Source: an uncultured Pseudomonadota bacterium (GTDB lineage Bacteria; Pseudomonadota; Alphaproteobacteria; RUG11792). Taken from it: a DNA stretch of 62,979 nucleotides. Positions 1-62,979 of this stretch are shown here, in pieces. The notes beneath the pieces are model-generated. The model had not been told where the DNA came from. It ran no database searches and saw only the letters and a list, made by a program, of their open reading frames with translations. The stretch's first letter is position 1. Each line of letters begins with the position of its first letter. The stretch spans positions 1 through 62,979 of the forward strand of contig CADBOF010000011.1 of the NCBI GenBank assembly GCA_902796345.1. Direction: 5' to 3'. Position numbers and translations under genes: made by a program.

Positions 1-2
1 AA

Positions 3-1685
3 AAAGAAATTTTAATTAACTCTGAAAGAGATGAAAAAGAACAAAACACTTCCAATAATCAAAACAACTCCAATGAAAACAGTAATACCAACGAAATTAA
101 AGAAGAAAACGTCAATGAAATTAAAGAAGAAAAAGAAGATAATAAAGAAAATAATGAAGAAGAAATTAAAGAAAACAATGATGAAAAATTTAAAGAAGAA
201 AACATCAACGAAATTAAAGAGAAAATAAGGATGAAGAAATTAAGAAAGAAAAAAAAAGATAAAACAGTAGCAGAAAAAATTTACACCATAGTTGAAAACG
301 CTGAAAAGCAATGCCTTAGATCTGTCAGGAATATCGAAATTATAAAACATAGTAAATTTGCAATTTTAAATTGTGTAAAAAATGAAGATATATACAATAA
401 TTCATTTAAATGTTGTAAATACGACAAAATTGTAAAATCTTTTAATAAAGACATTCGTTTTAATAAACTTTTAACGGAGATTTTGAAACTTAGCGGTTTA
501 GACCCAGAAAATTTGAAAAAGTTTAATAATGATTTAGCACAAGAAGCTCCTGACGAGACTCGTAAAAAGATGCTATGCGTAGATGCGTACCAAACACTCT
601 TAAGACAATTCATTCTAATTCGTAATTTTGAGCTCCAAAAAGATGATAAAATAAAAATATTGGAAGATTTTCTTTCTTGTTTTGAAAAAGTCTATCCACC
701 TGTCGTGAGTAGCTCTAACTATGTATATGGATTTAATTATGTAGTAAACGATTTTTACAGGATAACAAGTATATTTCAAGCACGGGGAGGCACAAATTAT
801 ATGCCTGAAACAAAAGAATACATTAATAAAATCCTTTTGTACACGAAAGAAACTAACATCAAGTTAGACTTTTACGACTGGTTCGACCTTTTGACAAAAT
901 TAAAAGGGAAGTGGGGATTTAAACAATTTAATCTCAAAGAATTTTATGAATGTGCAGACTGTTTTGTTCAAAATGCACAAAGATTTAATAGTTTAGAAAG
1001 TATTAAAAGTTACACAACTATACAAGAAAAACAATACTACGGTTTAGAATACATTATTGATTACATTATTGATATGTGTAACAAGTGTATAAAAATAAGA
1101 AATGACTGGTATGAGAAAGAAGACATTTTGAAAACATTTAATAATATATCTCGAATGGTTCTTTTTCTTTTTAAAGACAAAGATGCTATTAGATTTATCG
1201 ATTTTGATAAGCTATACAAAGTCGTTTGCTCACGATTTGATGAAAGATGCAAATCCGATTATTATCACGATTATTATCATGAGGATTCGCCTTCTCCTAC
1301 TATAGAAAAAAAAGATATTGGATGCAAAAAAAATGAGCTGTTAAGCGAATATTCTTGTTTAAACCCCGGTTTAGACTTCGATGACGAGTTCAATTCCAGT
1401 TGTTGTATTACAATAGACTTATCACAACTCCGCAGAGACTATAAATTTAAAGGGTGGTCTTTTCCAGAGTTCTTGCATGACATTTTTAGAATAGAAAGAT
1501 TTTTGAAAAAAGTTGACTACAAAGCTTTCGCCGAATGCTTGCACAATATTTTTAAAAAGTCAAACTTTGAATATGCAGAAGATTTTTTGAAGAAACTAGA
1601 AATAACGTCTGAAGGAAATAAAGATCTTAATATAGTCGAGTGTATGACAAAAGTTGCAGAGTCCTTTCCCCAAGTCACAAAATAA
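3..1685 (+). CDS. Hypothetical protein, possibly 5'-truncated by the window edge (minimum version 231..1685). It has an E/K/N-rich repeat region followed by a non-repetitive domain of about 480 aa with no motif I recognise.
   Basis: The frame of the 231..1685 ORF stays open back to nt 3 (KEILINSERDEKEQN...NEIKEENVNEIKEEKED...). Codons there are GAA/AAA/AAT/AAC with G or A at position 1. No convincing RBS precedes ATG 231. The region is T-poor, so open frames arise easily and the extension is uncertain. Confidence 0.5.
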   Translation, partial: KEILINSERDEKEQNTSNNQNNSNENSNTNEIKEENVNEIKEEKEDNKENNEEEIKENNDEKFKEENINEIKEKIRMKKLRKKKKDKTVAEKIYTIVENAEKQCLRSVRNIEIIKHSKFAILNCVKNEDIYNNSFKCCKYDKIVKSFNKDIRFNKLLTEILKLSGLDPENLKKFNNDLAQEAPDETRKKMLCVDAYQTLLRQFILIRNFELQKDDKIKILEDFLSCFEKVYPPVVSSSNYVYGFNYVVNDFYRITSIFQARGGTNYMPETKEYINKILLYTKETNIKLDFYDWFDLLTKLKGKWGFKQFNLKEFYECADCFVQNAQRFNSLESIKSYTTIQEKQYYGLEYIIDYIIDMCNKCIKIRNDWYEKEDILKTFNNISRMVLFLFKDKDAIRFIDFDKLYKVVCSRFDERCKSDYYHDYYHEDSPSPTIEKKDIGCKKNELLSEYSCLNPGLDFDDEFNSSCCITIDLSQLRRDYKFKGWSFPEFLHDIFRIERFLKKVDYKAFAECLHNIFKKSNFEYAEDFLKKLEITSEGNKDLNIVECMTKVAESFPQVTK

Positions 1686-1712
1686 GTTTTTACACAAAAC
1701 TACAAACATAAG

Positions 1713-1753
1713 ATAACAAGCGTTCTTAAAAAGAGCGCCTGTTATTAGTTTTT
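1713..1753 (+). terminator. Intrinsic terminator-like hairpin plus T-tract downstream of the 1685 ORF, between convergent genes
   Basis: ATAACAAGCGTTC / GAGCGCCTGTTAT forms a 13-bp stem with one mismatch and one G-U, with loop TTAAAAA. It is followed by TAGTTTTTA. Confidence 0.6.
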
Positions 1754-1794
1754 ATACATGTAAAAATTGTAAATCACTAATGAATTACAACTCT

Positions 1795-2145
1795 TTATGA
1801 AAATAGGGTTTTTGGTATAGAGCTTAGCTCGTTTTTTAAAAAATCTTGCACTTCTCGCGGTATGTTATTAACAGTATACTTTGATAAAAGTATTTTTTTA
1901 TGGCGAGATTTTTGACCGGATATAATTTTAACGCGAGACTTTGGTAAATCAAATTTTTCAGAAATAAATTTAACTAAATCAATGTTAGCTCTGTTTTCAA
2001 TAGGTTTGCCATGAACTGCTATTTTAATACTTAGTAAATTAACGTTGTTATGATACAATCCATTTATACATGTTATTGATGCACCCGGTGTGAGATATAC
2101 GTAAAACAAAAGCCCATCGGAGCATTCTGTAAAAACCCTATACAA
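1795..2145 (-). CDS. DUF167 / YggU-family small protein
   Basis: 116 aa. Pattern ...YLTPGAS...IAVHGKPIENRANIDLVKFISEKFDLPKSRVKIISGQKSRHKKI matches the YggU/UPF0235 signature (P-x-E-G-x-AN ... G-x-x-S-R-x-K). Confidence 0.7.
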   Translation of the reverse strand: MYRVFTECSDGLLFYVYLTPGASITCINGLYHNNVNLLSIKIAVHGKPIENRANIDLVKFISEKFDLPKSRVKIISGQKSRHKKILLSKYTVNNIPREVQDFLKNELSSIPKTLFS

Positions 2146-2220
2146 TATAAATTTATTTCATTGCTTGTTCTGATGTTAATTTTACTACATACGTAACGTG
2201 TACCTTCGTGGTTCTCTCCG

Positions 2221-4581
2221 TTACTCACTCTGCGGTTCACTTTGTTGATCACTATTTAACACTTGTTTAACTTTATTACACAGCTCACGAAGAGTAAACG
2301 GCTTCTGCATAAAATGAATATTCAAATCTTTGTCTAAATCTTGCCTGAACGAATCTTCCGTATATCCAGAGATGAATATTGTCTTAAATTGCGATTTTGT
2401 TTCATGAAGCTTTTTATTTAGGGTTGGTCCATCAATTTTTGGCATTATAACATCCGTAATTAACAACTCAAAGTTGGTATTTTGAGCTTGTTCGAGTGCT
2501 TCAGTACCATTTGACGCCTCAATAATGTTATAACCTTTATCACGTAACGCACGTGCAACAAATTTACGCACAGCTTCTTCATCTTCTACAAGAAGTATCG
2601 TTTCATTACCGCTTAAATCTTTAAATTCTATTTTGCGATCGGATTGAACTGTTTTTGAATCACCTTTATATCGTGGTATATAAATTTGAAATGTAGTTCC
2701 TTTGCCAATTTCTGAATCAACTATTATATGTCCACCCATTTGCTTTACTATGCCATATACAGTGGAAAGACCAAGCCCAGTTCCGGAACCTGTACCGCTT
2801 TTGACGTCCGCAATCTTCCGTGTAAAAAACGGTTCAAATATATGTTTTATCGTTTCTTTGTCCATGCCACAACCGGTATCAATTACTTCCAATACAACAT
2901 AATCGCCTGCGGGAGCTACGTCATCAAAGCATTTAAAATTTCTATCAGAATAATAATTACGTGTTTGAATTGTAAGAACTCCAGTACCATGCATTGCGTC
3001 ACGTGCATTTGTTGATAAATTCATTACAACTTGCTCAAACTGACTATTATCTATCTTTACAGCCCACAGATCTTTCCCATGATTTATCCGAAGATCTATA
3101 TTTATGCCAATTAAACGTTTTATTAGTAACGATACATCCATTAATGTCTCGGTAATAGACACGACTTGAAGCGTTAACGTCTGTTGACGCGAAAACGCAA
3201 GTAGCTGTTTTACGAGAGTTGCGGCTCTACTTGCGTTTAGTTTTATTTGAACAATGTCATTATATGACGGATCATCAGGTGTGCATCTATGTAAACTTAG
3301 GTCACAAAAACCTATCATTGCAGTCAACAAATTATTGAAATCGTGAGCAATGCCACTTGCAAGTTGACCTATAGCTTGAGTTTTTTGCGATTGTATCGAT
3401 TGCTGTTCAATTAGCTGTTGATTTGGTAATTCAACGAATTGTAATAACATCTGTTGAGAACCACGTAAATGTGTGTGAAAAATTTGAACTTGCTTATCAT
3501 TTCCTGCACAACAATTGAATGTAGTATTACTAAGCGGATTTTGCAAAGTTAAAAACTGACTTAACGATTTTGTTTTATCGTACTCATTAAAATACAGCTT
3601 TATGTTATTACGTAATTCTATTGATTTGTTATTGTTAACAAACTTTATAAATGCTGGATTTTTTGATTTTATAATTCCGTCATCATTTACAATAACAGTC
3701 GGAATTGAGGAAATTGCAAAAACATCCGCTGATTTATCAGAAACTTTTTTTTGTTCACTTGAAACATCTGATATTTTTAAAGCAAGCAATGGTTGAGTAG
3801 AAGAAAAAGATATTAAAGGAGGTTTTATAAGAAATATTGGAGTATCTGAAAAACTTTTTGATTTAAGATTAACGCGTAACGGCTCATTATATACTTTGCT
3901 CATTTCGAAGCTATCTATATATTCAGTAATGTGTGATCCTATTACTTTGTCTTTGCTCATTTTCAAATAACCCGAGAAAGTTATATTACAACCCAAAATT
4001 TTCCCATGTTTATCTATATAGAAAATACCTATAGGAAGATTATCTATAAACGCCTCAAGTTTTTTATAGCTTCTTTGTATTTCCTCAGCATGAGAATAAT
4101 ATTGAGTAATTTCAGAAAGTATAACTACAGTAATAGCGCCACCTGTAAATGATTTATTTTTATCAAATGAATACACAGATGCCATAACATTTTTTGGTTC
4201 CTTAGTGCGACCACTTAATAGCACCTGACAATTACAACTTACATCAATAGCTTTTAACAACGTTTTAAGCTCTAGGTTTACGGCGAGTTCGGAACGTAGT
4301 CTTTCTATAAAATCATCTTGACTCTTGTATATTGACGGATGAGTGGAATAAACAATATCATAGTCCTCATTAAAAGCGATGACTATATTGTTCTTTGAAA
4401 TAGCGAACGAAACAGAACGAACTATATCTAAATAGTAATTAATTGATTTATATTTTTTACGATAAAATATACATAAAAATATTGCAATGACAAGACCAAT
4501 CGTAGAACACAAACTTAAGATGGCAAATGAATCAACTGACAGGAGGTTTTTAACGTCCGTGTACAGGCTAGATAATGCCAT
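2221..4581 (-). CDS. cckA: Hybrid sensor histidine kinase/response regulator (TM + PAS-like + HisKA + HATPase + C-terminal receiver), CckA-like
   Basis: H-box IGQLASGIAHDFNNLLTAMIGF. N/G boxes NLSTNARDAM, DTGCGMD, GTGLGLS. Receiver ILLVEDEEAVR...DVIMPKIDG...KPF. The domain order and H-box resemble alphaproteobacterial CckA. The hybrid-kinase call is near certain. The CckA orthology is moderate. Confidence 0.6.
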   Translation of the reverse strand: MALSSLYTDVKNLLSVDSFAILSLCSTIGLVIAIFLCIFYRKKYKSINYYLDIVRSVSFAISKNNIVIAFNEDYDIVYSTHPSIYKSQDDFIERLRSELAVNLELKTLLKAIDVSCNCQVLLSGRTKEPKNVMASVYSFDKNKSFTGGAITVVILSEITQYYSHAEEIQRSYKKLEAFIDNLPIGIFYIDKHGKILGCNITFSGYLKMSKDKVIGSHITEYIDSFEMSKVYNEPLRVNLKSKSFSDTPIFLIKPPLISFSSTQPLLALKISDVSSEQKKVSDKSADVFAISSIPTVIVNDDGIIKSKNPAFIKFVNNNKSIELRNNIKLYFNEYDKTKSLSQFLTLQNPLSNTTFNCCAGNDKQVQIFHTHLRGSQQMLLQFVELPNQQLIEQQSIQSQKTQAIGQLASGIAHDFNNLLTAMIGFCDLSLHRCTPDDPSYNDIVQIKLNASRAATLVKQLLAFSRQQTLTLQVVSITETLMDVSLLIKRLIGINIDLRINHGKDLWAVKIDNSQFEQVVMNLSTNARDAMHGTGVLTIQTRNYYSDRNFKCFDDVAPAGDYVVLEVIDTGCGMDKETIKHIFEPFFTRKIADVKSGTGSGTGLGLSTVYGIVKQMGGHIIVDSEIGKGTTFQIYIPRYKGDSKTVQSDRKIEFKDLSGNETILLVEDEEAVRKFVARALRDKGYNIIEASNGTEALEQAQNTNFELLITDVIMPKIDGPTLNKKLHETKSQFKTIFISGYTEDSFRQDLDKDLNIHFMQKPFTLRELCNKVKQVLNSDQQSEPQSE

Positions 4582-4642
4582 AATTATTAGTTAATTATTT
4601 ACTCCATATATTATATAGTAACATGCAAATCGTTAATTTTTG

Positions 4643-6628
4643 TTATGTCGAATTATGTTTTAAAATATGACTAACAAAATCTGTTTGGCGTTCGCAGCCA
4701 AATTTTTCATTATAATAAAACATATTTCTAAAAACGTGTTTAATATATAAACGAGTTTCTTTTATTGGGATAAGTTCTATTGTTTCAAGTATTGATAAAT
4801 CGTTTAAATTTTGTATACTTTTTCTGTATTTTGATAAATTACCTTCTCCGGCATTATATGCATAAAGAACGTATACAAAATTATTATTATATTTGTTAAT
4901 AAGGCGGTTTAATAGGTTTGACCCAAGTAATAAATTGTCATAAGCATTGTACAGCTTACGTTTTTTGTACTGAATTCCAATTAATTTAGCTTCTGCTTCT
5001 GCTGTTTTAGGCATTAGTTGCATCAAACCTATCGCTCCAGTTGAACTTTTAGCACGACGTTTAAAATTACTTTCTTGCTTAATAAGAGAATGTACCGCAC
5101 TTATAAAACAATTGTTTGAATTTACATTCCTAACTGGAATTAATTTGTTGTCATCAAGCTCTTTGTATTCAATATTTGTTATATAATGTTGTTTATCGTA
5201 AAACTTATCAATTAATGTGTTGATTTCATTATTTGATTTGGCTAATTCAATTAATAGAACTTCTTCATATGGATCTTCTATATCATCAATTAATGTATTG
5301 TAAAAATATTTACGATATTTCTCATTACTTTCATTATTTTTTGTTTCAATCAAGACTTGCACGAGTTCCCGATTATAAAATTTTTTTGCTAATGCAGACG
5401 AAGTATCGTTTACCGAACCTCGTTCTAGAGATATGCCGTTAACTGACACATATGTGTCAGAAATCTGTTTTATGCGAATATCTGCTAAATAACCGTAAAA
5501 TGTTGAAAAATATTCAGATGCTTTTCTATACCATTCCATAGCTGCCATTACATCTTGCTGTTCTCTACGCATTTCTGCAAGCCAGAATGCATTTTTACTT
5601 TTTCTAATACTTGCTGTTGAATATTTGTGCGCATTTTCAAAATGCGTCTGTGCTTGGGTGAATTTTTTTAAAAATCTATACGAAATATAACCGAGTAACC
5701 ATTCAATACGGGCTTTATTTTCATCATCAATATTTTTTGGATATTTTTGTGCAACATTGTATGCAAGTTCTGGTTTCCCGGCTCGTAACATGTTATACGC
5801 AATATATCTGCGTTTTTCAAAATATTGTTTATAAACAAAAAAGCCATTCTCTCCATAATCAGTTATATTCATAATTCTTGCTACATCTAAATCTTCCCCT
5901 TTATTTATTAATTTTTCAATATATTTGTAACGTTCAGAAGCATCAAATAACATGCTATTATCAAAAATTATATCTTTATTTATTTCGTCTGTAATGTACT
6001 GTAGTACATCATTGTCTGATACGATATTTTTCATTGTTATCAATTGCTTCGTATCATTTTGAGATACTAAACGTTTTGCTCGTTGTGCATCTTCAACAAC
6101 ACTTATATAATTTCCATATTTTTCTTTGAATTGAATGACGTATTCTGGCTCAAGATTTTGAAATATGTATGTCTGTTTAATATATTTTTCTGCTGTTTTT
6201 CTATCTCTACGCAATAAAATATCAATATATGCTTCTATGCCTGCTTTTGTTGTTGGTGGATATCTTTTAAACCAAAGAATTAACATATCATCATTAATTG
6301 TTTGAGATTTAGCAATGTTTCGTTCTGCGTCTTTTACGGATTGTCTAAATAACGGCCAATGTGGATTATCGTAAAAAAAATCAAAAACTTTTTCAGTATC
6401 TGACATATTATTAATTACTTCTTTCCATTTGTTATATTTTTCGTTTATTGATGTGTAAGTTTTTAAATTTTGATTGTTGGTAACGTTTTTGGCGTTTTTA
6501 CTGTAAAAATTTTCAACAATTTCATCACCGTATGCTGTTGTTTCAATCAAGAAAAGTGGAATACTATTCCAGACATAGCCGAACGTTGTACAACACGTTG
6601 CAAAAATAATAATTTTTTTAGAAATCAT
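4643..6628 (-). CDS. slt: Soluble lytic murein transglycosylase (Slt70 family)
   Basis: 661 aa with a signal/anchor N-terminus and a long helical superhelix-type region. C-terminal SLT domain motifs: ALIKQESNF, GAIGLMQLMPKTA, AYNAGEGN. Confidence 0.8.
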   Translation of the reverse strand: MISKKIIIFATCCTTFGYVWNSIPLFLIETTAYGDEIVENFYSKNAKNVTNNQNLKTYTSINEKYNKWKEVINNMSDTEKVFDFFYDNPHWPLFRQSVKDAERNIAKSQTINDDMLILWFKRYPPTTKAGIEAYIDILLRRDRKTAEKYIKQTYIFQNLEPEYVIQFKEKYGNYISVVEDAQRAKRLVSQNDTKQLITMKNIVSDNDVLQYITDEINKDIIFDNSMLFDASERYKYIEKLINKGEDLDVARIMNITDYGENGFFVYKQYFEKRRYIAYNMLRAGKPELAYNVAQKYPKNIDDENKARIEWLLGYISYRFLKKFTQAQTHFENAHKYSTASIRKSKNAFWLAEMRREQQDVMAAMEWYRKASEYFSTFYGYLADIRIKQISDTYVSVNGISLERGSVNDTSSALAKKFYNRELVQVLIETKNNESNEKYRKYFYNTLIDDIEDPYEEVLLIELAKSNNEINTLIDKFYDKQHYITNIEYKELDDNKLIPVRNVNSNNCFISAVHSLIKQESNFKRRAKSSTGAIGLMQLMPKTAEAEAKLIGIQYKKRKLYNAYDNLLLGSNLLNRLINKYNNNFVYVLYAYNAGEGNLSKYRKSIQNLNDLSILETIELIPIKETRLYIKHVFRNMFYYNEKFGCERQTDFVSHILKHNST

Positions 6629-7014
6629 GTAAATACTGTGGTTTTGTTTGTAATCAATTAAGCTTTTCTTAATTTAAAATATCATCACTTATTCATTAAT
6701 TTTTGATTAAATTTTTGCATTATTTTTACTATATATACAAAAACGCTAAACATGCATTAAACGATACATAATTATTTAATTTGTCGCTACAGCTAAAACA
6801 CGACCTCATATTTTGAATAGTTTCGACATTGTTTTTTAAAAAAAATTACTCTGCAATGTAACTAGAAGAATGTATAACAATCGATTTTACGACAGTAAGA
6901 ATTTTTATACGTTTAATATATTTTTTATTAAATCATTGTTTTAATTTTTATAAATGCTTTTCTACAAAATTAAACAACTCGTATATTGATAAAAATGCTT
7001 GTCGTTCTTTTTAT

Positions 7015-7500
7015 TTATTTAGTTTTCCATATAGCAAGGCTAATATTGACTAATTCTTCATTTCCGTCAGGAGTTACTATTGTTTGATTATCTTTTTTAA
7101 AAATTGCTTTAGGATTTCTACCGCCATTACGTAATACATTCAAAGATATTTGCTGAAAATCTGCCAAAACAACTCGTGTTGCAACTCCATCTAAATTTAT
7201 TATTGAACTCTGTGTTGCCTCTGCTGATGTAGGTAATGATAAAATATCACTTTTACTATTTTTAGTAGTATCTGTGTTTTTATATACTTCGTTATTAGAC
7301 AATTTTGGAAAATTAATAAGATCTTCTACAATAATGCCAACTGAATTATCTTCATCTTTTACCAAAACTGGCTGACCTTCCAGCATTTGTTCCGCAACAG
7401 ACATTGTAATATCAGACTGCTCTTTTATTACAGTCGAAGCTTGACCTTTTAAAGAAAATGAAACAAACAATAAAAGAACTAAAACAATTACTTTTTTCAT
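7015..7500 (-). CDS. Hypothetical exported protein
   Basis: The internal Met (MKKVIVLVLLLFVSFSLKGQA) gives a classic signal peptide. The ORF-track start at 7524 adds 8 aa. No recognisable domain. Confidence 0.5.
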   Translation of the reverse strand: MKKVIVLVLLLFVSFSLKGQASTVIKEQSDITMSVAEQMLEGQPVLVKDEDNSVGIIVEDLINFPKLSNNEVYKNTDTTKNSKSDILSLPTSAEATQSSIINLDGVATRVVLADFQQISLNVLRNGGRNPKAIFKKDNQTIVTPDGNEELVNISLAIWKTK

Positions 7501-7573
7501 AAAGAGACTTACTAGTTGAACCAACTCAACTAGTATAACCCGCTAAGTGCAAAGAAACTGTTAAATTTATTAT

Positions 7574-8032
7574 TTATGGTAATATGCTATTTTCAGAATG
7601 AGGAGGTTGCGTAATTTTCCACTTAAAAAAGACGGGTTGATTTGTAAAAATTTTTTCAGTTGAATATATTGGATTGAAAGGAGATGTTGCTACTAATTCA
7701 ACGACTGTTTTCTTTTCAATCAAATTACGTAATTTCATCCTTAGTTCTGGCAATATAAACGGATTAAGTTTTTGATTGTGCCAAAAAAGCGTACTCTCAT
7801 CAACTGGACTTAAAGAGATTTTATTGCTTACCCATTTCTGCCTTTCTATAAGATATTTATATAAAGGCAAACGAAATTTTTCATTTTTAATGCAAAAAAA
7901 TTTGCCATTCAACTCCTCAAAAACCGATGAAGTGTTTCCCAAATCTGCTGAACTTGAATAACTCTGCATGGCGTTTACATTTATCGTTTCAACAAAAAAT
8001 AAAGTAAGGATAAAACGTACCTGTATTTTCAT
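7574..8032 (-). CDS. Hypothetical exported protein
   Basis: Start chosen at MKIQVRFILTLFFVETINVNA (signal-like), preceded by GAGGA. The ORF-track start is 8065. No recognisable domain. Confidence 0.45.
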   Translation of the reverse strand: MKIQVRFILTLFFVETINVNAMQSYSSSADLGNTSSVFEELNGKFFCIKNEKFRLPLYKYLIERQKWVSNKISLSPVDESTLFWHNQKLNPFILPELRMKLRNLIEKKTVVELVATSPFNPIYSTEKIFTNQPVFFKWKITQPPHSENSILP

Positions 8033-8095
8033 AAAGTCCTCGTTTTCAACATGCCACGATCTCAAATCTATGATATGTTAAGGCGTTCGTTGTAT

Positions 8096-9373
8096 TCATG
8101 AATTCATTGATTCAAAAAAGTCATCGTTTGTTTTTGAATGCTTCAATTTGTCTATCAAAAATTCTGTTGCTTCAACATTATTCATCTGACTTAAAATTTT
8201 CCGTAAAATCCATATTTTCGCAAGCTTTTGTTTGTCTTTTATTAACAAATCTTCTTTTCTAGTACCTGATTTATTTATATCAATCGCTGGAAATAAGCGT
8301 TTTTCGGCAATTTTCCTATCGAGAATGAGCTCGGCGTTTCCTGTTCCTTTAAATTCTTCAAATATGACGTCATCCATACGCGAACCAGTTTCTACTAAAG
8401 CTGTAGCAATTATTGTAAGAGAACCACCTTCTTCTATATTTCGAGCAGCTCCAAAAAAGCGTTTTGGTTTCTGCAATGCATTTGAATCTACGCCTCCCGT
8501 TAAAACCTTACCTGACGACGGAACTACGGTATTATACGCACGAGCCAACCGAGTTATAGAATCCAACAAAATTACAACATCTTTTCTGTGCTCAACAAGC
8601 CGTTTTGCTTTTTCGATCACCATTTCTGTTACTTGAACATGCCTTGTTGCAGGTTCATCAAAAGTTGAACTTATAACTTCTCCTTTTATAGAACGTGCCA
8701 TATCGGTAACCTCTTCTGGACGTTCATCTATTAGTAGAACCATAAGAAAAATGTTAGGGTAATTTTCTTCTATAGATTGAGCTATAGTTTTAAGCATTAC
8801 CGTTTTGCCAGTACGAGGAGGAGCGACTATTAAAGCACGTTGACCACGACCTATTGGTGTTACCAAATCTATAATCCGTGGTATTAGTCCTGTTCCTTTT
8901 GGTGAATCATCTTGTTCTAAGATAATTTGATCTTCTGTGTAAATTGGAGTTAGGTTGTCAAAATTCGTTCTACGCTTCAAGCCACTTGTTGTATCAAAGT
9001 TAACTTTCGTTATTTTGTTAACGGCAAAATATTTTTCATTGTCTTTAGGCGGTTTAATGCTACAACTTATTGTGTCGCCAGTTTTTAAACCCATTCCCTT
9101 TATAAGGGCATTTGAAACATATATATCGTTTGGACCGGGCAAATAATTTGATTCCGAAAATCGTAAAAAACCAAATCCGTCCTGTAAAACATCCAAAACC
9201 CCAGTCGTAGTTATAGTTATATTGTTTTCAGAAAGTTTTCGCAAAATTGCGTAAAGTAAATCTTGTTTCCTCATATTTTGAGGATTTTCAACTCCGTACT
9301 CTTCAGCACATTTAAGTAACGATTGCAAAGATTGCGCACTAAGCTCTTGCAAATTCATTGATGTCAAACTCAT
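8096..9373 (-). CDS. rho: Transcription termination factor Rho
   Basis: N-terminal RNA-binding region ([14 protein letters not shown]). Walker [33 protein letters not shown], and a C-terminal [10 protein letters not shown] motif. The start could also be the Met at 9358 (MNLQEL...). Confidence 0.95.
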
Positions 9374-9579
9374 TCGATAGTAACCTTTTTTAAATAAAAT
9401 TTTTCGGATCTGTCAATGTCGGATTTCCTCGATGTTTAAACGAAATGTTGTCTGTGAAATACACGACGTTGTATCTGAACTGTCTTAATTATACCCAATT
9501 GCAAGATATTCGCAATTGATTTAGCTTACTTGAGCTTTGCGACAATATCACATAAAATTGAACCGTGGAGCATTAGAAT

Positions 9580-9611
9580 AACGTCTCTGGTTGCATTTAC
9601 AGACGTTTTTT
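9580..9611 (+). promoter_or_regulatory. Terminator-like hairpin plus T-run 20 nt upstream of the rpmE start codon (leader/attenuator, or the 3' end of a small RNA)
   Basis: AACGTCT (9580-9586) pairs with AGACGTT (9601-9607), with a 14-nt loop. The T-run 9606-9611 follows. The rpmE RBS AGGTGG comes next. Confidence 0.4.
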
Positions 9612-9631
9612 ATAGTTAAATAGGTGGCTAT

Positions 9632-9859
9632 ATGAAAAAAAACATTCATCCAAACTATCATGAAATAACAGTGAAATTGACGAACGGTCAGTCTTTTAAA
9701 ACTCGTTCTACATACGGCAAAGAAGGGGATACTGTTGCCTTAGACATTGATCCATTTTCTCATCCGGTTTGGACAGGAGAAGGGCAAAGACTAGTCGATA
9801 CCGCTGGTCAAATTGGTAAGTTTTCAAAACGTTACAAAGGTTTTTCTTCAAAGATTTAA
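9632..9859 (+). CDS. rpmE: 50S ribosomal protein L31
   Basis: 75 aa. [16 protein letters not shown]... and ...[12 protein letters not shown] are typical L31. It appears to lack the paired CxxC zinc motif. Confidence 0.9.
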
Positions 9860-9874
9860 TGTTTCCTGTGTTCT

Positions 9875-11770
9875 GTGTTCGTTCAGTCAGGTCTAAATAA
9901 ACAGCAACAGCTCGCCGTCTCAATAACTGACGGCGCTGTGCTTGTGGTGGCAGGTGCAGGAACAGGAAAAACGAAAGTAATAACATCTCGTATAGCAAAC
10001 ATAGTTCTTTCAGGGCGGTGTTCTCTTAATGAAATTTTAGCTGTAACTTTTACAAACAAAGCTGCACGAGAAATGACACAACGAACAATTGATTTGTTAG
10101 CCAAGAATGGTTATGAACTTGCAAATGTACATAATCTGTGGATTGGTACATTTCACTCGAATGCCTTGAAAATAATTAGACCATTGTTTGAAGAATTTGA
10201 CAGAAGAGAAAATTTTGATGTAATAAAAAATTCCGAACAAGTTAAAATAATAAAACAACTTATGCATTGCAAAGGATTTAACGATACAATATTTAATCCA
10301 AAAGATGTGCTTTTTACAATAACGAGCTGGAAAGAGAATTGTCTTGAACCAAAGTCGGCTAAAAACGAAATTGAGAACATTGCTTTAAAAATCGCTGATT
10401 ACTACGAAGAGGAGTTAAAGAGATTAAACGTAATAGATTTTAGTGACATACTGAAAAATTCAATTGAAATTTTCAAAAAAAATCCTGAAGTATTACAGTA
10501 TTATCAAAAAAAATTTAAGTATATAATGGTTGACGAATATCAAGATACGAACGCATCTCAGTATATGTGGCTACGATTGTTATCATTAGGCCATGGAAAT
10601 ATATGTTGCGTCGGAGATGATGATCAATCAATATATGCATGGCGAGGCGCAGATATAAACAATATTCTGAACTTCAATAAAGACTTTAGAGCCACAAAAA
10701 TTATCAAACTCGAACAGAATTATCGTTCAACAGGCAATATTCTCAAAGCGGCAAGCGGAGTTATTGCGCATAATAAAGCTCGTATCGAAAAAACCTTTAA
10801 AACAGATCAAAAAGACAGTTTACCAATAATGCTTAGTCGTGCTTCAGATCCGGAAGATGAAGCACAAATAATTGCTAATATTATTGTAATGAAACTTAAA
10901 CATGGGTACAAATATAGCGATTTTGCTGTGCTTGTTCGAACAGCAATTCAAACGCGAGCTATTGAAGATGAATTAATGTCACGCAAAATTCCTTACGTTC
11001 TATCGGATGGGACTCGATTTTACGAACGAACTGAGGTAAAAGACATTGTTGCGTATTTAAAACTGTTGGTCAATCCAAATGATGAAATATCGTTTAAACG
11101 GATAGTGAACGTTCCAAGGCGAGGAATTGGAAGTGCAACGCTCTCAAAGCTATATGAATTAGCAATAGAACGCGATATACCAATTGCTGATGCAGCGATA
11201 ATATCGGGAAACAAAAAGTTAGTAGATTTTTTTAACAAGATGTCGGAGTGGCGTAATTTAATGAGAACAGTACCGTTTCATAAGCTTGTGACGACAATAT
11301 TGGATCAATCTGGGTATATGGAAATGATAAATTCAATGCCTGAAAATGATGAAAAACTTATTATTATCGATGATTTGATGATGACACTAAAACAATATAG
11401 TTCCGTAAGGGAGTTTTTAGATTATGTAGGCCTTGCTACAGATAATCCTATAGACAAAAGAAACAGTGTAAGCGTTAGCACAATTCATGCTGCTAAAGGG
11501 TTAGAATATGATGTTGTTTTTATTCCGGGGATGGAAGAGGGAATTCTACCACATCAAAAGTCACTTAGGGAGCGTAATGGAATAGAAGAAGAACGTAGAT
11601 TATTTTATGTCGCATTAACACGTGCCAAAAAAGAAGTTTTTATAACGATGTGTGATTACAGACCTATGTACGGAATATCGACAAATAGATATACGCAGAA
11701 AAATGTATTTGACACTCGTATTTCACGTTTTGTCATGGAACTTCCACACGATTGCATCCGGTGGTTTTAA
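9875..11770 (+). CDS. uvrD: UvrD/Rep/PcrA-family ATP-dependent DNA helicase
   Basis: GTG start. Helicase motifs AGAGTGKT, TFTNKAAREM, VDEYQDTN, GDDDQSIYAWRGA, NYRS, TIHAAKGLEYDVVF, LFYVALTRAK. Confidence 0.85.
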   Translation: MFVQSGLNKQQQLAVSITDGAVLVVAGAGTGKTKVITSRIANIVLSGRCSLNEILAVTFTNKAAREMTQRTIDLLAKNGYELANVHNLWIGTFHSNALKIIRPLFEEFDRRENFDVIKNSEQVKIIKQLMHCKGFNDTIFNPKDVLFTITSWKENCLEPKSAKNEIENIALKIADYYEEELKRLNVIDFSDILKNSIEIFKKNPEVLQYYQKKFKYIMVDEYQDTNASQYMWLRLLSLGHGNICCVGDDDQSIYAWRGADINNILNFNKDFRATKIIKLEQNYRSTGNILKAASGVIAHNKARIEKTFKTDQKDSLPIMLSRASDPEDEAQIIANIIVMKLKHGYKYSDFAVLVRTAIQTRAIEDELMSRKIPYVLSDGTRFYERTEVKDIVAYLKLLVNPNDEISFKRIVNVPRRGIGSATLSKLYELAIERDIPIADAAIISGNKKLVDFFNKMSEWRNLMRTVPFHKLVTTILDQSGYMEMINSMPENDEKLIIIDDLMMTLKQYSSVREFLDYVGLATDNPIDKRNSVSVSTIHAAKGLEYDVVFIPGMEEGILPHQKSLRERNGIEEERRLFYVALTRAKKEVFITMCDYRPMYGISTNRYTQKNVFDTRISRFVMELPHDCIRWF

Positions 11771-11810
11771 TACATAATAATATCAAGCAAGCATCTTTTG
11801 TATCTGACGA

Positions 11811-13634
11811 ATGAAATTTTTGTTTTATTTTTTATTATCTTTTTCTGCATGCATTTCGTTGTCCGTTGCAAAAAAAACGCCTAGAAACATTAAGACAGAA
11901 AAAAAAATAACTGTATTGGGCGTCTATAATAAAAATATTTTGAATGCTATAAATGAACAGATAACTATACCAACAGAAAAACCGACAGAATTGGAGCGCT
12001 ATTTTTGGATAAAACGAAACACGAATACAATATATGAAATTTTATGGGCTTTTGGATATTTTGACGCGAAAGTTTTTTTACATGATACTTGTGAAAAGTG
12101 TACAGTAAAACTCAACAGGCATTATACAATAGATAAAATTAAATGTTTACATATCAGACAGAATATACCAGAAATAGTAACAAACGACGAACAATTTTTT
12201 AAATTGACAGAACTAAAAAAGGGAACGTTATTTTCAGCCAATGAAGTTTCTTCAAGTACTAATAAAATTCGTGATTACTATAGAAATTTGGGGTTTGCTT
12301 TTGTACATGTAAACCCACCTGAAATAGAATTAAACAACAAAAACAAAACAGTAAATGTAATTTACAACTTGGATTTAGGAAAACTTATAAAAATAAGAAA
12401 CACAATAATTAATATTAAATCAAAGAAGTCGCCTAAATTACTAGAACCTTTTATTAAAAATAGGCTTACGTGGAAAACAAATGAACATTACGACTTAAAA
12501 AAAATCGAGCAATTTAAAGATAGTTTAGTAAAATATAATCTTTTTTCATCGTTGAATATCGAGCTTTCTGAACCAATTCCAGATAATGAGGATCCTAATT
12601 ATGCCGTATCTGACATTATATTGAATTTCGAAGAAGCTCCATTACGCAGTATTCAATTAGGAGCAAAACTAAGCACAACAAACGTGTTTAACTTAGTTGC
12701 TGAATGGAAACATTATAATATAGATGGAAAAGGCTCTACTTTTGAAGTAGTAAACAATATTGGGAAAGATGAACAGATATTTAAAATTGAGCATAACTAC
12801 TACGATTTGTTTACCAAAAATCAAAGGTTATCAACGCAAGCAAAATTTATACGCGAAGATGAAACTTCTTACCATACATTAAAATACTGTGCGAGTAGTA
12901 TACTATGGCATAGTTTTGGAAACGTACTTGAACTTGGACTTGGCGGATTTGGCGAATATTCAAAAACCATTGATAAGGTTGTTTCTGACGAGAATTTAAT
13001 CAATACAAACGTTTCATACATTCGAACTCTAGGAGCTTTAATTGGCTTTAAGGCAAATGCTATTGATGACATTATTGATCCACATTGTGGCTTTAAAATA
13101 AACGCAGATTTTATTCCGATGTTTTCAGAAAATATAAATTATTCAAAATTTTTGGCAAGTTTCTACGGATACTTTGATTTTGGAAAAAATCGTTTAAACA
13201 AAAACCCTATGCTTGCTTTGTACGCACGATACGGCACAATTTTCGGCAATACAGAAAAATTAACACGAGATAAAATGTTTTTCGCGGGGGGAGCAAATTC
13301 TATAAGGGGATATGGTGAAAAAAAACTTGGAGGGCTCCTTAATCGAATACCATATGGTGGTTCCTCATTAATTGAGTTTGGAGTCGAATGCACTATAAAT
13401 TTGAATAAAAAAATAGGAGGAGCTATATTTATCGAAACGGGAAAATTATATTCTCCAGGAAAACAACAAAATTGGATGACAGGAATTGGTTTTGGTTTAA
13501 GATACCGTCCACCTATATCACTTCCAGTGATAAAAGTTGATATTGCTTTTCCAACAAAACGGAGAAAAGACAATGACGGAAAATATGTTGATTCATTATT
13601 TAATGTGTACGTTGGAATTGGTCAAACGTTTTAA
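11811..13634 (+). CDS. tamA: Omp85-family outer-membrane protein, TamA-like (short POTRA region plus 16-strand barrel)
   Basis: Signal peptide and POTRA-like N-terminus (ITVLGVYNKNILNAINEQI...GYFDAKV). Barrel motif FFAGGANSIRGYG. The C-terminus ends ...VYVGIGQTF with an aromatic terminal residue. The 607-aa size fits TamA rather than the roughly 800-aa BamA. Confidence 0.6.
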   Translation: MKFLFYFLLSFSACISLSVAKKTPRNIKTEKKITVLGVYNKNILNAINEQITIPTEKPTELERYFWIKRNTNTIYEILWAFGYFDAKVFLHDTCEKCTVKLNRHYTIDKIKCLHIRQNIPEIVTNDEQFFKLTELKKGTLFSANEVSSSTNKIRDYYRNLGFAFVHVNPPEIELNNKNKTVNVIYNLDLGKLIKIRNTIINIKSKKSPKLLEPFIKNRLTWKTNEHYDLKKIEQFKDSLVKYNLFSSLNIELSEPIPDNEDPNYAVSDIILNFEEAPLRSIQLGAKLSTTNVFNLVAEWKHYNIDGKGSTFEVVNNIGKDEQIFKIEHNYYDLFTKNQRLSTQAKFIREDETSYHTLKYCASSILWHSFGNVLELGLGGFGEYSKTIDKVVSDENLINTNVSYIRTLGALIGFKANAIDDIIDPHCGFKINADFIPMFSENINYSKFLASFYGYFDFGKNRLNKNPMLALYARYGTIFGNTEKLTRDKMFFAGGANSIRGYGEKKLGGLLNRIPYGGSSLIEFGVECTINLNKKIGGAIFIETGKLYSPGKQQNWMTGIGFGLRYRPPISLPVIKVDIAFPTKRRKDNDGKYVDSLFNVYVGIGQTF

Positions 13635-14468
13635 ATATTTAGATAAATCAAAAATGGCTTGTCGTTTAAATTCTTCAGATTGTATAAATTTCTTTATCTG
13701 CAAAAAATTATCTTGATTCTTATTAATGAATAATTGCAAATGTTTACTGGATAGTTTAATAAACGGATATGTTACATTATTTTGTATATAATCTTCCGAG
13801 TTTTCAAATATTTCGATATTGTAATCATCTAAGTCGTTTTGGACTTGATATATTATTCCAAAGCATGTTGCATATATTCCTATTTTTGATATATTTTCTA
13901 AATTTCGTAGTCCAATTGTTGAAGCAAATCTAAAAAGAGAAGATGTTTTTAAAGATACTGTTTTTATGTAATCTTTAAAGCAACATGTGGTATTTAAATT
14001 CTGTTCAAAACAAGCACCATAGGCAATAGCAGACGCTGTTTTTATAAATCTATCAATTATACATTGGTCAAAGTGTGATTTTGTAATTTCGTTAAAAATT
14101 TTGATTAACAAATAATCGCCTAATAAAATTGTTTTTTTTGAGCCATACAAGTTATACACCGAACGTTTTCCTCGTCGCACATTGTTTTTATCAATTACAT
14201 CGTCATGTAACAATGAGCCAAAATGAATTAATTCAACTAAAGCCAATATTTTATATATATGGATCGGAATAATTTTGTAATATTGATAATATATATCCAA
14301 TGCAAATAGCGATCTGATACGTTTTCCAGAGCTCATAATTATTTGACATATATCATTTTGTATTTTTGTTTTGAATAATATTTTTTCAATATAATTGTTA
14401 ATTATATTAAGGTCTGTATGGTATGTAGTTTTTTTGTCTAAAACTAATTTAATCAACTCTGAAAACAT
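13596..14468 (-). CDS. ispB: Polyprenyl diphosphate synthase (octaprenyl-diphosphate synthase-like)
   Basis: First Asp-rich motif LLHDDVIDKNNVRRGK. Second motif QVQNDLDD. GKRIRSLF near the N-terminus. Confidence 0.75.
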   Translation of the reverse strand: MFSELIKLVLDKKTTYHTDLNIINNYIEKILFKTKIQNDICQIIMSSGKRIRSLFALDIYYQYYKIIPIHIYKILALVELIHFGSLLHDDVIDKNNVRRGKRSVYNLYGSKKTILLGDYLLIKIFNEITKSHFDQCIIDRFIKTASAIAYGACFEQNLNTTCCFKDYIKTVSLKTSSLFRFASTIGLRNLENISKIGIYATCFGIIYQVQNDLDDYNIEIFENSEDYIQNNVTYPFIKLSSKHLQLFINKNQDNFLQIKKFIQSEEFKRQAIFDLSKYLKRLTNSNVHIK

Positions 14469-14597
14469 TTTATTACCGCTAGTTTGTTACTTACCGAAAT
14501 TTTACAGAAAATTGGTTATTTTCGTAACTTTGTTTATAAAGTGTTAAACTTTTTTTGGGATAAGTATATTTTTTCAAATATTAATTTAGATATTTTT

Positions 14598-15821
14598 ATG
14601 AAGAAAGAGTTGGTAGTTATTGATCTCGGTACAAGTACTGTATGTGCAACTATTGCAAAATATATTGGCGGAAAAAATAAAAAAATAAAAATACTTGGGT
14701 TAGGATATCGTGCGACAAAAGGGTTAGATTATAGTCGCGTTATATCTCTTTCAGATGTCGAGAATTCAATTCTTGATGCAATAACTATTGCATCAGATTT
14801 AGCTCAAAAACGAGTAAAATCTGTTATTGTTTCTTTGCCACCATGGGCTGTGAACTCTCAAATTGTTGAGATTTCACGTGATATTGACAATACTCCAATT
14901 GACAACTCTGTAATTCGCTCAATGGCAAATGAATGTAGTGTCAATAATGAAACAATTATTCACATAATTCCAGTAAACTATTTTTTGGACGACGTTTCAG
15001 AAATAAAAAACCCAATTGGAATGACGTGTAAAAAATTGTCAGCTATTTTTAATATTTTATCAGTCCAGAAAAATTTACTCAATAGTCTGAAAAATTGTTT
15101 TACAAAAAATAATATCGAAGTATCTGCATTTGTGTCTTCTGCTTTTATGTCAGCAATTGCAGTCACACAACAAAACAATTCATGTATCACTGTTTTAGAC
15201 ATAGGTAGCTCGTGTACGTCTATATCATGCATTAATGATGGGGTAATGGTATATTCTGAACATATTCCAGTTGGGAGTAATAGCATTACTCGCGATATAG
15301 CTTTCGTATTAAAAATTTCTGAAATTGAAGCAGAGAGACTTAAAACCGTTTATGGATTGTCAAACGATATTTCACAAGATCAAGTCCTTATAACAACAAA
15401 AAATCAATACGATGAACAGAATATCCAATCTGTGCCATCTGAAACACTTAGTGCGATAATAACAGCGAGGATCGATGATATATTTGATATTATCAAAAAA
15501 CACATATTGGATAATGGTGTAACCGAAGAATATTACGAAAATATATTTATTACAGGAGGTGGTAGTCGTTTAACTGGGCTTAACGAATATATAAATTTAA
15601 AAAGTTTTATCGCAGGTTCATCTCTTTCAGTAAAGTGTCCGAAAGATTTTTCAGAAGAACGCGATTACTCTGGAACGGCATCGTTTTCAGCCTCCGCTGG
15701 CATGTTGCTGTACGGTTTTAAGTTAATCCCCGACATTGATATCGTATCTTATACAGTTAAGGATGCGGATAAAATATCATTATTTGATAAGCTTAAATCG
15801 TTGTTTAAAGGAAAACTTTAA
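14598..15821 (+). CDS. ftsA: Cell division protein FtsA
   Basis: Actin-like fold motifs VVIDLGTSTV, VLDIGSSCTSIS, ITGGGSRLTGL. C-terminal amphipathic helix SLFDKLKSLFKGKL. Start moved to ATG 14598, because the ORF-track TTG at 14484 adds 38 non-conserved aa. Confidence 0.85.
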   Translation: MKKELVVIDLGTSTVCATIAKYIGGKNKKIKILGLGYRATKGLDYSRVISLSDVENSILDAITIASDLAQKRVKSVIVSLPPWAVNSQIVEISRDIDNTPIDNSVIRSMANECSVNNETIIHIIPVNYFLDDVSEIKNPIGMTCKKLSAIFNILSVQKNLLNSLKNCFTKNNIEVSAFVSSAFMSAIAVTQQNNSCITVLDIGSSCTSISCINDGVMVYSEHIPVGSNSITRDIAFVLKISEIEAERLKTVYGLSNDISQDQVLITTKNQYDEQNIQSVPSETLSAIITARIDDIFDIIKKHILDNGVTEEYYENIFITGGGSRLTGLNEYINLKSFIAGSSLSVKCPKDFSEERDYSGTASFSASAGMLLYGFKLIPDIDIVSYTVKDADKISLFDKLKSLFKGKL

Positions 15822-17047
15822 TGCGTTTTTTTAAAAATCTTACAAAGGAACAAATCTCAATACAAATTTTTATATTCTGCAAGGCTGTAATCGCGGGGCT
15901 TGTTTTAATGGGGGTTAACAGTAGTTTTTTTGGAATGCTTTATGAACGCGGAATAACCCTCAAAAGCATGTCTGTAATTCCAATTGCTACGGCTCCGTAT
16001 AGTCTTAAATTTTTAGTTTCGCCGTATATAAAAAACCTTATTTGTGTTAAACACTTCAGTTTGACAGTTCTTGTTAGAATTACTCAAATCACAATATTTG
16101 TTTTATTTTCGTCCTTGGGTTTTATAAAAAATAACATGTTTTTCGCAACGCTAAACGTGTTTTTATTAACATTAACTATATCTATTTATGATATTATCGC
16201 CACACACATAAAGTTAATAAGTTTTAATAGTAATCAATTTGGTATTGTTACTGCTTTGAGTACGGTAGGATTCCGTATAGGGATGTTGTTCGGTGGTGGA
16301 GGCTTAGCATATCTTGCTTATTACTTTGGATGGCGTACTGGATTTTGTGTTTCTGCAGGGGCACTGATGCTAATCAATATGGTACTTACGCCACATTTTC
16401 TTAATATATGCGAACCAAAAAATCCAAGTGATGAAAATCAATCTGGATGTAGACAACTTTTTGTTCTTATAAAAAATTTTGTTGTAAGTACAGGAGCAAT
16501 TGGCGTTATATTGTTGATATTGTCTGTAAAAATTCCTGATACATCTTTACACACAACAAAACAAATGTTTTTGCTATTTAAAGGTTTTGACAAAGTACAA
16601 ATAGCCAATATTTCACAAATCCCCGGAGTATTTGCAATGATAATTGGAGGTATTGCAGGAGGAATTGCAACTTATAAATACGCAGTGAATGTATGTATGA
16701 GTTTTAGCCTTGCATTCTTCGCTTCGTCATGCGCCTTGTTTTATTGGCTTAGTTGTGTAAACCTTGGAGTTTGGATTACAGCATTTATTTTAACTATATC
16801 GAGTTTTTCGTGCGGATTTTTAAATGTTGTTTTTAGAACTTTTGTTGATAAATATTCACAAAAAGATGTTAATAAAAACGTTTTATTAATATCTCTTGGG
16901 TCTTTGTTTAAATTAGTTTTTGCAAACTTCTCTTTATTAATAGCGAATAATAATAATTGGGGTATGTTATATATATTATGTGTTCTGTCAACAATTCCTG
17001 GTATTATAATTTGTTTTAAAAGTAACTGGCTTAAGAAAATTGGTTGA
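15821..17047 (+). CDS. ampG: AmpG-family muropeptide/MFS permease
   Basis: PYSLKFLVSPYI (compare AmpG YVFKFLWSPLMD), IYDIIATHIK, GFRIGMLFGGGGLAYLAYYFGWRTGF. Multi-TM protein. The start overlaps the ftsA stop (TAATG). Confidence 0.75.
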   Translation: MRFFKNLTKEQISIQIFIFCKAVIAGLVLMGVNSSFFGMLYERGITLKSMSVIPIATAPYSLKFLVSPYIKNLICVKHFSLTVLVRITQITIFVLFSSLGFIKNNMFFATLNVFLLTLTISIYDIIATHIKLISFNSNQFGIVTALSTVGFRIGMLFGGGGLAYLAYYFGWRTGFCVSAGALMLINMVLTPHFLNICEPKNPSDENQSGCRQLFVLIKNFVVSTGAIGVILLILSVKIPDTSLHTTKQMFLLFKGFDKVQIANISQIPGVFAMIIGGIAGGIATYKYAVNVCMSFSLAFFASSCALFYWLSCVNLGVWITAFILTISSFSCGFLNVVFRTFVDKYSQKDVNKNVLLISLGSLFKLVFANFSLLIANNNNWGMLYILCVLSTIPGIIICFKSNWLKKIG

Positions 17048-17110
17048 ATTAACTGAAAATTCATTTTTGCATGAAATGATGAATATCAGAAAGACATTAA
17101 TAAAAGAACT

Positions 17111-17491
17111 ATGATAAAAAAAGTTGCCATTTTAGCATTATCCATTTGGCTTTATGCACCTTTAAACGCCAGCGAAGGAACTGACGATAACTTTATAGCT
17201 TTCTCCGGCAGTAGTCAGGAAGATAACGAGAGTTCTGTTCAAAAAGGAATAAAAATTCATGGAGAACAGAACAGAAACAAAAATGAACAAACGCAAAACA
17301 GTATGCCTGATAACAACAATGAAGTTCAATCAGAAGAAATGCATGAAGTCGATAAGTTATCAACTGACGCTCTTGAAAAAATTGTCAAAAGAGAAGATAA
17401 CATTGAACAGGATGTGTCGGAAGTTCATAAAGAACTATCTGATTTAAAATCGAGTATAAAAGAGTTTGCTAATAAGCTATCAAACAAATAG
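17111..17491 (+). CDS. Hypothetical exported coiled-coil protein
   Basis: Signal peptide MIKKVAILALSIWLYAPLNA, followed by acidic/polar low-complexity sequence and a coiled coil. Confidence 0.5.
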   Translation: MIKKVAILALSIWLYAPLNASEGTDDNFIAFSGSSQEDNESSVQKGIKIHGEQNRNKNEQTQNSMPDNNNEVQSEEMHEVDKLSTDALEKIVKREDNIEQDVSEVHKELSDLKSSIKEFANKLSNK

Positions 17492-17796
17492 GTTTAATAC
17501 AAAATGTCGTTATTAAAGTGACATTTTTGTAAAGGTCGTACAAAGCAGTCGCAATTGTTAGTAAACGTAAAAAAATACTGCTTGCAACTCGTAGATTTTT
17601 AGTAAAAAGTTATTGCTCAGCCTTAGAAAATAGCGCGAATTTTGCTACAATAGTATCGTACAAAGATTAGTTTGATTGAGTTAAAAATTTTGTAATTCAT
17701 TGGTCACTTCGCTTTTTTAAAAATTCATCTGTGAGCCATTTTTATGAACTTCGAAATTTTTAATTCTTGATTATATCTATTAAGGAGCTCGACTGT

Positions 17797-20466
17797 ATGA
17801 GTAACGGAATAAAAGTTGTACCAATAGAAGAGGAAATGCAGTCGGCATACCTTGATTATTCTATGAGCGTCATAGTTGCACGTGCATTACCCGACGTTAG
17901 AGACGGATTAAAACCTGTGCATAGACGTATTATTTACTCTATGTATGAAACAAATAATCTTCATTCAAAACCGTTTAAAAAATCTGCAAAAGTTGTCGGA
18001 GACGTTATGGGAAACTATCACCCACATGGAAACGTTGCTTTATATGAAACAATGGTGCGTTTGGCACAATGGTTTAGTATGAGGTTACCACTTGTGGAAG
18101 GACAAGGGAACTTTGGTTCAATGGACGGAGACAGTGCGGCCGCGGATCGTTATACAGAAGCGCGCCTCGCAAAAGTTTCTGAAATGCTTGTTGCAGATAT
18201 AGATTGTGATACTGTCAATTTTGTTCCTAACTATGCAAATTTTTTGCTTGAGCCCACTGTATTACCTGCAAGATTTCCAAACCTTTTAGTAAATGGAAGT
18301 AGTGGTATCGCTGTCGGTATGGCAACTTATATACCAACTCACAATTTAGGTGAAGTAATTGATGCTTGCTGTGCTGTTTTAGATAACCCGAATATTGCAA
18401 CCGAGGAACTCATTGAAAAATATATTCCTGGACCAGATTTTCCAACCGGAGGTATTATCTTAGGCCGTGGTGGTATTAAACAAGCATTTAAAACAGGACA
18501 TGGTTCGGCTCTAGTAAGGTCAAAAACAACGATAACGAGAGGTATAAATAATCGTGAAACAGTTATTGTTACAGAAATTCCATATCAAGTTAACAAAGCA
18601 AAATTGGTTGAAAGAATAGCAGAATTGATTAAAAATAAGACAATTGAGGGAATAAGCGATATACGCGATGAATCTAACAAAGATGGCGTGAGAATTGTTA
18701 TTGAAATAAAACGTGACGCAGTTGCAGAGGTTGTATTAAATCAGCTCTTTAGATACACTCCGCTACAAGTAAACATTCCATATAATATGCTTGCTCTTGT
18801 TAAAAACAAGCCAGTACGTTTGTCTCTTTTGGATATAATCAATAATTTTCTGGAATTTCGTAAGGAAATTGTAATTCGTCGTTGCAAATTTAAATTAAAA
18901 CAAAACAGGGCAAAAGCTCATAACTTAATAGGATTTTGTATAGCATTAACAAACATAGATCGAGTTATTTCAATCGTAAAAGTATCCAATGATAAGAATG
19001 TCGCTAAAGAAGGTCTTATTAAAGAAAATTTATCTGTAGGTAATATGACATCATTATTAGAGCTTATAGAAGATCCACAAGCAAAAAATCCTTTTTATCA
19101 TTTTTCGGATACTCAATCTGGTGCAATCCTTGAAATGAAACTCAGCAAACTAACAAGCTTAGAACAAGACAAAATGCGGGACGAACTTCAAGGCGTAATG
19201 TTTGAAATTGAAGAATTGCTATCAATATTGGGCTCTAAACAGAAGGTTCTTGAAATAATAAAACAAGAATTAATAGAAGTTAAGGAGCAATTTGGAACAC
19301 CGAGATTGACAAAAATTGAAGATAATTATTCTGAAGTTGAAGATGAGGATTTAATACAGAAAGAGGATGTCGTTATTACGTACACAACGGAGGGGTATAT
19401 AAAACGGGTTCCTCTTGATAGTTATCGTTCTCAACGGCGTGGTGGTCGTGGCAAAAACGGCATGGATACAAAAGACGAAGATATTGTAAAAGACGTCATA
19501 ACAGCGAATACTCATGATATTATTTTGTGTTTTTCGACAATTGGAAAAGTTTATCAGTTGAAAACATATAAAATTCCGTCATGCAGTACAGATTCTAAAG
19601 GTCGTGCTATGGTCAATATTCTACCTTTAGAAGAAAACGAAACAATTTCAACAATTCTTGTAATTCCACAAAATGTTACAGAAGAAAACAACAAAACTTT
19701 AGTTTTTGTTACATCATTTGGGAATATAAGACGGAATAAATTCAATGACTTTATAAACATACAATCAAATGGTAAACGAGCGATATTATTGGACGATAAA
19801 GAAAAGCTTATTAATGTAATGTTGGCTAACGATGATGATGACATTTTTATCGCTACAAAAAACGGTATATGCAATCGTTTCCCAGTTAATAACGTTAGAG
19901 TTTTCGCCAGTCGTTCGTCCAATGGCGTACGTGGAATTAAATTAAAAGGTAATGACGAAGTGATGTCCACCACAGTTTTATATAAGTGGTCTCTTGACGG
20001 GATAAATGAGCGTGAAGAATATTTGAATAATGCAGACGATTTACGTCAGATGGTTAGAAATATTCCTGATGGTCAAACAATGATATCAAATAGAATGCTT
20101 GAATTAGCAAAGGAAGAAAAATTTGTTGCAACTGTTACAGATAAAGGATTTGGTCAAGTTTGTTCGTTCTATGAATATAGATCAACTAGTAGAGGAACTC
20201 AAGGATTTAAAAATATATCCCTTTCAGAAAAAAATGGTCATGTCGTGGCGACATTTCCTGTAGATTATGATGATGAAATAATTATGGTTACAAATACTGG
20301 AAGGATTATGCGGTGTAATATAAGTGATATACGTATTACACATAGAGGAGCGCAAGGAGTTATCGTTTTTAGGCTAGATGATGGCGAATTAATAACATCT
20401 GTCACTCGTGTTGATAAATACGACGAAAATAACGAAATGTCCAACGATAATAATACAGTAATGTAG
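17797..20466 (+). CDS. gyrA: DNA gyrase subunit A
   Basis: [54 protein letters not shown] (active-site Tyr), and C-terminal beta-pinwheel repeats. ATG 17797 is preceded by AAGGAG. The ORF-track TTG at 17767 is rejected. Confidence 0.97.
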
Positions 20467-20544
20467 ATTTCTATAATGTCCGATTTTACTGCGTAGCAAT
20501 ACATGTTATAATATTGTTGAGTAGATAAAATTGGCTTTTTAAAG

Positions 20545-40350: not shown

Positions 40351-41826
40351 ATGGAAAGCGTAAAATTCACAAATCAGTACGAACTTGCCGATTTTGATAC
40401 TTTCATACTTGTCACGAGTGATGTGAATACTGGTTTTTTGGAAGATAAAATCCAAGCGATTACTGGTTCAAAAATCAATTTGGAAAGTACTGTCAATACC
40501 GAGTGCAATGCAGTCAAACAATACAGCTTTATAAGCAATGGCAAAATTAAAGAAGTGATTATTGCGTATGCAGGAAAACTCGCAGACATTACAGATGTAT
40601 CTCTTGAAAAACTTGGAGGTTATGTATATAGCAAGATAAAAATTGACAATTCGCGAATTTGTGTACTAAATAACATTGAGGGTATAGGACATGAAACGAC
40701 TGCTTCTTTTATTGCATCCGGCGTTATTCTAAAATCCTGGCAATTTAATAAATACAAGACAGAGAAATCGTCAGTGAAAATTGCATCGTTAACTTGTATA
40801 ACAAATTATATTCAACAAAATGAAAGTAAGTATCCTGAGCTCAACGCGTTAATTCAATCGGTTTTTGACGTAAGGTCTATGGTTACTGAACCTGCAAATG
40901 TTTTAACTCCAACTGCACTAAAAAATATAGCTCTTGATCTAGAAGATTTAGGTGTTAACATATCGATTTTAGATTCTAAGGATATGGCAAAGTTAGGCAT
41001 GCATGCTTTATTAGGAGTTAGTAAAGGCAGTGATCAACCACCTTATACGGTAGTAATGGAATACCGCAACGGAAAAAAACAAGACAAAACTTTCGCCCTT
41101 GTTGGTAAAGGTGTAACCTTTGACGCTGGAGGTATCTGTATTAAACCAGCAAAAGGTATGTCCGAAATGAAAGGCGATATGACGGGGGCTGCGGTTGTAA
41201 TAGGCATAATTAAAGCTTTAGCTCTGCAGCAAGCACAAGTTAATGTTGTTGGTGCTATAGGGTTGGTTGAAAATACAATTTCAGGAAATGCACAGAAACC
41301 TGGCGATGTTGTCAAGGCAATGTCAGGAACAACTATTGAAGTTGATAATACCGACGCAGAAGGTCGTCTCGTCCTTGCAGACGTGTTATGGTACGTGCAA
41401 CAAAAATTTAATCCAAATATAGTTATTGATTTTGCGACATTGACAGGTGCTATACAGGTAGCTTTAGGGCACGAATTTGCCGGTTACATGTCAAATTGCG
41501 ATGAATTATCGCAACAACTCGAAATTGCTTCTCGTAATACAGGTGAAAAAATTTGGAGATTACCACTACATAAATCTTATGAAGATGATATAAAATCCGA
41601 TATTGCGGATATAAAAAATGTTGGCTCAGGTCGTGGAGCAGGTAGTATTACGGCAGCGATGTTTTTAAAGCACTTTATAAAAGATTGTACTCAGTGGGCA
41701 CACATAGATATAGCAGCAACAGAATGGGATAACAAAGACCGGGCTTTATCACAAAAGGGAGCCACTGGTTTCGGTGTTAGACTTATAAACGATTTCGTTA
41801 AGAACAATATAATGGACAGTGAATGA
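40351..41826 (+). CDS. pepA: Leucyl aminopeptidase (M17)
   Basis: VGKGVTFDAGGICIKP, MKGDMTGAA, NTDAEGRLVLAD signature. Confidence 0.9.
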   Translation: MESVKFTNQYELADFDTFILVTSDVNTGFLEDKIQAITGSKINLESTVNTECNAVKQYSFISNGKIKEVIIAYAGKLADITDVSLEKLGGYVYSKIKIDNSRICVLNNIEGIGHETTASFIASGVILKSWQFNKYKTEKSSVKIASLTCITNYIQQNESKYPELNALIQSVFDVRSMVTEPANVLTPTALKNIALDLEDLGVNISILDSKDMAKLGMHALLGVSKGSDQPPYTVVMEYRNGKKQDKTFALVGKGVTFDAGGICIKPAKGMSEMKGDMTGAAVVIGIIKALALQQAQVNVVGAIGLVENTISGNAQKPGDVVKAMSGTTIEVDNTDAEGRLVLADVLWYVQQKFNPNIVIDFATLTGAIQVALGHEFAGYMSNCDELSQQLEIASRNTGEKIWRLPLHKSYEDDIKSDIADIKNVGSGRGAGSITAAMFLKHFIKDCTQWAHIDIAATEWDNKDRALSQKGATGFGVRLINDFVKNNIMDSE

Positions 41827-43004
41827 AAGTTACCGTTAAGCAAAACATTCTAGCACAAGTACTTGCTCATGCTAATCGTATCGTAGAGAAACGATTAGCA
41901 ACTCCAGTTTTGGGATGTGTATTATTCGAAACGATAGATAATGAGCATATTAAAGTGACATCGACAAATCTCGACATGACGGTCGTAGATGTAACGCCAT
42001 GTTCTGCCGACTCAAAAGGCTCTTATTGTCTTCCTGCAAATTTGCTATATGATATTACAAAAAAATTAAATCTGAATTCTGAAATACTTCTTGAAAAAGC
42101 AGACGATACAAACACAATTGTTGTAAATAGCAATAAGGCAAGTTTTTCATTACATTATATCGAAAGTGGAGAATTTCCACCAATTGCGAAACAAGACAAT
42201 TTACTTTCGTTTGAATTGAAGGCGAGTATTCTCAAAAATGCATTAAATATTGTTAAAGTCTCTATGTCCCAGGATAACGCAAGAATTCAGCTTAATGGTG
42301 TTTATATGCATTACGAAAATGAGGATGGTTTTCACAAAATACGTGTTGTTGCTACGGATTTATTCAGAATTGCTTGTGTAAGTATTCCCGTATCGAATGA
42401 AGCAAAAGATATGCCACCTGTTATTGTATCGAGGCGTGCTGTTGGAGAACTGTTACACCTTTTGGACGACGTTGATGAGGCAGATTTTGTGATAGTAACA
42501 ATTCAAAACGGTCAAATAATGTTTGAAACATCATTAAAAAATGGCGTTCAATCTACGTATAGCACAAGACTTATAAGCGGAGCGTTCCCAGAATATAAAA
42601 TGGCTCTGAATGTTAATAACGACAAGGTGATGATTGTTGAGACAGCAAGTATTGTTGATGCCTTAGATCGAGTAAGTACAGTAATCTCTGATACATCAAA
42701 TTCCGTAAAACTAAGTATGGCAGGATCCTACCTAACACTTAGCGGAGTAAGTCGAGAGTTTGGTAGTGCTACTGAGAATTTAGAAATAGATTTTAAATCT
42801 GATGAACAATTGGATATATGTTTTAATAGTCGTTATTTACTTGAATTGCTAAAACAAGTTAATACGGATAAAGTATCAATTTCCTTTAATTCAAGTTCGT
42901 CACCGACCGTAATAAAACCAGTTATTGAAAAAGAAGATGAAAATAAATCAGGTGTAGATGAATCAACCTTTGTGATAATGCCAGTTGAGTTAATCCATAA
43001 TTAA
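41823..43004 (+). CDS. dnaN: DNA polymerase III subunit beta (sliding clamp)
   Basis: MKVTVKQNILAQVLAHANRIVEKRLATPVLGCVLFE...VTSTNLDMTV parallels the E. coli DnaN N-terminus. Three-domain length of 393 aa. ATGA overlap with pepA. Confidence 0.9.
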   Translation: MKVTVKQNILAQVLAHANRIVEKRLATPVLGCVLFETIDNEHIKVTSTNLDMTVVDVTPCSADSKGSYCLPANLLYDITKKLNLNSEILLEKADDTNTIVVNSNKASFSLHYIESGEFPPIAKQDNLLSFELKASILKNALNIVKVSMSQDNARIQLNGVYMHYENEDGFHKIRVVATDLFRIACVSIPVSNEAKDMPPVIVSRRAVGELLHLLDDVDEADFVIVTIQNGQIMFETSLKNGVQSTYSTRLISGAFPEYKMALNVNNDKVMIVETASIVDALDRVSTVISDTSNSVKLSMAGSYLTLSGVSREFGSATENLEIDFKSDEQLDICFNSRYLLELLKQVNTDKVSISFNSSSSPTVIKPVIEKEDENKSGVDESTFVIMPVELIHN

Positions 43005-43025
43005 TTACAAATTATTTTAAATAAA

Positions 43026-43060
43026 GGCTACCGAGCTTACTTTTATATCGGTAGTCTTTT
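43026..43060 (+). terminator. Intrinsic terminator-like hairpin plus T-tract after dnaN
   Basis: GGCTACCGA...TCGGTAGTC forms 9 bp including one G-U, with a 14-nt loop. It is followed by TTTT. Confidence 0.5.
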
Positions 43061-43086
43061 ACGTATATCATTTTTAGAAACAGTAT

Positions 43087-43740
43087 TCAAATTTTAATAT
43101 TTGTGCAATCTTTTTCAACACACGCAATAATTGAAATACCTGTTATCTCTTCACACATAATTTTGTTATCTCTATGCATCATATTATTTTCATCAAAATT
43201 ATTTAAAATAATTCCTTTTACATCTAAGCCCTGTTTTTTAATATATTCGCATGTCAAAACAGTGTTATTTATTGTTCCAAGACCAGCATCAGCAACAATT
43301 ATACAAGGCAAACCAAGCAGTTTTATTATATCGACCAAAAATATTTTTCTGTAATCGTAACGTATAGGACAAACTATTCCTCCACTGCCTTCAGCTACTA
43401 CAAAATCATACTTTTGACAAATTTTTTTATAAAATTCAGCGACCTTATTCAACTCAACCGGGAGATCCTCAATTTTTGACACAAGATGAGGAGAAAATGC
43501 CTGTTCATACACATAAGGACACATTTCATCCAAAGGTTGTGCAATACCCGATACTGTTTTAACGTGCAAAGCATCTCCAGGTATTAGTTTTCCGTTGGTA
43601 TCTCGTTTATTACCACTCATCGCAGTTTTGAAGTACGCAACATTAATACCTTGTTCATACAATTTTTTTACAAGCAATCCAGCTATGTAAGTTTTACCTA
43701 CATCTGTGCCTGTTCCAGTTATAAAAATTCCTTTACTCAT
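43087..43740 (-). CDS. bioD: Dethiobiotin synthase
   Basis: MSKGIFITGTGTDVGKT (compare E. coli MSKRYFVTGTDTEVGKT) and ...VAEGSGG... Start at ATG 43740 gives an 8-nt overlap with bioB. The ORF-track start is 43758. Confidence 0.9.
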   Translation of the reverse strand: MSKGIFITGTGTDVGKTYIAGLLVKKLYEQGINVAYFKTAMSGNKRDTNGKLIPGDALHVKTVSGIAQPLDEMCPYVYEQAFSPHLVSKIEDLPVELNKVAEFYKKICQKYDFVVAEGSGGIVCPIRYDYRKIFLVDIIKLLGLPCIIVADAGLGTINNTVLTCEYIKKQGLDVKGIILNNFDENNMMHRDNKIMCEEITGISIIACVEKDCTNIKI

Positions 43741-44710
43741 TAATATTGACCTTTTCAACTGAAAAACCCAATTCTTTAAACATTTTTATGTCATCATTTA
43801 TATTATTTCCTGAAGTTGTCAGCATATCGCCAGTTATTGCTGAATTACATCCGGATTTAAAGGCTTGTTTTCCACAATCTTTGACTAAATTACGACCGGC
43901 AGCAAAACGTATATCAGCTTCTGGATTTATATACCGAAATATTGCCATAGTTCTTAAAATGTCGTTTTCTGATATTCGTTTTATATTAGCAAAAGGTGTG
44001 CCTTTTATTGGTATAAGAGCGTTAATTGGTATCGATTTAACACCAAGCTCAGATAAACTTATTGCCATATCAATCCTATCATCCCATGTTTCACCCATAC
44101 CTATTATTCCACATGAACAAATTTCAAACCCAATTTCTTTAGCTCTTCGTATGCAATTAATCTTGTCGTCATATGTGTGAGTTGTACAAATATTAGGGAA
44201 ATTCCTACGCGATGTTTCTATATTACAGTGATAACGTCTTACTCCTACCTCATAAAGTTGCTTAAACTGTTCGGAAGTTAGCAACCCCATTGATGCACAA
44301 AGACCTATACAACACTCATGTTTCAATCGTTTATAAACTGATAATGCTTTTTTAAAATCGTTTCCACAAATAGCACGCCCTGCAGTGACTATTGCAAATT
44401 TATGAACTCCTCGGCGTTCATTGTGCTTGCATTCTGCAAGTATTTTTTCTTCATCAAGAAAACCGTACTCTTTAATTCCAGTGCAGTTATATATTGATTG
44501 AGCACAGAATTTACAATTTTCAGAACATCTTCCACTCCGTCCATTAATTATTGAACAGAGATCAATATTATTTCCACATAATTTACTACGTATAATATCA
44601 GCACCTTTACAAAGGTCGTCTAAATAGCAAGTTATAAAAAAGTTCGTTTCATCTTCACGTTTAATTCTGTATCCATTTATTATGTCCTCTGCAAGTTTTA
44701 ATACATTCAT
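43733..44710 (-). CDS. bioB: Biotin synthase (radical SAM)
   Basis: CSENCKFCAQS (CxxxCxxC), plus further Cys ligands and GETWDDR. ATG 44710 forms an ATGA overlap with the bioA stop. Confidence 0.95.
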   Translation of the reverse strand: MNVLKLAEDIINGYRIKREDETNFFITCYLDDLCKGADIIRSKLCGNNIDLCSIINGRSGRCSENCKFCAQSIYNCTGIKEYGFLDEEKILAECKHNERRGVHKFAIVTAGRAICGNDFKKALSVYKRLKHECCIGLCASMGLLTSEQFKQLYEVGVRRYHCNIETSRRNFPNICTTHTYDDKINCIRRAKEIGFEICSCGIIGMGETWDDRIDMAISLSELGVKSIPINALIPIKGTPFANIKRISENDILRTMAIFRYINPEADIRFAAGRNLVKDCGKQAFKSGCNSAITGDMLTTSGNNINDDIKMFKELGFSVEKVNINE

Positions 44711-45900
44711 CTCAAAAACCACGCCTTCATTGTGTCAGTAATTTTAACAAGATCTTCATCATCTATTATGTAAGGAGGCATTGTATACATACAGTTAAGA
44801 AACGGTCTTGAAAACACCCCATTATCATAAGCGAACTGTTTAAAGCCATTGAGTGTTGATTTATCAAAAACTTCAATACAAAGACACGCTCCAATGATGC
44901 GTATTTCTTTTATTCTTGGATCTGCAAAATTCTCTGTCTCACGTTTTAAAATTTCAGATATCTTTTTTATTTTTTCTAAGTAATTATTTCTTTCAAAAAG
45001 TTCAATTGATTTTAAAGCTACACAACAGGCAAGAGCGTTTCCCATAAATGTGGGACCATGCATCAATGCATGTGTTGGCTCATCATCGTAAAACCCATCC
45101 CAAACACGTTTATTTGCAACAGTTACAGCATGTCCAATATATCCACCAGTCAGTGCTTTGCCAAGTACTATTATGTCCGGCTGAACAAGATCGGCAACAA
45201 AACGGTTTCCTGTGCGACCAAAACCTGTAGCAACTTCATCAAATATAAACAAAACATCGTATTCATCACATAGTCGCCTCGCTCTTTTGAGAAATGCAAC
45301 ATCATACATTCTCATACCGCCAGCACCTTGTAGAAGTGGCTCAACTATGAAACATGTTAATTGTTCTCCAAAATCAGCAAACGCCTTTTCAAGAGCATGA
45401 ACGGTTGTAGGGATATGTATTATATTGTCCTTTTCCTTGCCAAACGCAAAATGATAATCATTATCGTCACCTACTTCCATGGTTTTAAAAGTATCTCCGT
45501 GATAAGCATGTTCCAAAGCTAAAATTTTGTTACGAGTTGAATTACGGTTTGTATTAAACTGCAATGCCATTTTTAATGCAACCTCAACAGCGACACTGCC
45601 GGAATCGGAAAAAAAACAGTAATCAAGATCTTCCGGTAACCATTCAGATAACTTTGCTGAAAGTTTCTGTACAGGATCGTGAGTTAATCCTCCAAGCATT
45701 ACGTGAGAAAAATTATTAACTTGTTGAGTAATTGCGTTGTTTAATTCTGAATTGTTGTATCCGTGAATAACACACCACCAGGAAGATATAGAATCGATAA
45801 GATCATTCCCTGTTTCTGTATACAAATGAACTCCTTTTGCATGGCTTATTTTTATCGGGGGTTCGGCTGTTTTCATTTGACAATATGGATACCAAATCAT
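44707..45900 (-). CDS. bioA: Adenosylmethionine-8-amino-7-oxononanoate aminotransferase
   Basis: IWYPYCQM, SSWWCVIHGYNN, SGSVAVEVALKMA, FDEVATGFGRTG, GKALTGGY (PLP Lys), HGPTFMGN. Confidence 0.9.
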   Translation of the reverse strand: MIWYPYCQMKTAEPPIKISHAKGVHLYTETGNDLIDSISSWWCVIHGYNNSELNNAITQQVNNFSHVMLGGLTHDPVQKLSAKLSEWLPEDLDYCFFSDSGSVAVEVALKMALQFNTNRNSTRNKILALEHAYHGDTFKTMEVGDDNDYHFAFGKEKDNIIHIPTTVHALEKAFADFGEQLTCFIVEPLLQGAGGMRMYDVAFLKRARRLCDEYDVLFIFDEVATGFGRTGNRFVADLVQPDIIVLGKALTGGYIGHAVTVANKRVWDGFYDDEPTHALMHGPTFMGNALACCVALKSIELFERNNYLEKIKKISEILKRETENFADPRIKEIRIIGACLCIEVFDKSTLNGFKQFAYDNGVFSRPFLNCMYTMPPYIIDDEDLVKITDTMKAWFLR

Positions 45901-46392
45901 TTTTAATAAATTCCTATCAAAGCCTCACTCAATGTAATATGAAAATTGACTTACGTCAACATATTGCTCAAAAAATGAACAATTTACTCTAATATCACCA
46001 AATTTTAATTTTGTGTACTATTTTTTTGGTACAAATTCTTTCAACACAAAAAATAAACACAGTGTTCAAGATAATATGTTAAAATAACATAGAAGTTTGT
46101 TATGTATGTGATCTGTTACCCTGAGTTTCAGGTTGTTCATACATCTTACGTGGGAGATTAATTATGCATCATCACCATAATAGACAGTTTGTAACTAGCA
46201 TGATAAATATCAAAACTGTATCCTTAGGCATCGTTTTTGTATCCACAATCGAGGTATGTAAAAATACCATATAAAGAGCTTTTGTCTTTTACTTGACGTT
46301 TACTTAAAAATATTTTTCAATACATCTTGCATTCTTCTCAAGATTTGACATACTAGTTGTATTAGGGTTTGTTACATTTTGGATATAAAAAA

Positions 46393-47616
46393 ATGGACGT
46401 GACAATAAAACCGTTTTTTGCGATTGTTATATGCTGGATGTTCTACCTATTTGCATTTTTTGCACGTGTAGAGCCTGGAGTACTAACGAACGATTTAATG
46501 AAAGAATTTTCATTAAATGCCACTCAAGTTGGAGCAATTGTATCAACATTGTATATTCCATATGTTGCTATGCAGTTACCTTGGGGATTAATTTCTGACA
46601 AGTTGGGAAGTAGATTAGTAATATTCGTATGTTGCACTGTGTGCGGGATAGGTGTTTTAACTTTCGGTCTCGCGACGGCACCATGGCAGTTGAGTTGTGG
46701 ACGCTTTCTAATAGGTCTTTCTGCCGCCGGAGCTTTTCTATCATGTGGAAAAGTCGTTTCAGAAGTGATGCCACCAAATAAGTATGCATTATTCATGGGA
46801 GTAACAACTTTTATAGGTTCACTAGGTGGTGTGTTGGGAAGTGGAATTACGGCCAACCTTGCTGAAAAACTCGGATGGAGACCGTTGACTTGTTCTATTG
46901 CAATTATCGGCATAATAACTGGGTTGTTGGCTTTTATCTTTGTAAAAAAAGGAACGTCAAATTCAACTTCCAAAAAAGAAAATATTTTGGAAGGCATAAA
47001 GTTATTAAGCTCAAATCCAAGTGCATGGCTCATAGGGTTTTATGGATGTGCATCATTTTTGCCATTAAGTGCTGTTGCTGAATTATGGGGTACGCCTTTT
47101 ATACAAGCAAGATTTGGAGTTTCAACGTCTTATGCTTCAATTTGTTCGTCGGTAATATTTGTATGCTTCGGTGCTGGAAGTATTTTGGCTGCCAAAATTG
47201 CAGAAAAGTTAAATAGCAATAAAAAAGCATGTGTATTGATGGCAATCGGTTTGCTTGTTTCTTTTGCAACAGCCATTTACGTGGATGCCCTCAATTTTTG
47301 GTCATGTGTAGTTTTGTTTGGGTTAGGAAGTACCTTTGCAGGTTCTTCAACATTGACGTTTGATATGGCTTACAAATGTGTACCAAACAGTTATGCAGGA
47401 ACATCTGCTGGCTTTAACAATATGCTTATAATGCTCAGCGGAATTGTGTTTCAACCTTTGCTCGGAAGATTATTAGATTTTTTTAGAGCTGGAAAAGTAA
47501 ATCCTGATGGCACACCATTATACGAACTTGCTTCATACAGAAGTGCATTTATTCTAATAATAGTTGTTGTTGCTCTTGCGACAATCAGCATGATTTTTGT
47601 AAAAGAACGCAAGTAG
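46393..47616 (+). CDS. MFS transporter, substrate unknown
   Basis: About 12 TM segments. The MFS loop motif GLISDKLGSRLV lies between TM2 and TM3. Start taken at ATG 46393. The ORF-track TTG is at 46369. Confidence 0.7.
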   Translation: MDVTIKPFFAIVICWMFYLFAFFARVEPGVLTNDLMKEFSLNATQVGAIVSTLYIPYVAMQLPWGLISDKLGSRLVIFVCCTVCGIGVLTFGLATAPWQLSCGRFLIGLSAAGAFLSCGKVVSEVMPPNKYALFMGVTTFIGSLGGVLGSGITANLAEKLGWRPLTCSIAIIGIITGLLAFIFVKKGTSNSTSKKENILEGIKLLSSNPSAWLIGFYGCASFLPLSAVAELWGTPFIQARFGVSTSYASICSSVIFVCFGAGSILAAKIAEKLNSNKKACVLMAIGLLVSFATAIYVDALNFWSCVVLFGLGSTFAGSSTLTFDMAYKCVPNSYAGTSAGFNNMLIMLSGIVFQPLLGRLLDFFRAGKVNPDGTPLYELASYRSAFILIIVVVALATISMIFVKERK

Positions 47617-47628
47617 TCTGTTATTCGT

Positions 47629-47653
47629 TTTTGGCGGACGTTGTCCGCCGAAA
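47629..47653. other. GC-rich perfect hairpin between the convergent MFS and tmk genes (possible bidirectional terminator or RNA-stabilising element)
   Basis: GGCGGAC-GTT-GTCCGCC at 47633-47649. The stem is extendable through the flanks TTTTG / CGAAA. No free U-tract lies 3' of the stem on either strand. Confidence 0.4.
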
Positions 47654-47665
47654 TGCATACTCAAT

Positions 47666-48298
47666 TCAATTAAAATTATTTAAATATTTAAATCTGAGTT
47701 CTTGTATTATAGACGTTTGAACTTCCACCTCTGATTTCGTCCCATCAATTACAAGGTATCGATCGGATGATTTGGAGATTGATAAATACCCATTTCTAAC
47801 AGATTTATGAAATTCCAAAGCTTTGTTTTCAAAACGTAAGTCTGTATTGTTTTTCTTGGCAAATGATCGCTTTAATCCGGTAACAGGGTCAATATCAATA
47901 ATAACGGTGCAGTCAGGATGTGTTCCATTCGTAATTTTCTCGTATATACCGTTCACCAAGTATGTGTCACAACCTCCGCATATACATTGGTAAACAATGG
48001 TTGAATCATGAAAACGATCACAAATGACAATGCTTCCTGCATCTAACGCAGGTTTTATACAATTAAACCAATGATCGGACCGTGCTGTCATAAATATCAA
48101 CATTTCTGTATAAATGTTTAACTGTTTATTGCCTCTCACAACGATATCACGTAGTTTTTCTGCTATTTCAGTTCCTCCAGGCTCTCTTGTGAGAATTACA
48201 TGATGCCCGTTATTTTTAAAATACTCGTAAAGCAACCGTGCTTGCGTACTTTTCCCACTTCCTTCCCCACCTTCGAATGTTATAAAGAAGCCACGCAT
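47666..48298 (-). CDS. tmk: dTMP (thymidylate) kinase
   Basis: MRGFFITFEGGEGSGKSTQ and DRF...ST..YQ motifs. Confidence 0.9.
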   Translation of the reverse strand: MRGFFITFEGGEGSGKSTQARLLYEYFKNNGHHVILTREPGGTEIAEKLRDIVVRGNKQLNIYTEMLIFMTARSDHWFNCIKPALDAGSIVICDRFHDSTIVYQCICGGCDTYLVNGIYEKITNGTHPDCTVIIDIDPVTGLKRSFAKKNNTDLRFENKALEFHKSVRNGYLSISKSSDRYLVIDGTKSEVEVQTSIIQELRFKYLNNFN

Positions 48299-48301
48299 AT
48301 T

Positions 48302-48832
48302 TTATCCTTGGATTTCATTCTTAGAAATAAAACTATTTTCAATCTCAGATATCGCACTTTTTGCAATGAAATCAGCATTATTATTGTTTTCACAGTCGGA
48401 ATGCCCTTTAACCCAATTCCAACTTATATTTTTGTTCTGTGCTACGTCATCGAGTTTTTTCCATAGGTCGATATTTTTTACAGGTTTATTGTCCGCGGTT
48501 TTCCAATTGTTAAGCTTCCAACTTTTTAACCACACAGTTATGCCGTTTTTTACATAGCTACTGTCAGTGTAGATGACTATACGAACATAATCAGGTAATG
48601 TGTTAATTGCTTGTATAGCAGCTGTAAGTTCCATTCTGTTATTCGTTGTACTAAGTTCATTTCCGGATAAAATTACACGGTTATTTTTGAATAATAAAAT
48701 TGCACCCCAACCTCCAGCTCCAGGATTACCCTTACATGAGCCGTCAGTGTAAATTTCAATAATATCATTCGGTTGAAGTATTTCTAAAAATTTGTCGAGA
48801 CTAATGTCAGACATTATAAATTCATTCTTCAT
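48302..48832 (-). CDS. rnhA: Ribonuclease HI
   Basis: IYTDGSCKGNPGAGGWGAIL, TNNRMELTAAI, IYTDSSYV, WVKGHSD..NN.AD. The start may be the second Met at 48814. Confidence 0.9.
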   Translation of the reverse strand: MKNEFIMSDISLDKFLEILQPNDIIEIYTDGSCKGNPGAGGWGAILLFKNNRVILSGNELSTTNNRMELTAAIQAINTLPDYVRIVIYTDSSYVKNGITVWLKSWKLNNWKTADNKPVKNIDLWKKLDDVAQNKNISWNWVKGHSDCENNNNADFIAKSAISEIENSFISKNEIQG

Positions 48833-48905
48833 TATTATATGATATTTAAATTATTTTTATGGTAATATTATATCAATCAATTACATCGTCTGACAAGGAT
48901 CGCTA

Positions 48906-49592
48906 TTAAGTCATTGGGCAATAATCGTGAAGTGGGCATGTTCTGCATTTTGGATTGTGAGCTTTACACACGTATCGACCATGTAGAACAAGTAAATCAC
49001 TTATTTCTGAATGGAAGTTTGACGGAATATTTTTATAAAGCTCGTTTTCAATTTCAAGTGGAGTTTTTGCTTTATCAGAAACTAAGCGTAATCTGTGTGT
49101 CAACCTAATTACGTGAGTATCAACCGCAATGTACGGATCTTTATACAATTTATTCGTAATAACATTTGCGCTTTTCCGACCTATTCCTGGAAGTGTTTCC
49201 AATATATCGCGATTACGCGGAACTTGTGAATTGTATTGATTCACAAGTATTTTTGATAACTCTATAATGTGTTTAGCTTTTGTGTTATATAGTCCTATAC
49301 TTTTTATATACGGACGAATCCCATCAATTCCCAATTGAAGCATTGCTTCTGGATTATCTACTATTTTGAATAGCTTTGCTGTTGCTTTGTTAACTGATTT
49401 GTCGGTCGCCTGTGCTGATAGCAACACCGCTACTAAAAATGTGTATGAATTTGTATATTCTAATTCAGTCGTTGCGTTAGGATACGTTCTCTCCAAGACT
49501 TTGATTACTTTTGATGCATATTGATGTATTGACATTTCTATTAGCCAGTTTTCTTTATCAATACACCTTTCGAATATTGTGTATATTGCCAT
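48906..49592 (-). CDS. nth: Endonuclease III
   Basis: HhH-GPD (LPGIGRKSANV), the catalytic region, and the 4Fe-4S cluster loop CKAHNPKCRTCPLHDYC. Confidence 0.9.
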   Translation of the reverse strand: MAIYTIFERCIDKENWLIEMSIHQYASKVIKVLERTYPNATTELEYTNSYTFLVAVLLSAQATDKSVNKATAKLFKIVDNPEAMLQLGIDGIRPYIKSIGLYNTKAKHIIELSKILVNQYNSQVPRNRDILETLPGIGRKSANVITNKLYKDPYIAVDTHVIRLTHRLRLVSDKAKTPLEIENELYKNIPSNFHSEISDLLVLHGRYVCKAHNPKCRTCPLHDYCPMT

Positions 49593-49648
49593 TGTAAATT
49601 TTTAGTATCGTTTCCCTAACAATAATTTTTGCACGAGTTTCTCTCGCC

Positions 49649-49688
49649 AAAAAAAGCTTATCGTAATCAAAACTACGACAAGCTTTTT
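49649..49688 (-). terminator. Intrinsic terminator downstream of mucR
   Basis: On the minus strand, AAGCTTGTCGTA-GTTTTGAT-TACGATAAGCTT is followed by a run of 7 T. It lies about 30 nt after the mucR stop. Confidence 0.6.
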
Positions 49689-49719
49689 AATTCGTTCAAA
49701 CAAACGATTTAGAAAAATA

Positions 49720-50211
49720 TTACTTTTTCGAAGATTTTTTTCCTCGATTACTATTTCCCAAACCGGTAGTTTTTGCAATACCACTACGACGACGTGCGTA
49801 AGCAGGAGCAACTGACGGATAATCCGCAGACAATCCCCAACGCTCTTTATACTGTTCTACGGTCATGTTGTATACAGTCATAAGGTGACGTTTTAACATT
49901 TGTAGTTTTTTTCCGTCTTCCAAACAAATCAAATAATCATCGTGAACAGAATCTTCTATCGCAACAGCAGGTCTACGAGACGGACTGTTTGCAACTGATT
50001 GATTGATTGACTTTAACTCTTCAACAAGTGCTTCGCTAAACTCTTTTAAAATGTCTTTTACTTCGTCAGTTCTGACAGAGTTTTTTGAAATGTAGGCTGA
50101 AGTTAAATCAACAACCAAAGACAAAAAATCTTGAATCATTCCGCTTTCCGGTTTTTCACTGTCAAACAGTGCACAGGTTGCCGGATCCTTTTTTAATTTT
50201 AAAGTTGACAT
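49720..50211 (-). CDS. mucR: MucR/Ros-family transcriptional regulator
   Basis: C-terminal domain ICLEDGKKLQMLKRHLMTVYNMTVEQYKERWGLSADYPSVAPAYARRRS aligns with Ros [49 protein letters not shown]. Confidence 0.85.
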   Translation of the reverse strand: MSTLKLKKDPATCALFDSEKPESGMIQDFLSLVVDLTSAYISKNSVRTDEVKDILKEFSEALVEELKSINQSVANSPSRRPAVAIEDSVHDDYLICLEDGKKLQMLKRHLMTVYNMTVEQYKERWGLSADYPSVAPAYARRRSGIAKTTGLGNSNRGKKSSKK

Positions 50212-50449
50212 AATGTTCCTTTCATCATGGTGCTACGTTTTTAGCGTGCACGATTTTAAACATAAAAAAGTCAACGCGACTAATTTCGGTTAACTTTCTA
50301 ATAAAATGATACTTTTATTACAAAACAGTGTCAATAATAAAATTAAGTTTCGCACCTAAAAAAATAATTGTACAACTGTTTAATCTCCGTTGTCTCGTAT
50401 AAAAACGCTCTCTAAAACTTCAAAAACGATGATGTTTTTTATTTGATAT

Positions 50450-50866
50450 TCACTTCAAACTGTTTGCTACGCTCAAAACAAGCGTTGAAATTAACATCGC
50501 GGGCACAAACGGAATTATTTTATTTTTTCTCAAAATTGATGCAAAAATACCAATACAGCCAATTAGAATTAACAAAATTGGCAAGTCTCTGTTATCCAAA
50601 AATGGGGAAATTGATATACTGATAAAATAGTCTGCAGTTCCACAAACGTTTTTTTTTAAAAATATTTTTGAAAATAATCCGATACATAAAACAACAACAA
50701 AAAGAAAAATACTACATTCTTTGCGAGTGAGATAATAAAAAAAACAACTAAGAATAAAAACAAGTAAAGGAAATACACTGACAGAGTGCGTTCGCCAATC
50801 CTGAATACACAACACTCCACCTGACACAAGGACATTAAGAATAATGCAACATGAAATGAAGAGCAC
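50450..50866 (-). CDS. Small polytopic membrane protein, A24 (prepilin peptidase, CpaA/TadV-like) family candidate
   Basis: 138 aa with about 5 TM segments. IQDWRTHSVSV resembles the first catalytic-Asp motif (D-x-R-T/x-x-x-I/V). GTADYF resembles G-x-G-D-x-K. IIPFVPAMLIS resembles the conserved C-terminal IPFGPFL. The GTG start overlaps the ffh stop (TAGTG). Confidence 0.4.
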   Translation of the reverse strand: MLFISCCIILNVLVSGGVLCIQDWRTHSVSVFPLLVFILSCFFYYLTRKECSIFLFVVVLCIGLFSKIFLKKNVCGTADYFISISISPFLDNRDLPILLILIGCIGIFASILRKNKIIPFVPAMLISTLVLSVANSLK

Positions 50867-52176
50867 TATTTTCGAAAATTGTGAAGCATGTTTTGCATAA
50901 AATTACCATTTGTCATTTTTATCATTACCGTTCTTATTTGTTCATACTGTTGAACAAGCTTATTTACTGCAGATACGTCCTGACCACAACCTTCGGCTAT
51001 TCTCTTACGTCGTGATGCGTTCAAAATTGTTGGTTGTTTACGCTCCTTGGGAGTCATTGATCTTATTATAGCGATCTGTTTTGATATCAATTTATCAGAT
51101 ATTCCACCTTCATTTAGCTTTGCTTGTACTTGTTTTATCCCCGGTATAAAACGCATTATGCCTTTCATGCCTCCTATTTTTTCAATTTGTTTTAGATATG
51201 ATTCCATCCCATTAAGGTCAAACTCACGTCCTACTTTTACATTTGCAACACTATCAGCGACGTTTGCATCGATCGCTTTTTCAACCAAACTTATTACGTC
51301 TCCTTGATCTAAAATTCGTGACGCTATTCGTTCTGGATGAAATACTTCAATATCAGATATTTTTTCGCCTGTTCCAATAAATTTTATTTGACAATTTGTG
51401 ACAGCCTTTGCTGAAAGTGCAACACCACCGCGTGCATCTCCATCAACACGCGTAAGAACGAGCCCAGTAAGATTTAAATTTTCGTTAAAACTTTTTGCAA
51501 TATTCAGTGCACTTTGCCCCGTCATTATGTCAATTGCAAGAAATATATCTTTTGGATTGATTACGGATTTTATTTTTAAAAGCTCTTCCATCATTTTGTT
51601 GTCCAAATATGTGCGACCAGCTGTATCGTATATGACAACATCGTACTTATCTGAAAAATTATGTGCTTTGTGTGCTATTTCAATAGGCTTATCACTATCA
51701 GAAAAATTTTCAAAAAAATCTATGTTGTTAGACGTTGCTAATATTTGCAACTGTTCAATTGCTGCGGGTCTGTAAGTATCTAAAGATACGAGTAAGCATT
51801 TTTTATTAAATTTTTTTTGTAAAAGATTTGCAAACTTTGCTGATGTTGTAGTTTTTCCGGAGCCTTGCAATCCAACAAACATAACAGATTTATAATTAAA
51901 ATCGTTGTTATCATTGCCCAGGAATTTCACTAGTTCATCATATACAACTTTTATTATGGTTTGTTCGGGGGTAACACTTTTTATAACATTGTGATCTTTA
52001 AGTTTTAATTTAATGTCTTCTATGAAATTTTTTACAACGTTTAAGGCAACATCTGCTTCTAATAAAGATATACGAATTTCACGCACAGTTGAATTTATAT
52101 CATTATCAGTCAGAATCCCTTTATTTCGAATTTTTCCAAATACTGATAAAAGTTTTTTCGACAGACCGTCAAACAT
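50866..52176 (-). CDS. ffh: Signal recognition particle protein Ffh
   Basis: MFDGLSKKL..., GLQGSGKTTT, DTAGR, TRVDGDARGG, and a Met-rich M domain. Confidence 0.95.
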   Translation of the reverse strand: MFDGLSKKLLSVFGKIRNKGILTDNDINSTVREIRISLLEADVALNVVKNFIEDIKLKLKDHNVIKSVTPEQTIIKVVYDELVKFLGNDNNDFNYKSVMFVGLQGSGKTTTSAKFANLLQKKFNKKCLLVSLDTYRPAAIEQLQILATSNNIDFFENFSDSDKPIEIAHKAHNFSDKYDVVIYDTAGRTYLDNKMMEELLKIKSVINPKDIFLAIDIMTGQSALNIAKSFNENLNLTGLVLTRVDGDARGGVALSAKAVTNCQIKFIGTGEKISDIEVFHPERIASRILDQGDVISLVEKAIDANVADSVANVKVGREFDLNGMESYLKQIEKIGGMKGIMRFIPGIKQVQAKLNEGGISDKLISKQIAIIRSMTPKERKQPTILNASRRKRIAEGCGQDVSAVNKLVQQYEQIRTVMIKMTNGNFMQNMLHNFRK

Positions 52177-52297
52177 AATTAATCACTGATAATTTATAAT
52201 ACATAAGTTTAGCATTTTACGAAAAACAAAAATTGAAGATAATGGATATGTTGTACTACAATCACTCAGTGATGTTTGCAAGATTGTTCAAAATTTT

Positions 52298-52726
52298 ATG
52301 AATTTTTGTAAAAAAATAATAGTATTATTTGCGTTCGGAGTAATAAGCACTTGCAATGTGTCGGCTAGCCAAAACACCGATATTAACGAGATAATTGATA
52401 CAAAGTCAGAATTAAGCACTCTCAATATTGACGAATTAATAAAGGAAAAATCAAACAACAAATTTAGCAACTGCATAGTAAATAATAATGGACATGGTAG
52501 AAATAGCGAATTTCCGAATAAAAATTACAAATCTAAAAAAATTAATATTACGTTTTTTGGCGATTCGATTGGTGGCTTTGAAAATTGGGCAGATGTAAAA
52601 GACTTTGGGAAAGAGTTTTTTCAAAATTTGTTTATAGCCTTTAAAGCATTTCACAGTTGTGATATCTCGGATCATATTAACATCAGTGATGAGTTGTCTT
52701 GTTGCGATATTTATCCTATAGATTAA
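52298..52726 (+). CDS. Hypothetical exported protein
   Basis: Signal peptide MNFCKKIIVLFAFGVISTCNVSA. No recognisable domain. The 3' end overlaps the convergent 109-aa gene by 4 nt. Confidence 0.45.
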   Translation: MNFCKKIIVLFAFGVISTCNVSASQNTDINEIIDTKSELSTLNIDELIKEKSNNKFSNCIVNNNGHGRNSEFPNKNYKSKKINITFFGDSIGGFENWADVKDFGKEFFQNLFIAFKAFHSCDISDHINISDELSCCDIYPID

Positions 52727-53052
52727 GAGAGTAATGACAAAGTTATTGAACTGCCATTGTTTATGGTAAGGTTAACGCATTGTTTCGAAACAAAATTTAT
52801 TGAAAAGTCTTCATATTGTCCTACAGAACTATACGGTTTATCATTAATCCAGACAGTCCAATTCTTAGGGGTTATAAACAAAATTCCAGATAGTTTATAA
52901 GTAGTTTTTGCGCTTTTCCCTTTCGTTTTTTCTGTTGCTGTTTGATTTAGTATGGCTTTGCTTTCTTTATCTGAAAAGAAATACGAAGTTTCTGCCATAG
53001 CGATTGAAATTGATAGTAACAGAGCAATGTTTATTTTGTATACAATGTACAT
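52723..53052 (-). CDS. Hypothetical exported protein, PilP / GspC-HR-domain-like candidate
   Basis: Signal peptide ...LLLSISIAMA|ETS. YKLSGILFITPKNWTVWINDKPY...VNLTINNGSSITLSL follows the L-x-G-I/V ... V-x-L ... NG ... L-x-L pattern of PilP/GspC HR domains. 22-nt overlap with the upstream gene. Confidence 0.4.
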   Translation of the reverse strand: MYIVYKINIALLLSISIAMAETSYFFSDKESKAILNQTATEKTKGKSAKTTYKLSGILFITPKNWTVWINDKPYSSVGQYEDFSINFVSKQCVNLTINNGSSITLSLLS

Positions 53053-53561
53053 AAAAGAACAGTTTCCAAAATGTGACGACCGTTATTAAGGCGTTTCTTA
53101 TTTATTTTAACAGCAATTGTTCTAACAAAACCTTCATATTGATCAATTTTATTGATAAAATCAAATATGAAGTTGTCATGTACAAAAGTACTATTAATTT
53201 TAATAGGAGTTTCGCGAATATTTGAAAGTTTATTAATTTCTCCGACATTAATATCAAGTATTTTGGCTTTCGTTGTATCAATGGATTGTTCAATATATTG
53301 TATAAATTGTTCACTATTTGAATTTAATTTGTGCTTTTGCACAATTATGTTATTTTTTAGAGACATTACTTTATCATAAGTGGTTTGTAACGGTATTAGT
53401 TCTAATTCTTTATTTCTATAAATATGTTGAACATATGCGTTCATTGCCAATATTGTAATTGGTAAAATAGTATATTTTATATTAAAAACGGATATTATAT
53501 TTTTAAAAGAAAAATTTTTCAGCAGCGAATTGTCTTTAATATGATGAATATTGTCAAGCAT
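53031..53561 (-). CDS. Hypothetical bitopic membrane protein with PilN/PilO/GspM-like topology
   Basis: 176 aa. A short cytoplasmic N-terminus, one TM (YTILPITILAMNAYV), a predicted coiled coil and a C-terminal domain of about 100 aa. 8-nt overlap with the upstream gene. Confidence 0.4.
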   Translation of the reverse strand: MLDNIHHIKDNSLLKNFSFKNIISVFNIKYTILPITILAMNAYVQHIYRNKELELIPLQTTYDKVMSLKNNIIVQKHKLNSNSEQFIQYIEQSIDTTKAKILDINVGEINKLSNIRETPIKINSTFVHDNFIFDFINKIDQYEGFVRTIAVKINKKRLNNGRHILETVLLCTLYTK

Positions 53562-54945
53562 CTACAGTAACACTTTCGTTAACATAATAGCCGTCAGTGT
53601 AATTTTCAGAAAAATCATCTTCAGATAAGTCGGTTTCCTCAGTGTCGTCATTTTCATCACTATGAATATTATTGAGTTCGTCAACGGCATCATCACTGTT
53701 TGTGATTAAATTATGTTCGCTGTAATCGGCTACCGGATTACCATCAATATCTGTATTGTTATCGTTATCTACAGGTATATTATCGTTTTTGTTTGCTTCT
53801 TCTGTGACAGATACTTTATTCCCACTTTCACAATACATTATTATGTTTTGAAGTTTCCCTTTTTTGTTTTGGGTATATTGTTTTATAGCGTCTTCATAAT
53901 TCGGCAGATTTAAAAGATTTCTAGAATGCAGTTCCTGCCAAGTATCGATATCTTTTGTAATCTGTGAATCATTTATTGCGTTTTTTATATTATTTATATG
54001 TTCGTTTATTTCTTTTATTTTATAGGCATTAGTAATACTATTTGAAAATAGTACGCCAGAAAATACTAAACATGCAATCTTAAATGTACTGTTTTCAATT
54101 CGTCTGCATGACTTAATATTAAACATGGTAGACATTACCTTCATCTTTAGTTCTGAATAAGCCGAAAGATAGTCAACAACGCTATCTCCGAACTCATATA
54201 TAACTAAATTATTCATATCTACGTTAGTAACGTTTTTAATATAGTTTAGAGTATTATGTACTTCATCGTTCTTATTTTTATTTTCTAAAGAGACACTTCT
54301 ATTGTATACAACATATCCATCATCGGTTAGTATTATATGCAAATAGTCCATGTAATCTATAACAAGTAATGTCGGCGTTAATACATTATGCTTACAACGA
54401 TTAAAAAAGGTTGACACAACCCAGAAAGGAAATACAGAAGTAGAAAATATATTCAATTTATATGAATTGTTTAGTAAAAGCTTTGTAATATCATTCGATA
54501 TATCAGCAGTACAAATTCCGTATGTGAGTTTTTTATTAAATCGAATACTTTTGTCATTAGAAACTCTTCCGTAAAAGACAGTATTACAATGACTATCATT
54601 TAATGCGTGTTTTGCAACACCATTTATGTTTCCAATTCCGGATATTTTAGTTAAAAATAATTTGCAAGCCATTGATCTATGAAAAAGCACGAGCTCTATC
54701 GGTAAATTAAGCCCCAGCAACAAATCAATTAATTTTTCAGAATTCTGTTCTGTATTGGAAATTAATCTACCTTTATCATCAAATAGCAAACGATTTATTA
54801 GTAAACCTGATTTGAAATGTTCGAGTTTCGATTTATTTTCGAACAAAAAAACGCGAATAAACTCATCGTGTTTTTTGTTGAACAATCCAACGCATTTGAC
54901 CATTCGCCGTACTCCCATAGGATGGCTTACCCATATGATGTGCAA
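53554..54945 (-). CDS. Hypothetical protein with a GspL / PilM-PilN-fusion-like architecture (degenerate actin-like cytoplasmic domain, TM, coiled coil, acidic tail)
   Basis: 463 aa. KLNIFSTSVFPFWVV and TLLVIDYMDYLHIILTDDGYVVYNRSVSL resemble the PilM/FtsA/GspL second-subdomain strands. TM FKIACLVFSGVLFSNSITNAY. Coiled coil KIKEINEHINNIKNAI. C-terminal D/E/N-rich tail of about 90 aa. Confidence 0.4.
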   Translation of the reverse strand: MHIIWVSHPMGVRRMVKCVGLFNKKHDEFIRVFLFENKSKLEHFKSGLLINRLLFDDKGRLISNTEQNSEKLIDLLLGLNLPIELVLFHRSMACKLFLTKISGIGNINGVAKHALNDSHCNTVFYGRVSNDKSIRFNKKLTYGICTADISNDITKLLLNNSYKLNIFSTSVFPFWVVSTFFNRCKHNVLTPTLLVIDYMDYLHIILTDDGYVVYNRSVSLENKNKNDEVHNTLNYIKNVTNVDMNNLVIYEFGDSVVDYLSAYSELKMKVMSTMFNIKSCRRIENSTFKIACLVFSGVLFSNSITNAYKIKEINEHINNIKNAINDSQITKDIDTWQELHSRNLLNLPNYEDAIKQYTQNKKGKLQNIIMYCESGNKVSVTEEANKNDNIPVDNDNNTDIDGNPVADYSEHNLITNSDDAVDELNNIHSDENDDTEETDLSEDDFSENYTDGYYVNESVTVDA

Positions 54946-54990
54946 TATTTGTAAAGATAATGTTAATTTGTTTGAAAAGTTTGCAACAAT

Positions 54991-55593
54991 TCATAAAACG
55001 GTGTAACTATTAATATCTAATAATTTATATATATGTATACCTCCCATTGATTCAAACTTCTTTTTTATTATAGTTAACGGCTCTTCATAATATTTTTTAA
55101 GTTCATGTTCGGGAATTCCTCTTTTTGCTCTATACCATTCAATTTTATCTTCTACGGTTATATATTTATCAATACCGCTCATTTTATCGCAAAGCTGAAT
55201 TAATTCTATATATTTATCATATTCAAGTTTGGATAGGATTTGCCATATAGCGCTAATTTCATTTTCGTCGCCTTTGCAAAAATGTGTTACATGGACGATG
55301 TTTTTAACCGGAAACGGATGGGCAATACAAACTTTTGCAATTTGACTGTTCGTATCTTTTAAAAGTTCATACCCAATCCTCGGATGCCTGTAAACACGAT
55401 TTGGGTCACTGTCACGAATACCTTCAAATTTCCCTATATCATGAAGCTCTCCACACAAAAATGCTAGCTCCGCGTTTAGTCCGCATTTTTCCGCAATTAA
55501 TTTTGCTGCATTAGCTACGAGCATTGAGTGATTATACGTTTTCGCATTTCGGTCTCGTTCCAAAAAATTATTTGGTAAATATTTTTCAATCAT
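54991..55593 (-). CDS. HD-domain (HDIG-type) metal-dependent phosphohydrolase
   Basis: H...LHDIGKF...H motifs (HSMLVANAA..., GELHDIGKFEG, RHPRIGYELL). Start at ATG 55593, 7 nt after the mlaF stop. The ORF-track start is 55638. Confidence 0.7.
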   Translation of the reverse strand: MIEKYLPNNFLERDRNAKTYNHSMLVANAAKLIAEKCGLNAELAFLCGELHDIGKFEGIRDSDPNRVYRHPRIGYELLKDTNSQIAKVCIAHPFPVKNIVHVTHFCKGDENEISAIWQILSKLEYDKYIELIQLCDKMSGIDKYITVEDKIEWYRAKRGIPEHELKKYYEEPLTIIKKKFESMGGIHIYKLLDINSYTVL

Positions 55594-55600
55594 AATATAT

Positions 55601-56365
55601 TTATGCAGTAAAAGGTCCAACGAGAGAGCCAGTAACAAATTGTTTTACATAAGGGTTATCTGTTGTCCACAAGTCTTTATTATCACCCTCCCATATTATT
55701 TTGCCTCCGAATAATAACCCCACTCTGTCACTTATATGTTTTAAGCTATTAATATCATGCGTAATCGATAAAGCGGATATTCCCATTTCTTTAGTAAATT
55801 TAACTATCAACTCGTTAATCATACCGCTTGTAATAGGATCCAATCCAGTTGTTGGCTCATCAAAGAATATTATATCTGGGCTTGTGGCAATAGCGCGCGC
55901 AAGGGCTACACGTTTTTGCATCCCTCCCGAAAGCTCGGACGGATATTTCTCTAAAACATCATCTTTTAAATTAACATCGTGAAGTTTTTCAATTGCTATT
56001 TCTCTCGCTTGTTTTTTTGAGAATCCAAAACCATACACAAGACCGAATCCTATGTTATCTGCAACGGTTAAACTATCAAATAATGCTCCACCTTGAAACA
56101 AAATTCCACATTTAAGCATTAATTTGTCTCTGTCCTTTTGGTTAAGATTTGTCAATTCATTACCATTTATTTTGACGCTTCCAGATGTTGGCTTTAAAAT
56201 TCCTATAATACTTTTTAGTAATACTGATTTCCCAGAACCAGAACCACCGATTATTACATACGACGTTCCCTTTTTAAGTTTTAACGAAACACCTGTAATA
56301 ACTTTATTTGATCCAAATGATTTTGTTAAATTGTTAACTTCTATTACGTACATAAAACCCCTCAA
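55601..56365 (-). CDS. mlaF: ABC transporter ATP-binding protein, MlaF-like
   Basis: Walker A GGSGSGKS, signature LSGGMQKRVALARA, Walker B IIFFDEP. It follows the MlaE-like permease with a 4-nt overlap. Confidence 0.8.
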   Translation of the reverse strand: MRGFMYVIEVNNLTKSFGSNKVITGVSLKLKKGTSYVIIGGSGSGKSVLLKSIIGILKPTSGSVKINGNELTNLNQKDRDKLMLKCGILFQGGALFDSLTVADNIGFGLVYGFGFSKKQAREIAIEKLHDVNLKDDVLEKYPSELSGGMQKRVALARAIATSPDIIFFDEPTTGLDPITSGMINELIVKFTKEMGISALSITHDINSLKHISDRVGLLFGGKIIWEGDNKDLWTTDNPYVKQFVTGSLVGPFTA

Positions 56366-57138
56366 AATAACACAAATGTTAATATACCATCAAGTAATAA
56401 AATTATTATTGAGGATGAAACAACTGAATTCGTTGTTGAGCGCCCAACTCCTTCAGCACCTTTTGTTGATGAAAAACCTTGATAACATCCCATCAGACAA
56501 ATAACAAATCCAAAAGCTGCACCCTTGATAAGTCCCGAACAAACGTCCCATGCGGACATTGATACAAAAGTATTATGAATATAATTAGCTGAATTAAACC
56601 CTAAGTGATATACACCGACTAAATAACCACCAAGGATACCTATAATATCATCAATAAAAACAAGGAATGGCATTAATAAAGTGCCTGTTATTATTCTTGG
56701 AAATACAAGATATTTATAAGGATTGACTGAAAGACTAGACAACGCATCTATTTGTTCTGTAACCTTCATCGTTCCTATTTCTGCCGTCATCGACGCCCCT
56801 AACCGCCCTGCGACCATGAGTGATGCAAGGACTGGCCCCAGTTCTCTAGTCATCGCAATCATAACAACTGAAGGTATCGCTCCTTCAGATGTAAAGTTTG
56901 AAAAACCGTCATAGCATTGCAAGGTCATTGCCATTCCTGTAAATAATGCCGTAAGTCCTACTACAGGCAATGAATAGTAGCCTATTTGTATAGTCTGAAT
57001 TGCAATTTGTTTCCAATAGTATGGCGGCGTTAATCCCGTCAGTAAACTTCTAAAAAGAAAAATAGCTATGTTTCCTGTTGCTCTCAAAAATTTTAAAAAG
57101 ACTTTACCGACAACAGTTAAAAAGTCGTAAAAATTCAT
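56362..57138 (-). CDS. mlaE: ABC transporter permease, MlaE-like
   Basis: 258 aa. The typical MlaE blocks REL.PVL..L..AGR.GAS..AE.G.M.V.EQIDAL are present as RELGPVLASLMVAGRLGASMTAEIGTMKVTEQIDAL. Confidence 0.8.
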   Translation of the reverse strand: MNFYDFLTVVGKVFLKFLRATGNIAIFLFRSLLTGLTPPYYWKQIAIQTIQIGYYSLPVVGLTALFTGMAMTLQCYDGFSNFTSEGAIPSVVMIAMTRELGPVLASLMVAGRLGASMTAEIGTMKVTEQIDALSSLSVNPYKYLVFPRIITGTLLMPFLVFIDDIIGILGGYLVGVYHLGFNSANYIHNTFVSMSAWDVCSGLIKGAAFGFVICLMGCYQGFSSTKGAEGVGRSTTNSVVSSSIIILLLDGILTFVLF

Positions 57139-57214
57139 ACTTTTCTGTATTCATGTATACTAAGATTTTACAAAGTTTGATAGTATAAAATCAACTTACA
57201 ATATGACGTTCAAT

Positions 57215-60768
<3,554 letters not shown>

Positions 60769-60770
60769 TT

Positions 60771-61583
60771 TTAACCTTCATTTGCTTGTGTCACATTTGG
60801 CTCATTGATGTTATTTTGGTTGTCACGTAAAATACGTCTTGCTTTACGACAGCAGAAAATAATTGATATCAAATATGCTACTACCAAAACGCTTAAAGCT
60901 TTCCAGGTATAAACAAAAGCGATAGCAACAACTATAGAAATTAATAATAAAAACGGTATAAATTGCCCCCTTTTGAGATGGGCTTTTTTTATAGATGGAG
61001 TAGGAATTGTTGATACGCACAGCAAGCCGGTAATTAGTACAACGATAGCTCCGAGTTTTTCGCTTAAAAATACGGGATCTGTAAAAGCATTAAATAAAAT
61101 AATCGGGAATTCCGATAATAGTGCACCTGCAGGAGCGGGCACGCCCGTAAAAAATCTACCTGACAACGGCGTTTTTATATGTTCAATGTCTTTCGTATTA
61201 AACCTTGCTAGACGTAGGCACATACAAACAGCAAATAGTACGGCAATAATCCATCCTGTCCTACCCAGTTCGTGCAAACTGAATAGATATATTGAAATAG
61301 CTGGGGCTACACCAAAAGCTGCAAAGTCAACTAGTGAATCGAGTTCAGCCCCAAATCGACTGCATGAATTCAGTAATCTTGCAAGTCTTCCATCAGAGGC
61401 GTCAAGCAAAGCCGATACAAGGACGCATACGACAACAGCTTCCCACTTGTTACTCAATGCAAACTTTATCTGAGCCAAACCGGAAAATAACGACAGCAAA
61501 GTTATTATATTGGGCACCATCTTATTTATAGGCAATATTTCGCGAAGTCTTCTTCTATGTGATATTTTCTTGTGCCGGTACAT
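60771..61583 (-). CDS. pssA: CDP-diacylglycerol--serine O-phosphatidyltransferase
   Basis: PNIITLLSLFSG. CDP-alcohol phosphatidyltransferase motif DASDGRLARLLNSCSRFGAELDSLVD. About 270 aa. Start taken at ATG 61583. The ORF-track TTG is at 61625. Confidence 0.8.
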   Translation of the reverse strand: MYRHKKISHRRRLREILPINKMVPNIITLLSLFSGLAQIKFALSNKWEAVVVCVLVSALLDASDGRLARLLNSCSRFGAELDSLVDFAAFGVAPAISIYLFSLHELGRTGWIIAVLFAVCMCLRLARFNTKDIEHIKTPLSGRFFTGVPAPAGALLSEFPIILFNAFTDPVFLSEKLGAIVVLITGLLCVSTIPTPSIKKAHLKRGQFIPFLLLISIVVAIAFVYTWKALSVLVVAYLISIIFCCRKARRILRDNQNNINEPNVTQANEG

Positions 61584-61910
61584 ACCAACAAAGTAAAACA
61601 ACTTTTCTCTAAAATTGTACAACAATCAGTTGTTGAACCACCGTTGTGTTTCTATTCTATGTTGTACCGTTATTTTTATAGATTGTAGATACTCTCATCC
61701 AACCGAGATCTTGAATTATCTCAACAGGTCTCATTTCACAACTTTGGCAATTGTATGAATTTTTTAAAGGGAATGTGCCTAGTTCTGATCGTTATCAACT
61801 TAATTTAAAAAAACTTCCGTCATATTGTAGCAAGCAATTATTAGCATTTAACCAAAAATTAACGATTGTTAAGGTATCCAAAAAAAGGTTCTTACATAAA
61901 ATGGTTAAAA

Positions 61911-62741
61911 ATGTTTAAACAACTAAGTATTTTGGCACTGACCGTAAGTTGTTCTTATGCTATGGAAAGTATCCAAACAACACCAACAGGCGATATAGAC
62001 ATAAAACAAACTACTGAAGAGGTCAAAAGCAACAACACAATAAATGATGTAACAAAAACTGATACACAAGACGTTACACTAACTAAGGTTGTTAATACTG
62101 ATAACAAAAGTGTTGAAGACATTAAACAAAATCAAAACAATAGTAAAAATACAGGAAACGAGGCAATAGAAGGGTTTAGTGTTTTTGATTTCAATAAAAC
62201 GAACTGCCTGTTGAATGGTATAAAAAATGGATATAACACAAAAAGTAAAAACGGTACTAATGACAACCAGTTATTTGATTTTAATTCACTGAAAGGTAAA
62301 TTATTTATCGATATGACGCCAGATGAACAAAATTGGATGCAATTATTGGCATATGATAAGTTTTCAAAAACGTGCCAGGCGTTTTATCAAAAGATTTTAA
62401 GACAAAAAGAACTAACAGATAGAGACAAAGAAGAGCTATTTAAAACTCCAGAATTTAGTTTATGTATTAGAGCTGATATTAATCCTCTCAGAGTACTTGA
62501 TGACGAGATCAGATTTAACTTGCATCCACTGTGCCTTATGGTTCCAAATTTGGAAAAGGTACAAAAGCAAGTGTGGGATTTTACTGATGAAGTTATAAAA
62601 CGTACTGCAAGAATAAAAGCTCGCATTATAGCATTTTATAAATTCAAAGCTGTTAATCATATAACAGATAGCACACTTGCTTTAAAAGCATTTTTATATC
62701 TTCGATTAAATAGACATCGAAAAATGTTGCGGAATGGCTAA
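61911..62741 (+). CDS. Hypothetical exported protein
   Basis: ATG 61911 gives the signal peptide MFKQLSILALTVSCSYA. An N/T/K-rich linker precedes a Cys-containing C-terminal domain. No motif recognised. Confidence 0.5.
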   Translation: MFKQLSILALTVSCSYAMESIQTTPTGDIDIKQTTEEVKSNNTINDVTKTDTQDVTLTKVVNTDNKSVEDIKQNQNNSKNTGNEAIEGFSVFDFNKTNCLLNGIKNGYNTKSKNGTNDNQLFDFNSLKGKLFIDMTPDEQNWMQLLAYDKFSKTCQAFYQKILRQKELTDRDKEELFKTPEFSLCIRADINPLRVLDDEIRFNLHPLCLMVPNLEKVQKQVWDFTDEVIKRTARIKARIIAFYKFKAVNHITDSTLALKAFLYLRLNRHRKMLRNG

Positions 62742-62744
62742 TAA

Positions 62745-62978
62745 TTAGTACAAAAACTTATAGATGTCGGAGATTGCGATTACAATTATCGAGTTAGTGC
62801 CGTTGTAAGTATGTCCATATCTTAGATCAAGGTGTATACTTCCTTGATCCATAGATTGGATAATGTGTTCGTTCGCAATATCTTCGTCTAAGTCTATAAA
62901 AGAACGATTTAAATCAGAATTATGAGACGTATTCAATGCATCTGTAATATCTTCTAATCCCTCAGCGAACGAGTTGTT
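62745..62978 (-). CDS. Hypothetical protein, 3' end only (the ORF is open to the window edge)
   Basis: The frame of ORF 62745..62936 continues without a stop to nt 62978 (NNSFAEGLEDITDAL...). The ORF-track start codon is only an internal TTG. Confidence 0.4.
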   Translation of the reverse strand, partial: NNSFAEGLEDITDALNTSHNSDLNRSFIDLDEDIANEHIIQSMDQGSIHLDLRYGHTYNGTNSIIVIAISDIYKFLY

Positions 62979-62979
62979 A

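Follow-up and report, generated by a model that had tools for sequence, protein, structure and literature searches.

The layout of GspL, as described in the literature on EpsL, comprises subdomain 1A, an SHS2-like insert and subdomain 2A, has neither subdomain 2B nor Gly-rich loops, and continues into a transmembrane (TM) helix, behind which lies a small periplasmic domain. FtsA possesses 2B and binds ATP, and its C-terminus is an amphipathic helix, not a TM helix plus periplasmic domain. In the MSHA pilus, MshI is a fusion of PilM and PilN, and the gene order mshI-J-K parallels that of the locus described below. PilM and cytoplasmic GspL are orthologues (PMC10128026), and the GspC/L/M complex is structurally conserved despite low sequence similarity (PMC11981180). 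The assembly-platform subunits of the mitochondrial type II secretion system (T2SS) are either missing or too diverged to be found (PMC10128026).

The stretch of DNA analysed here (the window, 62,979 nucleotides in its entirety) comes from a reduced, AT-rich, gut-associated alphaproteobacterial symbiont. Three of its genes, all on the minus strand, encode proteins that we denote 1, 2 and 3 (Table 1). They are translationally coupled through overlaps of 8 nt (protein 1/protein 2 genes) and 22 nt (protein 2/protein 3 genes); both the coordinates and the overlaps given in an earlier, sequence-only reading of this DNA proved exact. That reading had protein 1 as a 463-aa protein. The corresponding ORF exists, but its start is a TTG. 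A GGGAG sequence lies 8 nt upstream of the ATG at 54903, all orthologues begin at that Met and gene callers choose it, so this ATG is the likely start, which shortens the protein to 449 aa.

Table 1. Positions, in window coordinates, of the three genes, of the parts of protein 1 and of two other genes referred to in the text.
Feature	Position	Strand	Remarks
Protein 1 gene	53554..54903	-	449 aa from ATG at 54903; ORF reaches TTG at 54945 (463 aa)
Protein 1, actin-like (ASKHA) domain, cytoplasmic	54124..54876	-	residues ∼10–260; AF2 model, Foldseek and family alignment
Protein 1, TM helix	54022..54084	-	F274–Y294; within continuous helix 263–312 of AF2 model
Protein 1, periplasmic part	53794..54021	-	residues 295–370; helix extension, two short helices, β-hairpin
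Protein 1, D/E/N-rich disordered tail	53557..53790	-	residues 372–449; pLDDT < 50
Protein 2 gene	53031..53561	-	176-aa ORF
Protein 3 gene	52723..53052	-	109-aa ORF
A24-like (prepilin-peptidase-like) gene	50450..50866	-	138 aa, polytopic, downstream of ffh; association tentative
Canonical FtsA gene	14598–15821		PF14450 at 2e-21 and SHS2_FTSA

Conservation among relatives, the lack of which would, according to the sequence-only reading, have weakened its proposal, is strong. The order of the trio is identical in every relative examined (∼ 12 lineages, identity down to 17%), with the genes mostly overlapping or abutting (L001, L005, L006, L007, L008/9, L011/12, L013, L014, L017 and L020); a partial trio is found in L016 and L019. 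Since the same three genes recur in the same order while the flanking housekeeping genes vary, the arrangement exceeds chance. Clustered at 50% identity, the protein 1 family has 33 representatives. All named homologues of the three proteins carry the label 'hypothetical protein' and come from metagenome-assembled genomes (MAGs) of Holosporales or Alphaproteobacteria; NCBI labels several of the carrier MAGs as Holosporales. HMMER searches against Pfam and NCBIfam and a PDB-sequence search gave zero matches for all three proteins, family profiles and consensus sequences included; the HMMER check that had been proposed for the trio was thus negative throughout.

A model of protein 1 was calculated with AlphaFold2 (AF2) from a family alignment of 35 sequences. 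Its pLDDT is 77 overall, at least 90 at 206 residues and > 90 across most of residues 10–310. The cytoplasmic domain has an actin-like fold, with two RNase-H-like subdomains and a β-α-β-β insert (residues 79–133). Subdomain 2B is absent from the model; at its insertion point only ∼ 5 residues connect strand 197–205 to helix 211–225. The family alignment shows neither a Gly-rich phosphate loop nor a Gly-rich adenosine loop; its phosphate-loop positions carry FD/FE and E/D and no Gly. Comparison of the model with the PDB by Foldseek returned PilM, FtsA and cytoplasmic GspL/EpsL/PulL as best matches (E 5e-8 to 1e-4). PilM ranks first (5eoy_B, 5eou_B, 5eq6_A, 2ych_A and 3jc8_Ma; E 5e-8 to 6e-6), FtsA takes the second rank and recurs across the top 30 with E-values nearly as good, and the GspL/EpsL/PulL structures (4pht_Y, 1w97 and 5tkw) give E-values of 2e-6 to 1e-4. 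The target-length-normalised TM-score is best for cytoplasmic GspL (0.47–0.54), which also has the lowest rmsd (5–6 Å); taken together, the TM-scores for PilM and GspL structures are modest (0.36–0.54), and generic ASKHA enzymes score below PilM, FtsA and GspL.

The TM segment of protein 1 is moderately hydrophobic in the window copy (Kyte–Doolittle ∼ 1.3 as a hand average, under the cut-off of 1.4) and clearly hydrophobic in the family consensus. Behind it, the model places helices at 314–327 and 336–345 and strands at 353–359 and 363–368 (pLDDT 66–81), a periplasmic part of about half the size of the ferredoxin-like domain of PilN and GspL. W322 and an LQN motif are conserved here in the family alignment, and weak profile similarity to the TM/coiled-coil region of PilO was detected (P 0.029). 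The acidic tail measures 78 aa, shorter than the ∼ 90 aa given previously; D, E and N make up 49% of it, K and R 1%. It is lineage-specific, being missing in P0003 and in all distant members of the family. The GspL (T2SS protein L) models of Pfam and NCBIfam are unmatched by protein 1, by 26 family members and by the family consensus. Protein 1 also fails to match the FtsA/SHS2_FTSA models of Pfam and PF11104, the last of which is matched by the canonical FtsA of the window. The confident AF2 model and the Foldseek comparison agree with what had been read from the sequence: a fold of the PilM/GspL/FtsA type whose glycine loops have disappeared, then a TM helix and, beyond it, a periplasmic extension. 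They support a bitopic protein with a predicted GspL-like layout, equivalently that of a PilM–PilN fusion.

Protein 2 is bitopic and N-in, with a basic N-terminus and one TM segment (residues ∼ 22–48), after which come a helical/coiled-coil stretch and a C-terminal domain of ∼ 95 aa with an H128-D pair that is invariant in the family alignment. Members have 140–190 aa, truncated calls included (140 aa in L019, 146 aa in L020), and their gene always follows that of protein 1. When compared by hhalign, the family is collinear with PilO over 132 columns, from the coiled coil to the C-terminus, at P 0.008–0.019 with one alignment; the invariant HD falls on the YHD of PilO and the C-terminal Y-T on its T-Y-R. 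Against a deep PilO reference the score is 23.9 (P 0.008), a value reached by 0 of 60 shuffles (z 5–9), and the PilN-versus-PilO control gives 26.3 (P 0.004). The globular domain alone yields P 0.023. Other runs were weaker, with P 0.15 in one hhalign run and P 0.09–0.14 with a re-made alignment, and comparison with E. coli GspM gave no similarity. The bitopic layout suggested for this protein, that of PilN, PilO or GspM, holds; the profile similarity is moderate and depends on the alignment (P 0.008–0.15). We regard protein 2 as a candidate PilO/GspM equivalent.

Protein 3, whose gene is the third of the trio in all cases, starts with a signal-peptide-like N-terminus. In the window copy the signal is of the A-M-A↓E type and the lipobox Cys is absent; a Cys near the signal end occurs only in the L006 orthologue (Y-A-T-C), and most members have no lipobox. 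The signal peptide is followed by a conserved S-Y/F-F-x-x-x-E-S motif, a K-rich linker and a domain of ∼ 55 aa, β-rich according to a crude propensity profile, with the pattern YKLSGI...WTVWIN...GQ...FSI..V. The family alignment has 15 invariant positions. The predicted export of this protein and, by eye, a PilP/GspC-HR-like pattern agree with the earlier proposal, but the profile tests were all non-significant: hhalign gave P 0.1–0.5 against PilP and the GspC HR domain, shuffles were not exceeded, and the profiles are shallow on both sides. The short stretches that do align sit in the expected register. Architecture and pattern make protein 3 a candidate equivalent of PilP or of the GspC HR domain.

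The housekeeping context reported for the trio was confirmed for mlaE, mlaF, an HD gene and, by eye, pssA-recF-gyrB. The A24-like peptidase gene said to lie ∼ 1.9 kb away ends 1857 nt from the trio. Its product matches PF01478 below the curated cut-off of 26.5 (22.7 bits, E 1.4e-4; 14.6 bits, E 0.046 for the L005 orthologue), over model positions 8–103 of 104. D23 and D79, both catalytic Asp positions, are conserved, and the motif G-T-A-D79-Y-F aligns with G-Y-G-D-F-K of E. coli GspO (hhalign, P 0.05). The window yielded no gene for an ATPase, platform protein, pilin or secretin, in agreement with the sequence-only reading, and none for an ATPase, pilin or secretin was seen in ∼ 175 kb of related loci. 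A scan of the window and the related loci for prepilin-leader motifs was negative, with a positive E. coli control. One distant relative, L013, carries a solid T2SSF gene (E 3e-37) at a distance of 3 kb from the trio. It is the one lineage of ∼ 12 in which a certain type IV filament gene occurs within 10 kb, a frequency near the chance level for scattered genes. This T2SSF gene and the A24-like peptidase of the window indicate that type IV filament genes exist in the clade. Components of type IV pili and the T2SS are patchy in Rickettsiales, rumen MAGs included, and the trio carriers RUG12940 and RUG14087 are on the genome lists of the study concerned (PMC10847448; bioRxiv 10.1101/479196). In the Holosporales review, pili and the T2SS go unmentioned.

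In our view the trio probably represents a very divergent form of the inner-membrane assembly platform (the alignment subcomplex) that serves type IV filament machines, here a T2SS or a type IVa-like pilus. Protein 1 would be the counterpart of GspL and thereby of a PilM–PilN fusion. If the pairs EpsL–EpsE and PilM–PilB are a guide, its nucleotide-free actin-like domain would be the docking site for the N-terminal domain of the assembly ATPase, while the TM helix and the short periplasmic domain may pair with protein 2 as the PilO/GspM equivalent. Protein 3 could take the role of PilP or of the GspC HR domain, its N-terminal S-F-F...E-S motif binding the periplasmic dimer of proteins 1 and 2 and its β-domain contacting the N0 domain of a secretin. 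We propose that translational coupling serves to deliver the three proteins in matched amounts. The ATPase, platform protein, pilins, secretin and peptidase are presumably scattered elsewhere in the genome.

In every lineage the trio is a genomic orphan, with no partner within ± 10 kb in 11 of the ∼ 12 contexts. This, together with the zero prepilin motifs, would also fit a remnant, in which a type IV filament platform has lost its ATPase, pilins and secretin, has been co-opted as a stand-alone envelope scaffold and assembles no filament. Such a scaffold might, for example, link the inner membrane with the periplasm or with some other machine. The reduction of the protein 1 periplasmic domain to about half a ferredoxin-like domain, the absence from protein 3 of both a lipid anchor like that of PilP and the TM and PDZ regions present in GspC, and the novel acidic tail of the window lineage point in the same direction. 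However, the T2SSF platform gene of L013 and the A24-like peptidase, kept near the trio with both Asp positions, suggest that the other components have been retained, and the absence of partners is drawn from a small part of each genome. Reduced symbiont genomes, moreover, usually scatter multi-component systems such as the rvh T4SS, and we consider a remnant possible but unlikely. More doubtful still is a self-sufficient, filament-independent envelope module, derived from the GspL/PilMN–PilO–PilP scaffold and endowed with a new function after loss of the ATPase, pilin and secretin. Related to this, and similarly doubtful, is the possibility that the family represents the 'missing' GspC/L/M-type platform of minimal T2SS-like systems, in which case its profiles might help to find the assembly-platform subunits of the mitochondrial T2SS.

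It is improbable that the trio is a lineage-specific new system that reuses the actin-like fold and shares with type IV filaments only membership of the ASKHA superfamily. All three proteins do lack a sequence-level link to known families, and the TM-scores of protein 1 are modest, but bona fide members diverge equally fast: E. coli GspM as a query misses EpsM in the PDB, and PilN and PilO reach P 0.004 with each other. The nearest structures are those of the PilM/FtsA/GspL clade with its SHS2-type insert, not generic ASKHA enzymes, and the three-gene architecture fits the known subcomplex point by point. We give very little credence to protein 1 being an FtsA/MreB-type membrane-anchored actin-like division or elongation protein, with proteins 2 and 3 as divisome-type partners unrelated to type IV filaments, because, despite FtsA E-values like those of PilM and a location amid housekeeping genes, the window already has a canonical FtsA that Pfam recognises easily, protein 1 is devoid of 2B and the Gly loops, an actin-like domain with TM helix and periplasmic domain followed by the gene of a small bitopic partner is the signature of GspL–GspM and PilMN–PilO, and protein 2 leans to PilO.

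On the assembly-platform reading, the trio can be set beside its closest counterparts. Protein 1 shares with GspL a bitopic layout, an N-terminal cytoplasmic actin-like domain of ∼ 250 aa without 2B or nucleotide loops, a single TM helix, a C-terminal periplasmic region and a small bitopic partner encoded directly after it (gspM in the T2SS). It differs in that its periplasmic part is just a helix-helix-hairpin, about half of a ferredoxin-like domain, in the extra 78 aa of acidic tail in the window lineage, in the location of its gene outside any gsp operon and in leaving the T2SS families of Pfam and NCBIfam unmatched. PilM structures head the Foldseek list, but PilM is a separate, soluble, ATP-binding protein that has 2B and clamps the N-terminus of PilN, whereas the actin-like domain of protein 1 is fused to a TM helix, is smaller by ∼ 100 aa and no longer has Gly-rich loops. 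With FtsA, protein 1 has in common the actin-like fold with an SHS2-type insert; it carries a TM helix and periplasmic domain in place of the amphipathic C-terminal helix, is without 2B and nucleotide loops, and is encoded outside the dcw context.

Protein 2 resembles PilO (PF04350) and GspM (PF04612, PF10741) in its size of ∼ 175 aa, its N-in TM segment, its helical stretch and its ∼ 95-aa C-terminal domain, but it has no Pfam, NCBIfam or PDB-sequence match, and the PilO match was lost on re-alignment (P 0.09–0.14). Protein 3 is small, exported and encoded right after the PilO-like gene, as expected for PilP (PF04351) or the GspC HR domain (PF11356), and, as in these, a flexible linker joins its conserved N-terminal motif to a β-rich C-terminal domain of ∼ 55 aa. 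Its hydrophobic pattern Y-K-L-S-G-I ... W-T-V-W-I-N ... G-Q ... F-S-I ... V ... L-T resembles, by eye, that of PilP and GspC HR sequences (taken from 2lc4, 4av2, 3jc8, 6hcg and E. coli GspC). PilP is a lipoprotein, whereas most protein 3 members have no lipobox; compared with GspC, the TM segment and the PDZ/coiled-coil domain are missing. No secretin gene (pilQ or mshL) adjoins the trio, in contrast to type IVa and MSHA pili, but the order of the three genes, actin-like/bitopic, bitopic and small exported, mirrors pilM-N-O-P, and likewise the order gspL-M.

The three overlapping minus-strand genes (the trio) lie where the sequence-only reading had placed them, with overlaps of 8 and 22 nt. 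The first ORF is present, but its reported length of 463 aa is over-extended. Among possible starts, the ATG at 54903 is almost certainly the true one (449 aa), because a GGGAG lies 8 nt upstream of it, all orthologues begin at that Met and the gene callers agree. The window is AT-rich (about 29-37% GC) and carries typical alphaproteobacterial housekeeping genes (MucR/Ros, CckA-like kinase, FtsA, MlaD, GyrA/B and Ffh). A single tRNA is the sole Rfam match above the gathering score in the whole window, so the trio region holds no known RNA element. An ORF on the plus strand converges on the end of the protein 3 gene and slightly overlaps it; in two related loci, L001 and L005, about 185 nt of spacer stand in its place. 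Either it encodes a small secreted protein specific to this lineage, or it is spurious. Elsewhere in the window we observed a protein whose N-terminus is very rich in Cys and resembles metallothionein (CKCGSDCNCRDNNKDKCENQNTCKCTENCTCKNN...); it continues with a TM segment and ends in a DsbA/thioredoxin-like domain. An adjacent pair of secreted, coiled-coil-rich proteins, the larger with an acidic C-terminal half containing short tandem repeats (DLSATDLSATDLSDGDLL), are candidate surface or effector proteins.

Positions of the trio and of other features in the window and in related loci
Feature	Locus	Position	Strand	Remarks
Protein 1	window	53554-54903	-	449 aa
Acidic tail of protein 1	window	53557-53790	-	D/E/N-rich; 78 aa; 49% D+E+N, 1% K+R; pLDDT <50
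Protein 2	window	53031-53561	-	
Protein 3	window	52723-53052	-	
Convergent ORF	window	52298-52726	+	142 aa; signal-peptide-like N-terminus
ffh (SRP54)	window	50866-52176		downstream neighbour of trio, also in L001, L005
ffh	L007	15-1100		upstream neighbour of trio
A24-like polytopic protein	window	50450-50866	-	138 aa; directly downstream of ffh; PF01478 sub-threshold
HD/HDOD-domain gene	window	54991-55638	-	directly upstream of trio, also in L001, L005, L006
HD/HDOD-domain gene	L006	9140-9892		
HD/HDOD-domain gene	L004	230-862		
Large terminase, phage or GTA type	L006	12979-14283	-	just downstream of trio, beside pal and dnaJ
T2SSF (PilC/GspF-type) gene	L013	5678-6844		E 3e-37, two repeats; 3 kb from L013 trio
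Cys-rich protein	window	31355-32323	-	322 aa
Coiled-coil protein (larger)	window	26147-27793	+	548 aa
Coiled-coil protein	window	25368-26066	+	
tRNA	window	25189-25260		
mlaD	window	20545-20994		

An AlphaFold2 (AF2) model of protein 1 built on a 35-sequence alignment reached a mean pLDDT of 77, and 206 of its residues scored at least 90; a 3-sequence alignment gave 32. In the model, residues about 10-260 form two βββαβα(β) RNase-H-like subdomains, the first of which contains a β-α-β-β insert (79-133), and there is essentially no insertion at the subdomain 2B site of actin, FtsA and PilM. The TM segment lies in a long helix (263-312), which is followed by two short helices and a β-hairpin (314-368), then by a disordered acidic stretch of 78 residues. 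Foldseek against the PDB returned Pseudomonas aeruginosa PilM as the top match (E 5e-8), with FtsA, the Bacteroides actin-like protein BT_3980 and PilM of T. thermophilus and M. xanthus next; the cytoplasmic domains of GspL, EpsL and PulL come after these (E 2e-6 to 1e-4), and generic ASKHA enzymes rank lower. The GspL-type targets have the highest target-normalized TM-scores (0.47-0.54) and the lowest rmsd (5-6 Å). These data support the proposed actin-like fold in a GspL-like or PilM-PilN-fusion layout. The suggested loss of the nucleotide loops agrees with the family alignment, where both phosphate-loop positions keep acidic residues and the glycines are gone. Although FtsA is a close structural match, protein 1 is not the cell's FtsA, since a canonical one, easily recognized by Pfam, is encoded elsewhere in the window. 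Among family members, only the window protein and those of the L001/L005 lineage carry the acidic tail; a 51%-identical relative (P0003) and all distant members lack it.

Conservation of the trio in relatives, set beforehand as a test, was found across the fetched loci. Searching 5.8 billion protein clusters by word index yielded just two relatives of protein 1. When a profile was run exhaustively against 1.84 billion representatives, a family of 33 proteins emerged, mostly 350-410 aa and covering profile positions 1-365. At every relative locus for which DNA was fetched the trio occurs in identical order, and the genes usually overlap or abut. The lengths of proteins 1-2-3 are 449-176-109 aa (L001 and L005), 385-190-about 120 (L006), 375-172-133 (L007), 358-173-199 (L008/9), 372-172-124 (L011/12), 410-181-133 (L013), 400-170-124 (L014), 370-180-110 (L017) and 368-146-85 (L020); L016 and L019 are partial. 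The trio is flanked by unrelated housekeeping genes, different ones in different lineages, so it is a conserved module rather than a by-product of synteny. Identity of protein 1 falls to 17%, with NTVFY, WPxW, YR and the periplasmic W322 still kept, and proteins 2 and 3 have invariant positions of their own in their family alignments. Every named family member carries the annotation 'hypothetical protein'; the source MAGs are labelled either Holosporales bacterium or Alphaproteobacteria bacterium. Two GTDB-species genomes bear the trio, both rumen MAGs (RUG12940, GCA_902784055.1, and RUG14087, GCA_902795615.1), and both are listed among the genomes of a Rickettsiales phylogenomic study. Further carriers are the assemblies that contain MBR1944401.1, MBR1479786.1, MDR0695281.1, MDR3224321.1, MDR0640638.1 and GHT88792.1.

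The HD/HDOD-domain gene is retained upstream in L006 (the RUG14087 locus) though all other flanks differ; it is linked to the trio only in the window, L001, L005 and L006, is unlinked in distant lineages and was rejected as part of the module. The L006 copy is interrupted by a repeat insertion of about 40 aa (KASELKEFEHKVSEHPGFEHEMSELKEFECKASEPKRFEHKVS); the L004 copy is without it and otherwise near-identical. Linkage to ffh is recurrent, not universal. A connection with the Mla system, suggested by mlaEF upstream of the trio, was rejected because mlaD is encoded at another place in the window and L006-L020 have lost the linkage.

The HMMER profile searches that had been suggested recognized no family: Pfam and NCBIfam gave no match to proteins 1-3 with single sequences, every family member or profile consensus sequences, and PDB sequences gave only chance matches to the family profiles (recombinase, Dbp5 and others). 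As calibration, a phmmer search of the PDB with E. coli GspM (K-12 gsp operon) missed V. cholerae EpsM, and PilN and PilO profiles reach only P 0.004 in hhalign; a negative sequence search is therefore a poor guide to membership of these families. E. coli GspM and GspC-HR baits against the PDB gave no usable reference sequences or were swamped by designed β-propellers.

Protein 2 is bitopic, as had been noted. Its basic N-terminus leads into a TM segment (residues 22-48, approximately), after which come a helical stretch and a C-terminal domain of some 95 aa in which an H-D pair is invariant. PilO references were taken from PDB alignment printouts (2RJZ, 5UVR, 3JC8), from 80 pilMNOPQ metagenome loci (also the source of the PilN and PilP references) and from a homologue search, whose hits were all near-identical Myxococcales sequences and hardly deepened the alignment. 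hhalign always picks one collinear alignment from the coiled coil to the C-terminus, placing the family H-D on PilO Y-H-D and the terminal Y-T on PilO T-Y-R. The match is moderate and its significance varies with the alignments used (P 0.008-0.15); E. coli GspM shows no similarity to the A4 family alignment. Given the EpsM and PilN-PilO calibrations, the signal is about as strong as the method yields for true distant members. We lean towards protein 2 as a PilO-type candidate on this profile match, though the signal is not robust.

hhalign comparisons of protein 2 family alignments (A4; A4b, re-aligned, 12 members) with PilO
Comparison	Score	P	Shuffles reaching score
A4 vs 2-sequence PilO template	15.1	0.15	
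A4 vs 6-sequence PilO profile	21.2	0.019	0/150
Globular domain only vs PilO	17.5	0.023	0/120 column, 4/120 block
A4 vs 19-sequence PilO profile	23.9	0.008	0/60
A4b vs 6-sequence PilO profile	15.7	0.14	2-4/100
A4b vs 19-sequence PilO profile	17.3	0.09	2/60
Control, PilN vs PilO	26.3	0.004	0/60

Protein 3 has a signal-peptide-like N-terminus, a conserved S-Y/F-F-x-x-x-E-S-x-x-I-L, a lysine-rich linker and a C-terminal β-rich domain of about 55 aa (Y-K-L-S-G-I...W-T-V-W-I-N...G-Q...F-S-I..V...L-T). The export-type N-terminus and, as judged by eye, the resemblance of this pattern to recovered PilP and GspC HR sequences fit the earlier proposal, but profile-profile comparison of its family alignment (A5) with PilP or a combined HR profile stayed at background in local, global and domain-restricted modes. 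Position and architecture are the only pointers to a PilP/GspC-HR equivalent, which is unproven.

As had been stated, the window holds no ATPase, platform, secretin or pilin gene. The A24-like protein, 1857 nt from the trio, covers nearly the whole A24 prepilin-peptidase model and scores below threshold in both orthologues (window and L005). Its putative catalytic residues D23 and D79 are both conserved in the L005 orthologue, and the second Asp aligns to the GspO G-x-G-D motif (P 0.05). The well-supported T2SSF gene in L013 is solitary among housekeeping genes, between small secreted ORFs and recG, which shows that type IV filament components occur in this clade and are dispersed as single genes. 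Those small ORFs are not pilins. A scan for prepilin-leader motifs, covering the window plus roughly 175 kb from related loci, found none, and it did find E. coli GspG/H/I/J as a control. A 'core' T2SS set has been reported in Deianiraea; a review of the Holosporales is silent on both pili and T2SS.

On balance we favour, with some reserve, a reading of the trio as a highly diverged GspL-GspM-GspC / PilMN-PilO-PilP assembly platform of reduced gut-associated alphaproteobacterial symbionts. It is partly supported: solidly for protein 1 and the conservation of the trio, moderately for protein 2, with protein 3 unproven. Translation of the three genes would be coupled through overlapping stop/start codons. 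By analogy with EpsL-EpsE and PilM-PilB, the cytoplasmic domain of protein 1 may dock an assembly ATPase; its TM helix and periplasmic half-domain would pair with protein 2, and protein 3 would bridge to a secretin, as in PilN-PilO-PilP-PilQ and XpsCLM. This mechanism is drawn from XpsCLM and related assembly-platform models (PMC10128026; PMC11981180).

As the trio is unseen by Pfam and NCBIfam and its members are 'hypothetical' in all database records consulted, surveys of T4P/T2SS completeness in Rickettsiales- and Holosporales-like symbionts would miss the assembly-platform components and could under-call functional systems. Together, the structural assignment of protein 1 and the three family profiles provide a handle for re-annotating such systems; they also make it possible to test whether a functional pilus or secretion apparatus, serving host attachment, persists in reduced symbionts. 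The result fills an annotation gap and bears on evolution; it introduces no new mechanism.

Compared with known systems, protein 3 differs from PilP in having no lipobox and from GspC in having neither its TM nor its PDZ parts. GspL combines an actin-like domain, with an SHS2-type insert and without 2B or an ATP site, with a TM helix and a periplasmic domain, and is itself viewed as PilM fused to PilN. The combination of features predicted for protein 1 by the model is this architecture. The orthologue of cytoplasmic GspL is PilM (PMC10128026). The trio would exemplify the extent to which GspL/M/C-type proteins can diverge, a point relevant to the absence of these subunits from minimal and mitochondrial T2SS.
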